From an uncultured delta proteobacterium (GTDB lineage: Bacteria; Myxococcota_A; UBA9160; SZUA-336): a stretch of DNA of 64,000 nucleotides. Below the pieces are notes generated by a model. It did no database searches, was not told where the DNA came from, and saw only the letters and a list, made by a program, of their open reading frames with translations. The stretch lies in NCBI GenBank assembly GCA_963704165.1, contig CAVPHD010000008.1, positions 1 to 64,000 of the forward strand, read 5' to 3'. The first letter of the stretch is position 1. Every line of letters begins with the position of its first letter. Made by a program: the position numbers and the translations under genes. Shown one piece after another: positions 1 through 64,000 of this stretch.

Positions 1-204
1 TTCCTCTCCCAACCTTTCTTCGTGGCCGAAGTATTCACCGGCAGCCCCGGTAAATACGTCAGCCTGAAGGACACCATTAGCGGTTTCAAGGCCATCGTCA
101 ATGGTGAATATGATCATCTGCCGGAGCAGGCCTGTATATGGTCGGCAGTATCGAAGAGGCCGCCGAACGAGGCGGTGACGTCTGAACCCCAGACGGGAGA
201 TTGA
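1..204 (+). CDS. atpD: F0F1 ATP synthase beta subunit, C-terminal part (partial, with indels)
   Basis: [44 protein letters not shown] is the conserved AtpD C-terminus; frame breaks after ~130, end approximate. Confidence 0.9.
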
Positions 205-207
205 ACC

Positions 208-630
208 ATGGCGATGACAATCCATGTTGATATCGTAAGCGCTGAAGGTGAGATCTTGTCCGGCAGCGCGGAAATGGTGTATGCGCCGCCGCCATGGGTG
301 AAGTGGGTATCGCACCCCGCCATACCCCGATGGTGACCCGTTTGAAGCCCGGTGAGATCCGGGTGGATCGAGGCGACGGTAAACCGATGCAACACTTTTA
401 CGTTTCCGGTGGTATCCTCGAGGTCCAGCCCCATGTGGTTACCGTATTAGCGGACACCGCGGTGCGCGCGACGGAACCGATGAAGCGGCTGCCCAGGAGG
501 CCAGGCGCGTGCCGAGGAAGCCATTGCCAACAAATCCGCCGAGTTCGAGTACGCCAAGGCCCAGGCGGAACTCGCCGAAGCGGTCGCGCAGCTGCGCGCC
601 ATTAAAAACTTGCGCAGTAAGCGTCCCTGA
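208..630 (+). CDS. atpC: ATP synthase epsilon subunit (frameshifted)
   Basis: MAMTIHVDIVSAEGEI..., GEVGIAPRHTPM, FYVSGGILEVQPHVVTVLADTAVRA, AQAELAEAVAQLRAIK spread over several frames; follows atpD. Confidence 0.9.
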
Positions 631-684
631 TATATCCACGCCATCAGTTGGGTCTGAGTTGCCTCGGGCCCTTATCACATAAGC

Positions 685-1169
685 ATGTCGAAAGAAACTA
701 TCAAAGCCGGTAAAATGTGTTTCCCTGACCTATTCGATTTCCGACACCGAAGGCAACGTGCTTGAACAGAGCGACCTGCCGGTCAAATTACATCCACGGC
801 GGCGAGACCGAGTTGATTGGGGGTATGGACAAAGCCGTTGCCGGGAAAGGCGTGGGTGACGAGGTGACGATCAGGCTTTCGCCGGCGCATGGGTTTGGCG
901 ACCACGATCCGAATCTGACCTTCACGGATGATATCGAGAATGTCCCACCCCAATTCAGACAACTGGGTGCTGAGGTGCAGATGCAGAACGAGGTGGGTGA
1001 AATGAAGAGCTTTTTCGTTACCAAGATTGAAAACGGTCGGCTGACCGTGGATGGCGATCATCCCCTGGCCGGCAAGGAATTGACGGTGAAGGTGAAGATC
1101 CTCGAAGTGCGGGATGCCACCCAGGAGGACGCCACGCATATCGGGATCCCGGCCAGCCCCAAACCCTGA
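685..1169 (+). CDS. FKBP-type peptidyl-prolyl isomerase (SlyD/SlpA-like, no His-rich tail; frameshifted near 5' end)
   Basis: YIHGG...GDEVTIRLSPAHGFG...VDGDHPLAGKELTVKVKILEVRDAT motif; ATG at 685 needs a frameshift to join. Confidence 0.85.
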
Positions 1170-1491
1170 ATTGACCTAAGATTGCCCGGCAGTCGGAGGG
1201 CTCGTTCTCGAATCAGTATCTCTATCGGGTCAAGGCTGGTTTGAAAGCGCAGTACACCCCTCACCAAGGATTTTTTCCAGCCCTGCGAAACGGGGATGTC
1301 TCGTTGGCCGCGATTTGCAGTGTTGGACGCAATAAAACTATACTGATTTTTCTTTTCGTTCTCCATTCACCCGGTCCAGACGCTGTAATTGAATTGATAC
1401 TGGTTTTTTTGTCTCCCGGGTTTTGCATTAGGTTGTCCTGATCGGGTGTTCCGAGAATTTCCACCTGATTCCCTGATTTTTGGAAGTCTTC

Positions 1492-2867
1492 ATGAAACTT
1501 GGTGTCTTGATACTGGCTGCAGGCGAAGGAACCCGCATGCGTTCCAGGCTGCCCAAAGTGCTCCATCGGCTTGCCGGAAAACCGCTGCTGTCAGGCGCAT
1601 GTCATCGATACGGCACGGGATTTGCTCGCCCGATGAAATCACCGTGGTGTACAGCCATGGTGGTGAACAGGTGCGGGATCTGCTCGCTGCGGACGATCTG
1701 GATTGGTGTGAGCAGATACAACGTCTTGGTACCGGTCATGCTGTGATTCAGGCCTTGCCGTATCTCCAGCGGGTCGATCAGGTGGTGATTCTGTACGGAG
1801 ATGTCCCGCTGATCACCGGCCGGACCCTGCAGGCCGCCAATGGTCTGCGCCGCTGTGATCTGGTCCTGCTCACCGAACAGCTCGAAGATGCCACTGGTTA
1901 TGGCCGTATCCTGCGCGATGCCGGCGGCCGGATTACCGAGATTGTGGAGCAGAAGGATGCCAGTGATGAGCAGTTGCTGATCAAGGAGATCAATACCGGA
2001 ATCCTGGCGGTCAAGCGCTCCCGTCTGGAGGACTGGCTGAGCCGGATCGGTAATCGCAATGCACAGCGGGAATATTACCTGACCGATATCATCGCCCTGG
2101 CGGTGCAGGACGGCGTGGAGATCGAGGCGGTGAACCCCGCCAGTGAAGAGGAAGTCATGGGCATCAACGACCGCCGGCAATTGGCCTATCTGGAACGGCA
2201 CGTGCAGCGTGAACGGGCGGCAGGATTGATGAAATCGGGTGTCACTCTGGCCGATCCGGCGCGCCTGGACGTACGCTGGTGAGTTGCACACCGGCAGCGA
2301 TGTGTTCATCGACTGTAACGTCATCTTCGAAGGCCGGGTGGAACTGGCGGATGGAGTGAAGATCGGCCCCAATGTGCTGATCAGGAATGCCGTCATCAAA
2401 GAACAGGTGGAGATCTTCGCCAACAGCGTGATCGAAGATGCAGTGATCGGGCAGGCTCACGCGTCGGACCCTTCGCCCGCATTCGCCCGGAGACCGAACT
2501 GGCGGATCATGTGCATATCGGCAATTTTGTCGAGGTCGAAGAAGAGCCGGGTCGCCTCCGGCAGTAAGATCAATCACCTGAGCTATGTGGGTGACAGCGT
2601 GATCGGCAGCCAGGTGAACATCGGCGCGGGCACCATCACCTGCAATTACGACGGGGCCAACAAACATCAGACCGTCATTGGGGACAATGCCTTCATCGGT
2701 CCGCGACACCCAGTTGGTGGCGCCGGTGACGGTCGGAGCCGGCGCCACCGATCGGCGCCGGCTCCACCATCACCCGGGATACCCCGCCCGACAAGCTGAC
2801 CCTGAGCCGCGCCAAACAGATCAGCGTGGATAACTGGCAGCGGCCGATTAAACAACCCAAAGATTAG
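1492..2867 (+). CDS. glmU: Bifunctional UDP-GlcNAc pyrophosphorylase/glucosamine-1-P acetyltransferase (several frameshifts)
   Basis: [75 protein letters not shown] across frames. Confidence 0.93.
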
Positions 2868-2884
2868 CGCCAAGGAGGCGTTGT

Positions 2885-3005
2885 ATGTGTGGCATTGTAG
2901 GCGCGGTTGCGCAACGGGACGTGGCCCCCTCATTCTGCTGGAAGGGCTGAAACGCCTGGAATATCGAGGTTACGACTCCGCCGGCCTGGCGGTGCTCGAT
3001 GACGC
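2885..3005 (+). CDS. glmS: Glutamine-fructose-6-phosphate aminotransferase, N-terminal ~40 aa only (truncated at junction)
   Basis: [14 protein letters not shown]...[22 protein letters not shown] with RBS AAGGAGG; homology stops abruptly at ~3005. Confidence 0.9.
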
Positions 3006-3059
3006 GGCGGACGCGAGTGCCAGCCCCGCCAAGAGCAGCGCGATTCGCGCCGTCACCAT
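3005..3059 (-). CDS. Signal-peptide remnant of the next Bat-operon gene (probably BatD), truncated at junction
   Basis: [19 protein letters not shown] overlaps the stop of the upstream gene; BatD identity inferred from operon position only. Confidence 0.45.
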
Positions 3060-4669
3060 GTCTTTGCTCCCGGACGAGCACGCGGCTTGCCGTCGAACTC
3101 GTTCGTGACCTGCCGGCGCAAGGCGTCGCCCACGGGCTCGTCGAGCGTCGCGAGCCAGCGCTCGGCTTCGCGCTCGTCGAGTCCAACGGGCGAGGGCTGG
3201 GGCTCGCCGCGAGCCGGGGCGTCCGTGCTCGGCGCGGGCTCGGAAGATTCGCCGTCGCGTTTGGAGCTCGGACTCGGCTCGGTCTCGGGTGCGGGCGGAA
3301 GTTCGAGGATCCTCGAAAGCGCGAATTCGTAGTTGAACTTCGCTTCGACCTCGTCCGGTCGCGCGAGCAGGGCCGCCCAGTAGGCGTCGCGCGCCTCCTC
3401 GAAGTGCTTCTGCGCGACGAGCGTATTCCCCAGGTTGAAGCTCGCCGCGAACCGCGCCGCATCGTCGCCGGGCCGCAAGGCGCGCAGCGCTTCCAGGTAC
3501 GCGCTCGCAGCCTGATCGATGCGGTCCAGCCGGTAGAGCGCATTGCCGATCCGGATCTGCGTGCGCGCATCGTCGGCTCCGGTGCGCTCGGCCTCGCGGT
3601 AGTAGCCGAGCGCTTCCTCGGGACGCCCGTCCGCGAGCGCTTCATCGCCGCTCGCAAGCCAGCTCGAGACGGGTCCGAACGCCGCGGTCGCGAGCGCGAC
3701 GGTCGCGACCGCAACCCGTTGGCGGTGAGCCGGGCGCAGGCGTTGCAGGTGCTCTCCCGAGAGCCAGAGCTCCGCGATCAGCGCGAGTCCCGCGGCCAAG
3801 ATCCAGGGCAGGAGCGGATCCGTGAACGGCTCGCCGGCCGGCTCGGGCGCGGCACGCGGTACCGGCGGTGGCAAGAGATCCGCGGGGGTCGGCCGCTCCT
3901 CGATCTCGCGGAAGTAGACGCCGCTGGTCTCCGAAGCGATCCGACGCAGAATGGCGTCGTCGCGGCGCGAGACCGTCGGCTCGCCGCTGCGGATCGACTC
4001 GGTGAGTGCGAGCTGCCCCGGCACCGCGGCGCCGTCCTCGGTCCCGAATCCGACGGCGACGACCCGCGCGCCAAGGCTCGTGAGCTCGGCGATCTGTGCA
4101 TCGAGCGACGGACCGAAATGCTCGCCGTCCGTCAGCAGGAGCACGGTGCGCGGCCGGCTCGAGCGCGGATCGAAGGCGCGTGCGGCCACCGCCAATCCGC
4201 GGCCGAGTTCGCTGCCGCGTACCGAGATCGTGTCACCGTCGAGCGCGCGCAGATACGTCAGGACGGCATCGTGATCCTGCGTCAGCGGCAGCGCGATGAA
4301 CGCCTCGCCCGCGAACACGACCAGCGCGAGGCGGACATCCCGCGCCTCCTCGGCCACGCGCTCGGCCGTGCGCAGCGCGCGCCGAAGCCGCGATGGGGCG
4401 ACGTCGGTCACGTCCATGCTGGAAGACGTGTCGATCGCGATCACCACGTCCGCGGAATCGTCCGAGAGCGATTCGGGGGTCTCGAGTGCGAGCGTGAGCG
4501 AGATCGCGACCAGCGCGGCGACGCTCGAGAGCGCGAGCGCGCGCGCGATTCGCGCGACCGGGGTGGGATCGCGCCCGAGCCAATCGATGAGCTCGCGGCG
4601 TCCCCGGAGCGCGGCCTGGCCGGCGAGTGCGGCGACCGCGAACACCGCGAGCCAAGGAAGCGCGTTCAC
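3053..4669 (-). CDS. vWA domain + TPR protein (BatB/BatC-like fusion)
   Basis: [37 protein letters not shown] helices ([16 protein letters not shown]), C-terminal KTW; GTG at 4669 overlaps upstream stop. Confidence 0.85.
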
Positions 4670-5700
4670 GGCAACCTCCGTGCGAATCCGTGCGCGAGCG
4701 CAGCCTCGATCAGCAAGAGCGCGAGCGCGAGCGCGAGCGACACGGGGGCGAGCGACGCGTGCCGGTAGCGTGGCTCGAGCGGCCGTGGCCGCGCCTCGAG
4801 CCGATCGATCGCCGCCGCGACGCCGGCGAGGTCCTCGGGACGGCGCGCGTGGAAGAAGTGACCCCCGGTCGTGTCCGAGATGTTCTCGAGGGTCTCGCGA
4901 TCGAGATCGACGCGCTCGAAGCGCATCGGGGTTCCCGTGCCGGGCTGTGCGAACGGCACGAGGCCGGACGTGCCGACACCGACGGCGTGGATCCGCACGC
5001 CGGCCCGGGTCGCGAGCTCCGCCGCGGTCTTCGGGGCGAGCTTCCCGGAGTTGTGCCGGCCATCGGTGACGACCACGAGGATGCGACGGCCGTCGTCCGG
5101 ACCGCCGGAGATCGAGAGCCGCTGCGTGCCGAGTCCGATCGCCTCGCCGAGCGCGGTCGCGTCGCCGACCAGCCCGGCCTCGACGCGCGCCAGCGCCTCC
5201 TGCAAGAGCCGGTGATCGACGGTGAGCGGGCACTGGGTGAACGCGTGCTCCCCGAACGCGACCAGCCCGATTCGATCGCCGCCGCGCACGCGCACGAACT
5301 CGGCGACGGCGCGCTTGGCGAGCTCGAGGCGCGTGACCTGCCGGCCCTCGATCTGGCCGTCGAGCGCGAGCATGCTGCCCGATGCATCGAGCGCGATCAC
5401 GAGATCGACGCCGGATCCGCCCGCGGGATTCTCCGGTACGAGACCGATCGGACGTGAGGCCGTCAGCACGAGCAGGCCGAGGACGACGATGCGAAGCGCG
5501 ACCGAGATCAGGAACGCGAGATCAGGCCGACCTCGCCAGGCGGAGGCACCCGCGCTCGGCACGCGCAAGCGCCGCGGACCGCGCACAAGCGCGACGACCG
5601 CGACGATCGCGACCCCGACCAGCCCCGAGACCAGCAGGCGCGGCGCCTCGACCGCGAAGGCCGCGACGTCGAGCGAGCTAAGCGCGGAGACCGGCCACAT
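4666..5700 (-). CDS. batA: vWA domain protein BatA-like
   Basis: DLVIALDASGSM, DRIGLVAFGEHAFTQCPLTVDH, TALGEAIG, VVVTDGRHNSG. Confidence 0.85.
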   Translation of the reverse strand: MWPVSALSSLDVAAFAVEAPRLLVSGLVGVAIVAVVALVRGPRRLRVPSAGASAWRGRPDLAFLISVALRIVVLGLLVLTASRPIGLVPENPAGGSGVDLVIALDASGSMLALDGQIEGRQVTRLELAKRAVAEFVRVRGGDRIGLVAFGEHAFTQCPLTVDHRLLQEALARVEAGLVGDATALGEAIGLGTQRLSISGGPDDGRRILVVVTDGRHNSGKLAPKTAAELATRAGVRIHAVGVGTSGLVPFAQPGTGTPMRFERVDLDRETLENISDTTGGHFFHARRPEDLAGVAAAIDRLEARPRPLEPRYRHASLAPVSLALALALLLIEAALAHGFARRLP

Positions 5701-6550
5701 GGCGAACACGCTCTCGCGCTCTCGACGCGAGGGATGCAAGGGGGGCGAGCGTCGGCCGCTTCTCGAAGCGCGCGAGCTCGAGCGACTGCAGGATGTTCAC
5801 GAGCTCCAGATCCACCATCGCCGGGAGTTCAGCCGGCGTGGCGCTCGACGCGTCGAAGCTCCACACGCCGGAGACGAAGTCGACCAGCGCGTTGCGCACG
5901 CGGCTCGCGAACGCGCGAGCGTCCGTGCTGCTCTCGGGATCGGCGAGCTCCGAGAGCGCCGTACGGGCCGAGCCCTCGAGCTTCGTCGTCGCCTCGCGAA
6001 GCGTTCGCGCGCGGCGGCGCACGGCGCGAACACCGAGCAAGACCAGCAGGATTCCCGCGGCGCCGACCCCGAAGACCCAGAGAGGTGTCGGCGCGATCGG
6101 GGGTGCCGTGCGGATGTCGAAGACCGCCTCGCGCTCGGGCAGGTCGGCGCGCACCGAGAGCACGGAGAGCGGAACGCCGCCGACGCGGATCGGTCGCACG
6201 GCCCCGTCGGGCCGCACCAGCGGAACCTCGAGCCACGGCAGCGCGTGCTCGCCGACTTCGCGAGCGCGGACGATCCAGAGCAGATGGTGACGCAGACCGG
6301 TGTCGGTTCCGATCGGCTCGACGACCGTCACCGAGTCGGAGGCGAACGCCCCGTCGCCCGGCGCGGCCGGGGTCTGCACCGTGAAACCGGGTGGCGTCTC
6401 GACCTCGACCGTGACGCCGATCGGATCGCCGACCTGCGCGTGACTGCGGTCGAGCGTGATGCGTGCGCCGATCCCCGACTCGAGCACTGGATCCTCGCCG
6501 CAAGCCGCCGACAAGAGCGCAGCGAGAACGAGCGGAGCCGCGCGTTTCAA
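5678..6550 (-). CDS. Bat-operon membrane protein/lipoprotein (BatD/DUF4381-like)
   Basis: Lipobox-like LLSAAC, Ig-like VGDPIGVTVEV, DIR..P then TM segment, ARFE tail; TTG overlaps DUF58 stop. Confidence 0.65.
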   Translation of the reverse strand: MKRAAPLVLAALLSAACGEDPVLESGIGARITLDRSHAQVGDPIGVTVEVETPPGFTVQTPAAPGDGAFASDSVTVVEPIGTDTGLRHHLLWIVRAREVGEHALPWLEVPLVRPDGAVRPIRVGGVPLSVLSVRADLPEREAVFDIRTAPPIAPTPLWVFGVGAAGILLVLLGVRAVRRRARTLREATTKLEGSARTALSELADPESSTDARAFASRVRNALVDFVSGVWSFDASSATPAELPAMVDLELVNILQSLELARFEKRPTLAPLASLASRARERVRHVAGLRA

Positions 6551-7413
6551 TGCCGCCTCCGCGCGCGCTCCTCGAAGAATCGCAACAGGCTCGGCAGGAG
6601 CTTCGCGCCGCTCCAGAGCTCTCCGAAGTCGGCTCCGATCGCACGCAGGGTGCGCTCCGGAAGCGCCGTCTCGGGAATGGCCCCGGCCTCGTGCGTGCGC
6701 CGCCAGAGCCGCGTGCGACGCAGTTCTGCGTCGCGAACGCGAACCGGCGGAAGCCTGCGGGCCGGCCGATCCGCGCGGTCGCGCACGCAGAGCGCGATCA
6801 GGTCGTGCTTGCTCGCGCAGCGCCGCAGCGCCACACCCGGATCCGGGAACAGGAAGTCCGAGATCAGCGCGACCACCGAGTGACGCGGCAGCTTCTCGGC
6901 CGCCCAGCCGAGCGCGGCCCCGGCATCGGTGAACGTGCCGGCGCAGGGAGTCTCGAGCGCGCGGAAGATCCGCTCGAGCGCGATCCGGCCGCTGCTCGGT
7001 GGAAGCACCTGCACGAGCCCCGCCGAGAAGATTGCGAGCGCGACGCGATCCTGCGAAGCGGCGGCAGCCGCAGCCAGCGCCGCAGCGGCGCGCCGCACGG
7101 CTTCGAGCTTGGTGGCCCCGGAGAAGCCGAAGTCGAGCGAAGGAGACAGATCGACGAGCAAGGCGACGACCACGTCGCGCTCCTCGCGCATTCGCTTCAC
7201 GATCGGGCGCCCCATGCGTGCGGTCGCGTTCCACTCCAGCCAGCGCACGTCGTCCCCCGGTGCATAGTCGCGAAGTTCCTCGAAGGTGAGTCCCTGACCG
7301 CGGAACGCGCTTCGGTAGGCGCCGGTGAGCGACGTCGAGACGTCGCGGCGAGCGCGAACGCGCAGCGCGCGTGCGGCGCGGGCCGCGTCGCTGCGCGCGA
7401 GATCCGGCTTCAT
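6547..7413 (-). CDS. DUF58 domain protein
   Basis: GAYRSAFRGQGLTFEELRDYAPGDDVRWLEWNATAR...EER. Confidence 0.9.
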   Translation of the reverse strand: MKPDLARSDAARAARALRVRARRDVSTSLTGAYRSAFRGQGLTFEELRDYAPGDDVRWLEWNATARMGRPIVKRMREERDVVVALLVDLSPSLDFGFSGATKLEAVRRAAAALAAAAAASQDRVALAIFSAGLVQVLPPSSGRIALERIFRALETPCAGTFTDAGAALGWAAEKLPRHSVVALISDFLFPDPGVALRRCASKHDLIALCVRDRADRPARRLPPVRVRDAELRRTRLWRRTHEAGAIPETALPERTLRAIGADFGELWSGAKLLPSLLRFFEERARRRH

Positions 7414-8333
7414 GGGGTCGGTACCGAGGCCAGGACCTCGCGAACGATCCCGTCGGGTGTCCGGCCTTCGGCCTCGGCCTCGTAGGAGAGCAGCAGGCGG
7501 TGGCGCAGGACGGAAGGCGCCACGCGCTTCACGTCTTCCGGGAGCACGTATTCGCGTCGCTCGAGGAAGGCACGCGCGCGCGCGGCCTCGATCAGGTAGA
7601 TCGACGCGCGTGGCGAGCCGCCGAGCTCGACGCCATCGATCTCGCGACTTCGCTCGACGAGCCGTACGGCGTAATCGACCAGCGACGGCTCGACGTGCAG
7701 CGCGCGCACCGTATGTCGCAAGCTCATCACTTCGACGGCGCCGATCGCGACCTCGGGCTGTTCGATCTCGGCGGAAGCCGTGCGACTGCGGACGATCTCG
7801 ATCTCTTCCTCCCGCGTCGGGTAGTCGACCCGCAGCTTCAGCATGAAGCGATCGACCTGGGCTTCCGGAAGCGGGTACACGCCCTCTTGCTCGACCGGAT
7901 TCTGTGTCGCCATGACCAGGAACGGCTCCGGCAGTCGCAGGGTCTCCCCCGCGAGCGTCACCTGCCGCTCCTCCATCGCCTCGAGCAGAGCACTCTGAAC
8001 CTTCGCGGGTGCGCGGTTGATCTCGTCCGCGAGGATCACGTTGTGGAAGAGCGGCCCGCGGTGCAGCCGGAAGCTGCCGTTCGCCGGATCGTAGACCTGC
8101 GTGCCGAGCAGGTCCGCCGGCAGCAGATCCGGCGTGAACTGGATCCGTCGGAAGTCGAGGTCGAGCACGCGCGCGAACGCGCGCACCGCCGTCGTCTTGG
8201 CGAGCCCGGGGACGCCCTCGACGAGCACGTGCCCCTGACAGAGAAGCGCGACGAGTAGGCCGTCGACCAGCTCGCGCTGTCCGACGAGTACGCGCGCCAT
8301 CTCTCGCCGGATCCGCTCTACCGCGTCACTCAA
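7410..8333 (-). CDS. moxR: MoxR family AAA+ ATPase
   Basis: GHVLVEGVPGLAKT, RIQFTPDLLPADLLGT, LADEINRAPAKVQSALLEAM, ATQNPVEQEG.YPLPEAQVDRF. Confidence 0.95.
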   Translation of the reverse strand: MSDAVERIRREMARVLVGQRELVDGLLVALLCQGHVLVEGVPGLAKTTAVRAFARVLDLDFRRIQFTPDLLPADLLGTQVYDPANGSFRLHRGPLFHNVILADEINRAPAKVQSALLEAMEERQVTLAGETLRLPEPFLVMATQNPVEQEGVYPLPEAQVDRFMLKLRVDYPTREEEIEIVRSRTASAEIEQPEVAIGAVEVMSLRHTVRALHVEPSLVDYAVRLVERSREIDGVELGGSPRASIYLIEAARARAFLERREYVLPEDVKRVAPSVLRHRLLLSYEAEAEGRTPDGIVREVLASVPTP

Positions 8334-8356
8334 GGATCACCCGTGCCGAGTCTACC

Positions 8357-10939
8357 TCAGGGAGGTGTGGGGCTGGGCGCCGGATCGGGCTCCGCGGGCG
8401 CGTCTCCGGTGGGAATCAGATTGCCCAGCGTGCGCACGCCCTTCATCACGGCGTCCGAGGCGAAGCCGACGGCGTTGCGTACACGTTCGGGCGGAAGCGG
8501 CGTGACGGTCATGTCGTCGCGCGGACCGTCCAGGCTGAAGTAGAGCGCGAGCAGGTTGCGATCCTTGCCGAGGATCACGTTGCGCACGATCGGCAGGCTG
8601 CCGATCACGGAGTCGAGCGTCTTCAGGAAGAGCAGGGCGACGACGAACTCCGATTCCTTGGTCGGCGTGTTCAAGTCCATCTCGCCGCTACCGAGCATGC
8701 GAAGCTGGGAACCGAGCAGCTTCGCGTCGGCCATTTCGAGCCGGCCGTCGGCGAGCTTGAAGTCCGCCGAGAGCGTGTCGTACGGGAGCGGCCGACCGAG
8801 CAGGCCGCTGACACCGGAAAGCGACGGAAGACGCGCGAGTGCGACCAGGCCGGGGAGCTTCGCGACGCTGCCGTTCCGGAGGTCGAGGTGGAGCTCGAGC
8901 TCGCCGTCGGTCGCGAATCGGCCGCCCCGACGCAACGCGCCCGAGACCACGCCCTTGGCATTGCCGCGCCCGACGACGCTCTGGTCCGGCAGCTCGAAAA
9001 CCGTGGCGACCGGCCCGGCGTCGAAGTCGCGAAGCTCGAGGTCGAAACGATAGGGCGCACGTCCGACTTCACCGAGCGACATGCGGCCCGAGCCCGTGAT
9101 CGAACCGCCCGCGAGCGCAGCGGTCAGGCTCGAGAAGCGCACGTCGGCGGCGCGCGCGTCGAGGTCGGCGCGCAGGTTCGAGGCGCGAAGATCGCCGAGG
9201 TTCAGCCGGTCGAGCGCGATCCGACCCGAGAGCCAGACCGGCCCCTCGGCCGGGCGCCCGGACGCCTGCTCGCGCAAGTATCGGACTCGCAATGCGACGC
9301 GATCGGCCTCGGGGTCCCAGCGGACGTCGATCTCTGCGGGCGCGCCGCCGAGCACTCCGCGCACGCCCTCGCTCTCGATTCCTCCGCGGGGAAAGCGCAG
9401 CCGGCCCGATCCCTCGCGAAGCGGCAGCACGAACGCCGGATAGCGCAGCGCGAGATGGCTGAACGAGAGCACCGTCGGCTCGGCGTCTTCGGAGCGATCA
9501 TCCGCGAGCCCGTCCACCAGAGCCCCGATGCCCGCGAGTTCGGTCTCGGGACCTCCAACCACGCTGTCTTCGTCGTCCGGCAAGTTCGAGAGCCGGTCGA
9601 GCCCGTCGATGATCACGTCGATCTCGGGCGTCGGTTTGCCTTCGTCGGTCAACCGCAGGTCGTGGATCTCGAGCACGTTTCCGCGAATCCGAAGCACGCC
9701 CGACATGTTCTCGAGCCGGGTTCTCGGATTGGGTCGATAGATCCCGTCGCGCGCGCGCAGGTCGAGCTGGAAGGCCCGCGGCGCGAGCGGCGCGTCGAAC
9801 GAGAGCCGCGCGCCCGCGGTCGTTCGCGGAACGTCGATCACCAGATGGGCATCCTCGACGGTCCCGGCTTCGATCTGCGAAGCCACGCGCCGCCAGGTGT
9901 CGATCTTCATGCCCAGGAGCGTCAGCGGATTCAGGCGATCGCGGCGTCCGGGTTCGAAATTCCCGAGGCGCAGGTCGAGCGCGATGCGCCCCGGGGTGCG
10001 CGTGTCGAGCGTGATCGATCCGGTCGCGACCAGATCGTCGAGCGTGAGCGGCCGCAAACCGAGCTCGAGCACGCTCCCGTTCCAATCGACGTCGGCCGCG
10101 AGTCGTGCGCGCGCGGGCTCGATCGACCGAGCGATCGTCGGCACGCGCAGCGAGAGCTTCGCGACATCGAGGTCGAGCTTGCCCCGAAGCGCGCCCGCGT
10201 CGTGCTCGTAGGCGAGGTCGAAGCTGCCGCTGGCGAGTCCGCGCGCGCGAACGGGGTTCTCGGGTGTGAACCCCAGGTCGAGCCCGACGACGCTGCCGCG
10301 AGCTTCGCCCCCGCTGCGACCCGCCGAGAAGCGCAGCGACATCTCGCCGAGCGCGCTCTTGCCCCGGACCACGCGCGCGCTCGCCTCGCCCTCGATCCGC
10401 CGACCGAATCCCGCGCGCTTGGCCTCGACGTGCAGGCCGCGGATCTCGTACGGATCCCCCGATGCGGGCGTGTACGTGACCTCGGCGTCGCGGACCGAGA
10501 GCCCGACCGGTGGCAGTCGGCCGAGGTCGAAGGCGGGTCCGCCCGCCGCACCCGCCGCCCGCAGGCGGAGCACCGGTCGCTCGAGCACCCAATCGAGCGG
10601 CAGGAACTGCCCGGCCAGAAGTCGCGGCCACGCCTGGCGGCCGATCGCGCGTTCGACCTCGAGAAGGGGCGCCTGATCCGGCTGCGCGGAATCCGTGACG
10701 CGGAGATTCGCGAACTCGACCTCGAGGCTCGCGCCCGGGCGGAACGAGATCGAGCCGATCTCGACGTGCCGCCCGAGCACGCGCGAGAGCGCCCCCGCGA
10801 CGAACTCGGCATCCGCGGTGTAGATCAGCGCCGCCAGTCCGCCCACCGATGCGAGCCCGAGCAGGAGTGCCGCGATGCCGAGGCGGCGCCAGATCCGCCG
10901 CGCGCGACGGGGCTCCGGCCTGGAGTCGGGCTGCGACAG
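8357..10939 (-). CDS. AsmA-like (YhdP/AsmA_2 C-terminal) envelope protein
   Basis: N-terminal TM, long beta-rich body, C-terminal LPYDTLSADFKLADG...LGSGEMDL...IGSLPIVRNVILG; start placed at a CTG after GAGGGGG (uncertain). Confidence 0.75.
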   Translation of the reverse strand: MSQPDSRPEPRRARRIWRRLGIAALLLGLASVGGLAALIYTADAEFVAGALSRVLGRHVEIGSISFRPGASLEVEFANLRVTDSAQPDQAPLLEVERAIGRQAWPRLLAGQFLPLDWVLERPVLRLRAAGAAGGPAFDLGRLPPVGLSVRDAEVTYTPASGDPYEIRGLHVEAKRAGFGRRIEGEASARVVRGKSALGEMSLRFSAGRSGGEARGSVVGLDLGFTPENPVRARGLASGSFDLAYEHDAGALRGKLDLDVAKLSLRVPTIARSIEPARARLAADVDWNGSVLELGLRPLTLDDLVATGSITLDTRTPGRIALDLRLGNFEPGRRDRLNPLTLLGMKIDTWRRVASQIEAGTVEDAHLVIDVPRTTAGARLSFDAPLAPRAFQLDLRARDGIYRPNPRTRLENMSGVLRIRGNVLEIHDLRLTDEGKPTPEIDVIIDGLDRLSNLPDDEDSVVGGPETELAGIGALVDGLADDRSEDAEPTVLSFSHLALRYPAFVLPLREGSGRLRFPRGGIESEGVRGVLGGAPAEIDVRWDPEADRVALRVRYLREQASGRPAEGPVWLSGRIALDRLNLGDLRASNLRADLDARAADVRFSSLTAALAGGSITGSGRMSLGEVGRAPYRFDLELRDFDAGPVATVFELPDQSVVGRGNAKGVVSGALRRGGRFATDGELELHLDLRNGSVAKLPGLVALARLPSLSGVSGLLGRPLPYDTLSADFKLADGRLEMADAKLLGSQLRMLGSGEMDLNTPTKESEFVVALLFLKTLDSVIGSLPIVRNVILGKDRNLLALYFSLDGPRDDMTVTPLPPERVRNAVGFASDAVMKGVRTLGNLIPTGDAPAEPDPAPSPTPP

Positions 10940-11198
10940 GTCGTTCCCCCCTCACCGATATGGCGGTCCAGCTGCGTATCACATGCCGGCACGCGGCGCG
11001 CGCAGGCTCGCGCAAGACCTTTGCAAATTCGCCCGGGGCGGTCGCCTCTCCCGCTCGCGGGTTTGCCGCGTCCGAACGGCGTAAGCACCGGCCACAGCTA
11101 AAGAAGCGGAGCGACGGTCCCGATCGGATGCGGTGAATACGCAATGGGGAGCGCCTATGAGGGTGGGCCCCCTACTTGACCGGGAGGAGCTCCACGGC

Positions 11199-11441
11199 AT
11201 GGAGCACATGAGCTTCACAGAGCAAATGAATGAAGGGCAGCCGCGGAAGCGGAACCGGGTGCGTGAGCTACGCGAGAACAAGCTCATGACCCAGGCGCAG
11301 CTGGCCAAGAAGGCCAGGGTCGCTCTCCGCACGATCCATTCCGTGGAGAAGGGAATGAACTGCCGGATGGATACCAAGCGCAAGATCCTGATCGCGCTGG
11401 GCATGCGCTTCGAGGACAAGGACCAGGTCTTCCTCGACTGA
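11199..11441 (+). CDS. Small XRE-family helix-turn-helix protein
   Basis: NRVRELRENKLMTQAQLAKKARVALRTIHSVEKGMNCRMDTKRKILIALG; start could be 11199, 11208 or 11226. Confidence 0.85.
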   Translation: MEHMSFTEQMNEGQPRKRNRVRELRENKLMTQAQLAKKARVALRTIHSVEKGMNCRMDTKRKILIALGMRFEDKDQVFLD

Positions 11442-11463
11442 ACTCGAAACGAGAGTTCGAAAG

Positions 11464-11502
11464 AAGAGACACGCCACCCGCGGAGGGGGCGTGTCTCTTT
11501 TC
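11464..11502 (+). terminator. Rho-independent terminator
   Basis: Perfect 12-bp inverted repeat AAGAGACACGCC (11464-11475)/GGCGTGTCTCTT (11488-11499) running into a T-rich tract. Confidence 0.75.
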
Positions 11503-11535
11503 TCGTCTGGGCACGCGAGCGGCTAGAATCCGGCG

Positions 11536-13875
11536 ATGGCGCGCGCGTCCGCGAACTTCCTGCGTGATGTAGGACGGCTGCTCACTCGCAGCCACGATCT
11601 CGAGGAGACACTCGAGAACGTCGTTCGCCTGGTCGCACGCTGGATGCACGCCTCCGCGTGCTCGATCTACGTGCTCGAAGAGGATGGCGAGACACTCGTT
11701 CTGCGTGCGACGCGCGGCCTGAATCCGGCGGCCGTCGGCCGGGTGCGCATTCGCGTGGGGCAGGGCATCGCCGGCCGCGCGCTCGAGCAGCGCGAGACGA
11801 TCGCGGTGCCGGACGTGCGTCTCGAGCCGCGCGTGCAGGCGGTGGCGCTCTCCGGCGAGCAGCGCTTCCGTTCGCTCGTCGCGGTTCCGCTGCTGGTCCG
11901 CGACGAGCCCGTGGGCGTGCTGACGGCACGCACCGCGCGGGTCCGCGTCTTCCCACGCGCGCAGCTCGAATTGCTCGAGATGATCGCCGCTCAAGTCGGC
12001 TCGATCGTGCTGAACGCGCAGCTTCTCGACCGGGCCCTCCGTGAGCGCGCACCCGGCCGGTCGTTCGTCGCGCGGGCGCCGGAGCCGCCCGCGCGAGGGA
12101 CCGTGCTGCGCGGCGTGGGCAACTCGCCCGGGATCGCGCGCGGACGCGTGCACCTGATCGCAAAGCGGCTCGACGTGGCCGCGATCGACTATCAGCCTGC
12201 GCGCACGGCTGCGTCCGAGTGGCGCGCGGTGCAACGTGCGCTTCGCGAGACCGTGCGGCAGTTGAACGATCTGCGCGGGGCCGTCGGCGACCGCTTCGGC
12301 GAAGAGCTCGCCGACGTCTTCACGACGCACATCATGGTGCTCGAGGACCAGGGATTTCGCGCCAAGCTACGTCGTGGCATCGATCGCCACGGCAATGGCG
12401 CTCGTGCGCTGGTCGATACGATGCAAGGCTACGCCGCGATCTTCGCCGCGACACCGGACGAGACCGTGCGCGAGCGTGCCGCGGACATCGAGGACGTTCT
12501 GCAGCGAGCCGTCGGTGAGCTCGTCGGCGTCCGGCTGCACAACCCGCCGCTGCGAAACGGCGTGATCGTCGTCGCAGAGCAGATCGCGCCGAGCGAGTTC
12601 GTGCTGCTCGAGACCGAGAAGATCGCGGGGATCGTCACCGAGCATGGCGGGCCGACCAGTCATGCGGCGATCTTCGCGCGATCGCTCGAGATTCCCGCGG
12701 TTTCCGGTGTTCCGGGCATCGCCAACCGATTGCGCCCCGAAGACCAGGTGATCGTGGACGGCCTCGAGGGCGTCGTGATCGCCAACCCGACTCGCCCGCA
12801 ACGCGCCGAGTACGCCGTGATCTCCCAGCGCTACCACGCGACGCGTGGCCGACTCGACGAGTTGCGCGGACTGCCGAGCGAGACGCGCGACGGCCGGAAG
12901 ATCCGACTGTCGGCGAACGTCGGCGGGCTCTCCGATCTCGACCTGGTCAAGCGCTATGGAGCCGAGGGAATCGGATTGCTGCGCACGGAGGTGTACGCGC
13001 TCGGGGCCCGCGGGTTGCCCGAGGAAGACGAGCAACACCGCGCCTACCTGCGCGTGGCCGCGCTGATCGCTCCCGACCCGGTGGTGATCCGCTGCTTCGA
13101 CCTCGGAGGCGACAAGGCACTTCCAGGCGAGTCGATCCGCGAAGCCAACCCGCAGCTCGGCTGGCGCGCGATCCGCATCCTGCTCGACCGTCCGGAGCTG
13201 TTCCGCGCGCAGCTCCGAGCGATCGTCCGAGCGAACGTGCACGGCAACCTCCGCATCATGCTGCCGATGATCGCCTCGCTCGACGAGCTCGAGGCGTCGC
13301 GCGCGCACCTTCGGGCCGTCTGCGCGGAGCTCGGTGCGACGGCGCCACCGCTCGGTGTCATGATCGAGACACCCGCGGCGGTCGTGATCGCGCATCATCT
13401 GGCCAACCAGTCGGACTTCTTCTCGATCGGCACGAACGACCTGATGCAGTACACGCTCGCGACCGATCGCGAGAACGAGCGGGTCGCCACGATCTACGAT
13501 CCGTTCCACCCAGGCGTGCTCGCGCAGATCCAGCGCGTGGCCGACGTCGCGCGCGAGTTCGGCCTACCGTGCTCGGTCTGCGGCGAGCTCGGCGGAAATC
13601 CGATCGCGGCGCCGCTCCTGATCGGGATGGGAATCGAGGAGCTCTCGATGGCGCCGTTCTCGACGCTCGCGTTGCGCCAGGTCGTGCGCGGAACCGACGC
13701 GGCCGCGATGACGGCCTGCGCGCGTGAGATCGCGGGCGCCGCCCGCGGAGGCGACGTGCGCGAACGTCTCGCACAGACCTACGAGTCTCTCGGCCTGCTC
13801 GCCGACCCCGATCTCGGTCCTCTGATGCGACATCTGCTCGGCTCGCGCGTTGACAGGCGAGAGAGCCCCCGATAG
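11536..13875 (+). CDS. ptsP: PEP-protein phosphotransferase with N-terminal GAF domain (EI-Ntr)
   Basis: GAF domain, GGPTSHAAIFARSLEIP active His, GIGLLRTE, FDLGGDK, DFFSIGTNDL.QY, VCGELGG. Confidence 0.93.
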   Translation: MARASANFLRDVGRLLTRSHDLEETLENVVRLVARWMHASACSIYVLEEDGETLVLRATRGLNPAAVGRVRIRVGQGIAGRALEQRETIAVPDVRLEPRVQAVALSGEQRFRSLVAVPLLVRDEPVGVLTARTARVRVFPRAQLELLEMIAAQVGSIVLNAQLLDRALRERAPGRSFVARAPEPPARGTVLRGVGNSPGIARGRVHLIAKRLDVAAIDYQPARTAASEWRAVQRALRETVRQLNDLRGAVGDRFGEELADVFTTHIMVLEDQGFRAKLRRGIDRHGNGARALVDTMQGYAAIFAATPDETVRERAADIEDVLQRAVGELVGVRLHNPPLRNGVIVVAEQIAPSEFVLLETEKIAGIVTEHGGPTSHAAIFARSLEIPAVSGVPGIANRLRPEDQVIVDGLEGVVIANPTRPQRAEYAVISQRYHATRGRLDELRGLPSETRDGRKIRLSANVGGLSDLDLVKRYGAEGIGLLRTEVYALGARGLPEEDEQHRAYLRVAALIAPDPVVIRCFDLGGDKALPGESIREANPQLGWRAIRILLDRPELFRAQLRAIVRANVHGNLRIMLPMIASLDELEASRAHLRAVCAELGATAPPLGVMIETPAAVVIAHHLANQSDFFSIGTNDLMQYTLATDRENERVATIYDPFHPGVLAQIQRVADVAREFGLPCSVCGELGGNPIAAPLLIGMGIEELSMAPFSTLALRQVVRGTDAAAMTACAREIAGAARGGDVRERLAQTYESLGLLADPDLGPLMRHLLGSRVDRRESPR

Positions 13876-13878
13876 CGT
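13850..13878 (+). promoter_or_regulatory. Sigma70-type promoter of fur
   Basis: TTGACA (13850-13855), 17 nt, TAGCGT (13873-13878), 8 nt before the ATG. Confidence 0.6.
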
Positions 13879-13886
13879 GGCCGACG

Positions 13887-14336
13887 ATGCCACCCGGGAG
13901 TGATTCCGACCGGCGCGCCCACAAGAAGATGTCGGATCACCTCTCGCGCCACGGTCTGAAACAGACGCGTCAGCGCGAGGCGATCCTCGACGCCTTCCTC
14001 GCCGCGAAGGGCCACGTGACGAGTGAAGAGCTCTACGAAGCGGTGCGCGTGCACAGCCCCGCCCTCGGTGCGGCGACGGTATACCGTGCGTTGAAGCTCT
14101 TCTGTGAAGCGGGAGTCGCGCGCGCGCATCACTTCCGCGACGGCATCACGCTCTACGAGCGCGAAGGCCATCATCACGACCACCTGATCTGTCAGGGCTG
14201 TGGGGCGATCGTCGAGTTCGAGCGCGACACGATCGAAGAGGAACAGCTCAAGGTCGCGGAAGAGCACGGCTACGTGCTCACGCAGCATCGGCACATCCTC
14301 TACGGGATCTGCCCGAGGTGCCAGAAGAAGCACTAG
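13887..14336 (+). CDS. fur: Ferric uptake regulator family protein
   Basis: GLKQTRQREAIL, ATVYRALKL, HHHDHLICQGCG, HILYGICPRC. Confidence 0.92.
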   Translation: MPPGSDSDRRAHKKMSDHLSRHGLKQTRQREAILDAFLAAKGHVTSEELYEAVRVHSPALGAATVYRALKLFCEAGVARAHHFRDGITLYEREGHHHDHLICQGCGAIVEFERDTIEEEQLKVAEEHGYVLTQHRHILYGICPRCQKKH

Positions 14337-14953
14337 CCGCGCGGCGTGTTCGGAAGTTCGTTCACGTCGCCCGGACGCGCCGGGAAGTGCTGGGCGAGGA
14401 TCTCTCCGCAGCGGTGGATCCCGTCGGTCAGGCCCGCTTCGGCGCGCTGCTCCTTGATCCCGGCGACGACGCGCGTGACGACGTCGTCCCAGGTACCCGC
14501 GTCGACCCGCGCGTGGATGCCGCGGTCGGCGAGCACGATCACGCGGTGCTCGAGCAGCGAGACGTAGATCAGGATTCCGGTCCGATCGCGCGTCTCGACG
14601 AGTCCGGCTTCGTGAAACGCGAGAGCCGCCGCGCGCGCGACGCGCGCCTCGACGACGTCGGCCGGCGCCAGCCAGCGAAGCAGCGCGCCGCGCCCGAAGA
14701 TCCACGCGCCCGCCGCGAAGACACCGATCTGCGTCGCCATCCACCAGGGCCCGAGTCCGGGCGCGAGCGTGAACGCGATCCCGGCGGACGCGAATGCGAG
14801 GAGCGCGGCCGCACCGAAGCGCACGTCGGCCCAGGCGTCGCTGCGTCGGACGATCACCGGAACGATCTCGCCCGACGTCGCGCGCTCGGCCGAGTGCACG
14901 GCCGCCTCGATCGCCGCGATCCCGTGTTCGCCGAGGAGCTCGCGGACGCGCAT
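14333..14953 (-). CDS. TPM domain membrane protein
   Basis: AERATSGEIVPV, TRDRTGILIYVSLLEHRVIVLADRGI, HFPARPGDVNELPN. Confidence 0.88.
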   Translation of the reverse strand: MRVRELLGEHGIAAIEAAVHSAERATSGEIVPVIVRRSDAWADVRFGAAALLAFASAGIAFTLAPGLGPWWMATQIGVFAAGAWIFGRGALLRWLAPADVVEARVARAAALAFHEAGLVETRDRTGILIYVSLLEHRVIVLADRGIHARVDAGTWDDVVTRVVAGIKEQRAEAGLTDGIHRCGEILAQHFPARPGDVNELPNTPRG

Positions 14954-15687
14954 CACCACCGCCCTGAAGCGCCGCCGCCGCCGAAGCCGCCGCCGCCGCC
15001 CGAGAATCCACCCCCGCCGAATCCGCCTCCGCGCGGGAACACTCCGCCCGTACCGCCCCGGTGCCGCGTGCGCGGCCCGCCGAAGGCGGGCGCGAAGAAG
15101 AATCCGCGCAGCAGCATGGTCCCGACGACGAACGCGATCCAGAGCCCCACCACCCAGAGCGGTGCGCCTTGTCCTTCTCCGCGCGAGGGCACGGGAAGAT
15201 CCTCGCCCGAGATCCGATCGAGGATCGCGCGCGTGCCCGCCTCGACGCCGCGGTCCATCCGACCGGCCCTGAATTCCGGAAGGATCCACTCGCGAATGAT
15301 GCGCGCGGCGATCACGTCGGGCAGCACACCTTCGAGTCCGTAGCCGACCTCGATCCGCACCTGCCGCTCGTTCGGCGCGACCGTCAGGATCACGCCGTTG
15401 TCGAGGCCCCGCTGTCCGACCTTCCACGATTCCGCGATCTGGATCGAGTAGTCCTCGATCTCGAGCTGCTCGAGCGAGGGCGTGATGTGCACGACGACCT
15501 GATGACCCTTCGTGCGCTCGAACTCGACGAGCCTGGCCTCGAGCGCGCGCGCGTCCTCCGCGCGAAGCAGACCGGCCCGATCGAGTACGTGCGCACGCAG
15601 ATCGGGAATTTCGAGCGCGCGCACCGTCGGCGCGAGCAGGAGAAACGCGAACGCGCAGAGCAAGGCGCGCGCCGGACTCGTGCTCAG
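14953..15687 (-). CDS. TPM domain protein (YgcG-like) with Gly-rich tail
   Basis: WKVGQRGLDNGVIL, VRIEVGYGLEGVLPD, GGGFSGGGGGFGGGGASGRW; start CTG 15687 or TTG 15663. Confidence 0.9.
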   Translation of the reverse strand: MSTSPARALLCAFAFLLLAPTVRALEIPDLRAHVLDRAGLLRAEDARALEARLVEFERTKGHQVVVHITPSLEQLEIEDYSIQIAESWKVGQRGLDNGVILTVAPNERQVRIEVGYGLEGVLPDVIAARIIREWILPEFRAGRMDRGVEAGTRAILDRISGEDLPVPSRGEGQGAPLWVVGLWIAFVVGTMLLRGFFFAPAFGGPRTRHRGGTGGVFPRGGGFGGGGFSGGGGGFGGGGASGRW

Positions 15688-16274
15688 AATTTCACCTCGG
15701 GTGGCGCTTCCGCGCCGGCCGTGGCTTCGAACGTCGGACGCGGTTCCGCACCCAGGATGAAGCGCGCGGTCAGGTTCGTCGGGAAGAAGCGCACGAGCTT
15801 GTTGTACTCGGCGACGGCCTCGACGTAGCGCTTGCGAGCCACCGTGACGCGGTTCTCGGTGCCTTCGAGCTGGACCTGAAAATCGCGGAAGGCCGCGGTC
15901 GCCTTCAGATCGGGGTAACGCTCGACGACGACGAGCAGGCGCGAGAGCGCGCTCTGGAGCGATCCCTGCGCGGCCTGCAGCTTCGCGAACGCCTCGGGGT
16001 CGTCGAGCACGCTCGCGTCCATCTTCACGCTCGTCGCGCTCGCGCGCGCCTGGATCACGGCTTCGAGCGTCTCCTTCTCGAAGTTCGCCGCGCCCTTCAC
16101 GGTGCTCACCAGGTTCGGGATCAGGTCGAGCCGCCGCTGGTACTGGTTCTGGACCTCGGCCCAGGCGGCCTTGACGTTCTCGTCCGCTCCCTGGATCGAG
16201 TTGTAGCCGCACCCGGAAACCAGCGTCGCGAGCAGGACGAGCGCGCAAGCCATTGAACGGTTTGGGTTTTTCAT
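15684..16274 (-). CDS. lemA: LemA family lipoprotein
   Basis: LVSGCGYN, AWAEVQNQYQRRLDLIPNLV, ERYPDLKA, LEGTENRVTVARKRY. Confidence 0.95.
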   Translation of the reverse strand: MKNPNRSMACALVLLATLVSGCGYNSIQGADENVKAAWAEVQNQYQRRLDLIPNLVSTVKGAANFEKETLEAVIQARASATSVKMDASVLDDPEAFAKLQAAQGSLQSALSRLLVVVERYPDLKATAAFRDFQVQLEGTENRVTVARKRYVEAVAEYNKLVRFFPTNLTARFILGAEPRPTFEATAGAEAPPEVKF

Positions 16275-16318
16275 GCCGCCGAGAATACCGTCGCGGCCCC
16301 GTGAGGCAAGATCGTAGT

Positions 16319-16333
16319 TGATAGTCATTCTCA
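16319..16333 (+). promoter_or_regulatory. Fur box overlapping the bfd -35 element
   Basis: TGATAGT-C-ATTCTCA vs 7-1-7 consensus TGATAAT-N-ATTATCA (2 mismatches); overlaps TTGATA (16318-16323), 17 nt, TACGCT (16341-16346). Confidence 0.8.
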
Positions 16334-16353
16334 TCTAGCGTACGCTCCCGGCC

Positions 16354-16575
16354 GTGATCGTCTGCAGCTGCCACGGCGTGACCGACCACGAGATCCGCTC
16401 GGCGGTGGACTCCGGCGCGCGCACGCCACGCCAGGTCGCCGCGACCTGTCGCGCCGGCTCGTCCTGTGGCGGCTGTCTCGCGACCGTGGTCGAGATCCTC
16501 TCCGAGTCGCAATACGAGCGCCGACCGGTCGCGTCGATCTCGGTGGACGAAGCCCGAGACCTCGTCTCCGCGTAG
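16354..16575 (+). CDS. bfd: Bacterioferritin-associated ferredoxin-like [2Fe-2S] protein
   Basis: MIVCSCHGVTDHEIR...AGSSCGGC pattern. Confidence 0.88.
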   Translation: MIVCSCHGVTDHEIRSAVDSGARTPRQVAATCRAGSSCGGCLATVVEILSESQYERRPVASISVDEARDLVSA

Positions 16576-16615
16576 CGCTTGCTAAGCTCGAACTCCCGGT
16601 CCAAGGGAGGCACGC

Positions 16616-16957
16616 ATGGCGAAGCGAATCGACTGGCACTACCAGCGCAACGGTTGAACGAGTTGTACCCGGGCGTCCAAGTTTCTGGACGCGAACAAGC
16701 TCGTCGCAGCCGAGACCGTGTCCGCGAGCCAGAAGCTCGGTCAGGCCGACGCAGCTCGGCTCGTGAAAGCGGCCAAGCAGGTGATCGTCGCGAAGGGGAA
16801 GCTCGTGCGGACGTTCGCACCCGGTGGGAAGGCGCCGGCCGAGATCGTCGAGGCCGTTCTGGGCCCGACCGGAAACCTGCGCGCGCCCACGCTCGTCGTC
16901 GGCGACAAGCTGCTCGTCGGCTGGAACGAAGAGGCCTATCGCGCAGCGCTGCTTTGA
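16616..16957 (+). CDS. ArsC-like thioredoxin-fold selenoprotein (UxxC)
   Basis: RBS AGGGAGG, ATG 16616, MAKRIDWHYQRNG-TGA(16655-16657)-TSCTRASKFL...LGPTGNLRAPTLVVGDKLLVGWNEEAY in one frame. Confidence 0.85.
16673..16692 (+). promoter_or_regulatory. Putative bacterial SECIS hairpin
   Basis: GCGTCCA-AGTTTC-TGGACGC 7-bp stem; loop begins 22 nt after UGA with G at loop position 2. Confidence 0.65.
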
Positions 16958-16964
16958 GCGGGCC

Positions 16965-18113
16965 GTGCAGCTCTCGCGCGTGACGCTGCGCGAGCACCTC
17001 GTCGGGGAGCTGCTTCCGCTCTGGGAGAGGCACGGCCTCGATCGGGTGCGCGGCGGGTACTGGAATCGGCTCGGCCCCGACCTGCGTCCACTCCTCGACG
17101 GTCACAAGCGTCTGCTCGTGCACGCGCGCCAGATCTTCGCGTTCACGCGCGGCGTCGAGCTGGGCGCGGGCGCGTGGGCGCGCGCGGCCGCCGCGCACGG
17201 ACTCGAGTTCCTCGTCTCGCGATTCAGGGATACGCGTCACGGCGGCTGGTTCACGAGCACCGATGACGCGGGCGCGCCGCTCGACCGGCACAAGGATCTG
17301 TACGGCCACGCGTTCGTGATCTTCGCGCTCGCGCATCACCACCGCGTCTTCGGCGAGCCGGAGTCGGCGCGACTCGCGCGCGAGACGCTCGGGCTCGTGT
17401 ACGAGCGCTTGCGAGATCGCGTTGCGGGCGGGTTTCTCGAGGGCGCGAGCGAGGACTGGAAGCCGATCGCCGGACCGCGCCGCCAGAATCCGCACATGCA
17501 CCTCGTCGAGTCGCTGCTCGCGCTCGACGAGATCGGGTCGGACGCCGACGCACTTCGCGAAGCGCACGCGCTCGTCGAGCTTCTCGGCGCGCGTTGGATC
17601 GACGCGCGGACGGACGCGCTCGGCGAGCACTTCGACCCGAGCTGGCAGCTTCTCGCGGGCGACGTCGGACGAATCGTCGAGCCCGGCCACCACTTCGAAT
17701 GGGTCTGGCTGCTCGACCGGCTCGACGCGCGCGAGCCGAGGGAATCGACGCGGGCGCTGGCCCGACGGCTTTTCGACTTCGCGCGCCGATTCGGCGTCGA
17801 TACGGACGGCGGTGTCCTCGATCAGGTCGATCGCGTCGGAAACCCGCTCGCGACCGGCAAGCGCCTCTGGCCGCAGACCGAACGCGTGAAGGCGCTGGCC
17901 GCGCGCGCGCATGCGACGGGCGACGCCGATCTGCGTCGCGAGCTCGACGCGGGTCTCGGGTACTGCTTCGCACGCTACGTCGATCCGGCCACGCGCGGCT
18001 GGCACGAGCAGCTCGCGCGCGACGGCAGCGTCGCGTCCGAGGCCCAGAACGCGACCAGCGTCTATCACGTGGTGTCCGCGATCTGCGAGGCGATCGAGAC
18101 GATCGACACCTGA
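16965..18113 (+). CDS. AGE family epimerase/isomerase (N-acylglucosamine 2-epimerase/mannose-6-P isomerase-like)
   Basis: RLLVHARQIFAF, DLYGHAFVIFA, QNPHMHLVE, EPGHHFEWVWLL, RLWPQTE, TSVYHV. Confidence 0.9.
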   Translation: MQLSRVTLREHLVGELLPLWERHGLDRVRGGYWNRLGPDLRPLLDGHKRLLVHARQIFAFTRGVELGAGAWARAAAAHGLEFLVSRFRDTRHGGWFTSTDDAGAPLDRHKDLYGHAFVIFALAHHHRVFGEPESARLARETLGLVYERLRDRVAGGFLEGASEDWKPIAGPRRQNPHMHLVESLLALDEIGSDADALREAHALVELLGARWIDARTDALGEHFDPSWQLLAGDVGRIVEPGHHFEWVWLLDRLDAREPRESTRALARRLFDFARRFGVDTDGGVLDQVDRVGNPLATGKRLWPQTERVKALAARAHATGDADLRRELDAGLGYCFARYVDPATRGWHEQLARDGSVASEAQNATSVYHVVSAICEAIETIDT

Positions 18114-18337
18114 GGCGCGGTTCGGGAGCTCTTCTCTTCTCCCATTCTGCGTCTGAATTGCACGCCGTCTGCCTTCGCTTCGATCTCCGTGGCGATCGCT
18201 GCGATCGCGGAAGTGCGTCGAGTGGCCACACAGTAGAGAACGGATCCACGGAATGACTTGCGCATCGCGTGAGATTCACTGACTCGAGGGGAGTTCCCTC
18301 TGGTAAGATCCACAGTCCGATTCATTGGAGATGCTCG

Positions 18338-19786
18338 ATGAGCCCAAGCCGAGTGTTCAGGGGCGGATGTGCAGGTCTGGTCTGTGCCCTGCTGATCGCA
18401 GGTCTCGCGTGGCCGATCGGAGCCCATGCGCAGGTTCCGAATCGCATCGACTACCAGGGACTGCTGCTCGATTCGGGCGGCCTCGCGATCAACGGCAGTC
18501 AGACGCTCACGTTGCGGATCTGGGACGACGCGGCGTCGGTCGCGCCGGCGTCGCTTCTCTACGAGGAGATCCATCTCGGCGTGCTGGTGACGGACGGGGT
18601 CTTCGACGCCCAGATCGGAGCGGGCACGGCCACGGTCAACGGCGTGTACACGGTCTTCAGCGAGCTGATCTTTCAGGGGCCGAACCGCTGGCTCGAGGTT
18701 CGTGTCGGATCGGAGACGCTCTCGCCGCGGCAGCCGTTCGGCTCGACGGCTTACTCTCTTCAGTGTCAGAACGCGATCAGCGTCGTGAACAGCAGCATCG
18801 GCTCGAGCTCGATCGCCGACGGCTCGATCCAGGCGGCCGACATCGACTCGAGCCAGGTCCAGCAGCGCGTCTCGGCGAGCTGTCCCGCGGGGCAGGCAAT
18901 TCGCAGCGTCGCGTCGAGCGGCGCCGTCACGTGTGAGTCGACGCTGGGCGTCGGGGCGAACAGCGTGATCTCGAGCTCGATCGTCGATGGCGCGATCCAG
19001 GCGGCCGACGTCGACTCGAGCCAGGTCCAGCGGCGCGTCTCGACGAGCTGTCCCGCGTGGCAGGCGATTCGCAGCATCGGTTCGACGGGCACCATCACGT
19101 GTGAGTCGACCCTGAACGTCGGGCCGGACACCGTGACCTCGAGCTCCGTCGTCGACGAAACCATCACGGCTGCCGACATCGGGCCGTCGGGCGTAGGCAA
19201 TACGGAGCTGAACGCCAGCCACGCCTACACCGTCGGCGGGATGACGGTCAACGGGCAGCTTGCAGTCAACTCGGCGGCCGACGTCGTGATCCGAGACGAT
19301 TCGAATGCCTTCCGCTGGTACGACAGTGCAGGTGTGACCCAGCACGGTGCGGTGTGGGTAAGTGCATTCGAGAATCAGTTCTACGATTTCAACCAGGGTC
19401 GCAGCATCTTTCTTTCCAACGCCGACGGCATTGGAATCGGCACGAGTTCGCCGGTATCGGGGTATACCGTCACCGTTCCCAGCCTGCGGGTCAGCGGCAA
19501 CTCGAGTGTCGGCCTCACGCAGGTGGGCGCGAGCTATGCCGTGAGCGCGGCCGTTGCTTCCTGTCACTCCCATGGGAATCTGCCCTGTTATGAGGGCAAC
19601 GGCACCGTCACCTGCCCCGTGGGTACCCGCGTGGTCGGAGGGGGTGCCGCCGGCGTCGGTGTCGGTTCGCGCTACGGGTCGGTCGGGTCCAGCTATCCGT
19701 TGAACTCGACCCAATGGCGCTGTTCCTCGACGTACGACCTCTCGACGAGCCACTGGTGCTACGCGATCTGCGCGCGGCTCGAGTAG
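18338..19786 (+). CDS. Secreted fibre/adhesin-like protein with internal repeats and Cys-rich C-terminal domain
   Basis: Signal peptide AHA|QVP, IDYQGLL...DGVF...WLEVRV...LSPRQ...AYS head, 56-aa repeats, C-terminal CPVGTRVVGGG...SYP...W.C...YAIC. Confidence 0.7.
   Translation: MSPSRVFRGGCAGLVCALLIAGLAWPIGAHAQVPNRIDYQGLLLDSGGLAINGSQTLTLRIWDDAASVAPASLLYEEIHLGVLVTDGVFDAQIGAGTATVNGVYTVFSELIFQGPNRWLEVRVGSETLSPRQPFGSTAYSLQCQNAISVVNSSIGSSSIADGSIQAADIDSSQVQQRVSASCPAGQAIRSVASSGAVTCESTLGVGANSVISSSIVDGAIQAADVDSSQVQRRVSTSCPAWQAIRSIGSTGTITCESTLNVGPDTVTSSSVVDETITAADIGPSGVGNTELNASHAYTVGGMTVNGQLAVNSAADVVIRDDSNAFRWYDSAGVTQHGAVWVSAFENQFYDFNQGRSIFLSNADGIGIGTSSPVSGYTVTVPSLRVSGNSSVGLTQVGASYAVSAAVASCHSHGNLPCYEGNGTVTCPVGTRVVGGGAAGVGVGSRYGSVGSSYPLNSTQWRCSSTYDLSTSHWCYAICARLE
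18803..19180 (+). repeat. 168-bp (56-aa) intragenic tandem repeat, ~2.3 copies
   Basis: TCGAGCTC anchors at 18803, 18971 and 19139; SSSI.DG.IQAAD.DSSQVQ.RVS.SCPA.QAIRS. Confidence 0.9.
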
Positions 19787-19802
19787 GGATGGGGTTCGGC
19801 AC

Positions 19803-20483
19803 TTGAGTCCCCGTCTTCTCAAGATCTGGGCGGTGACCGCGTCGGCGGCCGCGCTCGTCCTGCTCGGCGTCGTGGTTGGCCGATCGAGCGTCGGTGGATC
19901 CGGCGGCGCCGTGCCGATCGCCAGGCCGGATGCGCCCGTGCGCGGATCGACGGAAGCCGAGGCCGCTCTGGGCCCGAACTTCTCCATCCCCACGTCGTTC
20001 ACGGGCCTCGCGACCGAATGGCGGACCGAGACGGGCGGCACGGCCGATGCCGGCTACGCAATTCTCTTCGAGCCGCAGAGTCGTCGGATGATCGTCGATC
20101 GCTGTCTCCACCGTGGGTACTTCGACCTCGCCGCGAACCGACCGGTCGAGCCTGGCGAGTTCTGCAAGACGGTGCTGTCCGGGAGCCTCTCCTCGCTCGA
20201 GGAGAAGGAAGCCAAGGTCACGACACGGGACGGCGCGTCGGTCGATGCGTCTCTCGCGCTCGTCGAGGACAGCGGCGTGAAGCGGCTTCGCATCGCGTTC
20301 GGGGACCACGAGATGCTTCTGGTTCCCGGGAGCAAGAACGATCTCTTCCAGGAGATCGAGCGGACGCCTCGAATCGAGGAGCAGAAGCGCCGCCAGTTCG
20401 AGTACGCGGAGGCGGAGTACCAGAAGCAGCGTCGCGCGCAGCAGGCGCGCGCGGAGGCGAACGATGAACTCCCGAAGGACTGA
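19803..20483 (+). CDS. Hypothetical membrane-anchored protein
   Basis: N-terminal hydrophobic segment, two Cys, charged helical C-terminus; co-oriented with neighbours. Confidence 0.65.
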   Translation: MSPRLLKIWAVTASAAALVLLGVVVGRSSVGGSGGAVPIARPDAPVRGSTEAEAALGPNFSIPTSFTGLATEWRTETGGTADAGYAILFEPQSRRMIVDRCLHRGYFDLAANRPVEPGEFCKTVLSGSLSSLEEKEAKVTTRDGASVDASLALVEDSGVKRLRIAFGDHEMLLVPGSKNDLFQEIERTPRIEEQKRRQFEYAEAEYQKQRRAQQARAEANDELPKD

Positions 20484-21099
20484 AGCGATGTGGCTCGTGC
20501 GGGCGGTTCTCCTCGCGAGTCTCCTGGCGGGACCGGCCGTCGCCGGCGACAAGACCAGCGCCTCGTTCGTTCTCCGCGGCGCGCACTTCAACGCGGGCGG
20601 AAACGGCGCGCTCTACTCGACCGCGCCCGTGCCGGGCTTCGGCGTCGTCGGCGCGACGGTCGGCCAGTCCCACCCGATCACGCCCGCGGGGTCCGCCACG
20701 ACGCTTCGAACGGCGTGGCCCGGCTTCTGGCCGCTCTTCGCGGGGGAGCTCCCGACGCTCGATCTCGATGCCGACGCCCGCCCCACCTTCCTCGACAACT
20801 GCCCGTGGTGGGCCAACGCGGCCCAGACGCCGAGCTTCGAAGATCCGGCGATCGGCCTCGCCTGTCTCTGCGGCGACGTGGATGACGACGGTTGGGTGAC
20901 CGGAACAGATGAGGCCGCCTATCGGGATGGTCTCGCGGTTCCGCTCGGCACCGCGATCGTCGCGCCCGAGAAGTGCTCGGTGATCGGAGACCCGCGACCG
21001 TGCGACGTGCTCGACCGGGCCGTCGTCTCGCGCGCACTTCTCGGCAGCGAACCGGGCATCGACCAGCGCTGCGAGGCGGCGCTTCCACCGCTTCCCTGA
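20464..21099 (+). CDS. Secreted protein with GG...G.TVGQ...GFW domain and TSP3/dockerin-like C-terminus
   Basis: Signal peptide AVA|GD; NAGG...VGATVGQ...WPGFW; DLDAD...DNCP..AN..Q...CLCGDVDDDG. Confidence 0.7.
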   Translation: MNSRRTEAMWLVRAVLLASLLAGPAVAGDKTSASFVLRGAHFNAGGNGALYSTAPVPGFGVVGATVGQSHPITPAGSATTLRTAWPGFWPLFAGELPTLDLDADARPTFLDNCPWWANAAQTPSFEDPAIGLACLCGDVDDDGWVTGTDEAAYRDGLAVPLGTAIVAPEKCSVIGDPRPCDVLDRAVVSRALLGSEPGIDQRCEAALPPLP

Positions 21100-21105
21100 C
21101 GCCCG

Positions 21106-21660
21106 TCACTCCTCCGCGTCGATGACCTCGTCGACGCACGCGATCAACGCGGCGTCCTGCTTGCCCTTGCACCCGGGCGCGATGCCGTTCTCGACCATCT
21201 GCTGATACATCTGCAGCTCGATCGGATCGATCTCCGTGTCACCCGCAGCCTGGCCGTCGCCGTCGTCGCCGTCATCATCACCGAGATCCACTCCGCTCGG
21301 CAGCGTCACACCCATGCCCTTCAGCATCTCGTCCTGCTTCTTCATCGCGGCATCGATCTCGCGCTCGCGTGCCTTCTCGGCGGCCTCTTCGCGCTTCTCG
21401 GCTTCGGCCCGCCGCGCATCGTCGCGTTCGCCGATCTCCTTCTGCAGTCGCGCTTCGGCTTCGCGCTGCTTCTGATCGACTTGGTTCTTGCGGCACTCGG
21501 CTTCACGCCGGCTCTTCTCGGCGTACTGATCGGCGGTCGGTTTGGATCCGTCGGTGTTGATGAGCACCCATTCGTAGTTGCACGACGGCTCCGCAGCGCG
21601 CGCACCGTCGGATCCGAAGAGCATGGCGATCAGAACGGTTCCCAATACGAGCAGCTTCAT
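21106..21660 (-). CDS. Hypothetical secreted coiled-coil/acidic protein
   Basis: MKLLVLGTVLIAMLF...ARA|AE signal, E/R/K-rich helix, DDDGDDGDG, four Cys. Confidence 0.7.
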   Translation of the reverse strand: MKLLVLGTVLIAMLFGSDGARAAEPSCNYEWVLINTDGSKPTADQYAEKSRREAECRKNQVDQKQREAEARLQKEIGERDDARRAEAEKREEAAEKAREREIDAAMKKQDEMLKGMGVTLPSGVDLGDDDGDDGDGQAAGDTEIDPIELQMYQQMVENGIAPGCKGKQDAALIACVDEVIDAEE

Positions 21661-21693
21661 CTCGTTCCCCCATCGCATTTCGGACAATTCCAG

Positions 21694-22620
21694 TCACTTC
21701 ACGAAGTCGAGCGTGTGCTCGGCGATTCGTCGGATCTCGGGAGTCAGGTTCGTGGTGAGCAGACGCTCGAGGTAGGGCACCGAGCTCTCGTCGCCGATGA
21801 CGACCAGGCCCGCGAGCGCCGCACGCACGACTTCGGGCGAAGGATCGCTCAATGCCGCGTGCAGGGCGGCGAGCGCCGCGGTCGAATCGTCGTCGTCGAC
21901 GATTCGGTTCAAGGCGAGTGCGCGCGTCGCGGGGTCGGGGTCGTTGGCCGCAATCCTGTAGACGAGGTCGTGCCCGGGCCCGCCGACGTAGACGGCCTCG
22001 AGGCCCAGAATTCGAACCTCTGGCGAGGAGCTCGTGAGCTGCTCGACCGCGAGCGCATCGCGCGTCTCTTCTTCCACCCGCTCCCGTTCGCGTTCCTCGG
22101 GCGTTCGCGTGTCGACGGGGCGCCGGAAGCGGCCGAGCTCGATGAACTTGCCGTCGCTCGAGAGGGTTGGGTGTCGAGCGCTGCCGGACGCGGCGTCTCC
22201 CACGACGATGCGCGAGAGCACGTCCGCTCCGCGCGCCTCGTCGCGTCGGTATTCGCCGTGATACTCGACGCCCGAGAGAAGCTCGGCCAGGGCCACCTCG
22301 AGCGTCACGTCTTCGAGCTTCACGGTGATCCTCAGCGGGGGCAGGGCGCGCGCATCGAGCTCGAAGCCGGCCTTCTGTGCGAGCCGGCGCAGAAGACTTT
22401 CGCGTTTCGCATCGCGCGCGACGATCGAGACCCGACCGTTGGCAACGGTGATGCGCGGGCGGTTCCGGACGCGCTCGCGCAGCGCGGCGCCGAGGTCGGT
22501 CGCAGTCTCGTCCTTCGTCGCTACGGGAGCGTCGGCGTCGCGCCGCTCGCTGCACGCCATGGGCGCCGCGAAGAGCAACAGGACGGCAAACCAGACCATT
22601 CTCCGCTGGACTCGCTCCAT
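21694..22620 (-). CDS. HEAT-repeat lipoprotein with STN-like N-terminal domain
   Basis: Lipobox APMAC; VSIVARDAKRESLLRRLAQKAGF...ITVKLEDVTLEVALAELL; LSDPSPEVVRAALAGL HEAT repeats. Confidence 0.7.
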   Translation of the reverse strand: MERVQRRMVWFAVLLLFAAPMACSERRDADAPVATKDETATDLGAALRERVRNRPRITVANGRVSIVARDAKRESLLRRLAQKAGFELDARALPPLRITVKLEDVTLEVALAELLSGVEYHGEYRRDEARGADVLSRIVVGDAASGSARHPTLSSDGKFIELGRFRRPVDTRTPEERERERVEEETRDALAVEQLTSSSPEVRILGLEAVYVGGPGHDLVYRIAANDPDPATRALALNRIVDDDDSTAALAALHAALSDPSPEVVRAALAGLVVIGDESSVPYLERLLTTNLTPEIRRIAEHTLDFVK

Positions 22621-22646
22621 CTCCGCTTCCTCTCCCGCTCCGACGC

Positions 22647-24032
22647 TCAGAACTGAAAGTAGATGAAGGGCCGGCCCGTCGCCGCGAAGACCGCGATTGC
22701 CAGCACGGTGCCCGAAACCAACGCGATCCGCCCCGGCCAGCCGAGACGCTCGAGGAGATCCTCTTTGTAGTTCCAGAAGCAGATCGCGTGAATTCCCGCG
22801 AGGACCGCGATGAACAGCGCCCACTCCCAGGGAACACCGCGACCCGATGCAAAGCTGAAGACCTTTCCGACCATCAGCCACGCCTGCTCGGCGCTCGCCA
22901 CCCGGAAGAGCATCGCGGAGAAGACCAGGAGGAAGACGTTGATCAGCCAGCCGACGAAGAGCTTGCCGCGGAAGGCGGGCAGCGCGAATCGCTTGCGGCG
23001 CATCGTCACCGAGTAGACGGCGAGGATCAGTCCGTTGTACGCGCCCCAGAGCACGAAGTTCCAGGCGGCTCCGTGCCAGAGCCCGAGCAGAGTCCACGTG
23101 ACGATGATGTTGAACGCGAAGCGCGCGTCGCCGACGCGCGAGCCACCGAGCGGCTTGTAGACGTAGTCGGTGAACCAGTTCCCCATCGTGATGTGCCACG
23201 AGCGACGGTAGAGGATCGGATTGTGGCGAAGCTGTGGGTAGTCGAAATTCAGCGGCAGGTGGAAGCCCAGCACCGACGCGAGCCCGCGCGCCATCGTCGA
23301 GTAACCGGAGAAATCGCAGTAGATCTGCACCCAGAACGCGAAGCTCGCCAGCAAGACGGCTGCTCCGGAGTAGCCCTGCGGATTCTCGAAGACCCGGTCG
23401 GCGAGCAACGCCAGATTGTCGGCGACGACGACCTTCTTGAAGAGCCCGAGCAGGAAGAGCTCGACGCCGCGCAGGACTTCGCGCTCGGTGACCGGCTCCG
23501 TGCGCAGGAGCTGCGGCATGAACTCCGCGGCGCGCAGGATCGGCCCTGCGATCAGCTGCGGGAAGAACGTCACGTAGAGCGCGAAGTCGAGGAAGCTCTT
23601 GCAGGGTTCGCCCTGGCCCCGGTACATGTCGATCGAGTACGACATCGACTGAAACGTGTAGAAGGAGATGCCGAGTGGGATGACGACGTCGAGGTAGAAC
23701 GGCTCGGGGTCGATGCCCGACACGAACGCGACGTTGTCGAGGAAGAAGTTCCCGTACTTGAAATAGACGAGGACCCCGAGGTTTCCGACGACGCTGGCCG
23801 CGAGCCACGCGCGCCGCGCGCCGAGCGAGCTCGCACGCGCGATGCGCTTGCCCGTCTCGAAATCGAGCAGCGTCGAGTAGAGCAGCAGCAGGACGAAGGG
23901 CGGGTTCCAGGTCGCGTAGAAGAAGTAGCTCGCGGCGAGCAGCAGGACGTGTCGCGCGCGGCCGCGCAGAAGCGGCGCGAGGGCCAGCACGAGCGCGATG
24001 AAGACCACGAACTCGTAACTGTTGAACCGCAC
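22647..24032 (-). CDS. MBOAT family O-acyltransferase (AlgI/DltB-like)
   Basis: PLGISFYTFQSMSY.ID, FFPQLIAGPI, QIYCDFSGYS, WHI, GLWHGAAWNF, FIYFQF. Confidence 0.93.
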   Translation of the reverse strand: MRFNSYEFVVFIALVLALAPLLRGRARHVLLLAASYFFYATWNPPFVLLLLYSTLLDFETGKRIARASSLGARRAWLAASVVGNLGVLVYFKYGNFFLDNVAFVSGIDPEPFYLDVVIPLGISFYTFQSMSYSIDMYRGQGEPCKSFLDFALYVTFFPQLIAGPILRAAEFMPQLLRTEPVTEREVLRGVELFLLGLFKKVVVADNLALLADRVFENPQGYSGAAVLLASFAFWVQIYCDFSGYSTMARGLASVLGFHLPLNFDYPQLRHNPILYRRSWHITMGNWFTDYVYKPLGGSRVGDARFAFNIIVTWTLLGLWHGAAWNFVLWGAYNGLILAVYSVTMRRKRFALPAFRGKLFVGWLINVFLLVFSAMLFRVASAEQAWLMVGKVFSFASGRGVPWEWALFIAVLAGIHAICFWNYKEDLLERLGWPGRIALVSGTVLAIAVFAATGRPFIYFQF

Positions 24033-24041
24033 CCCGAGGGC

Positions 24042-25115
24042 CTACGGACTCTCGGCGAGGCGCGGGCCGATGGTATCGGCGACGGCCGCGGTGAGCCGAT
24101 CGCGCCCGCGTTCGTTCAGGTGCACCCAATCGTCGAAATGATCTTCGTCGAAATCCGGGAGCTGGTCCGCTCCGATCAGATCGAAGTCCTCCGCGAGCGC
24201 GAGCGCGCGCAGCGCTTCCCGGTACGGGGGAATCCGGCGGCGCGCACCGAGCAGGAGCGGGATGGGATGCACGGGGGCATCGATCACGATCAGCCGTCCG
24301 CCACGTTCACGCAGCTTCCGGGCCAGGCGAGCGAGCGCGCGCGAGTTGGCGTTGGGATAGTCGTCGGCAACGCGGTCGCGCAGCCATGCTTCCCACGCCT
24401 CGTCGCCACCGCCGCGGACGAGCTCCTCCAGCTTTGCGCGATCTCGCTCGAACTCGAGCTGCCGCCATTCGACCCGTCCCAGACGCACGAGCGCGACCTG
24501 GCGCAGCGCGCGGCGATGGCGCGCGAAGATGCTCAGCTCGCCGACGAGACCGTCGAGGTGGAAACTCGGGTCGGCGAGAACTTCCGCGGCGCTGAAGAGC
24601 TCTGGAACGGCGCGCACGTCGTACGCGTGGACGCGCCCGAGATCGGTCCGCGTGCGAAGCGCCGGCGCGGAGGCCACGAAGATCGCTGCGCGCGGCTCGA
24701 GATCCGCCACCGCGTCGGCCAGCATGCCGTAGGTCAGCGCGGGCGAGCCGCCGAGCGTCGCCTTCGGAAATCGCAGCGCCTGCGCCGCGAAGCGCTGCTC
24801 GAGCATTGCGGAATCGAGTCCGCGGTCCGCGATGCTGTTGCCGAGGATCGGGACGCTGCGCCGATCCCGAGGCGTCGCGCGGAGCACCGCCTCGACGCGA
24901 TAGGGATCGACCACGAGCGGGGGAGCTTCACGCGCAACCCAGGCCCAGTGGGCCGGCCAGAGCACGAGCGCGCGGTCCGCGGCGAAGAGCAGCGCGAGCG
25001 GTCCAATGACCAGGAGCAGCGCGAGGCGCAGCCCCGCCCGTCGACTCCCCGCGCCGTCCGCACCGATCGGTCCACCCGTCACCACAGCTCCGGCACGCGC
25101 GTCGACACGCTTCAC
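24042..25115 (-). CDS. SGNH-like partner of the MBOAT (AlgJ/DltD-like)
   Basis: TM anchor, ILGNSI and FDDWVHLNERG (GxS and DxxH-type motifs); start uncertain. Confidence 0.65.
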   Translation of the reverse strand: MKRVDARAGAVVTGGPIGADGAGSRRAGLRLALLLVIGPLALLFAADRALVLWPAHWAWVAREAPPLVVDPYRVEAVLRATPRDRRSVPILGNSIADRGLDSAMLEQRFAAQALRFPKATLGGSPALTYGMLADAVADLEPRAAIFVASAPALRTRTDLGRVHAYDVRAVPELFSAAEVLADPSFHLDGLVGELSIFARHRRALRQVALVRLGRVEWRQLEFERDRAKLEELVRGGGDEAWEAWLRDRVADDYPNANSRALARLARKLRERGGRLIVIDAPVHPIPLLLGARRRIPPYREALRALALAEDFDLIGADQLPDFDEDHFDDWVHLNERGRDRLTAAVADTIGPRLAESP

Positions 25116-25238
25116 TCGTTGGCGCGAGTCACACGGTCGCCTCGAAACACGACGACCCGACCCACGGGCTCTGGAGCCGGGATCGGGCCGTCACCTGACA
25201 TCGCTCGTTTGCGGCGCGCGCGCCGCAGAGCCGGTCAG

Positions 25239-25685
25239 CTATTCCTCGTTCAAGCAGAAGTCGAGGCAGTCATCCCGCGCGATACCACAATCATCTTTGG
25301 CATCGCTCGAGTCCTCGCTGAGGAACGAGTTGAACGCTCCCTGATCCGCACGGTCCTCGTTCTGACAGTCTCGTCGGTCTTGAGGATCTTCGATGTCGTT
25401 GCAGTTGTGCGTGTCGGCCTTGATCAGGGTGGTGACGGATTCCTTCATGCATCGGGTCGAGGCGCTTGCAACGCCCTTGCAGCCCCGGAACAGCGCCCGG
25501 CACTGGTTCTGGCAGTTCCGGACATTGGGTGAGAAATCTCCGCCTTCGGCGGCGTCCGTGAAGATCTCGACGGAGTACGTAGGAATCCAGCACCCGTAGC
25601 TGCTCGCGGATGCCGTGGACGATGCCACGAGTACGGCCGCAGCGGCGCAGATCCCAACCAGTCCGAGCAGTGTGCTCTTGAACAT
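25239..25685 (-). CDS. Secreted cysteine-rich hypothetical protein
   Basis: RBS GGAGG, signal peptide ...ASA|SS, 10 Cys in the mature part. Confidence 0.7.
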   Translation of the reverse strand: MFKSTLLGLVGICAAAAVLVASSTASASSYGCWIPTYSVEIFTDAAEGGDFSPNVRNCQNQCRALFRGCKGVASASTRCMKESVTTLIKADTHNCNDIEDPQDRRDCQNEDRADQGAFNSFLSEDSSDAKDDCGIARDDCLDFCLNEE

Positions 25686-25834
25686 CCGAGAACCTCCCTC
25701 TACGCGAAACCCATGAGCCGCCCGCGCGAACACCATCGGCGCGGCAGATTCACGGACGAATCTAACCCGGTGCGATTCTCTCAGATCTGCCATGGCCTTA
25801 CCAGCCCTGTTTCGGTATCGCCCATCCGGAGACC

Positions 25835-27472
25835 ATGGAGGACAGCGCGATGCACAGACAGACTGCCCGGCGACGCACCCGAGTCCGCGGGGCGTGGCTC
25901 GTCGCGTTCGCATTCGTCTGTCTCGGCACGGCGACCGTTTCGCGATCCGAAGTCACCGAGCCCACGACGCCGCAGGCCGCGCTGCGTCTGTACCTGGAGG
26001 CGGCGCGCGCGGGGGACTACACGAGCGCGGCGCGGCACCTCGATCTCCGCGGACTTCCGCCTTCGCTTCGCGACGATCCTCCCCGCCTCGCGCGCCAGCT
26101 CAAGGTCGTGCTCGATCGAACGCTCTGGGTGGACCTCGAGTCCCTCTCGAACGAGCCCGACGGTGCCCGAGACGACGGACTCCCGCCAAGCCAGGATCTG
26201 GTAGGCACGATCGCTCTCGGCGAGCGCGAAACGCCGGTTCTGGTCTCGCGCTCCGGACCACCCGAAGGGGCGCGGGTGTGGCGGATCTCCACCAAGACCC
26301 TCGCGCAGGTTCCGGAGCTGTACGGATCGCTCGGCGCGACCTGGATCGAAGAGCAGTTGCCCGAGTCGATGACGCGCGTTCGCGTGCTCGAGCTCGAGCT
26401 CTGGCAGTGGCTCGGGCTGCTTGCGCTCGCGCTGATCTCGGGCGCGGCCGCTTTCGCTGCGGTCTCCGTCGGGCTGATGGTGGCGCGAGTCGCCTCGCGG
26501 CGGCGCGGCGTTCCGCTCGACGATCGGGTCGCAGAGATCGCGCGCGGGCCGCTGCGTGCGTTCGTCGCGGTCCTGGTCTTCGCGGCGGGGCAATCCGCAT
26601 TCGGCCTGCCCGTTCCGGTGTCGCGGTTGCTTCGCGGCACGGAGCAGGTGGCGCTGCTCATGATTGCGACCTGGCTGCTGACGCGCAGCGTCGACGTCGC
26701 CGCTTCGAACATCGGCTCGCGCATGGCCTCGGAGGGCCGCTCGGGCGCCGTCTCGATCGTTTCGCTCGGCTCGCGCGTGGCAAGACTGGTTCTCTGGGCG
26801 CTCGCCGCGGTGGCCTTGATACAGAACCTCGGCTTCGACGTGACGGCGCTCTTCGCCGGCATCGGGCTCGGCGGACTCGCACTCGCGCTCGCGGCGCAGA
26901 AGACGGTCGAGAACCTCTTCGGCGGACTCACGCTGCTCGTCGACCAGCCGGTGCGCGTCGGCGACTTCTGCCGTTTCGGTGGGCGCGTCGGCACGGTCGA
27001 GGAAGTGGGCCTGCGCTCGACGCGCGTGCGCACGCTCGACCGCACCCTCGTGACCATCCCCAACGGGGAGTTCGCGGCGCTTCAGCTCGAGAACTTCACG
27101 CACCGCGATCGCATCTGGCTGCAGGCCACGCTCGGCCTGCGTTACGAGACCACGCCCGATCAGCTGCGCTGCGTGCTCGAGGATCTGCGCGAGCTCCTGC
27201 GCTCGGACTCGAGCATCGATCGCGACTCCGCGCGCGTGCGCTTCGTCGGGTTTGGCGCCTATTCGCTCGACCTCGAGGTCTTCGCCTACGTCCGTGTCAC
27301 CGACTTCGCCGAGTTCCTGCGCATCCGCGAAGAGATCTACCTGAAGATGATGGACGTGATCGCCGGCGCGGGCAGCGGATTCGCATTCCCGTCTCAGACG
27401 ATCTACGGCGCCCCCGACACGGGGATCGATGCCGAGCGTGCGCGCGCGGCAGAGGCCCGCGTCCGCGATTGA
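25835..27472 (+). CDS. mscS: Mechanosensitive channel MscS family (large, with periplasmic N-domain)
   Basis: AGIGLGGLALALAAQKTVENLFGG, DQPVRVGDFC, GTVEEVGLRSTRVRTLDRTLVTIPN, FAFPSQT. Confidence 0.92.
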   Translation: MEDSAMHRQTARRRTRVRGAWLVAFAFVCLGTATVSRSEVTEPTTPQAALRLYLEAARAGDYTSAARHLDLRGLPPSLRDDPPRLARQLKVVLDRTLWVDLESLSNEPDGARDDGLPPSQDLVGTIALGERETPVLVSRSGPPEGARVWRISTKTLAQVPELYGSLGATWIEEQLPESMTRVRVLELELWQWLGLLALALISGAAAFAAVSVGLMVARVASRRRGVPLDDRVAEIARGPLRAFVAVLVFAAGQSAFGLPVPVSRLLRGTEQVALLMIATWLLTRSVDVAASNIGSRMASEGRSGAVSIVSLGSRVARLVLWALAAVALIQNLGFDVTALFAGIGLGGLALALAAQKTVENLFGGLTLLVDQPVRVGDFCRFGGRVGTVEEVGLRSTRVRTLDRTLVTIPNGEFAALQLENFTHRDRIWLQATLGLRYETTPDQLRCVLEDLRELLRSDSSIDRDSARVRFVGFGAYSLDLEVFAYVRVTDFAEFLRIREEIYLKMMDVIAGAGSGFAFPSQTIYGAPDTGIDAERARAAEARVRD

Positions 27473-27515
27473 GCTGCATCCGTGGAGAGCGCGAGTGCCG
27501 GCGTGACGCCGGCTC

Positions 27516-28823
27516 TCAGAAGCGAAAATCCAGACGGGACTGCAGCACGCGAGACGTTCCCTCGTTCGCGTTCTCGCGCGTTCGCGAAACGACGTAGCCC
27601 ACCTCGACGCGCACCCAGGCGTTCAGCGTCCAGACGACGCCGACGTTCAGGCTGCGGAGAACGCCGCCCGCCACGTCGCCGTCGTCGAGGTCGAGCCAGG
27701 AATAGCGCGCCGCGATCTCGACCGCGCCGGGCTGCGCGAGCGAGAACTCGAATTGGTTTTCCGGCACGATCCGCTCGAAGATGGACTGCGTCGTGTCGTA
27801 GGGCCGCGTCTCGCCCGTGATCACGTACGCGATCTGAAGGTAGGCGCCGGCGAGCCGAACCGACGCGTCCCCGTCCCGGCTCACGCCCGAGCGCAGGATC
27901 TCTCCCTGGACCGTCAGCGGTCCCTCGCGCCAGGCCGCTTCCAATCCGAGCAGGTTCGCGTCGCCTTCGAGGTCGCCGGTGTCGACGAGGTAGGGCATGA
28001 GGTAGCTCTCGGGGCGCGCTCGATAGCGGATCTCTCCGACGCCCGAGAACGTGTAGCTCCAGCTCGCCCCGAGGTGAAGCAGACGGTTCGCGGCCGTGCC
28101 GTCATCTCCGAACGGACGCCAGGCGACGCGCGCGCTTCCACGCAGCGGCGAGTCGGACGAGTCCGCAAAGCTCTGCGACTGCCCCACCGACGAGACGTTC
28201 AGTGCCCACGTCACCGCGGCGTCGGAGAAGAGTCCGTCGAGCTGAACACCCAATCGGCTGCCGGGGGCGAACGCGCCGACGGGTGAGCCCACTTCCATCA
28301 GGCTGCGATCGGAGCTGCCGGCGAGCGCTTCGAGGCTCACGGGCGGATCGAAGTAGCCGACCCGCAGCCGATTGAACCCGCGGTCGAAGCGCCACTGCAC
28401 GTAGAAGTCGTTCAGGTAGAAGTCGCCGCTCTCGAAGCCGAACGCGACCTTGTACTCGGTGTTCACGCCGTAGTGCAGCGTGCCTCGGGTCTCGATCCGC
28501 GCGCGACGAACTTTCCCCGTCCAGCCCCGACTCGAGATGTCTCCGCGGCGCAGTCCACCGTCGAGGAACACGCTGCCACCGATGCGTCCGTCGATCTCGA
28601 ACCTGCGCAGCTCGGGCAAGGGCAGACCCTGCAGCGACTCCGGAATTCGCCGCGCGACGTGGTAGGTCGGGCCCGCGTCCCATCCGAGCTCGAAGTCGAA
28701 CTGGCTCGGTGGTGGCGATTCGTCTGGGGTCGTCTCGGCCGTTCCCGGCGGTGCGACGCCGATCAGCCACGCCGCGAGAATCCACGGCCGCGCTCGTGCG
28801 AAGGGCGATATCACGGTCTCCAA
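27516..28823 (-). CDS. OprO/OprP-like phosphate-selective porin
   Basis: VRRARIE, LRVGYFDPPVSLE, LHLGASWS, YRARPE, AYVITGETRPY, EIAARYS.LDL, C-terminal F. Confidence 0.8.
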   Translation of the reverse strand: METVISPFARARPWILAAWLIGVAPPGTAETTPDESPPPSQFDFELGWDAGPTYHVARRIPESLQGLPLPELRRFEIDGRIGGSVFLDGGLRRGDISSRGWTGKVRRARIETRGTLHYGVNTEYKVAFGFESGDFYLNDFYVQWRFDRGFNRLRVGYFDPPVSLEALAGSSDRSLMEVGSPVGAFAPGSRLGVQLDGLFSDAAVTWALNVSSVGQSQSFADSSDSPLRGSARVAWRPFGDDGTAANRLLHLGASWSYTFSGVGEIRYRARPESYLMPYLVDTGDLEGDANLLGLEAAWREGPLTVQGEILRSGVSRDGDASVRLAGAYLQIAYVITGETRPYDTTQSIFERIVPENQFEFSLAQPGAVEIAARYSWLDLDDGDVAGGVLRSLNVGVVWTLNAWVRVEVGYVVSRTRENANEGTSRVLQSRLDFRF

Positions 28824-28949
28824 TCCAGGCCTGCCGGGCGCGGCGCCCGGATTCCCCCATTGGCAGAGCGGGCCGCCGGCCTGAGATAATCATCCGCAAC
28901 GTACCAGCGACGCCGCCTTCGAGGTCGATCGGGCGCACAGGAGAGCACC

Positions 28950-30214
28950 ATGCAGATGAACGTCCAGCCGATCTCGTCCCTGCCGGACAAGATCAACCAG
29001 ATCCGGCTCCTGACGGCGGAGATCGTCAACCAGGAGATCCTGCCCAACGAGAACGCGCTCTGGCGCTGGCGCCGGGACGGCTCGATCGAGCGAGAGCGAG
29101 AAGTCGGACGCGCGAAGAAGCTGCGCGAGGCGATCCAGGCGAAGGTGAAGCAGGCGGGCCTGTGGGCGCCGCACCTGCCCGAGGAGTACGGCGGCTGCGG
29201 ACTCTGACGTTCCTCGAGCACGCCTACATGAACGAGGTGCTCGCCTACGCGACCGGCGCCGCGGCGCTGTTCGGCGTGGTCGCGCCGAACTCGGGCAACC
29301 AGAAGATCCTGCTCAAGTACGGCACCGAGGAGCAGCGCAAGAAGTGGCTGCGTGCCGCTGACCGAAGGCGAAGATGGAGTCGGGCTTCTCGATGACCGAG
29401 CCCGACAGCGCCGGCTCGGACCCGCGCTCGATCAAGACGACCGCGCGCCGCGAGGGCGACGAGTGGGTGATCAACGGCCACAAGTGGTTCACGTCGAACG
29501 GCATCCGCGCCGACTTCTTGATCGTGATGTGCCGGACCGACGATCCCGACGGACCGGCGGAGGCACAACGGCAAGATGACCCAGATCATCGTGCCCGACC
29601 GACACGCCGGGCGTGAACATCGTGCGCGGCATCGACGGTCTGGGGCCACGTCGGCGACCACGCCGAGATCATCTACGACAACGTGCGCGTGCCCGGTCGC
29701 GAACCAGCTCGGCCGGACCGGCTCCGGCCACAGGCGGCCCAGGACCGACTCGGCGCCGGCCGCGTCTACCACTGCATGAACTCGGTCGGCCAGATGTGGC
29801 GCGCCTTCGACCTGATGGTCGAGCGGGCACGGACGCGCGAGGTGCACGGCGGCCTGCTCGCGACGAAGCAGTTCATCCAGGGCTTCATCGCCGACTCGTA
29901 CATCGACATCCAGGCCGCCCGCCTGATGACGATCCACTGCGCGGAGCAGATGGAGAGCGGGCGTCGATGCGCGGACCGACATCTCGGCGATCAAGATCTT
30001 CGTACCCGCGGCCTACACAGCGCGTCGTCGACCGCGCCATCCAGGTCTGGGGCGCGGCCGGCGTCACGGGCGACCTGCCGCTCGCGGCCATGTACCAGGG
30101 CGCGCGCACGCTGCGGCTCGCCGACGGTCCCGACGAGGTGCACAAGATCCTGATCGCGAAGAACGTGCTGAAGCAGTACCACGGACGGGCGAGGGCTGGG
30201 ACTTCGGCAACTAG
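28950..30214 (+). pseudogene. Acyl-CoA dehydrogenase, many frameshifts (probably sequencing error)
   Basis: GLWAPHLPEEYGG, APNSGN, FSMTEPDSAGSDP, WVINGHKWFTSN, AQDRLGAGR, DRAIQVWGAAGV, RLADGPDEVH in alternating frames. Confidence 0.85.
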
Positions 30215-30241
30215 ACGGCTTCGCGCTCGGACCGCGACACC

Positions 30242-31333
30242 TTGAGCGTCGGCCTCCTGCCGCTGCGCGTGTACGGCTCCGAGATTTCGTACTTCACGGG
30301 CAAGCTCGAGGGATATCTCCGCTTCAAGGAGATCCCCTACGAGCGCATCGAGAAGAACGCATTTCGCCTGCTCGCGCGAAGGACGGGCGTCGCCCAGATT
30401 CCCGGAGTCGAGCTCGCCGACGGGCGCTTCATGACGGACACGACGCCGATGATCGCGTGGCTCGAGACGCAATTCCCAGAGCCGCACGTGATTCCGGCGG
30501 ATCCGCTGCAGTCCTTCGTGAGTCGCCTGCTCGAGGACTACGCCGACGAATGGCTGTGGCGCCCCGCGATGCACTACCGCTGGTCGTACCGGACCGATGC
30601 ACGGCATCTCTCCCGCAGAATTGCCGACACGATCCTCGTCGACGTTCGTGCGCCCGCGTTCCTGAAGCGCTTCGCCATCCGCACCCGACAGCGCACGGTG
30701 TTCGTGCGCGGCGACGGCGTGAACGCGAGCACGCGTGCGCACGTCGAGGCCGTCTACCGGCGAACGTTGAGCCAGCTTCAGGCCATCCTCGTCGATCGGC
30801 CATTCCTGCTCGGCGAGGTGCCGACACTTGCCGACTTCGGGTTCTTCGCCTCGATGTTCCGGCACTTCGGCATCGATCCCACCGCCTCGACGATCATGCG
30901 CGAGACGGCGTCCGACGTGTACGCGTGGGTCGCGCGCGTCTGGGATGCGCGCGCGAGCCGGACGCGGGGCGCGATCGAGTCCGGCATTCCCGCGGCGTGG
31001 GGCTCGGTGCTCGATTCGGTCGGCACGGCCTACCTGCCGCACCTGTGCGAGAACGCCGTGGCGTGGAAGGCGGGGCGGTCGCGCTTCGACGTCGCGATCG
31101 AGGGCGTGCGGTACGAGCGGCTGCGCACTTCGCGCTACCGCGTCTGGTGTCTCGAGCAGATCCGAAGCCACTACACCGAGCTGCCCGCGGCCGCGCAGGA
31201 GCAGGCGCGCGCGTTGCTCGAGCGACACGGTTGTTGGGAGCCGCTCTGGCGCGTGGCCGAAACCGCGTCCGGCGTGGACCCGGACGGCCACGCGCCATTT
31301 TCGCCGGGTTGTTCGATGACCGGACGTGACTGA
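30242..31333 (+). CDS. Glutathione S-transferase family protein
   Basis: YGSEISYFTGKLEGYLRFK, IP.VELADG..MTDTTP, LLEDYADEWLWRPAMHYRW, FLLGEVPTLADFG. Confidence 0.85.
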   Translation: MSVGLLPLRVYGSEISYFTGKLEGYLRFKEIPYERIEKNAFRLLARRTGVAQIPGVELADGRFMTDTTPMIAWLETQFPEPHVIPADPLQSFVSRLLEDYADEWLWRPAMHYRWSYRTDARHLSRRIADTILVDVRAPAFLKRFAIRTRQRTVFVRGDGVNASTRAHVEAVYRRTLSQLQAILVDRPFLLGEVPTLADFGFFASMFRHFGIDPTASTIMRETASDVYAWVARVWDARASRTRGAIESGIPAAWGSVLDSVGTAYLPHLCENAVAWKAGRSRFDVAIEGVRYERLRTSRYRVWCLEQIRSHYTELPAAAQEQARALLERHGCWEPLWRVAETASGVDPDGHAPFSPGCSMTGRD

Positions 31334-31402
31334 CCGGAGGCGATGCGGGTAGTCTGTCGTGAGCTTCGGCCGGATTTCGGACGCGCCGATCCAGGAGGTC
31401 GC

Positions 31403-32647
31403 ATGAACCAGTCCCACACCGATCCCTACTCGGTGCCCCTCGACAAGATCGACGTTTCCGACTCGGAGCTCTTCGAGACGGACAAGCTCTGGGGGTACTT
31501 CGAGCGGCTGCGAAAGGAAGATCCCGTCCACTACTGCGCCGACAGCGAGTTCGGCCCGTACTGGTCCGTCACGCGCCACGAGCACATTGTCGAGGTCGAG
31601 AAGAACCCCGAGATCTACTCGTCGGCTCGAAGCATCGTGCTCGATGATCCCGATCCCGAGTTTCCGCTCGAGGCGGGCTTCATCACGATGGACGGCCCGA
31701 AGCACGACGCGCACCGCAAAGTCGTTCAGCCGGTCGCGGCGCCGCGAAACCTCGCGTATCTCGAGCCGCTGATCCGCGAGCGCGCTGCCGAGATCCTCGA
31801 CGGACTGCCCGTCGGCGAGACCTTCGACTGGGTCGATCGCGTTTCGATCGAGCTCACGACCGGCATGCTGGCGACGCTCTTCGACTTTCCCTGGGAGCAG
31901 CGGCGCAAGCTCACGTACTGGTCGGACATGACGACGACGCGTCCCGGTGAAGAGGGTTCCATCGCGGCGACCGAAGAGGAGCGCCGCGCCGCGCTGCTCG
32001 ACTGCCTCGCGACCTTCACCGAGCTCTGGAAGCAGCGCGAGAACAAACCGGAAGGAGACCGTCTCGACTTCATCACGGCGCTGGCGAATTCCGATACGAC
32101 GCGCGGACTCGATCCGATGGAGTACCTGGGAACGCTGATCCTCTTGATCGTCGGTGGCAACGACACCACGCGCAACTCGATCTCCGGCGGCGTCGTCGCG
32201 TTGAACGAGAATCCCGACCAGTACCAGAAGCTTCGCGACGACCCGAGCCTGATTCCCAACATGGTGAGCGAGATCATCCGCTGGCAGACGCCGCTCGCGC
32301 ACATGCGCCGGACGGCGACGCGCGACACGGAGCTCGGCGGCAAGCGGATCAAGAAGGGCGAGAAGGTCGCCATGTGGTACGTGTCGGCGAATCGCGACGA
32401 CGCCGTCTTCGACGGTCCGGACGAGTTCCGCATCGATCGCAAGAACGCGCGGCAGCATCTGTCGTTCGGGCTGGGCGTGCACTTCTGCATGGGAAGTCGC
32501 CTCGCGGAGATGCAGCTTCGCGTCCTTTGGGAGGAGATCCTGGCGCGATTCCGGTTCGTCGAGCTGGTCGGAGAGCCCGTTCGGGTCCGGTCCTGCTTCG
32601 TGAAGGGGTACACGCACCTGCCGGTGCGCGTGCATCCGTGGTCGTGA
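31403..32647 (+). CDS. Cytochrome P450, CYP153-like
   Basis: RBS AGGAGG; FGPYWSVT, LLIVGGNDTTRNS, EIIRWQTPLAHMRRTA, HLSFGLGVHFCMG heme Cys. Confidence 0.92.
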   Translation: MNQSHTDPYSVPLDKIDVSDSELFETDKLWGYFERLRKEDPVHYCADSEFGPYWSVTRHEHIVEVEKNPEIYSSARSIVLDDPDPEFPLEAGFITMDGPKHDAHRKVVQPVAAPRNLAYLEPLIRERAAEILDGLPVGETFDWVDRVSIELTTGMLATLFDFPWEQRRKLTYWSDMTTTRPGEEGSIAATEEERRAALLDCLATFTELWKQRENKPEGDRLDFITALANSDTTRGLDPMEYLGTLILLIVGGNDTTRNSISGGVVALNENPDQYQKLRDDPSLIPNMVSEIIRWQTPLAHMRRTATRDTELGGKRIKKGEKVAMWYVSANRDDAVFDGPDEFRIDRKNARQHLSFGLGVHFCMGSRLAEMQLRVLWEEILARFRFVELVGEPVRVRSCFVKGYTHLPVRVHPWS

Positions 32648-32871
32648 AGGTCCTTCGCTTCCTGCTCGTGCACTGGGTCGGCGCGCTCGCGGGCCTCGGC
32701 GTCCTGCTGACGCTGATCGTGATCCTGCAGAACCTGGAGCCGATCGAGTTCGATCTCTTGTTCTGGACCGTGCCGGCGCTTCCCAAGCTGGTCCTGATTC
32801 TCGTCTCGATGGCGCTCGGCGCGGCGATCGCGGAAGTCGCGCGCGTCCTGCTCCGCCGGCCGCGAGTCTAG
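32644..32871 (+). CDS. LapA/DUF1049-like small membrane protein
   Basis: TM-LQNLEPIEFDLLFW-P-TM pattern; GTG overlaps P450 stop. Confidence 0.7.
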   Translation: MKVLRFLLVHWVGALAGLGVLLTLIVILQNLEPIEFDLLFWTVPALPKLVLILVSMALGAAIAEVARVLLRRPRV

Positions 32872-32895
32872 GCCGGGAAGCCCGAGAGCGGCTGG

Positions 32896-33108
32896 CTAGC
32901 GCCGGCGGCGATCGACGTCGCCGGAGCAGAAGTTCCCGACCAGGTTGACCTTCCCGGTCTCGATCAGGTGCTGGATCGTGGCCACCACCTCTTCGTCCGT
33001 AGCCGCCTCGTCCGCGACGGCGGCAACCAGGTCGAGCAGGGTCAGCGTCTCGGGGTGATCCGCTTCCAGCGTCTCGAGTTGCGCGAGGCTATGGGCGACT
33101 TGGGTCAT
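32896..33108 (-). CDS. Small hypothetical protein (70 aa)
   Basis: RBS AGAGGGGA; TLLDLVAAVADEAATDEEVVATIQHLIETGKVNLVGNF. Confidence 0.7.
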   Translation of the reverse strand: MTQVAHSLAQLETLEADHPETLTLLDLVAAVADEAATDEEVVATIQHLIETGKVNLVGNFCSGDVDRRRR

Positions 33109-33144
33109 TCCGAACGGCTCCCCTCTACTTCGCAGATGTGCAGA

Positions 33145-33161
33145 AGCATCGGGCGTGCCAA
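33145..33161 (-). promoter_or_regulatory. Sigma54 (-24/-12) promoter
   Basis: Minus strand TTGGCACGCCCGATGCT: GG-N10-GC with TGGCACG, 36 nt upstream of the ATG at 33108. Confidence 0.7.
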
Positions 33162-33304
33162 CGGGTGTCATGTGCACGAGACGCGCGGAAGTGGGCGGAT
33201 ATTCGAGGCCGGCGACACTGTCGCGCGCCTGCTGCACCCTCGGATGTGGCCGGGATCCGTCAGCCCGGTGACGGTTCTCGTCAACGCCCCGTCGGTCGGC
33301 GATA

Positions 33305-33955
33305 TCAGCGAATCAGGCTCGACCAGCGCGCGTCGCCGGCGCGGAAGATCAGGATCCGATGCGGCAGGACCAGGGTCACGGAGTTGGCGCCGAGAGTGCT
33401 CCGTTCCGGAGTCTCGCCGGGACTGAGCGGGTATTCGACGAAGCCGCTCGAGAGCGGCGAGAACGCGACCGCTCTTCGAGGCGTGACGACCGCAGCGACG
33501 TTCTCGTCGGCGAGGACTTCGATCGGCTTCTCGCCCGGGCCCAGGCCGAATTCCCGCCACGACGCGATCTGCGGCGAGAACGCGAGGATCCGCGCCGGAA
33601 ACGCCACCACGACCAGGCGCTCGCGGATCTGCAGGTCGCGTTCGCCGGGCGCGGACTCGGAGACCCGGTAACGCGCCTCGGCGAAGTTCGCGGCGCGCGC
33701 CTGGACCGCGAGCAGGCGCCGCGAAGTGACCGCGACGCCGATGCTCCCCTCGGTGCGCAGCGCGACGACCGTCTCCCCGAGCTCGAGCGGGGCGAGTACC
33801 GCCGCGAAGCCAGCGGCGGTGACGGCGAGCACCCGGTCGTCGACGTGCGTGAGCGTGACGCGCTCGTCGGGTCGAGAGCCCGCGTCCGCACCCGCGACGA
33901 GAGGTGCGATCCCCAGGCAGACGGAGAGTGCGAGCACGCGAGCGCGTTCGCTCAG
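33305..33955 (-). CDS. Hypothetical secreted protein with internal beta-repeats
   Basis: Signal-like N-terminus; repeated L..GE......V.VT.RR.LA.S units; start GTG 33937 or CTG 33955. Confidence 0.65.
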   Translation of the reverse strand: MSERARVLALSVCLGIAPLVAGADAGSRPDERVTLTHVDDRVLAVTAAGFAAVLAPLELGETVVALRTEGSIGVAVTSRRLLAVQARAANFAEARYRVSESAPGERDLQIRERLVVVAFPARILAFSPQIASWREFGLGPGEKPIEVLADENVAAVVTPRRAVAFSPLSSGFVEYPLSPGETPERSTLGANSVTLVLPHRILIFRAGDARWSSLIR

Positions 33956-34752
33956 AACTTGTCCTTCAGCGCGCGCACGGCGCCGAGCACGCTGACGGGA
34001 TCTGCGAGCGTGCCCGGCAGAAGCTTGCGCACGTTCGCGAGGAGCTCCGGTGAGTCCACGCGCATGAACGGATTGGTCGCGCGCTCGTCGGCAATCGTCG
34101 AAGGTACGGTCATCTCGGCGTCGGTCGCGTCGTGCCAGTCCGCGGCCGCCCGTGCGCGGGCCGCGACCACCGACGCCATTCGAGCGACGAGCGCCGGGTT
34201 CTCCGGCTCGAGCGTGAGCGCGAAGCGAAGATTGGATTCGGTGTACTCGTGCCCGCAGTAGACGCGCGTCGCGTCGGGGAGCCGCGCGAGCTTCACGTTC
34301 AGTGCCTCGTGCATCATCCTCGGGTTGCCCTCGAAGAGCCGCCCGCAGCCCCCGGCGAAGAGCGTGTCGCCGGAGAAGACCGCGCCCGGAAAGACGTACG
34401 CGACGTGACCGCGCGTGTGCGCCGGGATGAACACGACCTCGGCCTCGAGCCCGCCGACGCGCACGCGGTCGCCCTCGTTCACGCCGTCGGTGAAGCCGGG
34501 AATGCGCGCCGAATCCGAGACGTGTCCGATCACGGGCACGCCGAAGCGCGCAGCGAGATCCGGATTCGCGCCGCTGTGATCGAGGTGATGGTGCGTGGAG
34601 AGCAGCTTCGTCACGCGCACGCCGAGCTTCTCGACGCGCGCGATCACCGGTGCGGCCTCGGGTGCATCGATCACGGCCGCCTCGTTCGAAGCCGGATCGA
34701 TCACGAGGTAGGTGTAGTTGTCGCGCAGCGTCGGGATGCGTTCGATTCGCAT
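33952..34752 (-). CDS. gloB: Hydroxyacylglutathione hydrolase (glyoxalase II)
   Basis: LRDNYTY, THHHLDHSG, PAHTRGH, FSGDTLFAGGCGRLFEG, CGHEYT, ERATNPFMR. Confidence 0.93.
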   Translation of the reverse strand: MRIERIPTLRDNYTYLVIDPASNEAAVIDAPEAAPVIARVEKLGVRVTKLLSTHHHLDHSGANPDLAARFGVPVIGHVSDSARIPGFTDGVNEGDRVRVGGLEAEVVFIPAHTRGHVAYVFPGAVFSGDTLFAGGCGRLFEGNPRMMHEALNVKLARLPDATRVYCGHEYTESNLRFALTLEPENPALVARMASVVAARARAAADWHDATDAEMTVPSTIADERATNPFMRVDSPELLANVRKLLPGTLADPVSVLGAVRALKDKF

Positions 34753-34770
34753 GCCGGGAAGTCTACCCGA

Positions 34771-35196
34771 TCAGGCGAACACGACCTCGAGATCCGAGCA
34801 GACGAGCTTGCACAGGCGCTCGGCGACGAGGGCTCGGAGCTCGGGGCCGTCGCCCCGCGCGACGTGAAGCTCCACGCGCAGACCCGCGACCGAGAGGAGC
34901 TCGATCTCGGTCCCCGCGGGCAAGCGCGCGGCGATGCTGCCGAAGAGCGCCGAGTCCACGCGCCGCAGCGCCTCCGATTCGCCGCGCAGCCGGTTCTGGC
35001 GCCGGACGGCCTCGGGCAACGGCGTGCCGCGCAGATCGGCGAGGATCTCCTCGAGATCGGGCCGACAGCTTCCGCAGCCCCCTCCGGCACCGAGCGTCTC
35101 GGCGATCGAGTCGACATCGACCAGCCCGTGCTCGCGGACGAAATCCACGATTCGCCGGCTCGAGAGCCCCATGCAGCGACAGATCAGCCGATCCAC
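34771..35196 (-). CDS. BFD-like [2Fe-2S] domain + degenerate Nfu-like domain protein
   Basis: ICRCMG...GAGGGCGSC then EIELLSVAGLRVELH...VAERL...DLEV with no CxxC. Confidence 0.7.
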   Translation of the reverse strand: MDRLICRCMGLSSRRIVDFVREHGLVDVDSIAETLGAGGGCGSCRPDLEEILADLRGTPLPEAVRRQNRLRGESEALRRVDSALFGSIAARLPAGTEIELLSVAGLRVELHVARGDGPELRALVAERLCKLVCSDLEVVFA

Positions 35197-35220
35197 CCGG
35201 ATCTCATCGGCCGAAGGCCG

Positions 35221-36081
35221 CTAATCCCCCAGCAGAGAGAGCTGCCGGCCGTTCTCGTCCGCGTCCGCGGCATTCAGGGCCGGAACTCCGGGGCGCTCGG
35301 GGGCCGCGGAGCGAGCGGCGTCGGGCGCGTCCGGGCACAAGCCGGCGTAATCGCACCAGCGGCAGAGCGGCCCCGGACTCGTGGCGAACTCGCTCTCGCG
35401 CTCGATCGAGTCGATCAGCTGCATGGTCTCGCGCCGCAGCGCGTCGAGCGACTCGGACGAACGCCGCGAGCGCAACGTCTTGTTGAAGATCAGGTAGTGC
35501 CACACGAGCTCGACCTGCTTCACGTCCGGATAGGTCTGCTCGAGTCCGATCTGGTACAGCGCGAGCTGGCGATCGCGGTCGACCTGACGTTGCTGCGGCA
35601 GCCGCGCGCTCGTCTTGTAGTCGTGGATCTCGAACACGCCCTCGCCCTGGTGCACGATCCGATCGACGATGCCGAGCATCTTGTAGCGACCGTCGTCGTC
35701 GAGCCGAAGTCGAAGCCGCTCCTCGAGCGCGACCGTCTCGCCCGACGTGAACGGATACCAGGTGCGGTAGTAGTTCTCGAGGCAGCGCGCACCGCGTTCG
35801 AGGTAGTACTCGCGCGGGTTCTCCGCGCGGACGATCACGATCTTGTCGTGCCAGCTCTGCTCCCAGTCCTGGCGATGCCGTTCGAGCACCTGCGCGAGGC
35901 TCGGGGGCCGACCGTTTCGCGCGACGTGGTGGTACAGACGTTCGAGGATTTCGTGGACACGCTTGCCCATGAACGCCTCGACGCCTTCGGTCTCGACCTT
36001 GATCTGTTCGACGTAGCGGTACTTGAACTGGCGCGGACAGTTCTCGTACGACGAAAGGCGCGAATGGCTGTACTCGGTCAC
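35221..36081 (-). CDS. Stand-alone PD-(D/E)XK (RecB/AddB-like) nuclease with Fe-S cysteines
   Basis: SHSRLSSYENCPRQF, GKRVHEILE, GIVDRI, IHDYKT, QLALY, CRWCDYAGLC. Confidence 0.88.
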   Translation of the reverse strand: MTEYSHSRLSSYENCPRQFKYRYVEQIKVETEGVEAFMGKRVHEILERLYHHVARNGRPPSLAQVLERHRQDWEQSWHDKIVIVRAENPREYYLERGARCLENYYRTWYPFTSGETVALEERLRLRLDDDGRYKMLGIVDRIVHQGEGVFEIHDYKTSARLPQQRQVDRDRQLALYQIGLEQTYPDVKQVELVWHYLIFNKTLRSRRSSESLDALRRETMQLIDSIERESEFATSPGPLCRWCDYAGLCPDAPDAARSAAPERPGVPALNAADADENGRQLSLLGD

Positions 36082-36194
36082 GCTCCCCCCAGAGGCCCGG
36101 CCAGTATGCGTTGCCGGGTCCGCTTTGAAAATCCCGGCCCCGCGAGTAACCTTGCCGCGGGGTGGGAGGTCGAAGGGTGAAGGGAGTCCGGGAC

Positions 36195-37028
36195 GTGTCC
36201 ACCTTGACCGAATCGATCGCGAATCACCTGATCGCCAAGCGCGACCAGAACGATCCCGTCAGCGAAGCGCGCCGCCAGCCCTGCCCGGATACCAAACGGG
36301 TCGTCGATGTGCTCGAGAATCTGCGTGCAATCATCCTCGAGCAGACCCCGTCGGAGCGGCTGAATTCCGATCTCGAGGTCGTGCACGGGTTGCTCTCGGG
36401 ACTGGTCGGTTCGGACCTCGCGTCGCGCTTCCTCGAGTACCTGCCCGACATCCGCCACTGCGTCGGCATGGACGTCGAGGCGGCCTTCAAGGGCGATCCC
36501 GCCGCGAAGTCCTACGCCGAGGTGATCGCGGCGTATCCCTCCGCGTACGCGGTCTCGACCTATCGCATCGCGCACGTGCTCTACGACCTGGGTGCGCCGA
36601 TCGCCGCGCGCATCATGTCGGAGCACGCGAAGAGCAAGACGGGAATGGACATCCACCCCGGGGCGACGATCGGCTGCCATTTCTTCATCGATCACGGCAC
36701 CGGCGTGGTGATCGGTGAGACCGCGGTGATCGGCAACCGCGTGAAGATGTATCACGGTGTGACGCTCGGAGCGTTCTCGAACAAGCAGGGCCGACTCGAT
36801 TCGGGCACGAAGCGCCATCCGACGATCGAGGACGACGTCACGATCTACCCCAACGCGACGATCCTCGGGGGCAGCACGGTGATCGGCGAAGGCTCGGTGA
36901 TCGGTGGAAACGTCTGGCTTCACGAATCCGTGCCGCCGAACTCACGCGTGCAGATCACGCCGCCGCAGCTGCAGGTCAAGCGCAAGGATTCGGAGTCCGG
37001 GTCGATCGATCCCGCCTACGACATCTAG
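36195..37028 (+). CDS. cysE: Serine O-acetyltransferase (CysE/EpsC type)
   Basis: GDPAAKS, YRIAH.LY, TGMDIHPGATIG..FFIDHGTGVVIGET, GVTLG, KRHPTIED. Confidence 0.93.
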   Translation: MSTLTESIANHLIAKRDQNDPVSEARRQPCPDTKRVVDVLENLRAIILEQTPSERLNSDLEVVHGLLSGLVGSDLASRFLEYLPDIRHCVGMDVEAAFKGDPAAKSYAEVIAAYPSAYAVSTYRIAHVLYDLGAPIAARIMSEHAKSKTGMDIHPGATIGCHFFIDHGTGVVIGETAVIGNRVKMYHGVTLGAFSNKQGRLDSGTKRHPTIEDDVTIYPNATILGGSTVIGEGSVIGGNVWLHESVPPNSRVQITPPQLQVKRKDSESGSIDPAYDI

Positions 37029-37792
37029 CTCGAGAGCTCGAGCCCGACGGGGCAGTGGTCGGATCCGCGCACGGCCGTCTGATGGCGCACGCGCGTGACG
37101 CGCTCCATCAGCTCCGGATTGGCGACGAAGTAGTCGAGCCGCCAACCGATGTTCCGCTCGCGGACTCCGGGGCGGTGGCTCCACCACGTGTAGTGACCCG
37201 GCTCGGCGCAGAGCGTTCGGAACGTGTCGACCCAGCCGTGGCGGCCGAGAAAGCGCTCCATCCAGGCGCGTTCCTCGGGCAGGAATCCGGCGTTCTTCGC
37301 GTTCGCCTTCGGATTCGCCAGATCGATCTCGCGATGCGAGATGTTGTAGTCGCCGCAGAGAAGCACGTTCTTCCCCGCGCGGCGGTAGCCATTCACGAGC
37401 CGCAAGATCGCCGCGCAGAACCGGAGCTTGTAGTCCAGCCGTCCGTGCTCGCGCTGGCTGTTCGGGAAATAGGCGTTCACCAGCACGAAGTCGCGGAACT
37501 CGGTGCGCAGCACACGGCCCTCGCAATCGAACTCCTGCGCGCCGATTCCGTAGACGACGTCGATCGGCTCCACGCGCGTGTACGTCGCCACGCCGCTGTA
37601 GCCGGGTCGATCGGCCGGGTGGAAGTACGCGTGATAGCCGCGCGGATTTCGCATCGCCTCGGTGAGCTGCTCGGGCCGGGCCTTGATCTCCTGCACGCAG
37701 ACCGCGAATGCGCGCTGCCCGGCGAACCAGTCGAGAAAGCCCGCACGCTCCGCCGCGCGCAGGCCGTTCACGTTCCAGGAGAGGAGATGCAC
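37025..37792 (-). CDS. xth: Exodeoxyribonuclease III
   Basis: SWNVNGLRA, CVQEIK, GYSGVA, YFPN, CGDYNISH, GWRLDYF, SDHCP. Confidence 0.95.
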   Translation of the reverse strand: MHLLSWNVNGLRAAERAGFLDWFAGQRAFAVCVQEIKARPEQLTEAMRNPRGYHAYFHPADRPGYSGVATYTRVEPIDVVYGIGAQEFDCEGRVLRTEFRDFVLVNAYFPNSQREHGRLDYKLRFCAAILRLVNGYRRAGKNVLLCGDYNISHREIDLANPKANAKNAGFLPEERAWMERFLGRHGWVDTFRTLCAEPGHYTWWSHRPGVRERNIGWRLDYFVANPELMERVTRVRHQTAVRGSDHCPVGLELSS

Positions 37793-37877
37793 GCTCGAGA
37801 TCTTCAGTTGACCCAAAGCCATGCGCAACTGTGGCACGGTGCCTCCGCAGATCGACGAGATCTGCCGATAGGAACGC

Positions 37878-38471
37878 ATGTGGAAGGCTGGACTTCTCCT
37901 GGTCCTGCTCTTCTCGGTCGGGCATTTCGCCGTGGGCTACCTGCGCACGAATCCGCTCGATCCCGTCTTCGAAGGCGGGGAACTCATCGTCGAGACGAGG
38001 GAGCACGTCGTGCGGCTCGTTCGAGAAGGTCCGCTACAGGGACGCTATCTGGTCGCGAGCGCCACGAGCGAGGACTGGAGCGACGCGCCCGCGAACGCCG
38101 AGCTCTTGCTCGTCGGCGTCTCGGCAGCGACCGCCCACCTGCTCGCCGATCCCGATCAGCGCAGCTACGGCTCCGTTCCGGAACGGCAGCTCCTGGATCT
38201 TTCGTCGCCGCTCTCGCTGATCGCCTCGACGCGAAGCGTCTACGGTGAGCTGCACGGTCTTCTCGACCTGTACGAGAAACGCGCTCGCGATCGGGGCGCG
38301 TGGGTCTGCGTGTCGATCGAAGGCGAGATGCTTCGCGTCGACTCGGCCGACTCGATCGACACCGGGAGCAACGCCACGCGCGCGTTCCAGAAGCGGACGG
38401 ACGGAACCCGTCTCGTTCTGGCCACGCAGCTTCGTGTCGAGGACTGTGCGAACCTGGCTGAACGGCGCTAG
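37878..38471 (+). CDS. Hypothetical exported/membrane-anchored protein
   Basis: Hydrophobic N-terminus; fills the gap between xth and nrtS. Confidence 0.6.
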   Translation: MWKAGLLLVLLFSVGHFAVGYLRTNPLDPVFEGGELIVETREHVVRLVREGPLQGRYLVASATSEDWSDAPANAELLLVGVSAATAHLLADPDQRSYGSVPERQLLDLSSPLSLIASTRSVYGELHGLLDLYEKRARDRGAWVCVSIEGEMLRVDSADSIDTGSNATRAFQKRTDGTRLVLATQLRVEDCANLAERR

Positions 38472-38690
38472 CTAGCGCGACCGCAGCGCCGCGACGCTCG
38501 AAGCCGTCGAGACGCCGTACGGAACCAGCAGGGTCAGGCCGACCTTGAACACGTGCTCGGCGTCGATCTGCCCGCGAATCAGCACATCCCCGTGATTGAT
38601 CGCGACCAGGATCGTGCCGACGAGAAGCATCGTGCGGAGCGCGCGTCGCACGACCAGCGGATCTCTCGCGAGGCGCAGCCATTCCGACAC
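38472..38690 (-). CDS. NrtS-like small membrane protein
   Basis: RRALRTMLLVGTILVAINHGD...KVGLTLLVPYGVST motif. Confidence 0.8.
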   Translation of the reverse strand: MSEWLRLARDPLVVRRALRTMLLVGTILVAINHGDVLIRGQIDAEHVFKVGLTLLVPYGVSTASSVAALRSR

Positions 38691-38704
38691 GGCCGCAGGG
38701 TAGC

Positions 38705-41700
38705 TCAGCCTCGCGCGGAGAGCGCGGCGAGCTTGCGATCGACGATCGGGCGCAGCTCTGCTGCGCGCGCGGCCTTGATCTCCTCGTAGCCGCGGACGCC
38801 CTCCGCGAGGCGGACGATCTCGAGCGCCTCGCCGAGGTTCTCCGCACGGAGTCGCGAAGCCAGCTCGTCGAGCACGCCCTCGTACCAGCGCGCGAGCTCG
38901 CGTTCGAGCCTTCGCGCGCGCGTCCAGCCGAACGGGTCGAGTGGCGTGCCGCGAACGCCGCGTGCGCGGACGAGGGCCGCGAAGAGCGGCTCGATCCACG
39001 GACCGAGAGCGAGCTTCTTCGAGAGCCCGAGCGCGCGCAGAAGCGGCGGGTGCAGGTGGTAGCGGATGCGCGGCTCGCGTGCGGAATGGCGGCGCAGCCA
39101 GCGACGGTGAGGACCGCGAAGGAGCAGACGCGCGACCTCGTACTCGTCCTTGTACGCGAGGACGCGGTAGAGCTCGCGCGCGGCGGCGTTGCAGAGCTCG
39201 GGGGATTCCGGATCGATCGCGGCTTCGGCCTCGGCCAGCCGCGCGATGCGGTCGCAGTAGCGCTCGGCCAGGCGCCTGCCTTGGTAGTCGACGAGATCGA
39301 GCGCGAAGGCGGCGATCCGGTTCGTGACCTGATCGCAGTCCTTCGCGTGTTGGAATCGTCCGAGCGCCTCGTGCAAAGCGCTCCAGCTGCGGCCGAGCGT
39401 GCGTGCGGCGCGTTCGATCGCGGGCTCGTCGCCGATCGCGGGCGGGGTCGCGTCGTCGAGGAGTCGAGCGACGAGCTCGGCATCGCAGGCCGAGGCGCGA
39501 CCCAGCCGCACGGCGCGCAGGTTCGCGTCGATGGCGATGCCGTTCTCGCGGATCGCGCGCTCGAGCGCGCGAAGCGAGAGCGGCACCAGGCCCCGCTGCC
39601 AGGCGAATCCGAGCAGGACCAGATTCGCCGACAGGACCTGTCCGAGCGCGACCTCGGCGAGCAGCTCCGCGGGAACCCGTTCGAGCGAACGCGTCGCACC
39701 GAGGAGCGGGGCGATCTGCTCGCTCGGCTCCGGGGGCCGGAAGTCCGGCGTACCGACGTCCGCGCCGGTCGGGACGCAGAGTTCGTGGACGATCGCGCGC
39801 GTGCGCGCGGGATCGAGCGCACGCAGCGATTCGCAATCGGCCGCGCCGAGCGGATCGAAGGCGAGCAGGACGTCCGCGCGTCCCGGCTCGATCCGCGGGC
39901 TGCCGACGAGCGGTTCGCGCGAGAGCACGCAGTGCGAGACGACCTTTCCGCCGCGTTGCGCGAGGCCGGTCTGATCGAGGTGCATCGCGAACAGGCCGTC
40001 GTGCTCGGCCGCGCGGACGAGCAGCGCGTCGATCGTGACGACACCCGTGCTGCCGATTCCGACGAGCTGAAGCTCGAAGCGGTTCCCGTCCCACTCGGGA
40101 AGCGGCGGCTCGGGCAAGTCGGAGCCGACGAACGATTCGAACGCCATCGGCTCCGCAGGCGAATCCTCGACGGTGAGAAACGCCGGGCAGTCCCCGTCGA
40201 GGCAGGCGCGGTCGTCGCTGCACGAGCCGGCATGAACGCGCGTCTTGCGGCCGAGCGTGGTCGCGACCGGCCGAAGCGAGACACAGGACGATTTCACGCC
40301 GCAATCGCCGCAGCCCTCGCAGACGTCCTCGTTGATCACGACGCGCTCGGACGAGCGCGCGAGCACGCCACGACGCTCGAGTCGCTGCTTCTCGTTCGCG
40401 CAGAGCTCGTCCCAGATCATGACCGTGACGCCGGGCTGCTCTCGCAGCTCCCGCATCGCCGCGTCCCAGTCGCTTCGCTCGACTCGCCGCAGACGAGGCT
40501 CGTACCCGGCGAGCACATCGACTCCGGGGTCCCGGCTCATCACGACGATCTCGCGAACACCGTCGGAGAGCAGGTCGCGCACGACCGCCGCGAGCGGCTT
40601 CGCGCCGGTCGCGTTCTGGCCTCCGGTCATCGCCACGACCCCGTTCCAGAGCAGCTTGAACGTGATCGCGACGCCCGCCTCGACGCAGGCGCGGACCGCG
40701 AGCCGGCCGGAGTGGAAGTACGTGCCGTCGCCGAGATTCTGGAAGAGATGTCGCGTTTCGGTGTAGGGAGCGAGCCCGATCCACTGCGAGCCCTCGGAGC
40801 CCATCGCGCCGAGCAACCGCACTTCGCGCTCGGGCATCAGCAATGCCATGGTGTGGCAGCCGATGCCGCCGCCCGCGACCGAGTCCTCCGGGAGCTTCGT
40901 CGACGACGCGTGCGGACAGCCGCTGCAGAAGTGAGGTGCGCGCGAGGGCTCGGCGCCGGAGTCTGCGCGCGCCAGCGCCGCCTCGAGCGGAGCGAGTCGA
41001 GCGATCAGCGCCGGCTCGTCGAGCCGTACGGAGAGCCAGGGCGCGAGATCCTGCGCGAGCGTGCCTCCGCTGATCTCGTGGCGCTTCGCGAGCCAGGCGT
41101 CCCCTCGCTCGTCCCGCTGTCCGAGCACGCGCGCGCGCATGTCCGTGTCGTAGAGCGCGCTCCGCACCTGCTCTTCGAGTCCCGCGCGTCGCGAATCGAC
41201 GACGACGATCGCCTCGAGCCCGGACGCGAACTCGCGCACGCGCTCGGCTTCGAGCGGCCAGACGAGGTCGATCTTCAGGAGCCGGAGTCCGAGCCGTTCG
41301 CGCCGGGCTTCGTCGAGCCCGAGCAGGTCGAGTGCGCTCTCGAGCTCCCGGTACAGCGAGCCTGCGGCGACCAGTCCGATTCGGTCGCGCGCGTGTCGCG
41401 AGGTGATCGGGTTCAGGCCGTTCGCTCGTGCGAAGCGGTGCACCGCCTCGAGCCGGCCGAAGACCAGATCCTGCTCGATCCGCAGGACGTTCGGCGGCAG
41501 GAGCTGCGTGTCGATGCGCTTGGTGAACGGGCCGCTCGGCAGCGCGAACTCGGGAAGCGCGATCTCGTTCTCGACGTCTTCGAGCTCGATGATCCGGCCC
41601 GCGTCCGCGACGTCGGCCACGATCCGCAGGCCGCTCCACAGGCCCGAGTAGCGCGAGAGCGCGATCGCGAGCCGTCCGAGCCGGAGCACGTCGCCCGGGT

Positions 41701-42232
41701 CGGCGGGTGCGAAGAGGGGGATCCACGCGTGGGCGAACGCGTTCTCGCTGTGACTCGGCAGCGACGAGCTCTTGCAGAACGGATCGTCGCCGACGACCGC
41801 GAGCGCGCCGCCGCTGCGTCCGGTGCCGACGAAGTTCGCGTGGCGCAGCGCGTCGATCGAGCGGTCGAATCCAGGCGCCTTTCCGAACCAGAAGCCGAGC
41901 ACGCCGTCGTAGCGCTCGTGCGGGAACGTCTCGACGAGCTGGGTGCCCGCGACCGTTCCGGCCGCGATCTCCTCGTTCAGCCCGGGAACGAATCGCACGT
42001 CGGAGCGCTCGAGCAGCGGCGCGAGGCTTGCGAGCAGCGAATCGAGGCCCGCGAGCGGTGAACCGGGATATCCGGAGAGGAGCGCGCCGGTGCGGAGCCC
42101 CGCGTGCGCGTCGCGTCGAAGCTGATCGAGTGCGAGACGCACGAGCGCCTGCAAGCCCGTCAGGTGAATGCGTCCGCGGGTTCGCGTGTAGCGTTCCCAG
42201 AGCGGCGGATCGGGTCTGAGCGTGGCGCTCAT
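38705..42232 (-). CDS. Indolepyruvate ferredoxin oxidoreductase family protein (single chain)
   Basis: LTGLQALVR, SGYPGSPL, GLNEE, HFCSGCPH, GDGTYFHSG, CEGCGDC, DQTGLAQRGG, AYKDEYEVARL. Confidence 0.92.
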   Translation of the reverse strand: MSATLRPDPPLWERYTRTRGRIHLTGLQALVRLALDQLRRDAHAGLRTGALLSGYPGSPLAGLDSLLASLAPLLERSDVRFVPGLNEEIAAGTVAGTQLVETFPHERYDGVLGFWFGKAPGFDRSIDALRHANFVGTGRSGGALAVVGDDPFCKSSSLPSHSENAFAHAWIPLFAPADPGDVLRLGRLAIALSRYSGLWSGLRIVADVADAGRIIELEDVENEIALPEFALPSGPFTKRIDTQLLPPNVLRIEQDLVFGRLEAVHRFARANGLNPITSRHARDRIGLVAAGSLYRELESALDLLGLDEARRERLGLRLLKIDLVWPLEAERVREFASGLEAIVVVDSRRAGLEEQVRSALYDTDMRARVLGQRDERGDAWLAKRHEISGGTLAQDLAPWLSVRLDEPALIARLAPLEAALARADSGAEPSRAPHFCSGCPHASSTKLPEDSVAGGGIGCHTMALLMPEREVRLLGAMGSEGSQWIGLAPYTETRHLFQNLGDGTYFHSGRLAVRACVEAGVAITFKLLWNGVVAMTGGQNATGAKPLAAVVRDLLSDGVREIVVMSRDPGVDVLAGYEPRLRRVERSDWDAAMRELREQPGVTVMIWDELCANEKQRLERRGVLARSSERVVINEDVCEGCGDCGVKSSCVSLRPVATTLGRKTRVHAGSCSDDRACLDGDCPAFLTVEDSPAEPMAFESFVGSDLPEPPLPEWDGNRFELQLVGIGSTGVVTIDALLVRAAEHDGLFAMHLDQTGLAQRGGKVVSHCVLSREPLVGSPRIEPGRADVLLAFDPLGAADCESLRALDPARTRAIVHELCVPTGADVGTPDFRPPEPSEQIAPLLGATRSLERVPAELLAEVALGQVLSANLVLLGFAWQRGLVPLSLRALERAIRENGIAIDANLRAVRLGRASACDAELVARLLDDATPPAIGDEPAIERAARTLGRSWSALHEALGRFQHAKDCDQVTNRIAAFALDLVDYQGRRLAERYCDRIARLAEAEAAIDPESPELCNAAARELYRVLAYKDEYEVARLLLRGPHRRWLRRHSAREPRIRYHLHPPLLRALGLSKKLALGPWIEPLFAALVRARGVRGTPLDPFGWTRARRLERELARWYEGVLDELASRLRAENLGEALEIVRLAEGVRGYEEIKAARAAELRPIVDRKLAALSARG

Positions 42233-42292
42233 GTCCCAGAAGCTATCGGAGCCGGGTCTCGCGCGCTTGAGGTTCGATTGCGCGCAGTCGCG

Positions 42293-43243
42293 TCATTTGC
42301 CCGACAGTGGCGCCACGATCTTTTCTGCGAAGTTCTCGACGACGGCCTGATCGCGGGCCTGGATCACGATGTACGAAAGCCCGAAGCGTTCGCGCCGCTT
42401 CTCGAGCCCGTCGCGGATCTCCGCGGGCGAGCCGGTCAGGAAGATGGGGCAGCTCGCGACCTGCTCGACGGTCATGCCGGTATTCGCGGCGAGACCCGCA
42501 CGCAGTCCTTTGGCGTCGTCGGTGATCGCGACGACGAACGTCAGCGAGTTCAGCTCGACGTCGTCGAAGCTCCGGCCCGCGCGCTCCGCTCCCTCGCGCA
42601 CGCTGCGCAGCTTCTCGTCGATGCGTTCGGGTGCGAGGTCCGCGGCGCTGTTCTGCGTGACCTTTCCCTCGGGCAGGCTCGGATTGATCCCGACGATGTC
42701 CGCGTACCGGCCGGCGAGTCGAAGCACGCGGGGTCCACCGCCGCCGATCAAGATCTTCGGCCGCGCACCCGCGGGCAGCTCGGCCGCCTGCGCGATGTTC
42801 TCGATCTGGTAGTGCCTGCCGTGAAACGTCGTGCGCTCGTTCTCCCACATGCTGCGAATGATCTGCAGCGCCTCGTCGAGCCGCTCGATGCGAAGTCCCG
42901 GTCGGTCGTAGGCGATGCCGGCTTCGTCGTAGTCCGTCTTCATCCAGCCGGCGCCGATCCCGAATTCGTGTCGCCCGTTCGAGAGCAGCTGGATCGTCGC
43001 CGCCCCCTTCGCGTGAATCACCGGGTGGCGGTAGTCGACGTCGTACACGAGCGATCCGACGTTGAGCTTCGTCGTCACCGCGGCCGCGGCCGAGAGCAGC
43101 GCCGTCGGATCCCACTGCGGACCGAAGTGGTCGGGGCAGAAGACGGTCGAGTAGCCGAGCCGCTCGTACGACCGCACGCGTTCGATCCAACCGTCGGCGG
43201 GAAGTGCGGAGACCTGGATCGCGAAGCGAAATGGTTTGGCCAT
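42293..43243 (-). CDS. LLM class (probably F420-dependent, TIGR03621-like) oxidoreductase
   Basis: PFRF, PDHF, DYRHPVIHAK.AAT..LLSNGR.E.GIGAGW, ILIGGGGPRVL.LAGRYADIVGIN. Confidence 0.85.
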   Translation of the reverse strand: MAKPFRFAIQVSALPADGWIERVRSYERLGYSTVFCPDHFGPQWDPTALLSAAAAVTTKLNVGSLVYDVDYRHPVIHAKGAATIQLLSNGRHEFGIGAGWMKTDYDEAGIAYDRPGLRIERLDEALQIIRSMWENERTTFHGRHYQIENIAQAAELPAGARPKILIGGGGPRVLRLAGRYADIVGINPSLPEGKVTQNSAADLAPERIDEKLRSVREGAERAGRSFDDVELNSLTFVVAITDDAKGLRAGLAANTGMTVEQVASCPIFLTGSPAEIRDGLEKRRERFGLSYIVIQARDQAVVENFAEKIVAPLSGK

Positions 43244-43309
43244 CGCGCGATGCTACTCGATCGGTCGGGCTTTGGCGGCGTGCCCGTGTTCACCTACGAT
43301 CCGGGGCGC

Positions 43310-43993
43310 ATGATCGACACCATCCACGCCGTGCAGACCCCGGAGGGGGTCGACCTCGCGCTGCGTGTGGCGGGGCCGGTGCCGCGCGCACTCGCGTGGG
43401 GCGTGGACGCATTCCTGCAGGGAGGGATCGCGATCGGAATGCAGATCGCGTTCGGCGCGTTCGCCGGGTTTGGAACCGGGCTCGTACCTGATCGGCCTGT
43501 TCGCATTGCTCTGGTTCTACCCCGTGTACTTCGAGGTGCGCGCCCACGGGCAGACACCGGGCAAGCGCTTCATGGGGCTGCGCGTGCTTCAGGAGAACGG
43601 AACGCCCGTCGGCTGGTCGGCTTCGGTCTTGCGGAACTTCCTGCTGGTCGCCGACTTTCTACCGGTGCTGTATCTCGCGGCGCTGATCTCGATGATCTCC
43701 GATTCGAGCTTCCGGCGGCTCGGCGATCTCGCGGCGGGAACGCTCGTCGTCTACGCCGATCCCCCACGCGGCCGGTCCGACTCCGATTCCCGGACGTGGC
43801 CCCGATCGCGCCCGCGTTTCCGCTCACGCTCGAAGAGCAGGCGGCCGTGATCGCGTTCGCGGAACGCGCGGGAAGTTTCTCGGCCGAGCGCGCCGCGGAG
43901 CTCGCCGCGATTCCGCGCGCGCTCGCGGGCGACGACGATCCCCGCGCGCGACTCATCGCCCAGGCCGCGCATCTGGTCGGGCGCGCCTCGTGA
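43310..43993 (+). CDS. RDD family protein (frameshifted at ~43480 and ~43770)
   Basis: VQTPEGVDL..AGPVPRALAW.VD; YPVYFE..GQTPGKR..GLRV; RRLGDLAAGTLVVY across frames. Confidence 0.85.
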   Translation: MIDTIHAVQTPEGVDLALRVAGPVPRALAWGVDAFLQGGIAIGMQIAFGAFAGFGTGLVPDRPVRIALVLPRVLRGARPRADTGQALHGAARASGERNARRLVGFGLAELPAGRRLSTGAVSRGADLDDLRFELPAARRSRGGNARRLRRSPTRPVRLRFPDVAPIAPAFPLTLEEQAAVIAFAERAGSFSAERAAELAAIPRALAGDDDPRARLIAQAAHLVGRAS

Positions 43994-44947
43994 AGCTCGA
44001 GATCTTCGAGGCGCGGGGTCGCGAGCGCTGGGATCGATTCGCGCGTCTTCTCGCAGAGGTCGAGCGCGGAAGGGTCGCCGCACGCGGCCGAGCTTCCCCA
44101 TCTCTACCGGCAGCTCTGTCACGACCTCGCGCTCGCCCGTGAGCGCGAGATCTCGGGCACGCTCGTGTCCGAGCTGAACGAGTTGGCGCTGGCCGGTCAC
44201 CGCCTGCTCTACCAGGCGCGAACCGGAGAGGTCCGCGGGATCGGACGCTTCCTCGCGACCGATTTCCCGCGCGCGGTTCGAAGCGAGTGGAGACTGGTCG
44301 CGAGCCTGCACGCGCTCTTCTACGGCCTGGCGCTCGTTCTCGGGATCCTCGCGTGGCTCGATCCCGACCTGATCTACAGCTTCGTGTCCCCGGAAAGAGT
44401 GAGTGAGGTCGAGGCGATGTACGATCCGTCGGGCGCGGACACAGCACTCCGCGGGGCGGACACCGACGCGACGATGTTCGGCTTCTACATCTGGAACAAC
44501 GTCTCGATCGCGTTCCGCACGTTCGCGAGCGGACTCGCGTTCGGCGTCGGGACGCTCGTGAGCGTCGTCGCCAACGCTCTGAATCTCGGACTCATCGCGA
44601 GTCACCTCGCACGCGAGGGCTCCGCGGAGCCGTTCTTCTCGTTCGTGATCGGACACGGATCGTTCGAGCTCACCGCGATCCTCTTGTCCGGCGTCGCGGG
44701 CATGCGGCTCGGTCTCGCGGTGCTCGCACCGGGCGCCCGCAGCCGCATCGCGGCCCTGCGAGCGGCGGCCCGGTCGAGCCTGCCGATCATCGCCGGTGCG
44801 GCGCTCATGCTCGTGCTCGCGGCGGGGATCGAAGCGTTCTGGTCGCCGCGCGATCTGCCGGCCGGGCTCAAGTACGCGGTGGGCGCAGGTCTGTGGCTGC
44901 TCGTCGGACTCTGGCTCGGAACCGCGGGGCGTTCGCGTGCAGACTGA
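43990..44947 (+). CDS. Stage II sporulation protein M (SpoIIM/DUF95) family membrane protein (frameshift at ~44080)
   Basis: LYRQLCHDLALAR, FYIWNNVSIAFRTFASG, HGSFELTAI, AAGIEAFWS. Confidence 0.88.
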
Positions 44948-46439
44948 CCGGATCGCCGTGCACGTCCGACCTCGCGCGGGCTACGAGGCGATCGATCTCG
45001 GGTTTCGCTTTGCGCGTGCGGTGTTCTGGCCGCTCTTCCCGGCACACGCGCTGATCGTCGGCTCGGTCTCGCTCGCGCTCTACGCGGGTCTGCCCGACCG
45101 GCTCTGGCTCGCGAGTTTCTTCGTCTGGTGGCTGAAGCCGCTCTACGACCGGGTCGCGCTCGCGGTACTCGCGGAAGCGCTCTTCGGCCGCGTTCCGACG
45201 CTGGTCGAGACACTCTCGAGCGTGCCGCGGTCGATCGCGACTTCGGGGCTCCTGCACTCCCTGACGTGGCTTCGGCTCTCGCCGCTCCGCACGTTCACAG
45301 CGCCGGTGCTTCAGCTCGAAGGGCTGCGCGGAATCGAGCGCTCGCGTCGGGTGAGCGTTCTCGTCGGCCGCGATTCGCGTGCGGCGTTCGGGCTCCTGTT
45401 TGCGTGCGGGATCTTCGAGCTCGTGGTGCTCGCCGCCGGACTGCAGTTCGTCGCGACGTTCCGGCCGGAAGGGCAGGTCGGACAATTCTGGATCGCGCTC
45501 GCAGAGGGAGGAGCACCGGGAATCCCGTGGATCGAGGCTTTGCTCTACCCGCTCGCGATCGCGGTGATCGAGCCGCTCTTCGTCGCCGGCGGGTTTGCGC
45601 TGTACGTGAACCGGCGCATCTGGCTCGAGGGCTGGGACATCGACCTCGCGTTCAGAAAGCTCGAGCAGCGCGCGTCCGCGGAGTCGTCACACACGCGGCC
45701 GGCCCGCGCGCTCACGCTCGGCCTCCTGGCGTTCGCACTGCTGCTTCCGGCGGCGGCGAGCGCGGAAGGCGAAGTCGAGGCGCCGCCCTCGTGCGAGACA
45801 CCCGGACCCGACGGCGCGGGTGCGTGCATCGACGCGGTGCTCGCGGGCGAGGAGTTCGCGACCGTCGAGCGGGTCGAGCTCTGGCTGCCGAAGTTCGAAG
45901 CGCCGAGCCCCGAGGGCGAGCCGGGATGGATCGCGCGGCTCGGCCTGTGGCTGGGTTCGATCGCGGCGGCGTTCCTGCGGATCGGCGCCTGGCTCGCGCT
46001 CGGAGCGATCGTCGCGGCGATCGCGATCGCGATCGCACGGTCTCTGCGCGCGCGCGAGCGAAGCGCCGTGACGGTGTCGGACGACGAGGTGCGGGTGCGC
46101 CTCGGCCTCGACCTGCGGCGCGAGGCACTCCCGGCCGATGTCGTCGCCGCGGCGCGCGCGCGTTTTGCGAACGGCGACGCGCCGGGCGCGCTGTCCCTCC
46201 TGTATCGGGGAGCGCTGGTCCACCTGGTGCAGAAGCTGCGGCTGTCCATTCCCGCGAGCGCGACCGAGGGGGAGTGCGAGCGCATCGCGCGGGACTCAGT
46301 CGACCCATCGGTCGCGAGTGACTTCGAAGCGTTGTCGCGGGCGTGGGTGTTCAGCGCCTATGCCCATCACAGGCTCACACCCGCGGAGTTCACGGAGCTC
46401 TGCCATCGCTGGCAGCCGCACCTGGAAGAGAGCGCGTGA
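44937..46439 (+). CDS. DUF4129 domain membrane protein
   Basis: WWLKPLYDR, GFALYVNRRIWLEGWDI, ALSLLYRGAL, ATEGEC, AYAH. Confidence 0.85.
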   Translation: MQTDRIAVHVRPRAGYEAIDLGFRFARAVFWPLFPAHALIVGSVSLALYAGLPDRLWLASFFVWWLKPLYDRVALAVLAEALFGRVPTLVETLSSVPRSIATSGLLHSLTWLRLSPLRTFTAPVLQLEGLRGIERSRRVSVLVGRDSRAAFGLLFACGIFELVVLAAGLQFVATFRPEGQVGQFWIALAEGGAPGIPWIEALLYPLAIAVIEPLFVAGGFALYVNRRIWLEGWDIDLAFRKLEQRASAESSHTRPARALTLGLLAFALLLPAAASAEGEVEAPPSCETPGPDGAGACIDAVLAGEEFATVERVELWLPKFEAPSPEGEPGWIARLGLWLGSIAAAFLRIGAWLALGAIVAAIAIAIARSLRARERSAVTVSDDEVRVRLGLDLRREALPADVVAAARARFANGDAPGALSLLYRGALVHLVQKLRLSIPASATEGECERIARDSVDPSVASDFEALSRAWVFSAYAHHRLTPAEFTELCHRWQPHLEESA

Positions 46440-47677
46440 TGCGCCCGCATCGACGCGCGGCTTGGGTCGGACTCGCAGCTGCGACGGCTGCGGGGATTGC
46501 GCTCTTCTTCTCCTCGTGCGAGAAGCGCGCGATCGACATCCCGCGCGGCTATCAGGGCGAGGCGGCGCGAAATCCGTATCTGGCGGCGCAGCGCATGCTC
46601 GAGCGGCTCGGAACCACCGCGTCGAGTGTCCGCGATCTGTCGAACGTGTCCGAGCTCCCACCGGCCGACTCCACGCTGATCCTTCCGACGCCGCGGCGCA
46701 CACTCGGGCGCGCGCGCACGCGCGAGCTCCTGCGCTGGGTCGAGAACGGCGGCCATCTGGTCGTCGTGACCTGGCAGCTCTTCGACGACGAGAACCGCCT
46801 GCCCGATCCCGTGCTCGACCCGCTCGGCGTGCGACAGTATCTGAACGAGCTGCAGCCGCAGGATCCGGAGGAGTCCGAGCCCGAGTCGGACCCGTCCGCG
46901 CCGCTCGTCACGAAGGCGAGCGCGACCAGGATCGCCGACGAACCGGACGAAGCCGAGCCCGAGCTCGCGCGCGTGTGGTTTCCGGATCGCGACGCGCCGC
47001 TCGAGGCCGAGTTCGATCCCGGTTTCCGGATCGAGCTCACCCCCGAAGCGCTGCACGCGCGGGTCTTCGAGATCGCCGACGCGAACGGGACGCACGGGGT
47101 CACGTTGCGCGCGGGCGGTGGGCTGGTGACGGCATTGACCGACGACTACTTCCTGACGAATTCGGTGATCGCCGACTGGGACCACGCCGAGCTCGTCTAC
47201 CGAATCGCGCATCTCGATGGGCGCGAAGGGCCGGTGTGGTTCGTGTTCGGAGACGAGTACCCCGGCGCGCTCGCGCTGATCTGGCAGCACGGGTGGATGA
47301 TCGTCACGAGCGCGCTCGTCGTGCTCGCGCTCTGGCTCTGGTCGGCCTCGCGGCGATTCGGCCCGATCGCGCCCGACCCGTCGATCGAGCGGCGCGAGCT
47401 GATGGAGCACGTGCGCGCCGCGGGCCGATTCGAGTTCCGGCACGGCGCTTCGCGAGAGCTGCTCGCCGCGACGCGCGACGCGCTGCTCGAACGCGTGCGC
47501 GAGCGTCACCCGAGCTTCCCGACGCTCACGCCCGTCGAGCAGGCGGAGCACCTCGCCAAGCTTTCCGGCCTGCCGAGCGAGAACGTCGAGCGCGCTCTCG
47601 CGTTTTCCGACGAAGTCGATGCGAGTCGCTTCGCGCAGAACGTCGCCACCCTCGAGAAGATCAGGAGATCGCTATGA
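46436..47677 (+). CDS. DUF4350 domain protein
   Basis: GEAARNPYLAA, LLRWVENGGHL, LTNSVIADWDHA, RRFGP, RRELMEHVRA. Confidence 0.85.
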   Translation: MMRPHRRAAWVGLAAATAAGIALFFSSCEKRAIDIPRGYQGEAARNPYLAAQRMLERLGTTASSVRDLSNVSELPPADSTLILPTPRRTLGRARTRELLRWVENGGHLVVVTWQLFDDENRLPDPVLDPLGVRQYLNELQPQDPEESEPESDPSAPLVTKASATRIADEPDEAEPELARVWFPDRDAPLEAEFDPGFRIELTPEALHARVFEIADANGTHGVTLRAGGGLVTALTDDYFLTNSVIADWDHAELVYRIAHLDGREGPVWFVFGDEYPGALALIWQHGWMIVTSALVVLALWLWSASRRFGPIAPDPSIERRELMEHVRAAGRFEFRHGASRELLAATRDALLERVRERHPSFPTLTPVEQAEHLAKLSGLPSENVERALAFSDEVDASRFAQNVATLEKIRRSL

Positions 47678-48663
47678 GTTCCCAGAATCCCACGGCCCCA
47701 CGCGAAGCGTTCGAGCGCGCCTCCGAGCTCGCGCGGAGGATGCGCGCGGAGATCCGCAAGGTCCTCGTCGGCCAGGACGAGGTCGTGGATCAGGCGCTGG
47801 TCGCCCTCTTCGCAGCCGGTCACCTGCTGGTCGAGGGCGTGCCGGGCCTCGGCAAGACGCTGCTCGTGCGAGCGCTGGCGCGGACGTTCTCCGGCCTCAG
47901 CACGCGAATCCAGTTCACTCCCGACCTGATGCCCGCCGACGTCGTCGGGCACGTGATGTACGAGGCGTCCACGGGGGAGATGCGCCTGCGCCGCGGGCCC
48001 GTCTTCACGAACCTGCTGCTGGCCGACGAGATCAACCGCGCGCCGGCGAAGACGCAGGCGGCCCTGCTCGAGGTGATGCAGGAGCGCCAGGTCACGCTCG
48101 AGGGTCAGTCGCTCGAGGTTCCGTCGCCGTTCATGACGCTCGCGACGCAGAATCCGATCGAGCTCGAAGGGACCTATCCGCTTCCCGAAGCGCAAGTCGA
48201 TCGCTTCCTGCTCAAGGTGCAGATCGACTACCCGAGCGAGGCCGAGGAGCTCGAGCTCGTGCGCCGCGTCGCTGTGGGCGTGGTCGGCGACACCCTCGAC
48301 CTGTCTCCGGTCGAGGCGGTCGCCGACGCGGCGGGCGTGGTGTCGATCCAGGCCGCGGCCGCGAGCGTCTTCGTCGACGAGCGGATTTCCGACTACGCCG
48401 TCCGCCTCGTGCGCGCGACCCGAACCTGGCCGGGCATCGCGCTCGGCGCGGGGCCGCGTGGCGGGCTTGCGCTCGTGCGCGCGTCGCGGGCGAGCGCGCT
48501 GCTCGACGGTCGCGGCTTCGTGACACCGGACGACGTCAAGGCGATCGCCCGGCCGGCGCTGCGCCATCGCCTGCTGATCTCGCCCGAGATCGAGCTCGAA
48601 GGACAGCGCCCGGACGCGATCCTCGCCGCGGTCCTCGCCCAGGTGGAGGCGCCGCGCGTTTGA
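47674..48663 (+). CDS. moxR: MoxR family AAA+ ATPase (second copy)
   Basis: GHLLVEGVPGLGKT, RIQFTPDLMPAD, LADEINRAPAKTQAALLE, ATQNPIELEGTYPLPEAQ. Confidence 0.95.
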   Translation: MSSQNPTAPREAFERASELARRMRAEIRKVLVGQDEVVDQALVALFAAGHLLVEGVPGLGKTLLVRALARTFSGLSTRIQFTPDLMPADVVGHVMYEASTGEMRLRRGPVFTNLLLADEINRAPAKTQAALLEVMQERQVTLEGQSLEVPSPFMTLATQNPIELEGTYPLPEAQVDRFLLKVQIDYPSEAEELELVRRVAVGVVGDTLDLSPVEAVADAAGVVSIQAAAASVFVDERISDYAVRLVRATRTWPGIALGAGPRGGLALVRASRASALLDGRGFVTPDDVKAIARPALRHRLLISPEIELEGQRPDAILAAVLAQVEAPRV

Positions 48664-49958
48664 GTCCATCGCGCGCATTCGTCGCGCTGGCGGCGCTGGT
48701 GCTCGCGGTCGGGGTCGCCGCCGCGTTCCTGCCCGTGCTCCTGCCGGTTTGGTGGGGGACGCTCGCGCTGCTCGCGCTCGCGGGGCTGATCGACGCGAGC
48801 CTCGTGGCCGGTCCGTTCGAGGCGACCCGGAGCGCCCCGCAGACACTCGCGATCGGAACGCGGCACGCGATTTCGGTCGAGCTCGCGAACCGCGGTCGCC
48901 GCAGCTCGCGCATCGTCGTCTTCGACCACGTGCCGGCCGGTCTTGGCGCGACGGGACTTCCGCGCGCGTTCCGGCTCGGGCCCGGCGAGCGCGCGAGCTT
49001 CGAGTACGAGATCGCGCCGTGGTCTCGCGGTGAGCTCCGAATCGGTGCGCTCGAGCTCGTCGCGAGCTCCGCGCTCGGACTCTGGCGGCGGCGTCTCCGC
49101 GCGGGAGAGGAGCAACGCGTTCGTGTGTACCCGAACTTCCGCGCCGTCTCGCGCTACGCGTTGCTCGCGGCGGCGAATCGATCCGGCGAGCTCGGCATCC
49201 GCCGTCGTCCCCGTCGGGGCGAGGGGCTCGAATTCCACCAGCTGCGCGAATACCGCCAGGGCGACAGCCTGCGACAGATCGACTGGAAGGCGACCGCGCG
49301 CCTCCGACGCGCGATCTCGCGCGAGTACGAGGAAGAGCGCGACCAGCAGATCGTGTTCCTGCTCGACTGCGGCCGCAAGATGCACGCGCGCGACGGTGCG
49401 CTCTCGCACTTCGATCACGCGCTCGACGCCGTCCTGCTGCTCTCCCACGTGGCACTGCGACAGGGCGACGCGGTGGGACTGCTCGCGTTCAGCGGCTCCG
49501 AGCGCTGGCTCGCGCCGCGCAAGGGCGCGAAGCAGCTCGGCCGCGTGCTGAACTCGGTGTACGACCTCGAGAGCAGCTCACGCGCCTCGGACTATCTGGC
49601 GGCCGCGCAACGGCTCGCGACGCGGCTGCCCAAACGCGCGCTCGTGGTCGTGGTCTCGAATCTCCGCGACGAGGACCACGAGGAACTCTTGCTCGCCGCT
49701 CGTCTGCTCGGACGCCGTCACCTGGTCTTCGTCGCGAGCATGAAAGAGCGCGCGCTCTCGGCCGCGCTCGAGGCGCGTGTCCACGACCTGGACTCCGCCC
49801 TCACGATCGCCGCGACGCATCAATACCTGCTCGCGCGACGTCGCGCCCACGAACTCCTGCGCCGAAGCGGCATCCTGACGCTCGATGCCGAGCCGCACGA
49901 ACTCGCCGTCGCGCTCGTGAACGGCTACCTCGACGTGAAGTCCGCCGGGGTTCTGTGA
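48660..49958 (+). CDS. DUF58 domain membrane protein
   Basis: VRVYPNF, GEGLEFHQLREYRQGDSLRQIDWKATAR, FLLDCGRKM. Confidence 0.9.
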   Translation: MSPSRAFVALAALVLAVGVAAAFLPVLLPVWWGTLALLALAGLIDASLVAGPFEATRSAPQTLAIGTRHAISVELANRGRRSSRIVVFDHVPAGLGATGLPRAFRLGPGERASFEYEIAPWSRGELRIGALELVASSALGLWRRRLRAGEEQRVRVYPNFRAVSRYALLAAANRSGELGIRRRPRRGEGLEFHQLREYRQGDSLRQIDWKATARLRRAISREYEEERDQQIVFLLDCGRKMHARDGALSHFDHALDAVLLLSHVALRQGDAVGLLAFSGSERWLAPRKGAKQLGRVLNSVYDLESSSRASDYLAAAQRLATRLPKRALVVVVSNLRDEDHEELLLAARLLGRRHLVFVASMKERALSAALEARVHDLDSALTIAATHQYLLARRRAHELLRRSGILTLDAEPHELAVALVNGYLDVKSAGVL

Positions 49959-49983
49959 CGAGCCCCCGGCGCGAAGCGCGAAG

Positions 49984-50175
49984 TCACTCGGTGATGCTGA
50001 TCGCCTGCCGCGGGCAGAGGCGGACGGCGGCCTCGACCTTCTTGCGCAGCGCCTCGGGCGGGTTCTCGATCAGGATGTGCAGGTTGTCGCTCTCGTCGAC
50101 GCGGAAGACCTCGGGGGCCTGATCGACACACACGGCGTTGGCTTCGCACAGGTCGTAGTCGACGACGACTTTCAT
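49984..50175 (-). CDS. [3Fe-4S]-type ferredoxin
   Basis: VDYDLCEANAVC...APEVF...AVRLCPRQAI; RBS CAGGAG. Confidence 0.9.
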   Translation of the reverse strand: MKVVVDYDLCEANAVCVDQAPEVFRVDESDNLHILIENPPEALRKKVEAAVRLCPRQAISITE

Positions 50176-50257
50176 GGATCGCTCCTGCAAGTTTGCGCGG
50201 ACGAAGCCTACCACGGCGCGCGCGTTCTGGCGGTGGTTTGAGCGGGCGAAAACGGTC

Positions 50258-50839
50258 ATGCTTGGCCGCGACGTGGAGGACAGGGAAGCGCGAATCATCG
50301 CGACCGCGGTCGCACTGGCGGAGCGCGGCGGCTTCGAGGCCGACCGTCTGCGCGACGTGGCCGCGCATTCCGGGGTCGCGCTCGGCACCCTCTATCGCCA
50401 CTTCCGCAGCAAGGACGAGCTGCTCGTCGCGGCGCTCGCGAGCGAGGCCCGGGGACTGGCCGCGCGCATGGCGAAGCATCCGGCCGACGGCTCGACATCG
50501 CTCGACCGCGTGATGTCCTACTTCGGCGCGGCGACGCGCACGCTCTGCCGAAAGCCGAAGCTCACGAGGGCGGTGCTGCGCGCCGCGAGCTCCGACGAGC
50601 CCGAGCTCGCCGGAAAGATCCGCGCCTTCCACGGCGTGTCCGGGGACCTGCTGATCCAGGCCCTGCGCGGAGATCCGAGCGCGACGCTCGAAGCGTCGAG
50701 CGAGCGTGACCAGCGCGTCTGCGCGGTGCTGCAGCAGGTCTGGTTCGCCGCCCTGATCGGCTGGATGAGCGGACTGCACAAGCAGTCCGCCGTCGTCGCG
50801 CAGGTTCGCAGCGCCGCCGAGCTGCTGATCCGCCGGTAG
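50258..50839 (+). CDS. TetR family regulator (KstR-like)
   Basis: LRDVAAHSGVALGTLYRHFRSKDELL; VWFAALIGWMSG. Confidence 0.85.
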   Translation: MLGRDVEDREARIIATAVALAERGGFEADRLRDVAAHSGVALGTLYRHFRSKDELLVAALASEARGLAARMAKHPADGSTSLDRVMSYFGAATRTLCRKPKLTRAVLRAASSDEPELAGKIRAFHGVSGDLLIQALRGDPSATLEASSERDQRVCAVLQQVWFAALIGWMSGLHKQSAVVAQVRSAAELLIRR

Positions 50840-50847
50840 TCGGCGCG

Positions 50848-52006
50848 TCAGGATTTCGCGAGCGAAAGCTCGAGTCGCTCGAGAATCTGCGTCAGGATCG
50901 AGCGCGAGGTCGCGAAGTTGAGACGCACGAATCCCTCGCCGCCGGAACCCGTTCTCCGTCCATCCGAGAGCGCGACGCGCGCGCGTTCGAGGAAGAACGT
51001 GAACGGATCCGGCGCGAGCCCGAGCGCGCGGCAGTCGAGCCAGGCGAGATACGTCGCCTCCGGCGAAACGTGCGCGATGCCGGACAGGCGCTCCTTCACG
51101 AACTTCGAGACGAAGGCGCGATTGCCGTCGAGATAGGCGAGCACCTCGTCGAGCCAGGGCTGGCCGCTCGTCCAGGCGATCTCGCTCGCGACCAGGCCAA
51201 AGCTGCCGAGACCACCGCGAAGATGGCCGGGCAGCGAGCGGAATCGCGTCTTCAGGGACGCGCTCCCGAAGACCGCGACCGCGCAGCGAAGTCCCGCCAT
51301 GTTGAAGGCCTTGCTCGCCGACGTGAGCGTGAGCGTGCGGGCGCAGATCTCGGGTCCGAGCGTCGCGATCGGAATGTGGCGGTGACCGGGGAAGACGAGA
51401 TCGCCGTGGATCTCGTCGGAGATCACGATCAGATCGCGTTCGATCGCGATCTCGGCGATCCGCTCGAGCTCCGCGCGCGTGAACACGCGGCCGGTCGGGT
51501 TCTGCGGATTGCAGAGGATGAGGATGCGCGCGCGGCCGTCGCACTTCGCGCGCAGATCGTCGAAGTCGATCTCGTAACCGCGCGGTCCGCCGACGAGCTC
51601 GTTCACGATCAGCGGCCGGTCGAGATCCGCGGTCGCGTTCAGGAACGGTGGGTACGCCGGGGTCTGCACCACGACCCCGTCGCCCGGCTCGGAGAGCGTG
51701 TGAATGCCGAGGTAGAGCCCCTGCACGACGTCGCTGATCACGAGCACGTCGTGCGGATCGACCGTCCAACCGAAGCGCTCGAGCGCGCCGCTTGGCGAAG
51801 ACCGTCGGCAGCGCGCTCGGGGTCGGGTTGACCGGATAGCCCAGGTCGGAGATCCGCACGGCTTCCCCGAGGTAGCGCGAGATCGGCTCCGCGACCGGGA
51901 AGTCCATGTCCGCGACCCACGCCGCCAGCACGTCGGCCGGGTACTGCGTCCACTTCTCACCGCGCCGTCGGCGCAGGGTCTCGATCGAGAGGTCGTCGAA
52001 GCTCAC
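50848..52006 (-). CDS. PatB/MalY family PLP-dependent C-S lyase (frameshift at ~51790)
   Basis: KW..YP..V..AWVADMDF, LCNPQNPTGRVF, ISDEIHGDL, SASKAFNMAGL, ATYLAWLD, FVRLNFAT. Confidence 0.9.
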
Positions 52007-52016
52007 GCGTTCGATT

Positions 52017-55000
52017 CTAGCCGAGCCGCTCGCGGTTTCCGCTGCGCAGCCAGATCAGCTCGAGAGCAGGCTCCGGTTCACCCGGAAAGGCCAGCGCGAC
52101 CCCGCGGGCGTAGGTCGAGAGCTGCTCGCGGTAGTGGGCACGCGCCGCGTCGTCGGGCGCCCTGTCCGACTTGTAGTCGGCCACCACCAGACGCCCGTCG
52201 GTGTCGCGGTAGAGCAGATCGATCGTCCCGTTCCAGGCGGTGTCGCCGTCGCGAAACGAGATCGGCAGCTCGCGGCCGAGTACGTTGATGCTCGCGAGGT
52301 AGCCGGGCAGCTCGCTCGCGGCGATCTCGGCGGCGAGCGCCCGTGACTCGCGGACGAGCAGATCGGCGTCGAGTGACTCGTCGGCCGCCACCCGCCGGGC
52401 GGCGAACTCGACGAGACCTTCGAGTGTCCGCGGGTCGCGGAAGTCCCAGCGTTCGAACGCATCGTGGAGAGTCGTTCCGATCGCGCGTCCGCGTCGGGCG
52501 CTCGGGGGTTCGGGCGGCGGCGGCAGCGGCGCTTCGGGTTCGAGATCGCTCGCGAGCTCGCGTGCCTCGGCGTCTTCGCGCAGGCCGGAGGGACTCCGGA
52601 ACGGCGGACGCGCCGCGTTCCGGGCGATCTCGACGGCGCGCGAAGCACGCGCGACCGCTTCGCTCGTCGGTGTCGCTGCGGTCGCAGGCAGGGACGCCTC
52701 GACGCTCTCGGGCACGGGCACGGATCGCGCGATCACGTCCCGCTCCTCGCAGAGCGGCTCTTCGCTATCGAGGCCCTCTGCCGGGTATCCCCACGGCTTC
52801 AGGTAGTGGACGAAGGCCTCCGCCGGTGGCTTCGACTTGCGCGGGGCGTGCACGAAGATCAGGCGCCTTTCGGCGCGCGTGCACGCGACGTAGAAGACCC
52901 GTCCCGCCTCTGCGACCTCGTGGATCGTCTCCTGACGCTCGTGCTCGATCCAGCTCGAGGAGATCCCGGCTCGCGTCGAGATCGCGACGGCGTGCCCCGC
53001 TTCGACCCGCGCCCATTCGACCTCGACGCTCTCCTTCTCGCCGCCACCCTTCCCGCGTGAGAGATCCGGCAGGATCACGACCGGGAATTCGAGCCCCTTG
53101 GCGCCGTGGATGCTGAAGAGGCGCACGCGATCGGGGCTCGCCTCGGCGTCGCCGGGGGACGTGCGTCGCTCCTCCGCCTCGAGCTCGCGCACCAACTCCG
53201 CGAGGTCGCGTCCGGGCCGGGCCTGCGCGACCTCGACCAGGTGCTCGACGAGATAGCCGAGGTCGGCGCCGCGTCGCTCCCCGTCCCGCGCGCCGGCGTG
53301 GATCGCGAGCAGCGGCGTCTCCTCGACGAGCGCCGTCAGCAGGCGTTCCGGTGCAGCCGAACGCGCGAGCGCGTACAGCTCTCGAAGCAGGCCGAAGCCA
53401 CGCGAGAGCTGCGGGAGCTCGTCGGCGGGCGGTTCGACATCCGGATACGCCCAGCAAGCCTCGCGCTCGCGTCCACCGAAGCGGCCTGCCCACTTCGCGA
53501 GCTCAGCGTCGGGAACGGCGCCGAGAGGCGAGCGCAGGACCCCGATCACCGCCGGGGCGTCGGCGGGATTTGCGAGCGCACGCAGCAGCGCCAGAAGCTG
53601 TTTGCTCGCGGGTTGGGACTCGAGCTTCTCGCTGCGGCCGATCAGGCACGGGATGCGACGGTTCTGCAGCGCGCGGGCGTAGAGGTGGACGTCCCCCATT
53701 GCGCGGAAGAGGAGCGCAACGTCCTTCGGCTCGAGTCGCTTCGACGTGATTTCGGACTCGACCCAGGCGGCGATTGCCTCGGCTTCGGCGTGCCGCGCTT
53801 CGTCCGCATCGCGCTTCGATTCCGTACCGCCGACGGTCCAGACCTCGACGCTGGCGTCGCGATTCGGAGGGAGCCCCGACGAGAGGCCTTCGTAGCCCGA
53901 GTAGGCGAGCTCGGGATCCGGATCGGATGTGGAGAGCACTTCTTCGAAGAGGCGATCGATGGGTTGGAGGACCTCCGGGACCGCGCGGAAATTCGTGACC
54001 AGCTCGAGTCGGGCGCCGCCGTTCCGCTCCACCACGTGCGCGGTCGCGTTCTTGTACGCCGAGATGTCGGCACCGCGAAAGCGATAGATCGCCTGCTTGG
54101 GATCGCCGACGATGAAGAGCTTCCCCGCCGCGAGCTTCGTGTCGTAGGCGTCCTGCGCGGGCTCGGAACTCGGATCCTCGGCGATCAGGAACACGATCCG
54201 GTACTGCAGCGGGTCCGTGTCCTGGAACTCGTCGAGAAAGAGCGTTTCGAAACGGGCTCCGAGCTCGCGGCGGATCTTCGGGTGTGCGAGGACGAGGTCG
54301 TGCGCCAGTGCGAGAAGCGCGTCGTAGGGCAGAATTCCCTGGACGCGCGCCTCTCGTTTCACGGCGCTCGCGTAGGGCGCGATCAGACCGAGCGCGTCGG
54401 AGAGCAGCTCGTCGTCGATCTTGCGCAGGCGGACGAGAGTCGGATAGAGGTCGTTCGCGAGATCGGCAGCGTCCGCGTAGCCCGACTTCGTCGGTGGCGT
54501 CGTGTCGAGCAGGCTCCGATCCTTGCCTCGACCGCTGGTGCAGCGCGCACCGTCGAGCGCGGCACAGCAGGCCGAGAGGCCGTCGTCGAGAAGCACCTGC
54601 AGCGCGCCCCGAGCGGCTGCGAGCCAGCTCTCGGGTCCATCCGCCGGAGTCCCGGAGAGAAGCGCGTCGATTCGCGCGAGCGCGGACCTTGCCGTGACGT
54701 CGAGGATCGAGCTCGCCTCCAGCAGTCCGCTCTCGATGACCGGCTCCGGGACCTCGAAGGAGGAGCACGCGCGACCGAGGATCTCGAGCTCGGCGAGGTC
54801 GAGCAGCGCGAGCACGCGACTCCAGACGGATTCGCGGGTGCCGCCGGGACCGTCGTCGCCGGACAGGAACGCGGACCACGTCTCGCGCCGCAGCTCCTCG
54901 AAACCCAGTCCGTTCTCGACGGAGAAACGCGGATCGACTCCCGACTCGATCGGGAATCGGCGAAGGAGTCGCGCGCAGAAGCTGTGGATGGTCGAGATGT

Positions 55001-55370
55001 CCGCGCGCTCGAGATCTCGAAGACGAAGCGAGGCCAGCGCTTCGATCCGCTCGATCGAGACGTGTTCGAGGAGCCAGACGTACGCACGTCCGGCCGCGCT
55101 GGCCAGATCCGCGTCCGCGGGGGGCGTGTGCGCGCGAGCGAGCCGTACCAGCTCGGCGAGACCCGCGGCGAGGCGCGTGCGCATCTCCGCGGTCGCCTTC
55201 TCGGTGAACGTGATCGCGGTGAAGGCATCGACGTCGAGATCGCGCGCGATCATCTGACAGATGACGCGCTCGACGAGAAGACTGGTCTTCCCGGTTCCCG
55301 CGCCGGCGACGACGATGACGTTCTCGTCGAATGCGTGCGCGGCGCGTTCGCGCGCGGGAGCGTCGTTCAC
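52017..55370 (-). CDS. addA: AddA-like UvrD helicase-nuclease
   Basis: AGAGTGKT, TFTEKA, STIHSF, LDEFQDTDPLQ, VGDPKQAIYRFRGAD, IHGAKGLEF, YVACTRA, GTIDLL..VADYKS. Confidence 0.9.
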   Translation of the reverse strand: MNDAPARERAAHAFDENVIVVAGAGTGKTSLLVERVICQMIARDLDVDAFTAITFTEKATAEMRTRLAAGLAELVRLARAHTPPADADLASAAGRAYVWLLEHVSIERIEALASLRLRDLERADISTIHSFCARLLRRFPIESGVDPRFSVENGLGFEELRRETWSAFLSGDDGPGGTRESVWSRVLALLDLAELEILGRACSSFEVPEPVIESGLLEASSILDVTARSALARIDALLSGTPADGPESWLAAARGALQVLLDDGLSACCAALDGARCTSGRGKDRSLLDTTPPTKSGYADAADLANDLYPTLVRLRKIDDELLSDALGLIAPYASAVKREARVQGILPYDALLALAHDLVLAHPKIRRELGARFETLFLDEFQDTDPLQYRIVFLIAEDPSSEPAQDAYDTKLAAGKLFIVGDPKQAIYRFRGADISAYKNATAHVVERNGGARLELVTNFRAVPEVLQPIDRLFEEVLSTSDPDPELAYSGYEGLSSGLPPNRDASVEVWTVGGTESKRDADEARHAEAEAIAAWVESEITSKRLEPKDVALLFRAMGDVHLYARALQNRRIPCLIGRSEKLESQPASKQLLALLRALANPADAPAVIGVLRSPLGAVPDAELAKWAGRFGGREREACWAYPDVEPPADELPQLSRGFGLLRELYALARSAAPERLLTALVEETPLLAIHAGARDGERRGADLGYLVEHLVEVAQARPGRDLAELVRELEAEERRTSPGDAEASPDRVRLFSIHGAKGLEFPVVILPDLSRGKGGGEKESVEVEWARVEAGHAVAISTRAGISSSWIEHERQETIHEVAEAGRVFYVACTRAERRLIFVHAPRKSKPPAEAFVHYLKPWGYPAEGLDSEEPLCEERDVIARSVPVPESVEASLPATAATPTSEAVARASRAVEIARNAARPPFRSPSGLREDAEARELASDLEPEAPLPPPPEPPSARRGRAIGTTLHDAFERWDFRDPRTLEGLVEFAARRVAADESLDADLLVRESRALAAEIAASELPGYLASINVLGRELPISFRDGDTAWNGTIDLLYRDTDGRLVVADYKSDRAPDDAARAHYREQLSTYARGVALAFPGEPEPALELIWLRSGNRERLG

Positions 55371-58198
55371 CGTCGCGCCTCTCGCAGTTCGAACCAGCGC
55401 CTGGAGATGCCCGAGGATCGCACGCGTTCACGGCTGGCGGGTTCGGTTCGTCGACACGCGATCGTGTAGGCACAGTAGCGGCACTCGGCGCGATCTTCGT
55501 GAAACGGAAACACCCCCGCCGAGAGCAGCCGGGTGAGCTCGGCGAGCACCGGACGTGAGAGATCTTCGATTCTCGCAAGCGGAAGGCTGCGCTCGGCTCG
55601 CCGGTCGCCGTCGCGATCCCGTTCCGGGCGCAGCGGCACCGGAAGCGCCTCGCCCGTGACCGCCGCGGTGTCGCGAACCGTCGAGACCGCGAGGGCGTAG
55701 AGCGGGATCTGCAGCGACGCGCCCCGCTTCACCCGCGTCTCGTTCACGGGCCTGCCGAAGTCACGGCCGGTCTTGTAGTCGCCGACGCGGAGCACGCCGT
55801 TGGAATCGCGGACGATGCGGTCGATCTGGCCCTTGATCGCGAGTTCGATCCCTTCGCCGAGGTCGAGGATGGCCTCGATCGGATCTTCGGTCTCGAGCTC
55901 GTCGATGCCGCCGGGCAGAAGCTCGTGGAGATCGCGTTCCAGGAAATCCTCGAGGGCGCGTCGGAGGAGCTCCTGGTACGCGCTCCAGACCGCGGGCCTT
56001 CGCTCTCGGATGCGAGCTCGGGCTTCCGTCGCGGAGTCCGCGAGCGCCGGCGCGAGCAGACCGCGCGCGCGCTCGAGCGCGACACCAGGCGATGTACCGG
56101 CGCGCAGCAGGCCGAGGTCGAAGAGCTGCCGGTAGACGAGCCGGAGCGTCGCGTGCACGAGAGAGCCCGCTTCGGCAGGATCGAGGGCGTCGGCCGCGGG
56201 CTCTTCGAGTTCCCGCGCGCCGAGGATCCGCTGGAAGAAGGCTTGCAACGGGCAACGGCCGAGACGGTCGATGAAGCTCGGTGAGAACGCGCCCGGCAGA
56301 GTCAACGCGTCGGCTCCGACGGAGCCGTCGTACGGCAGCGCGTTCGCGCGGGTCGCCTCCGTCGCCCGAAGCAGCGCGTGCCCGGCGTCCAAGATGCGCG
56401 CGGACCCGGAGACCCGGGACGCGGACGCGCGTGCGAACGTCGGAGCGTCACCCTTGGGTGTCGTCAGCATCGACAGGACGTCGGTGCCCGGCGCCGCGAA
56501 GGGCAGATCGCGGAGCAGCCCCGAAGGCGCGAGCGCACGGCCGGCACCGTCGGCGATCGGGAACGAGACCACAACGTGCTCTCGTGCCTGCGCGAGCAGC
56601 AGTCCGAGGAGGAAGCGCTCCTCGGGAATCGCCCATTCCCGAATCGGAACCGGGCGACGCAGGGTCTTGCGCAGTGCCGTGCGCACGCGATCGGGAAGGA
56701 ACGGATCGTCGGCGGAATCGCGCGGCCAGGCGCCGTGCACCATGCCGATCAGGAAGAGATGCGAGCAGGGGAGGCCGCGCGCCTGGATCGCGTCGAGGAT
56801 CCGCACCCCTCCACCGTCGCTGGGACTCCAGCTCGTGGAGCGTTCCAGAAGCGCGGCTTCGAGCGCGGTCGTGAGCTCGATGCCGCTCGGCGCTCGCTTC
56901 GCGCGCGCCTTGCGATCGACGTCGTCGAGAACTCCCACGCTCTCGAGAGCGGCGCGGCACTCCCCGCCCGCGAGGTCGCTCGCGAGCCCGAGCGCGATCG
57001 CAACCGCGTCGGTGAAGCTGCGCGCGGCGGCGAACTCCGCCCGGGCCGTGAAGAGGCGCTCGAGCTCGGCGCGAAGCTCGCGGAGCTCCGGCGAGGGCTC
57101 TCCCGCGTCGAGCGCGGCTCGCCAGTCCGCGTCGCCGCGAATCACGGCTCCCGTGCGTGCGAGTCGCTCGGCGAGCTTCGCGACTCCGCGCTCGCAGATC
57201 CGGTCGAGCAAGCGCACGACCGGCGCGCGTTCGAGATCGCGGCCGAGCGCGCGCACGAGATCGAGCCAGGTGCGCGCCTCGGGCGCGGCCACGGCGGGAC
57301 GCGTGAGCGACGAGGTCACCGGAATTCCGTAGCCGTCGAAGATCGGCGGCAGCCATGCGGCGTAGGGCTCGAGGGAGCGCGCGACGATCAGGATCTCGCG
57401 CGGCGCGACGCCGGTCTCGATCAGGGCGAGCACCTCGCGAGCGACGTGTTCGAGCTCCTCACGCGGCGTTCGCGCCTGAAGCACGCGGAGCGCGTCCTCT
57501 GGAATCGTGCCGTCGCGCGTCAGCGCCGGGTCGGCGACGAGCTCGATCGCCTCGGGCCGGAAGCGCCACGGCCATTCCTCGCGCAGTCGCTCCGCGTGGT
57601 CGTTCGCCCAATCCGGCTGGAAGAAGCGCAGGCCGTCGGACGGCAACGCCCCGGCGATCGCTTCGATCAGATCACCGGCCGATCCGACGAGCTCCGTCGC
57701 TCCGTGCACCTCTGCACTCGTGTACCCGCGTCGCGCGACCCAGGCCGGAGCGCCGCGTGCGGCGAGGCGGAACAAGCCGATCCGGTCGTACGAGCCATCG
57801 CCCTCGAGCTCCGTCAGCGCTCGTTCCACGTCGGTGTAGAGCGCGCGCAGGTCGGCGACCTCGTCCGGGAGCGAAGCCGGCGCGACGCCCGCGTCCCGAA
57901 GGTCGCGAAGCGTCGAGGCGAGGGCCGGCGCGAAGCCGGGGCGCTCCGTGATCAGCGGTCCGAAGCGATCACTTCGCTGCGCGCAGACCGCGATCAGACG
58001 CGTGAACGCGATTCCGCCGAGTCGATGTCGGACAGGGGTTCCGGTTTCGGCCGCGCAGCGCTCCGCGAGTCCACGCAGGTTCAGGAACTCGCGGCCGAGC
58101 AACGCGGCGCCGCGCGCGTCGTCGAGCGCGCGAAGCCGTCGCTCGCGCAGGACGCGCGACGATGCCGCGATCTCGAGGACGCGCTCGACTCCGCTCAC
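55367..58198 (-). CDS. addB: AddB-like helicase-inactive/nuclease subunit
   Basis: QARG, ER.LL, SPS...CP..F, G.LVH, GQIDRI..GDYKTG, LQIPLY, CRYCAYTIAC; overlaps addA start. Confidence 0.85.
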   Translation of the reverse strand: MSGVERVLEIAASSRVLRERRLRALDDARGAALLGREFLNLRGLAERCAAETGTPVRHRLGGIAFTRLIAVCAQRSDRFGPLITERPGFAPALASTLRDLRDAGVAPASLPDEVADLRALYTDVERALTELEGDGSYDRIGLFRLAARGAPAWVARRGYTSAEVHGATELVGSAGDLIEAIAGALPSDGLRFFQPDWANDHAERLREEWPWRFRPEAIELVADPALTRDGTIPEDALRVLQARTPREELEHVAREVLALIETGVAPREILIVARSLEPYAAWLPPIFDGYGIPVTSSLTRPAVAAPEARTWLDLVRALGRDLERAPVVRLLDRICERGVAKLAERLARTGAVIRGDADWRAALDAGEPSPELRELRAELERLFTARAEFAAARSFTDAVAIALGLASDLAGGECRAALESVGVLDDVDRKARAKRAPSGIELTTALEAALLERSTSWSPSDGGGVRILDAIQARGLPCSHLFLIGMVHGAWPRDSADDPFLPDRVRTALRKTLRRPVPIREWAIPEERFLLGLLLAQAREHVVVSFPIADGAGRALAPSGLLRDLPFAAPGTDVLSMLTTPKGDAPTFARASASRVSGSARILDAGHALLRATEATRANALPYDGSVGADALTLPGAFSPSFIDRLGRCPLQAFFQRILGARELEEPAADALDPAEAGSLVHATLRLVYRQLFDLGLLRAGTSPGVALERARGLLAPALADSATEARARIRERRPAVWSAYQELLRRALEDFLERDLHELLPGGIDELETEDPIEAILDLGEGIELAIKGQIDRIVRDSNGVLRVGDYKTGRDFGRPVNETRVKRGASLQIPLYALAVSTVRDTAAVTGEALPVPLRPERDRDGDRRAERSLPLARIEDLSRPVLAELTRLLSAGVFPFHEDRAECRYCAYTIACRRTEPASRERVRSSGISRRWFELREARR

Positions 58199-58204
58199 GT
58201 TTGC

Positions 58205-59350
58205 CTAGCGCAGCTCCCGGAAGAACTTTCGGATGTCCTCGACGAGAAGCTTCGGCTCCTCGAGCGCGGCGAAGTGGCCGCCGGTCTCGAAGACCGACCA
58301 CTGCTTCACGTTGAAGGCGGCCTCGGCCCACGTGCGCGGCGCCTTGTAGAGCTCCTTCGCGAAGATCGCCCCCGCGGTCGGCACCTCGACCCGGCCCTCG
58401 GCCGCGCCGAAGCGGCCCGAGCGCATCGACTCGCAGTAGAGCCGCGTCGACGACGTGATCGACTGCGTGGTCCAGTAGATCATCACGTTGGTGAGCAGCT
58501 CGTCCTTCGTGAAACGCGACTCGACGTTCCCATCGCAGTCGCTCCAGGTGCGGAACTTCTCGACGATCCAGGCCGCGAGGCCGGCCGGGGAATCGTTCAA
58601 GCCGTAGCCGAGCGATTGCGGCTTGGTCCCCTGGATCTGCTGGTAGCCGGTCTCGTTCTTCTGGAAATTCCCCATCTCGCCGAGCCAGCCGAGCTCTTCC
58701 GGCGTCACGCCCTCCATCGGATTGGCGACACCGGCCGGTGGACCCGCGACGAGCATGTTCATGTGGATGCCCGCGCAATGCGTCGGATCGACGCGGGCGA
58801 CCCACGACGTCGCGATCGCACCCCAGTCCCCGCCTTGCGCGCCGTAGCGCGAGTACCCGAGCTGGCCCATCAGGGCGGCGACGGTTTCGCCGACGCGGCG
58901 GATGTCGAAGCCGGGCTCGTGCGGCGGCTCGCTCCAGCCGTAGCCCGGCATCGACGGGCAGACGACGTGGAACGAGTCCTCTTTCCGTCCACCGTGCGCG
59001 GCCGGATCGGTGAGCGGGCCGATGATCTTGTGGAATTCGTACACCGACCCCGGCCAGCCGTGCGTGATCACGAGCGGAAATGCGCCGGGATCCTTCGAAC
59101 GCTGGTGAATGAAGTGCACGTCGAGATCGCGCACCTTCGTCTTCCAGTGCTCGAACTGGTTCAACGCGCGTTCGTGCGCGCGCCAATCGTACTTCGACTG
59201 CCAGTACGCGACGAGCTCGCGCAGGTACGAGAGCTCCGTTCCGTAATCCCAGTTCGCGCCCTCGAGCTGATCGGGAAAGCGCGTGCGCGCGAGGCGATCC
59301 GCGAGATCCTTCAGCACGCTGTCGGGAACTTCGATCTTGAAGCGCTGCAC
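58205..59350 (-). CDS. Epoxide hydrolase (EHN + alpha/beta hydrolase)
   Basis: RBS GGAGG; DLADRLARTRFP, YDWR..E, THGWPGS, PSMPGYGWS, AQGGDWG, DSPAGLAAWIVEKF, GGHFAALEEP. Confidence 0.93.
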   Translation of the reverse strand: MQRFKIEVPDSVLKDLADRLARTRFPDQLEGANWDYGTELSYLRELVAYWQSKYDWRAHERALNQFEHWKTKVRDLDVHFIHQRSKDPGAFPLVITHGWPGSVYEFHKIIGPLTDPAAHGGRKEDSFHVVCPSMPGYGWSEPPHEPGFDIRRVGETVAALMGQLGYSRYGAQGGDWGAIATSWVARVDPTHCAGIHMNMLVAGPPAGVANPMEGVTPEELGWLGEMGNFQKNETGYQQIQGTKPQSLGYGLNDSPAGLAAWIVEKFRTWSDCDGNVESRFTKDELLTNVMIYWTTQSITSSTRLYCESMRSGRFGAAEGRVEVPTAGAIFAKELYKAPRTWAEAAFNVKQWSVFETGGHFAALEEPKLLVEDIRKFFRELR

Positions 59351-59417
59351 GTTCGGTCCTCCAACGGATGGCGAAGTCCGGGCGCGATTATCGCTCGTCG
59401 CGCGCGAGAAGTTGTGG

Positions 59418-59446
59418 TTGACACCGTCGTGTCGCGGGCGTAACTG
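59418..59446 (+). promoter_or_regulatory. Putative sigma70 promoter into a non-coding region
   Basis: Perfect TTGACA (59418-59423), 17 nt, TAACTG (imperfect -10). Confidence 0.5.
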
Positions 59447-59451
59447 TGTGA

Positions 59452-59794
59452 TTGTCGGTCGAGGCCGAGCCGAGGAGACATGAGGGCTCGTTCCTGCGGC
59501 ACGATCGCAGGCTCGGATGATCGGCCGACGCTCGAGAAGTCGCGGGACGAGCGAGCGGGTGCTCCGGTGAGCCACCGGGGACGTCAAATCAAAGCCGGGA
59601 GGACCGGGGACGGTTTTCCGACGGGCCGGCGCCGAAAAGCGGCGAGTCATCCGCCGCGACGCCGGGATGCACACCGCCGGAGTTCTCCGGTCGCGATCCT
59701 CGATCCGACCGTGTCCAGCATGCCGGCGAATTCGAGGACCGACTCACCGCGCAAGAAAGTCCCGAGGTCGAGCCTCACCGCCACCCGCGGCCTC
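59452..59794 (+). ncRNA. Candidate large structured non-coding RNA (unassigned)
   Basis: No credible ORF; many local and long-range complementarities (see findings). Confidence 0.45.
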
Positions 59795-59807
59795 AGTCGC
59801 CACGTTC

Positions 59808-62800
59808 TCAGCGGAAGTCGTGCGAGCGCGGCAGGAGCCCGGCCATGGCGTCGCCGTCGAGGCGCTCGAAGCGGCGGGCGCGGACGTGGATCACGCCGTC
59901 CTGATTTTGGACCGGGCCCTCGACGAGCAGGAGGCCGGCGGACTGCACGAGCGCGCGGTGGCGTTGGAACATGTCGGGGACGACGATCGCGTTCGAGGTG
60001 CCGGTCTCGTCCTCGAGGGTGATGAAGAGGAAGCCCTTCGCGCTGCCGGGGCGCTGGCGCACGATCACGGCGCCGGCGATGCGCACCCAGGCTCCGTTGC
60101 GCGCATCGCGTAGCTCGGCGGCGCTCTTCACGCCGCGCGCGCGCAATCGCTCGCGGAAGTGCGACATCAGGTGCGCGCCCGTGGTGATGCCCGTGCCGCG
60201 GTAGTCCGCGACCGTCTCGTCGAAGCCGGTCATCTCGGTGAGCGGCGAGGGCGCGGTCGAGGTCGCGCCCGAGAGCAGTCCGCCCTGCAGCGCGGCCACC
60301 TGCCAGAGCGCCTCGCGCCGCGCCAGGCCCAGGCTCGCGCAGGCGCCGACCGAGGCGAGCTTCTCGAGCTCGTCGCGGTGAAGGGCCGCGCGGTGTGAGA
60401 GATCGCCGAGCGACGCGTAGGGGGACTGGGCCGCGATCCGCTCACCCGCCTCCTTGCGCAGCCCGTCGACGTAGCGAAGTCCGAGGCGCACGGAGCTCGG
60501 CGTGTCGTCGTCATCGACGTGACAGAGCCAGTCGCTCTTCTGCACGTCGATCGGCAGCGTGCGCACGCCGTGGCGCGCGGAGTCCTGCACGAGCGTGGCG
60601 GGGCTGTAGAAGCCGAGCGGCCAGTGGTTCAGCATGGCGGTGAGAAAGCACGCGGGGTGGTGCGCGCGGATGTACGCCGACGCGTACGCGAGCAGCGCGA
60701 AGCTCGCGGCGTGGCTCTCGGGGAAGCCGTAGAGCGCGAACGACCCGATCTGTTTCACGACCTCGTCCTGCGCCGCGGGGTTGACTCCGTTCTGTGTCAT
60801 GCCGTTTCGCAGCTTGGCGACGATCGACGCCATGCGATCGACCGAGCGCTTGAAGCCCATCGCGCGGCGCAGCTCCTCGGCCTCGCCGCCGGAGAAGCTC
60901 GCGATCGCCATCGCCATGCGCAGGAGCTGTTCCTGGAAGAGCGGCACGCCGAGGGTGCGCGCGAGGATCGGCTCGAGCAGCGGGTGCGCGTACGTCACCG
61001 GCTCGCGGCCGGCGCGGCGCTGCAGGTAGGGCTGCACCATCTGGCCCACGATCGGTCCGGGGCGGATGATCGCGACCTCGACGACCAGGTCGTAGAACGT
61101 CTTCGGCTTCATGCGCGGCAGCGTCGCCATCTGCGCGCGGCTCTCGACCTGAAAGACGCCGATCGTGTCGGCCCGCTGCAGCATCTGGTAGGTCAGCGGG
61201 TCGTCGGCGGGAATCTTCGCGAGATCGACGTCGGCGCCGTCGTGCGTGCGCACGAGCGGGATCACGTCCTCGAGCACCGCCATCATGCCGAGCCCGAGCA
61301 GGTCGATCTTGATGATGCCGAGATCCGCGCAGTCGTCCTTGTCCCACTGGATCACGGAGCGGCCCGGCATGCGCGCGGGCTCGAGCGGGACGACCTCGTC
61401 GAGGCGCCCCTGCGCGATCACCATGCCGCCGGAGTGCTGGCCGAGGTGGCGCGGCAGGTTCTGCGTCTCGTGCACGAGCCGGACCAGGTGGCGCACGCGC
61501 GGCGCGTCGGGGTGCACGCCCGACTCGCGGAGCTGCCGCTCGAGCACGTCGTGCTCGTCTTTGAACTCGTGGCGCGACATCAGCTTCGCGAGGCGTTCGA
61601 TCTGGTCGGGCGCGAGCCCGAGCACCTTGCCCATCTCGCGCACCGCGCTCTTCGCGCGGTAGGTGATCACGTTCGCGGTCATGCCCGCGCCGTGCGGGCC
61701 GTAGCGCCGGTAGACGTACTGGAGGATCTCTTCGCGCCGTTCGCCCGACGGCAGATCGATGTCGATGTCGGGCCACTCGCCGCGCTCCTCGGACAGGAAG
61801 CGCTCGAAGAGCAGCTCGTAGCGCACCGGGTCGATCGCGGTGATGCCGAGCGCGTAACACACGATCGAGTTGGCCGCCGAGCCGCGCCCCTGGCACAGGA
61901 TCCCGCGCGCGCGGCACTCGCGCACGATGTCCCAGACGATCAGGAAGTAGCCGTCGAGCGCGAGCCGTCCGATCAGGCCGAGCTCGTGGTCGAGCTGCGC
62001 GCGCGCCTTCTCGGGCACGCGTCCGCCGTAGCGCTCGCGCGCGCCGACGAAGGCGAGCTCGCGCAGCTTTCCCGGCAGCGTCTCGTCCGCGCCGAGCGGG
62101 AAATCCGGGAACGCGTAGCCCAGATCTTCGAGCCGGAACTCGCAGCGCTCCGCGACCGCGAGCGTGTTCGAGAGCGCCGCGGGCAGGTCGGCGAAGCGCT
62201 TCGCGACCTCGGCCGGCGCGTGCACGTGGCGTTCGGCGTTGGGCAGAAGCAGGCGCCCGGCGTCGTCGAGCCTCGCGGAGCTCGCGATGCAGGTGAACGC
62301 GTCGAGCAGCCGCTTGCCCGCCGGCCGCGCGTGGCGCACGTCGCCGGTCGCGAGCGGCGCGATGCCGGTCGCGAGGAGCCGCCGGTTCGCGCGCTCCTCG
62401 TCCGGGTCGCGGTGGCGCCAGAGCTCGCCGTACGCGTCCGCGCCGAAGATCTCGCGGACCGGCTTCGCGAGCCGTGGCTCGCGCACGACCGCGACGAGCC
62501 CGTCCGCGTGCGTGCGGAGCTCTTCCCAGGTGACGCGGCTCTGCGGCTTCGGGCAGCGCGCGTGGCCGAGCGTGAGCAGGCGACACAGATTGCGGTAGCC
62601 CGAGCGGGTCCGGACGAGCAGGGTGACCCGGCCGCCGTCGGGCGGTGGATCGCTCTTCCGCCTAGGCGGCCCTTCGCCGAGCAGAACCGCGCGTGCGCCG
62701 ACGATCGCGCGAAGGCCCGAAGCACGCGCGGCGCGCGCGAAGCGCGGCAGACCGTACACGCCGTGCACGTCGGCGAGCGCGAACGTGCCGTGGTCCAGCT

Positions 62801-62897
62801 CGGCCGCGCGCGCGACGAGATCCTCGGGCGCGGAGCTGCCCTCGAGAAAGCTGAAGGCGCTTCTCGCGCCGAGCTCGATGAACGGGGGGGAGGGCAC
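59808..62897 (-). CDS. dnaE2: Error-prone DNA polymerase DnaE2 (ImuC)
   Basis: SAFSFLEGSS, CQGRGSAANS, PDIDID, PRHLGQHSGG, QWDKDD, KIDLLGLGM, GFPESHAASFA, VRQRPGSAKG, SHDFR end. Confidence 0.95.
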   Translation of the reverse strand: MPSPPFIELGARSAFSFLEGSSAPEDLVARAAELDHGTFALADVHGVYGLPRFARAARASGLRAIVGARAVLLGEGPPRRKSDPPPDGGRVTLLVRTRSGYRNLCRLLTLGHARCPKPQSRVTWEELRTHADGLVAVVREPRLAKPVREIFGADAYGELWRHRDPDEERANRRLLATGIAPLATGDVRHARPAGKRLLDAFTCIASSARLDDAGRLLLPNAERHVHAPAEVAKRFADLPAALSNTLAVAERCEFRLEDLGYAFPDFPLGADETLPGKLRELAFVGARERYGGRVPEKARAQLDHELGLIGRLALDGYFLIVWDIVRECRARGILCQGRGSAANSIVCYALGITAIDPVRYELLFERFLSEERGEWPDIDIDLPSGERREEILQYVYRRYGPHGAGMTANVITYRAKSAVREMGKVLGLAPDQIERLAKLMSRHEFKDEHDVLERQLRESGVHPDAPRVRHLVRLVHETQNLPRHLGQHSGGMVIAQGRLDEVVPLEPARMPGRSVIQWDKDDCADLGIIKIDLLGLGMMAVLEDVIPLVRTHDGADVDLAKIPADDPLTYQMLQRADTIGVFQVESRAQMATLPRMKPKTFYDLVVEVAIIRPGPIVGQMVQPYLQRRAGREPVTYAHPLLEPILARTLGVPLFQEQLLRMAMAIASFSGGEAEELRRAMGFKRSVDRMASIVAKLRNGMTQNGVNPAAQDEVVKQIGSFALYGFPESHAASFALLAYASAYIRAHHPACFLTAMLNHWPLGFYSPATLVQDSARHGVRTLPIDVQKSDWLCHVDDDDTPSSVRLGLRYVDGLRKEAGERIAAQSPYASLGDLSHRAALHRDELEKLASVGACASLGLARREALWQVAALQGGLLSGATSTAPSPLTEMTGFDETVADYRGTGITTGAHLMSHFRERLRARGVKSAAELRDARNGAWVRIAGAVIVRQRPGSAKGFLFITLEDETGTSNAIVVPDMFQRHRALVQSAGLLLVEGPVQNQDGVIHVRARRFERLDGDAMAGLLPRSHDFR

Positions 62898-62901
62898 GGC
62901 G

Positions 62902-64000
62902 CTAGTCGTAGATCCCGTCGACGAACCAGGAGTCGTCGGGCAGGTTGTGGTACAGGCGGTAGACGCCGCCGTCGGAGAGCTCGACGTCCCAGTAGTCGCG
63001 CGCGAAGCGGGTTTCTCCCCACCACTCGCCGAAGAGGCGCCAGGGTCCGGCGGCGTTTCGCACGCGGCCGCCCTCGGAGTCGAGCGGGGCGTCGGCGACC
63101 AGCGACACGTACACCGGAGGCTCTCCGCCCCGGTCCGGTGGGGCCCGGCGCGCGGGCGGCCGCGCGCCACCCACGACTTCGCTCGACTTCGTCTCGCTGC
63201 GCACCGCGCCTTCGGCGCGGCTTGCTCCGTACACACGAACGCTCTGCGGCGGCCGCACGGCGCGGAGCGCCATGACACCGCGCGGTGACAGGGGCTCGTA
63301 TTCGGACGCGGCGGGCGGATCGCTCCTGCGCTCGTGCGCGATGTGGAATTCGGCGAGCGTGGCGGCGTCGGGCTGGTGGGTGTCCTGGACGCGGGGCGCG
63401 CCGACCTGGCCGGGGCCGCAGAGCGACTCGATGCGCGCGATGGCGATGGCGAGCTCGCCGGGGGAGGGGAGCGGCGGCAGGAACAGATCGAGCTGCGCGG
63501 TCTCGACGCAGTCCGGTGTCGCGACGAGACGCGCGTGAAGCACGGCTTCCGGCGGGGGCTCCGACTCGAGCGACAGACGCACGAGCGCGAGCAGCACGTT
63601 CGTCTCGAGCGTGGGCGCGGCCAGGCCGAGCTCGCGCGCGAAGAGCGTGCCGCTCTCGAGCCCGAGCTCGAGCCGAAGCCGGCGCAACGCGAAGCCGCGC
63701 ACGCGCAGCCGGCGCAGCAGCCGATCGAGCGCGCCGCGCAGGAAGAACGCGAGCGGCTCCAGGTTCGCGATCGGCCATTCGGATTCCGCGCTCTCCTCGA
63801 AGCGAAGCTCGGGCGGGTGTACACGAAAAGGCGACAGGTCCTCGCCGTTTGCGCGGCGCGCGAGCCGGACGCCCGCTTCGCCCAGACGCGCGCCGAGCGA
63901 CGCGCGCGGGAGCCGCGCGAGCTTGCCCAACGTGCGCACACCCCAGCGCGAGAGCCGGTCGGCCAGCTCGCCCGCGGGCTCGAGCAGGTCGAGCGGGAGC
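62902..64000 (-). CDS. imuB: ImuB (Y-family polymerase-like), 5' end outside window
   Basis: WGVRTLG.L, QLDLF clamp-binding motif, GPWRLFGEWW...RDYWDV...YRLY...W.VDG.YD; directly upstream of dnaE2. Confidence 0.88.
   Translation of the reverse strand, partial: LPLDLLEPAGELADRLSRWGVRTLGKLARLPRASLGARLGEAGVRLARRANGEDLSPFRVHPPELRFEESAESEWPIANLEPLAFFLRGALDRLLRRLRVRGFALRRLRLELGLESGTLFARELGLAAPTLETNVLLALVRLSLESEPPPEAVLHARLVATPDCVETAQLDLFLPPLPSPGELAIAIARIESLCGPGQVGAPRVQDTHQPDAATLAEFHIAHERRSDPPAASEYEPLSPRGVMALRAVRPPQSVRVYGASRAEGAVRSETKSSEVVGGARPPARRAPPDRGGEPPVYVSLVADAPLDSEGGRVRNAAGPWRLFGEWWGETRFARDYWDVELSDGGVYRLYHNLPDDSWFVDGIYD
63125..63230. repeat. Palindromic REP/MITE-like element inserted in frame in imuB
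   Basis: Stems GGCGCGCGG/CCGCGCGCC (63147-63168) and CCGCGCC/GGCGCGG (63204-63220); GACTTCG twice; boundaries approximate. Confidence 0.55.

Follow-up and report, generated by a model that had tools for sequence, protein, structure and literature searches.

The window, by which we mean the whole stretch of 64,000 nucleotides that was analysed, carries a short gene with an in-frame TGA between a gene for a bfd-like ferredoxin and a gene for a sugar epimerase. The features of the locus are the following.

13887..14336, + strand: fur-family regulator gene (PF01475, 114 bits), 2 kb upstream; candidate binder of the Fur-like box
15684..16274, - strand: lemA, divergent, then two TPM-domain genes (context only)
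16315..16336, no strand assigned: Fur-like box that overlaps the -35 predicted for bfd (TTGATA, 16318-16323)
16341..16346, + strand: predicted -10 of bfd (TACGCT), downstream of TTGATA by 17 nt and ending 7 nt short of the bfd GTG; leaderless type
16354..16575, + strand: bfd-like [2Fe-2S] ferredoxin, 73 aa (PF04324, 57.4 bits, cut-off 26)
16580..16588, + strand: predicted extended -10 (TG-n-TAnnnT; here TG-n-TAAGCT), 27 nt before the ATG, for a selenoprotein-epimerase transcript
16603..16610, + strand: Shine-Dalgarno sequence AAGGGAGG, preceding the ATG at 16616
16616..16957, + strand: ArsC-family selenoprotein gene (NF041106), 113 aa, U14-T-S-C17
16655..16657, + strand: in-frame TGA, predicted selenocysteine codon (codon 14)
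16673..16692, + strand: predicted bacterial SECIS, a hairpin of 7 bp whose 6-nt loop has G-U at its positions 2-3; distance from the UGA, 22 nt
16965..18113, + strand: AGE-family (N-acylglucosamine 2-epimerase superfamily) sugar epimerase/isomerase, 382 aa (PF07221, 240 bits)

From the ATG at 16616 the frame runs through 13 codons to the TGA at 16655-16657, continues with T-S-C, passes through GNLRAPTL and LLVGWNEEAY, and ends at the TGA at 16955-16957. The gene is separated by 40 nt from the end of bfd (16354-16575) and by 7 nt from the GTG of the epimerase (16965). The first-pass annotation had described these elements together with the ribosome-binding site and the U-T-S-C motif, and all were correct on re-reading the sequence, as was its remark that the ORF caller gives a 79-aa piece alone (16718-16957). 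With the TGA taken as a sense codon, the protein reaches 110.9 bits against the NCBIfam model NF041106 'ArsC family (seleno)protein' (cut-off 85), covering positions 1-107 of 107, and it contains the UxxC motif with a single Sec; the truncated piece scores 65.7 bits. The proposal that the gene encodes an ArsC-like UxxC selenoprotein of a known family is supported. In their 2008 paper, Zhang and Gladyshev gave 'Arsenate reductase 2', UxxC, with 42 sequences (PMC2398784), and Table 1 of a 2026 review lists NF041106 (ArsC_rel_Se_1) as 'Arsenate reductase-like protein, UxxC, predicted', citing that paper (PMC13188914). The selenoprotein family was thus already published in 2008, and the window gene is a further member. 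To judge by record titles, the closest named records are from Myxococcota, Myxococcales or Deltaproteobacteria, and homologues also occur under Spirochaetales, Gammaproteobacteria and Binatia. Only 3 of the 120 homologues listed are full length and most database forms are truncated, which calls for a correction of annotation, as gene callers truncate the NF041106 family. A single record (L091/L094) holds two copies of the selenoprotein gene, with TGA in both. A literature search, limited in extent and no proof of absence, returned no paper tying selenoproteins to bacterioferritin-associated ferredoxin or to Myxococcota.

The source genome, which is 84% complete, encodes selA, selB and selD with scores over cut-off as well as tRNA-Sec(UCA), and the check on selA, selB, selC and selD that had been advised thus found the complete selenocysteine machinery. 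Conservation was followed in two overlapping sets, one of 61 genomes and one of the best 80 out of 566 loci from all species. NF041106 is matched in 34 of the 61 genomes, each time with a TGA in the matching stretch, which in G040 is broken into two pieces, and the TGA is kept in every one of the best 80 loci. The advised search for homologues with Cys aligned to the TGA also succeeded, since the natural homologues P0008 and P0023 (identity 62% and 56%) carry Cys in this column; P0039 has Trp there, likely a miscoded TGA. Across the 61 genomes the selenoprotein gene is present in 34 of 49 selA-positive genomes versus 0 of 12 selA-negative ones. Within the genus, 5 of 12 genomes possess both the gene and selA and 7 possess neither. 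On an epimerase tree of 25 of the 27 epimerase loci (two partial loci were excluded), the seven selA-less genomes form one clade (100/99), and the joint loss of selA and the gene in the genus therefore counts as one event, not seven.

Two further candidates came to light beside these comparisons. The selD gene of the source genome (G000:C3:421287-422210, L004) has its own in-frame TGA and a GTT-loop hairpin at a similar distance, and is likely a second selenoprotein of the genome. Near a homologue in genus g8 there are two adjacent ORFs (L019:101-745 and L034:132-776), the second matching iodothyronine deiodinase (PF00837), and the pair is possibly another selenoprotein split at TGA.

The first-pass annotation had also noted a 7-bp hairpin at SECIS distance, and this was confirmed; its loop begins 22 nt downstream of the UGA. 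The bSECIS model, as given in the 2026 review, comprises a 3-9 nt loop, a 4-16 bp stem, a G in the first two loop positions, a distance of 16-37 nt from the UGA and an MFE of at most -7.5 (PMC13188914). The window hairpin lies within all of these ranges: its loop has 6 nt with G in second place, its stem has 7 bp, the UGA is 22 nt away, and a 46-nt piece folds with -13.1 kcal/mol. Its folding energy is ordinary (z -0.3 to -1.2), and folding of the single sequence does not single out the SECIS. It is the comparison of 27 orthologues (the window and 26 of 29 others) that is telling: all 189 of 189 stem cells are paired, a value reached in none of 500 shuffles, and slid controls pair 22-37%. Compensatory change is seen at 2 of the 7 pairs, a number of pairs with two-sided change that 65 of 500 shuffles also reached. 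All seven stem pairs are present in 76 of the best 80 of the 566 loci, and the codon for Ser21, a four-fold site, is TCC in 25 of 25 orthologues of equal length. A search of Rfam over 15800-18600 gave nothing meaningful (three matches, E 1.4-4.5, far below gathering). From these observations we infer that the codon-14 UGA is almost certainly decoded as selenocysteine. For a family known as predicted only, a well-conserved SECIS and natural Sec/Cys pairs are now supplied.

The structure model of the 113-aa protein has a pLDDT of 93.9. Its fold matches are 3gkx (Z 9.1, rmsd 2.8, 89 residues aligned), YffB 1rw1 (8.2, 3.7, 87), 3l78 (7.9, 3.1, 87) and the putative arsenate reductase 3rdw (7.8, 2.5, 87); Z values near 8-9 are middling, and glutaredoxin-like and GST chains rank behind the ArsC/YffB/Spx-type folds. 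A profile search of the protein places 2m46 first and Spx chains just after (E 8e-6). The protein is basic (pI 9.9), and in the orthologue alignment R11, K40 and R89 are invariant and K60 and K62 near-invariant, a pattern that suggests an anionic partner. The genome encodes gshB and trxB. The NF041106 protein is most likely a housekeeping Sec/Cys thiol oxidoreductase of the ArsC/YffB/Spx fold. SelB with tRNA(Sec) would bind the hairpin 22 nt downstream and selenocysteine would be inserted at the UGA; Sec14, at the start of helix 1, would act as the attacking nucleophile, and Cys17 would resolve the intermediate to give a selenenylsulfide, which the glutathione or thioredoxin reductase system of the cell could then re-reduce. 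The protein probably acts on a protein disulfide or on the adduct of a low-molecular-weight thiol, in line with proposals for YffB-type proteins; arsenate is probably not its substrate.

The genes around the selenoprotein gene tell of a more local history. The epimerase falls under all three specific NCBIfam cut-offs, and an epimerase of this type (E 1e-30, window query) is found in 26 of 31 genomes of the family versus 0 of 29 other members of the class, usually behind bfd. Among 27 epimerase loci the selenoprotein gene adjoins in 7 (in G003 the contig ends right after the selenoprotein gene), and in 13 bfd stands directly before the epimerase with no selenoprotein gene. The conserved pair is bfd and the epimerase, often without the selenoprotein gene. 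In G007 bfd and the Fur box are lost and the selenoprotein-epimerase pair is kept, and in G012 this pair is inverted and faces bfd. In three genera (g1, g2, g13) bfd and the epimerase flank the selenoprotein gene, and this linkage is old. Outside the family of the window the neighbours are mutually unrelated and, in a scan covering 24 of 108 predicted neighbours, range from endonuclease III-like proteins and DUF423 to hydrolases and a solute symporter, among others. The advised check on neighbourhood conservation was negative: just 6 of the 80 loci, all from one family, have bfd inside a distance of 3 kb. The selenoprotein tree is poorly resolved for the most part and fits a gain at the locus as well as repeated moves away. 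Further downstream, at 18269-19786, the window contains a long ORF whose start resembles a signal peptide; it carries internal repeats (SSSIxDGxIxAAD...) and has no Pfam match at E 0.001.

How the gene may be transcribed can be judged from promoter motifs. In the source genome TAnnnT is enriched 6-9 nt before the ATG, with 76, 49, 33 and 44 genes at these positions vs 1.4 expected per position (1,949 ATG genes from rough gene calls), and many genes look leaderless, bfd being one candidate. The extended form TGnTAnnnT has 283 sites in the genome on both strands, one of them in the 40-nt gap between bfd and the selenoprotein gene. TAnnnT occurs just after the bfd stop in 11 of 11 bfd loci of the genus and also ahead of the gene in G007, which lacks bfd. 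In the seven selA-less relatives the motif resembles a leaderless promoter: six have it 6-7 nt ahead of the epimerase ATG, and one has it 10 nt ahead. It is likely, as far as such motifs tell, that the selenoprotein gene has its own promoter and is cotranscribed with the epimerase. A scan with the sigma-70 consensus, which is too strict for the TAnnnT sites of this genome, gave 0 promoters. Terminator prediction found none between bfd, the selenoprotein gene and the epimerase, so read-through from the bfd promoter is possible. G027 and G030 have no TAnnnT within 60 nt upstream of the selenoprotein gene, and because in G030 the gene moreover begins 25 nt after bfr, it may there be read from the Fur-boxed promoter. 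Taken together, we consider it probable that the window gene is an NF041106 member whose UGA is very likely Sec, encoding a small predicted thioredoxin-fold thiol oxidoreductase, likely cotranscribed with the epimerase from its own promoter and belonging to no dedicated iron module.

The first-pass annotation had suggested an undescribed iron-responsive redox module, and its report of a Fur box before bfd was borne out. In such a module Fur would repress a bfd-selenoprotein-epimerase operon, and the selenoprotein would assist Bfd (and Bfr) in releasing iron or in holding down the oxidative stress that results. A Fur-like box that agrees with the Fur consensus at 13-16 of 19 positions precedes bfd in all 19 bfd loci examined. 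The box of the window is the top match of the genome (35 bits) for a matrix built from 17 relatives without the source genome, and it looks real. The next three matches (15-17 bits; G000:C4:476975, C4:328614 and C4:88535) precede genes whose translations, read by eye, point to a FeoB-like GTPase, a porin/FMN-binding/ApbE-like cluster and a likely cytochrome c peroxidase beside a PerR/Fur-like gene. Bfd and the selenoprotein gene share a strand across the short gap in which no terminator is predicted, fur lies 2 kb upstream, and G030 has the order bfd-bfr-selenoprotein-epimerase, all of which speak for the module. The bfd-like protein itself is under the NF007803 bfd cut-off (30.1 vs 75). At 11536-14336 a ptsP-like gene (GAF plus PEP-utiliser) is followed by the fur-family gene, and several genera of the family keep ptsP-fur close to bfd, whether or not the lemA-TPM block intervenes.

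Against the module, a Fur-like box lies within 500 nt in just 4 of the 80 loci, all of them, like the six with bfd nearby, in the family of the window. The selenoprotein gene has a predicted internal promoter ahead of it, the selenoprotein-epimerase pair is uncoupled from the box in G007 and G012, and three genomes (G017, G024, G029) have both bfd and the selenoprotein gene at separate places. In the source genome bfr stands alone elsewhere (G000:C7:191062-191532, L074), with neither bfd nor a Fur-like box in front. Because of the scarcity of such loci, the bfd-epimerase pairs that lack the gene, the arrangement in G030, the uncoupling in G007 and G012 and the gene's own promoter motif, the reach of the Fur box over the selenoprotein gene is doubtful. 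The box most likely controls a leaderless bfd message, and some low-iron read-through from bfd into the selenoprotein gene may occur but would be incidental. An iron-responsive module of this kind is thus unlikely. The related claim that the gene stands where bfr usually sits found no support, and a replacement of bfr by the selenoprotein is rejected, because in G030 bfr and the selenoprotein gene are side by side.

Another reading is that of an Spx-like regulator, whose U-T-S-C would sense oxidation and whose basic protein would bind RNA polymerase or DNA and alter transcription. It draws on the Spx chains directly behind 2m46 in the profile search, on CTSC being Spx's own motif, to which U-T-S-C aligns, on the near-invariant K60 and K62 opposite Spx R60 and K62, and on the high pI. 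The subfamily cd03032 we take to be that of Spx. In the 2008 paper the UxxC 'arsenate reductase 2' is placed under cd03032 (PMC2398784). The scores, however, are far under the family cut-offs (TIGR01617 20.3 vs 75; NF002459 19.6 vs 123). The central part of Spx is helical, whereas that of the window protein is modelled as a beta-hairpin (55-67). The RPI of Spx is replaced by A-P-T (R-A-P-T in the window protein). Gly52 of Spx, described as a contact to the RNA polymerase alpha-CTD (PMC4180751), is placed opposite a gap of 4 residues by the HMM alignment, which is weak here. We regard an Spx-like role as rather improbable, and give still less credit to the wider proposal that NF041106 proteins are Sec-switched Spx-like regulators outside Firmicutes, not enzymes, placed here behind the bfd(-bfr) promoter under Fur control so that a Sec redox sensor would rise when iron is scarce. 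The family would gain greater importance if it were a Sec-based Spx-like regulator or iron-regulated, and the evidence leans against both.

A true arsenate reductase, which the family name and the fold match to 3rdw would invite, is very unlikely. The catalytic motif of classical ArsC is HX3CX3R (PMC3169414), and the window protein has Q10-x3-U14-x3-T18; H occupies position 10 in most orthologues and R occupies position 18 in 0 of 24, and classical ArsC is rejected on this motif. PF03960 scores 20.7, under its cut-off of 24, and no ars genes adjoin in the window or among the neighbours scanned (24 of 108 predicted). The ArsC triad Arg60/Arg94/Arg107, placed by way of Spx rather than E. coli ArsC, would fall on K60 and A90, with the invariant R89 one residue earlier.

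A final alternative is that translation truly stops at the TGA, or that the TGA arose as a pseudogene lesion or through faulty sequencing, leaving the 79-aa piece or no product. The mostly truncated database forms are in its favour. It is rejected with practically no reservation, given that 80 of 80 loci share the TGA, that conserved residues and a ribosome-binding site lie 5' of it, that the SECIS covaries, that the machinery is complete and that the gene depends on selA.

Compared with known systems, the window protein, read as a selenocysteine-containing thiol oxidoreductase, shares with the NF041106 family the whole-model score over cut-off, UxxC, one Sec, the GNLRAP motif and the length. 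It has no difference from the family at the protein level; what is particular is its neighbourhood only, with bfd and the epimerase, which is specific to the bacterial family. The YffB/ArsC-related proteins (1rw1, 3gkx, 2m46) are its best fold and profile matches and have in common with it a thioredoxin-like core with an insertion and a conserved Pro motif, while identity in the fold matches is 17-23%, the insertion is shorter in the window protein, and its UxxC contrasts with the single Cys of Brucella YffB (PMC3169414). Spx and MgsR (1z3e, 3l78; TIGR01617) share C/U-T-S-C, the basic residues at R60/K62 and the fold class, and the window protein differs in lacking the Gly52 loop in the alignment, in its replaced RPI and in its low family scores. 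The bfd-bfr locus is an iron-storage locus under Fur control. Here too a bfd-like ferredoxin follows a Fur-like box, and bfr follows bfd in G030, whereas in the source genome bfr is located elsewhere and the selenoprotein, which adjoins bfr in G030, is unrelated to it.

What the first reader, a model, noticed from the sequence alone, without database searches (positions are those of the whole stretch)
18338..21099. Three-gene fibre + membrane protein + 'GFW' anchor cassette: candidate surface-display system
Seen: (1) a Sec-exported protein with a YQG.L...GVF...WLEV...LSPRQ head, a repeat stalk and a Cys-rich tip; (2) a TM-anchored unknown protein; (3) an exported protein with an AGG...G.TVGQ...GFW domain and a TSP3/dockerin-like DNCP...CLCGDVDDDG tail. 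They are tightly spaced or overlapping, with no phage genes nearby. From recollection (unverified), this head domain occurs on non-phage tail-fibre-like proteins that often neighbour GGG..GTIGQ..GFW proteins. Inference: the GFW domain docks the fibre head and its tail attaches it to the cell surface, forming an adhesin or prey-recognition system.
Basis: partly seen in the sequence, partly recalled or inferred. Interest (0 to 1): 0.7.

Follow-up and report, generated by a model that had tools for sequence, protein, structure and literature searches.

The report
Clamp that mounts trimeric surface fibres
The first gene encodes a relative of the prey-gripping surface fibres of Bdellovibrio, and the third encodes a small, undescribed partner that sits next to such fibre genes in several bacterial phyla and is predicted to clamp the base of the three-chain fibre and likely tie it to the cell surface, while the middle gene looks like a one-off passenger.

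Summary
The three ORFs are real, but the conserved unit is two genes. Gene 1 is a MAT-like fibre (NF053851, 36 bits; cut-off 60). Gene 3 joins a 70-residue 'GFW' domain with no family hit to a TSP3 + dockerin-like tail. GFW genes lie within 5 kb of a fibre head at 32 of 39 loci in 225 class genomes (0.16 expected). The same holds at 51 of 80 loci picked by motif alone in other phyla. The domain behind GFW changes by lineage: PEP-CTERM, dockerin, T9SS-like tail and others. One GFW chain is predicted to clamp three heads (ipSAE 0.81, best control 0.16). Gene 2 occurs in 1 of 225 genomes. Best reading: an adaptor that mounts anchorless trimeric fibres on the lineage's surface-anchoring system, a candidate for the unidentified MAT anchor. 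Binding is predicted, anchoring inferred. This copy's tail partner is unknown (no cohesin found), predation is unsupported, and Bdellovibrio was not tested. The scan's earlier unchecked notes report the same pairing on other DNA; my literature searches found no paper describing it.

The parts
18338..19786 (+). Gene 1: secreted MAT-like mosaic fibre, 482 aa (P0001)
   Evidence: NF053851 match on residues 29-101, E 5e-9, 36.1 bits, cut-off 60; no Pfam family
18338..18430 (+). Signal peptide of the fibre, residues 1-31 (inferred)
   Evidence: sequence read by eye: basic start, hydrophobic core, AHA site
18428..18781 (+). Conserved head (cell-proximal base) domain, residues 31-148; beta-sandwich; predicted docking site of the adaptor
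   Evidence: AlphaFold2 pLDDT 91, pTM 0.82; no specific PDB match, best Z 6.6; interface
18791..19126 (+). Stalk: two 56-aa direct repeats (residues 152-207, 208-263), each with two Cys
   Evidence: 40 of 56 positions identical
19205..19783 (+). Neck plus six-Cys tip module, residues 290-482; likely the adhesive end; ligand unknown
   Evidence: 15 relatives at 43-53% identity; 12 of 15 carry the same head family, 3 another N-terminus; no PDB sequence match
19803..20483 (+). Gene 2: protein with one N-terminal hydrophobic helix and no family, 226 aa (P0002); not a conserved part of the system
   Evidence: found in 1 of 225 class genomes; one homologue, 46% identical; no Pfam or NCBIfam hit
20464..21099 (+). 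Gene 3: exported adaptor, 211 aa (P0003): signal peptide + GFW domain + TSP3/dockerin-like tail
20545..20754 (+). GFW clamp domain, residues 28-97; predicted to wrap the base of a head trimer, one chain per trimer
   Evidence: no meaningful Pfam, NCBIfam or PDB match for the family; poorly folded alone (pTM 0.26); ipSAE 0.81 vs best control 0.16
20755..21096 (+). Tail: one TSP3-like unit (about residues 98-134) plus a Cys-rich dockerin-like domain (about 136-211); a lineage-expanded, mostly C-terminal module
   Evidence: profile matches thrombospondin repeats and dockerins in PDB; TSP_3 in 20 of 20 and Dockerin_1 in 4 of 20 members; 11 copies in this genome, 7 at the C-terminus

Best explanation
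Gene 1 encodes a secreted fibre related to Bdellovibrio MAT fibres that has no anchor of its own, and gene 3 encodes a small exported adaptor whose GFW domain is predicted to clamp the base of the fibre's three chains and whose tail likely fastens the complex to the cell surface. Shown here: the architectures, the gene pairing across phyla, and the exchange of the adaptor's C-terminal module between lineages. Predicted: one GFW chain wraps three heads, contacting the same conserved surface on each (head-domain positions 7-21, 53-63 and 88-109; add 30 for protein numbering). Inferred: Sec export of both proteins, trimer formation, folding of the adaptor on binding, and surface attachment. In most relatives attachment would be by a PEP-CTERM-type signal; in this copy by a dockerin-like tail shared with 10 other proteins of the genome, binding an unidentified surface scaffold. 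The variable tip would bind an external ligand. Gene 2 is probably an insertion that is not needed.
For: Own genome: exactly two heads and two GFW genes, and both pairs are adjacent, one tandem and one divergent. Class: 32 of 39 GFW loci in 225 genomes lie within 5 kb of a head, against 0.16 expected; 32 of 35 genomes with GFW have a head, against 40 of 190 others (kin not independent). Other phyla: loci picked by a DNA motif only have a head within 5 kb in 51 of 80 cases (29 of 39 with full flanks), 50 of 51 co-oriented. The two GFW groups are homologous: hhalign probability 86.4, and the class profile hit 34 of 8487 six-frame ORFs, all GFW-type, and scored 118 of 118 real domains above their motif-fixed shuffles. 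In 8 further genomes, 7 of 12 GFW copies other than the seed loci lie near a head, against 0.26 expected. A head-only search led to a Herpetosiphon plasmid fibre gene that is directly followed by an unlisted GFW gene. Anchor exchange: 17 of 136 representatives have a PEP-CTERM-like signal directly behind GFW, and 50 of 136 another motif + TM + basic end (regex classes); TIGR02595 is over its cut-off in 4 of 4 of the direct fusions tested and dockerin_GC is over its cut-off in L120. Complex: ipSAE 0.81/0.80/0.81, best of 3 controls 0.16, runs agree in at least 90% of contacts, partner pLDDT 77-81; the mark was reached by 116 of 157 solved complexes and 2 of 215 mismatched pairs. No solved relative of either domain was found by sequence. 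PMC10769870 states that the MAT N-terminal domain presumably binds an unidentified surface element.
Against: Most heads have no GFW neighbour: 36 of 119 in the class and 20 of 47 in 8 other genomes do. 40 of 72 head-bearing class genomes had no GFW hit with the first profile, though a better profile found two more beside heads. 7 of 39 class GFW hits have no head nearby: one is a false positive, two look frameshifted, four sit in genomes with heads elsewhere. This copy has no TM anchor and no Pfam cohesin was found. The complex calibration holds only roughly, because I supplied locus-paired alignments and a multi-copy job, and I chose the 3:1 ratio; 3:3 was not run. The internal repeat seen in the broad family (offset 19, p 0.001) is not detectable in the class family that includes this protein (p 0.66). 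Interface positions are only modestly more conserved than the rest (0.59 vs 0.46, p 0.012). The head scores below the MAT cut-off.
Confidence: 0.72

Rival explanations
1. The GFW protein binds the fibre base but acts as an assembly or export pilot (trimerisation clamp, piggy-back secretion tag), not as a lasting anchor.
For: Heads outnumber adaptors (119 vs 39 loci; arrays of three heads with one GFW gene). Some tails resemble T9SS export signals (weak TIGR04183 hits in L122 and L203). This copy has no membrane anchor.
Against: 17 of 136 representatives are only signal peptide + GFW + PEP-CTERM-like signal, which by established knowledge of exosortase targets implies retention at the surface. 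The predicted interface is large (306-321 contacts).
Confidence: 0.13
2. In this lineage the dockerin-like tail targets the fibre to a released structure (matrix, vesicles, a multi-protein extracellular scaffold), or only stabilises the protein with calcium, so the fibre is not on the producing cell.
For: No cohesin was found by Pfam. The tail occurs on 11 proteins, 4 times internally, and P0003 itself has no Dockerin_1 hit.
Against: The tail takes the same position as PEP-CTERM-type signals in close relatives. The genome is only 84% complete, and a divergent scaffold would escape Pfam.
Confidence: 0.08
3. The genes are neighbours because they work in one process, but the proteins do not bind; the predicted complex is an artefact of the alignments supplied.
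For: The calibration did not cover user alignments or multi-copy jobs. Gly-rich extended peptides can be laid on beta-edges by predictors (own knowledge).
Against: Three controls scored 0.01-0.16, three runs agree, and the same surface is used on all three heads. GFW alone has no confident fold. The pairing survives changes of gene order, orientation and anchor.
Confidence: 0.04
4. All three genes form one system, with the TM protein as a dedicated membrane component.
For: Tight spacing, with a 16-nt gap and a 20-nt overlap, and no significant terminator between the genes.
Against: Found in 1 of 225 class genomes, absent from the second pair of the same genome and the other loci checked, one homologue among 5.8 billion proteins.
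Confidence: 0.06
5. A remnant of a prophage or tailocin tail-fibre locus.
For: Fibre-like repeats and tip.
Against: Signal peptides; no PHROG hit; no match of the head in 50,697 phage records; one motif hit in the viral contig collection; housekeeping neighbours.
Confidence: 0.01

Closest known systems
MAT (mosaic adhesive trimer) fibres of Bdellovibrio bacteriovorus, non-S74 subgroup (Caulton et al. 2024, PMC10769870; NCBIfam NF053851)
   Same: Signal peptide followed at once by a conserved beta-rich domain, then a repeat stalk and an exchangeable tip; significant match to NF053851 for this head and for 43 of 43 class heads scanned.
   Different: 36-38 bits against a cut-off of 60, covering profile positions 9-80 of 162; 482 aa against 626-1959 aa in HD100; the tip has no solved relative by sequence; the paper names no anchor or partner gene, whereas here a partner gene is linked to the fibre across phyla.
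PEP-CTERM/exosortase, dockerin and T9SS C-terminal sorting modules (TIGR02595, NF041540, PF00404, TIGR04183)
   Same: These are the modules found behind the GFW domain in different lineages.
   Different: They normally anchor the protein that bears them; here they would anchor a second protein, the fibre, through a non-covalent adaptor (inferred).
Cohesin-dockerin systems (cellulosome type)
   Same: The tail profile matches solved dockerins at E 1e-4 to 0.07 and is shared by many extracellular proteins of one genome.
   Different: Six invariant Cys, a fused TSP3 unit and a degenerate second loop; no Pfam cohesin in the genome.
PamT, proposed tip pilin of the CPR Pam pilus (PMC13278184; NF058579)
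   Same: GFW domains weakly match the N-terminal part of the PamT model (positions 4-82 of 241; best E 5e-6 for L096; 5 of 89 members at E up to 0.1).
   Different: Far below the cut-off of 240 bits; P0003 does not match; the paper describes PamT as a truncated Ig domain, and the word trimer does not occur in its main text.

Membership tests
MAT fibre (NF053851; PMC10769870) | Conserved beta-rich domain of about 130 aa directly after the signal peptide | tested here: met
   Residues 31-148 fold as a beta-sandwich, pLDDT 91; NF053851 E 5e-9; signal peptide read by eye
MAT fibre (NF053851; PMC10769870) | Score at or above the curated cut-off of 60 bits | tested here: not met
   36.1 bits for the protein, 38.4 for the domain; so MAT-like, not filed as a member of the Bdellovibrio subfamily
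MAT fibre (NF053851; PMC10769870) | Mosaic: conserved base, exchangeable tip | tested here: met
   The two fibres of this genome share the head and have unrelated C-termini; the tip module also occurs behind another N-terminus in 3 of 15 relatives
MAT fibre (NF053851; PMC10769870) | Trimer along the fibre | tested here: inconclusive
   Three heads were modelled with pLDDT 92 in the complex; the copy number was my choice, and the stalk and tip were not modelled
MAT fibre, S74 subgroup | C-terminal S74 peptidase/chaperone | tested here: not met
   No Pfam family on P0001 at E up to 1
MAT fibre (NF053851; PMC10769870) | Surface exposure and binding to prey or other ligands | not testable with these tools
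   Needs experiments
Dockerin type I (PF00404) | Duplicated calcium loop-helix motif scoring over the Pfam cut-off | tested here: inconclusive
   P0003 has no hit; 4 of 20 tail members hit, best E 2.8e-9; one paralogue scores 22 bits against 22.9; profile hits solved dockerins
Dockerin type I (PF00404) | Cohesin partner encoded in the genome | tested here: inconclusive
   PF00963 not found in G000, which is 84% complete
Thrombospondin type 3 repeat (PF02412) | Score over the cut-off of 25 bits | tested here: not met
   16.2-18.5 bits for P0003; 20 of 20 tail members match at E up to 0.01, so the unit is TSP3-like
CPR pilus PamT (NF058579) | Full-length match over the cut-off of 240 bits | tested here: not met
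   No match for P0003; weak partial matches in 5 of 89 relatives
Phage tail fibre | PHROG or phage-genome homologue and tail-gene context | tested here: not met

The most novel reading that the evidence does not exclude
The GFW domain is a general, so far unnamed socket that grips the threefold base of MAT-type fibres with one pseudo-symmetric chain and plugs them into whichever surface-sorting system a lineage has (exosortase, dockerin scaffold, T9SS, other C-terminal motifs, perhaps the tip of the CPR Pam pilus). It would be the class of surface element that the MAT paper left unidentified and would explain how fibre genes move between phyla with different envelopes.
Probability: 0.55. Interest if true: 0.85.

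Novelty: new variant of a known kind. Interest (0 to 1): 0.72.

Why it matters
How MAT-type fibres are held on the cell is an open question stated in PMC10769870. This pairing gives a concrete small partner, a predicted 3:1 interface on the family's conserved motifs, and a cultured organism (Herpetosiphon aurantiacus DSM 785) in which the pair is encoded, so the question becomes directly testable. If true, a very large set of proteins annotated as hypothetical or tail-fibre-like in Planctomycetota, Verrucomicrobiota, Chloroflexota, Gammaproteobacteria and this class gains a function, and the clamp is a compact natural module for displaying trimeric proteins.

Tried and rejected
Searches that found nothing: the search for related loci with P0003 in genome contigs; two metagenome scans for the context of gene 2's homologue; the ESM Atlas gave only scores of 0.76-0.81 to unnamed clusters for GFW and for gene 2, which are not usable. 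Alignments A4 and A5 were too diverse for the search for related loci. Fold searches with the head model gave only generic beta-sandwich matches: Foldseek PDB 0 at E up to 0.001, VIA best Z 6.6 (rmsd 3.6, 83 aligned), viral 0 at E up to 0.001; this shows neither a new fold nor a specific relative. No RNA holder was listed for the locus, which is no evidence on expression. No sigma-70 promoter and no significant terminator. The G025 hit (L074) was rejected as a false GFW after inspection and left out of A4 and A9, but is kept in the denominator of 39. In one search the overlapping head/GFW ORF L119 was counted as a miss. The in-frame head + half-GFW fusions (L027, L119) were not used as evidence because they could be deletions or assembly errors. 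The PamT match was considered as a family assignment and rejected. Predation was considered and not adopted: no call bears on the lifestyle of this organism, and the pair occurs in many phyla. My guess at the lineage (Myxococcota UBA9160-like) is recalled and untested; one search gave only a search listing that I did not use. Literature: searches found no paper describing the adaptor; the library covers open-licence PMC papers and bioRxiv only.
Full report
Observation. The three ORFs are present as described: 18338-19786, 19803-20483 and 20464-21099, all on the + strand, with a 16-nt gap and a 20-nt overlap and normal codon bias. The window is contig C8 of a 3.87-Mb, 68% GC genome that is 84% complete. 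Neighbours are housekeeping genes, such as a GlcNAc 2-epimerase family gene upstream and an MBOAT gene downstream; none of 36 ORFs scanned is phage-like (a selection, not every ORF). No call names the organism.

Gene 1. After a signal peptide (read by eye), residues 29-101 match NCBIfam NF053851, the N-terminal domain of Bdellovibrio MAT fibres, at E 5e-9 but 36.1 bits against a cut-off of 60. All 43 class heads scanned match the same model (best E 6.8e-12, bit scores not listed for the others). The head folds as a beta-sandwich with pLDDT 91 and has no specific structural match. Two 56-aa repeats follow (40 of 56 identical), then a neck and six-Cys tip shared with 15 proteins at 43-53% identity; 12 of those carry the same head family and 3 another N-terminus. 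The second fibre of this genome has the same head and unrelated Cys-rich repeats. It is therefore a MAT-like mosaic fibre without an S74 domain and with no membrane anchor visible in the sequence. Of PMC10769870 I read passages, the whole Discussion, part 4 of 7 of supplement 1 and a term search of the supplements, one file of which was unreadable. [quoted passage not shown] Passages of a 2026 review (PMC13689555) name no anchor.

Gene 3. Residues 28-97 form the GFW domain. It has no meaningful Pfam, NCBIfam or PDB match and no confident fold alone (pLDDT 62, pTM 0.26). Residues 98-211 are a TSP3-like unit plus a dockerin-like domain with six invariant Cys. This tail occurs on 11 proteins of the genome, 7 times at the C-terminus. 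A P0003 search, whose listed matches mostly cover the tail alone, hit 34 of 61 genomes (own plus 60 relatives), with up to 23 matches in one genome. No Pfam cohesin was found.

Pairing in the class. This genome has two heads and two GFW genes, and both pairs are adjacent. In 225 class genomes GFW was found at 39 loci in 35 genomes, and heads at 119 loci in 72 genomes. 32 of 39 GFW loci are within 5 kb of a head: 20 with GFW first, 7 with the head first, 5 divergent. About 0.16 are expected by chance. Of the 7 misses, one is a false positive, two look frameshifted and four lie in genomes with heads elsewhere. The reverse link is weaker: 36 of 119 heads have a GFW neighbour, and 40 head-bearing genomes had no GFW hit with the first profile; a broader profile found two more beside heads in 20 fetched regions. 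Related genomes are not independent samples.

Pairing across phyla. The record titles include Planctomycetota, Verrucomicrobiota, Chloroflexota, Gammaproteobacteria, Acidobacteriota, Eisenbacteria and Zixibacteria. Flanks were held for 80. A head profile built only from this class found a head within 5 kb in 51 of 80 (29 of 39 with at least 5 kb on both sides), 50 of 51 co-oriented. Because the motif was chosen by me, homology was tested separately. hhalign gave probability 86.4 over 28 columns. A class profile of 142 domains, only one of which holds the literal motif, hit 34 of 8487 six-frame ORFs, all GFW-type, and scored 118 of 118 real domains above their motif-fixed shuffles (median 16.8 vs 6.5 bits). 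In 8 of these genomes, 14 of 20 GFW copies lie near a head, and 7 of 12 if the seed loci are left out, against 0.26 expected; 20 of 47 heads have a GFW neighbour. A plasmid search with a head alone returned Haur_5099 of Herpetosiphon aurantiacus, which overlaps by 4 nt an unlisted 95-codon ORF consisting of signal peptide, GFW domain and a short tail. The motif matched once in the viral collection, and the head matched no phage record.

Anchor exchange. Among 136 representatives of the class-type domain, regex classes give 17 with a PEP-CTERM-like signal directly behind GFW, 50 with another motif + TM + basic end, 10 with the CxCGD tail, 13 with other dockerin-like ends, 20 short or truncated and 26 unclassified. 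TIGR02595 passes its cut-off in 4 of 4 direct fusions tested, dockerin_GC passes in one of two planctomycete examples, and two examples weakly match the T9SS tail. Among the 119 broad loci, 46 end in dockerin-like domains, 46 in an FxRL-type motif typical of the Verrucomicrobiota loci, 8 in a YLPLV-type motif, 8 in an FxNGFE-type motif and 11 in something else. That the last three motifs are sorting signals is inference from their position and partly recalled; no family matched them. A protein that is only signal peptide, GFW and sorting signal has little to do except present the GFW domain on the surface.

Predicted complex. The broad consensus has an internal repeat (offset 19, p 0.001 against column shuffles; not detectable in the class alignment, p 0.66). 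I had noticed this repeat by eye in the alignment, so I modelled three heads with one GFW chain. The score was 0.81, 0.80 and 0.81 against a best control of 0.16. The runs agree in at least 90% of contacts, partner pLDDT is 77-81, and the mark was reached by 116 of 157 solved complexes and 2 of 215 mismatched pairs. These counts hold only roughly, since I supplied the alignments (76 of 89 rows paired by locus) and the job was multi-copy. The single chain (positions 1-27 and 30-68) touches all three heads on the same surface, which carries the YQG strand, the DGVF turn and the LxPRQ region; interface columns are somewhat more conserved than the rest (0.59 vs 0.46, p 0.012). The model supports binding and does not show it; other ratios were not run.

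Gene 2. It has one N-terminal hydrophobic helix, a beta-rich region with two conserved Cys and a charged C-terminal helix. It has one homologue (46% over 166 aa) and was found in 1 of 225 class genomes. It is absent from the other loci checked. It may be co-transcribed, but it is not a conserved part of the system; its homologue's context could not be retrieved.

Mechanism and rivals. Most likely (0.72): both proteins are exported, the fibre trimerises, one adaptor folds around the three heads, and the adaptor's tail fastens the complex to the surface, leaving the variable tip outward. Adaptors may serve fibres encoded elsewhere, which would explain the surplus of heads. The weakest step for this copy is the receptor of the dockerin-like tail. 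Rivals are an assembly or export pilot (0.13), a released complex (0.08), a true three-gene system (0.06), no physical binding (0.04) and a phage remnant (0.01). Prey recognition is neither supported nor excluded.

Relation to what is known. The fibre works like a MAT but fails the curated cut-off, so it is called MAT-like. The adaptor matches no family; a weak match of 5 of 89 relatives to the N-terminal part of the CPR pilus protein PamT (abstract, outline and passages of PMC13278184) is a lead only. Six literature searches (listings only, apart from the papers named) found no description of the adaptor; subscription papers are mostly not covered and bioRxiv supplements are closed. Earlier unchecked notes of this scan, read after my own tests, describe the same pairing and clamp idea on other genomes; look-ups by sequence found nothing. 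Those notes are not independent evidence. What this locus adds is the class-specific long form of the domain, its direct PEP-CTERM fusions, the CxCGD tail and the Herpetosiphon test case.

Verdict. A real two-gene fibre + adaptor module with an orphan gene between them; a new variant of a known kind of system, with an undescribed component that makes a stated open question testable. Interest 0.72.

Noticed in passing
L001:4994-6880 (G000:C4, about 592,000-593,900): Second fibre + GFW pair of this genome, divergently arranged and without the TM gene; the 352-aa fibre has the same head and Cys-rich acidic repeats instead of the window's stalk and tip.
   Followed up: yes
L212:6959-7246 (CP000876.1 128426-128713): A 95-codon GFW adaptor gene missing from the PLSDB gene table of Herpetosiphon aurantiacus plasmid pHAU01 (locus tags run on from Haur_5099 to Haur_5100); it overlaps the stop of fibre gene Haur_5099.
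   Followed up: yes
window 20755-21096 and 10 other loci of G000: A TSP3 + six-Cys dockerin-like module expanded on many large extracellular proteins of this family, with no Pfam cohesin in the genome; it suggests an unidentified scaffold or receptor.
   Followed up: partly
L027:5658-7295 and L119:5725-6450: Single ORFs that join a head in frame to the second half of a GFW domain and its tail, in two unrelated genomes; natural fusions, deletions or assembly errors.
   Followed up: partly
P0051, P0134, P0152 (L028:2173-3831): GFW domain inside larger proteins, behind what look like a LamG-type domain, a metallophosphoesterase and a PEP-CTERM protein read in frame (domain names recalled from the sequence, not from a call).
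   Followed up: no
L096, L111, P0034: Weak matches of GFW domains to the N-terminal part of the CPR pilus tip protein model PamT (NF058579), hinting that Pam pili might carry trimeric fibres.
   Followed up: partly
window 19562-19771: The fibre tip has an invariant Cys/His-rich motif across 16 proteins, a possible metal or ligand site; one relative is from a gammaproteobacterium, suggesting exchange between phyla.
   Followed up: partly
G185:C27, L088 (G160), L089 (G217): GFW genes that look frameshifted; the latter two have no head in the fetched region and no head hit in the genome, consistent with decay after loss of the fibre.
   Followed up: partly
window 21106-21687 (-): Convergent gene for a small, apparently exported, charged helical protein with no Pfam family at E up to 1e-5.
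   Followed up: no
window 1-2000: GC is 56% at the contig start against 65-74% elsewhere.
   Followed up: no

Follow-up and report, generated by a model that had tools for sequence, protein, structure and literature searches.

A real and undescribed family of structured RNA, narrow in range and with an unusual interlocked 5' domain, is encoded in the DNA analysed here (one stretch of 64,000 nucleotides, hereafter the window). It is a stand-alone structured non-coding RNA that occurs family-wide: it was found in 28 of 32 genomes of a single bacterial family and in no other family searched.

The RNA gene and its surroundings

The gene occupies positions 59453..59801 of the plus strand (predicted ends), and the RNA measures 308-375 nt across its homologues. 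It is preceded by a promoter-like element (59418..59446, plus strand), composed of a -35 hexamer TTGACA (59418-23), a 17-nt spacer and a weak -10 hexamer TAACTG (59441-46) that lacks the last T of the consensus; from this spacing, transcription would start at about 59452-54. A consensus promoter scan gave no site upstream of the RNA, because of the missing T. The element, already pointed out in an earlier reading of the sequence alone (the sequence-only reading), lies exactly where that reading placed it and is well preserved. TTGA(C/T) is present in all 27 homologues, 128-152 nt upstream of the core, and TA follows at the -10 position after a 17-nt spacer in 24 of the 27; only five of the 27 keep the final T of this hexamer. 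We infer that the RNA is transcribed from this promoter of its own.

Both neighbouring genes lie on the minus strand and outside the RNA. The divergent neighbour is an epoxide hydrolase gene (58205..59350; PF06441), and such a gene also adjoins the RNA on the upstream side at 16 of 23 homologous loci. The convergent neighbour is a dnaE2-type gene for the DNA polymerase III alpha subunit (59808..62894, with Pfam support), which the RNA gene does not overlap in the window. The convergence on dnaE2 noted from the sequence is correct for the window, but the wider link is one of local synteny only, dnaE2 being found within 1.5 kb downstream at 11 of the 23 loci. At the nine loci where the next gene lies on the same strand, it belongs to eight unrelated families, and elsewhere the downstream genes are often convergent. 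A constant same-strand downstream gene of related function, as expected of a riboswitch or cis-leader, was not found across the homologous loci. Because the neighbouring genes vary, the RNA is predicted to act in trans. The wider surroundings form a DNA-repair neighbourhood, with an addA/addB-like helicase-nuclease pair (52017-58198, minus strand) and an imuB-like gene together with dnaE2 (59808-63941, minus strand), of which only the addB-like gene and dnaE2 have Pfam support.

Distribution

BLAST searches of 61 related genomes gave matches in 27, and 20 full-length copies were kept as homologues; the weak rows (L021-L027) were left out, three of them having been inspected and found unrelated. 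A covariance model of the core (R1) detected one copy in 22 of 23 family genomes with a completeness of at least 85%, and in a sample of the phylum it recovered four of four family genomes. A model of the 5' domain recognized 23 of 24 family genomes and none of 126 others. The four family genomes in which the RNA was not found are 92, 73, 75 and 58% complete. Each carrier has one copy, as does the genome from which the window comes, and the named carriers are Myxococcota (three, as Myxococcota or delta proteobacterium). In metagenomes 18 matching loci were found, five of them identical to genome copies. Pairwise identity among 27 copies ranges from 45 to 93%, with a median of 55%.

Outside the family, the core model matched one of 127 genomes of other families of the class (G054) and, among 146 other genomes of the phylum sample, the same G054 sequence only. 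This match (30.8 bits) was rejected as a palindromic repeat with 56 matches in G054. The repeat (L069:1525-1590) is a REP-like palindrome of about 60 nt, and BLAST also finds it 15 times in another genome (G131). A synteny search at 78 loci of three other families (f4, f5 and f6) gave no copy beside dnaE2 or epoxide hydrolase genes, and the single pattern match in viral contigs was not accepted by the model. A loose pattern scan of genome contigs yielded three true copies in 80 tested of at least 120 loci, and sets no bound on the range of the RNA; the model searches score few candidates per genome, so that distant copies can escape them. Within the genomes searched, the RNA is nearly universal in its family and its range, one family, is narrow.

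Non-coding character and covariation

The sequence does not behave as a gene for a protein. Alignment gaps are mostly not multiples of three (142 of 170), and only 11 of 27 copies retain the ATG at 59480. The 180-codon frame that begins at this ATG was considered as a coding sequence and rejected: it has no Pfam match, and neither its start nor its frame is conserved.

Folding energy, which the sequence-only reading had proposed to compare with shuffles, does not set the window's copy above chance (z = -0.84, 20 of 100 shuffles folding equally well), and in 14 of the 16 non-redundant homologues tested z ranges from +0.44 to -3.95. The homologues with covariation that the same reading had called for were found. 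Scored on 20 copies in a plain MAFFT alignment, the 89 proposed pairs show 87.5% pairing, which drops to no more than 49% when the strands are slid; 40 of the 89 show changes on both sides, compared with 22 in shuffles. Since the helices were drawn by eye from the first alignment and kinship inflates the counts, these figures are not p-values. After 27 copies had been fitted to the model, two-sided changes were seen in 39 of the 55 pairs of the core, and in 15 distinct metagenome rows 97% of the cells pair. G-U pairs are frequent on the plus strand, which identifies this as the folded strand.

The rod

The fold is predicted to be a rod with a central bubble and a distal pseudoknot, all on the plus strand. 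Its closing arm is made of P3a (59555-61/59782-88), which is nearly invariant, P3b (59565-71/59774-80) and P4 (59575-82/59759-67), with a 5' strand at 59555..59582 and a 3' strand that, together with that of P1, occupies 59759..59795 (in the order P4, P3b, P3a, P1). The bubble that follows has an A-rich 5' side (59583..59593, median 11 nt) with a conserved C-A-A, and a shorter 3' side of variable sequence (59753..59758, median 6 nt). Beyond it lies P5 (59594-601/59743-52), which opens the apical arm (59594..59691, containing P5-P9 and the distal pseudoknot). Two-sided changes in the unfitted alignment affect 7 of 8 pairs in P6 (59603-10/59684-91), all six in P8 (59626-31/59660-65) and 5 of 6 in P9 (59639-44/59652-57), with P7 (59618-23/59675-80) placed between P6 and P8. 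The distal pseudoknot (59648-51/59666-69), formed by the P9 loop with the bases just 3' of P8, is 100% paired and has two-sided changes in three of its four pairs. A variable side arm at the P5/P6 junction (59692..59742) has an identity of 0.35 and is nearly lost in some homologues.

Identity is highest at a conserved motif at 59678-85 (0.89) and in the 5' strands beside the bubble (0.84-0.86), and falls to 0.68 in the 5' side of the bubble, 0.48 in its 3' side and 0.33-0.39 in the linkers, which have no conservation peak. The 5' strand of the closing arm can alternatively fold as a local hairpin, H1 (59562-69/59573-80), which had been drawn as part of the fold in the sequence-only reading and is a conserved alternative (92% paired) to it. 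H1 is better than shuffles in 24 of 27 copies, the rod duplex is more stable in all 27, and H1 may account for the 5' strands being more conserved than their partners. A release hairpin of the 3' strand, or a full cruciform, was also considered and rejected, being conserved in 1 of 27 copies. Similar conserved 7-nt motifs are found at 59558-59564 and 59679-59685, on opposite strands of the rod and each preceding the bubble by 21-25 nt if the variable arm is disregarded, hinting at a pseudo-two-fold symmetry of the rod.

All of the complementary pairs listed in the sequence-only reading are present in the sequence, and its helices were scored on the 20 homologues. Its overall fold has mostly been replaced by the rod with two pseudoknots that covariation supports, although a few helices survive. 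The 14-bp helix 59486-500/59539-52 is P2, backed by per-sequence and partner-swap tests (see below). The pairing 59648-52/59665-69 is supported (88% paired, with 12 two-sided cells), but as a pseudoknot rather than the hairpin proposed, and the hairpin 59697-703/59732-38 sits in the variable arm that is missing from some homologues. The long-range pairing 59454-60/59737-43 (79% paired, one two-sided cell) gives way to a better partner for its 5' strand, 59522-29, at 96%, and the halves of 59630-34/59640-44 (82% paired) fit better into P8 and P9. The end-to-end helices 59461-67/59788-94 (70%) and 59481-90/59769-77 (61%), as well as the hairpin 59678-82/59686-90 (62%), are weak or unsupported.

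The interlocked 5' domain

The 5' domain (plus strand) consists of two interleaved helices of about 19 bp (S1) and 14 bp (P2), both with bulges or internal loops. P2 (59486..59552) is a hairpin of 12-15 bp, 59486-500/59539-52, and its 38-nt loop carries the 3' strand of S1 (59454..59529), in which 59454-71 pairs with 59510-29 of the loop over 15-21 bp in two segments, so that S1 and P2 would form a pseudoknot. Between the 5' strands of the two lies a purine-rich stretch (59472..59485; mean identity 0.79), whose last 4-5 nt close P1 with 59791-95. A long form of P1 was rejected, the own partner pairing no better than a foreign one (-13.7 against -12.7, with equal pairing), and only a short, conserved closing pair of P1 has support.

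The outer 8 bp of S1 are 96% paired in the 20 homologues. P2 is only 57-68% paired on plain MAFFT alignments, because of register shifts, and per-sequence tests were used instead. Against shuffled partners, all 27 copies give p ≤ 0.06 for S1 and p ≤ 0.045 for P2. In 16 non-redundant copies, the own partner gives -31.5 kcal/mol for S1 against -22.5 for a foreign one, and -24.5 against -16.8 kcal/mol for P2; the own partner is the best in 11 of 16 rows for S1 and likewise 11 of 16 for P2, where by columns it is best in only 5 of 16. Counted across bulges, S1 and P2 each reach at least 10 bp in all 27 copies, with longest unbroken stacks of 7-14 bp and 5-14 bp, respectively.

According to the portions consulted of a 2016 survey by Burton et al. 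(PMC4829277), a pair of interleaved helices, each 10 bp or longer, makes a prime candidate for a knot, and no knot was present among the RNAs solved as of 2015. By that measure of helix length, taken across bulges, S1 and P2 form such a candidate in all 27 copies. Three readings of the pair remain: the two helices may form a pseudoknot, with the bulges serving as swivels; they may alternate as the two states of a switch; or they may be threaded into a knot. Should both helices exist at once, the free 5' end passing through the P2 loop as a thread, the RNA would be a natural, evolutionarily selected knot, whose topology would lock a new class of scaffold RNA, or of RNA that binds RNA polymerase, against nucleases. 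We regard this model as unlikely. The candidates given in the consulted text of the survey, ColIb-P9 repZ (18/10 bp), CCR5 (13/25 bp) and hTER (22/9 bp), likewise have two interleaved helices. Unlike these, S1 and P2 are both conserved with compensatory changes and belong to a dedicated RNA gene; the 5' end here is only a few nucleotides from the helix, and both helices have bulges or internal loops.

One lineage (L051, L275, L277 and L280) has a small hairpin inserted between the two S1 segments, which points to a hinge there. A short palindrome in the linker of the P2 loop (59502-59507), common in two genera (g1 and g2) and absent from distant copies, could allow the RNA to form dimers.

Comparison with known RNA families

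A scan of the window with all 4227 Rfam families gave nothing at the gathering score, and at E ≤ 10 the region and its 20 homologues had chance-level matches only. The RNA thus corresponds to no known Rfam family, raiA, OLE, GOLLD and ROOL included. The scans also bear out the earlier statement that the RNA lacks the hallmark motifs of tmRNA, RNase P, SRP and group II domain V, giving no match to tmRNA, RNase P RNA, SRP RNA or group II introns; the genome's own tmRNA, RNase P RNA and SRP RNA lie elsewhere, on contigs C7, C4 and C12. The suggestion that the RNA might be a fragment of a domesticated ribozyme did not hold up, there being no meaningful Rfam score for an intron or ribozyme and no reverse transcriptase (PF00078) in the 84%-complete genome. 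The literature searched, outside of which lie subscription journals and the supplements of motif surveys, yielded no report of an RNA of this kind, and the RNA may have been listed before as an unnamed motif; a recent preprint (10.1101/2025.09.11.675593) deals with other RNAs in the part seen.

The closest parallels in shape are RNAs that bind RNA polymerase. Like the RNA described here, 6S RNA (RF00013) is a rod of interrupted helices around a central bubble with an A-rich 5' strand. However, 6S is about 200 nt long (PMC8876501, in its consulted part) against 308-375 nt, the bubble here has unequal sides (11/6 nt), those of the canonical 6S in the same family measuring about 12/11, and the invariant 3'-bubble motif of the class's 6S is absent, with 6S scores below background. 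RF00013 and Ms1 had no match at E ≤ 10 in the window and the 20 homologues, and a 6S model specific to the class (R2) scores the RNA at no more than 11.4 bits. Seven genomes (G012, G018, G021, G022, G025, G029 and G031) hold a separate canonical 6S alongside the RNA, which is therefore not the ssrS locus. The window's own genome has no canonical 6S in its assembly, as judged by a profile that recovered eight of eight held-out family members at E ≤ 1.7 × 10-10. The absence of 6S from the genus concerned (g1) says little, because 6S detection is poor across the class (12 of 127 genomes of other families). A case for replacement of 6S by the RNA was considered and could not be made, detection of 6S failing even in a genome (G027) whose congener has it.

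Some observations on 6S in the family may be added. In the window's genome, zapA abuts the gene for 5-formyltetrahydrofolate cyclo-ligase (ygfA; G000:C3:36174-36882, L044 and L045) and leaves no room for 6S, and the reading of the ligase there contains an internal stop or frameshift. The family's canonical 6S genes (L240-L247) do not sit near zapA/ygfA; their contexts vary, most have an extended -10, and only one of seven family matches reaches the Rfam cut-off.

Among lineage-restricted RNAs that bind RNA polymerase and are larger than 6S, the sources describe, in the parts consulted, Ms1 of Actinobacteria (about 300 nt) and CoRP of the single genus Corynebacterium (516 nt) (PMC11077062). Ms1 forms a long hairpin in which the bubble and the adjacent helices are the most conserved, with extra elements at its ends (PMC4191392, consulted in part). 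The RNA described here is likewise stand-alone, restricted in lineage and in the same range of size, and shares the bubble with Ms1. It differs in belonging to another phylum, in its pseudoknotted 5' and distal domains and in having no Rfam match, and its binding of RNA polymerase is putative. In the literature consulted, pseudoknotted end domains are described for neither 6S nor Ms1. The ornate RNAs raiA, OLE, GOLLD and ROOL likewise occupy a single locus and have many helices. As described in the portion consulted of PMC12968392, raiA is highly abundant, has two pseudoknots, as here, and a compact multi-stem core, and has no known function. The present RNA is by comparison an extended rod, matches none of the Rfam models of these four and occurs in one family as against thousands of species.

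Presence in RNA libraries

Parts of the stretch are contained in 20 of 22 listed sequencing runs, 16 of them recorded as RNA, most at a small share. Depth was profiled in seven runs, chosen for holding the stretch, with thirteen small-share RNA runs excluded; the contigs come from relatives, are mostly 80-99% alike, and carry no strand, ends, level or DNA control. Over 59421-59771, the contigs of run X3 add up to a depth of 922-5,824, whereas no bin outside 59421-59888 exceeds 8; in X1 one bin reaches 59, against at most 7. Of the four runs X1, X2, X3 and X7, the second and the last showed no excess over the flanks. In X3, X11, X17 and X18, cover is confined to 59464-59789, apart from shallow pieces in dnaE2, and in X18 it reaches about 1,200. 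Cover is thus deep in two of seven metatranscriptome runs, and is consistent with, and no more than consistent with, an abundant discrete RNA. Together with the homologues, the covariation and the conserved promoter, these contigs uphold the proposal in the sequence-only reading of a large orphan structured RNA with its own promoter.

Possible functions

The function that we tentatively place first, at somewhat worse than even chances, is that of a decoy for RNA polymerase, of the kind of 6S, Ms1 and CoRP and outside those families. In this model the central bubble, flanked by about 21 bp and about 28 bp, would mimic an open promoter and, when cells grow slowly, hold RNA polymerase, as core or holoenzyme; the locking of the 5' end in the P2 loop, with the distal pseudoknot, would make the RNA long-lived, and the conserved hairpin H1 in the 5' arm might be a folding intermediate or release state. 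This is favoured because the bubble-containing rod is supported by covariation, because conservation peaks beside the bubble on the 5' strands and at 59678-85 (compare Ms1 in the consulted part of PMC4191392), because lineage-restricted binders such as Ms1 and CoRP exist (PMC11077062, likewise), and because of the trans-acting layout and the depth in X3 and X18. Its elaborated ends are compatible with such a role, since a bubble with short arms suffices for the 6S-1 cycle in vitro (PMC8876501, in the part consulted). The lack of a canonical 6S in the window's own assembled genome would fit as well, although we draw nothing from it, given the poor detection of 6S across the class. Against a decoy stand the missing 6S and Ms1 matches and the low R2 score, the coexistence with canonical 6S in seven genomes, the asymmetric bubble with its poorly conserved 3' side, the 3'-strand release hairpin conserved in only 1 of 27 copies, and the runs X2 and X7. 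Close behind ranks a possible role as an ornate RNA resembling raiA or OLE, that is, an abundant and compact scaffold for proteins other than RNA polymerase that promotes survival during slow growth. The RNA's two pseudoknots, its many helices, its single locus in each genome and its own promoter would fit such a role and recall raiA (PMC12968392, as consulted); however, the Rfam models of such RNAs do not match, no constant neighbouring gene offers itself as a partner, and the single large bubble within a rod is more suggestive of a mimic of a nucleic acid.

Other readings are less probable. An unlikely one is that the RNA regulates by pairing with mRNAs or contacting the ribosome through the purine-rich, Shine-Dalgarno-like 59472-85 or the A-rich strand of the bubble: although 59472-85 is conserved while its pairing with the 3' tail is unsupported by partner swapping, conserved helices tie up most of the molecule, and the poorly kept ATG and the gap lengths given above also speak against it. 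HDV-like ribozymes have helices in the order P1/P3/P1.1, and the arrangement of P8, P9 and the distal pseudoknot resembles this by analogy; with its complex fold, it might suggest a ribozyme or the domesticated RNA of an intron, retron or transposon. We consider this improbable, however, in view of the best ribozyme score (Hammerhead_1, 19.3 bits against a cut-off of 34, in one of 20 homologues), the single copy, the genome's lack of a reverse transcriptase and the rejection by the model of the sole viral match. Marginally less probable again is a highly diverged member of a known family, either one that descends from 6S as a second paralogue or one published as a motif outside Rfam. The 5' arm is weakly like the class's 6S (11.4 bits), and the best matches of the core model on two 6S loci are to 6S itself (12.4 and 10.7 bits), but these scores are at background level, and the literature searched gave no paper on such an RNA, motif-survey supplements lying outside that search. 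Least probable of all, and very much so, is a cis-acting leader or riboswitch for the next gene, or antisense control of dnaE2; alternative structures (H1, and S1 versus P2) and the convergence to dnaE2 at 11 of 23 loci could be read that way, yet the downstream genes are often convergent or unrelated and dnaE2 is not overlapped in the window.

Significance

Few large and intricately folded bacterial RNAs are known beyond the housekeeping set, and the RNA described here is absent from Rfam and strongly supported by covariation. Its significance is limited by a range that, among the genomes searched, is confined to one family, and by a function that is predicted only. As a short and conserved molecule in which two long helices interleave, it offers, whatever its function, a direct test for natural RNA knots. 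If it does bind RNA polymerase, it would represent a further, pseudoknot-capped design beside 6S, Ms1 and CoRP, and would indicate that such RNAs have arisen again in Myxococcota.
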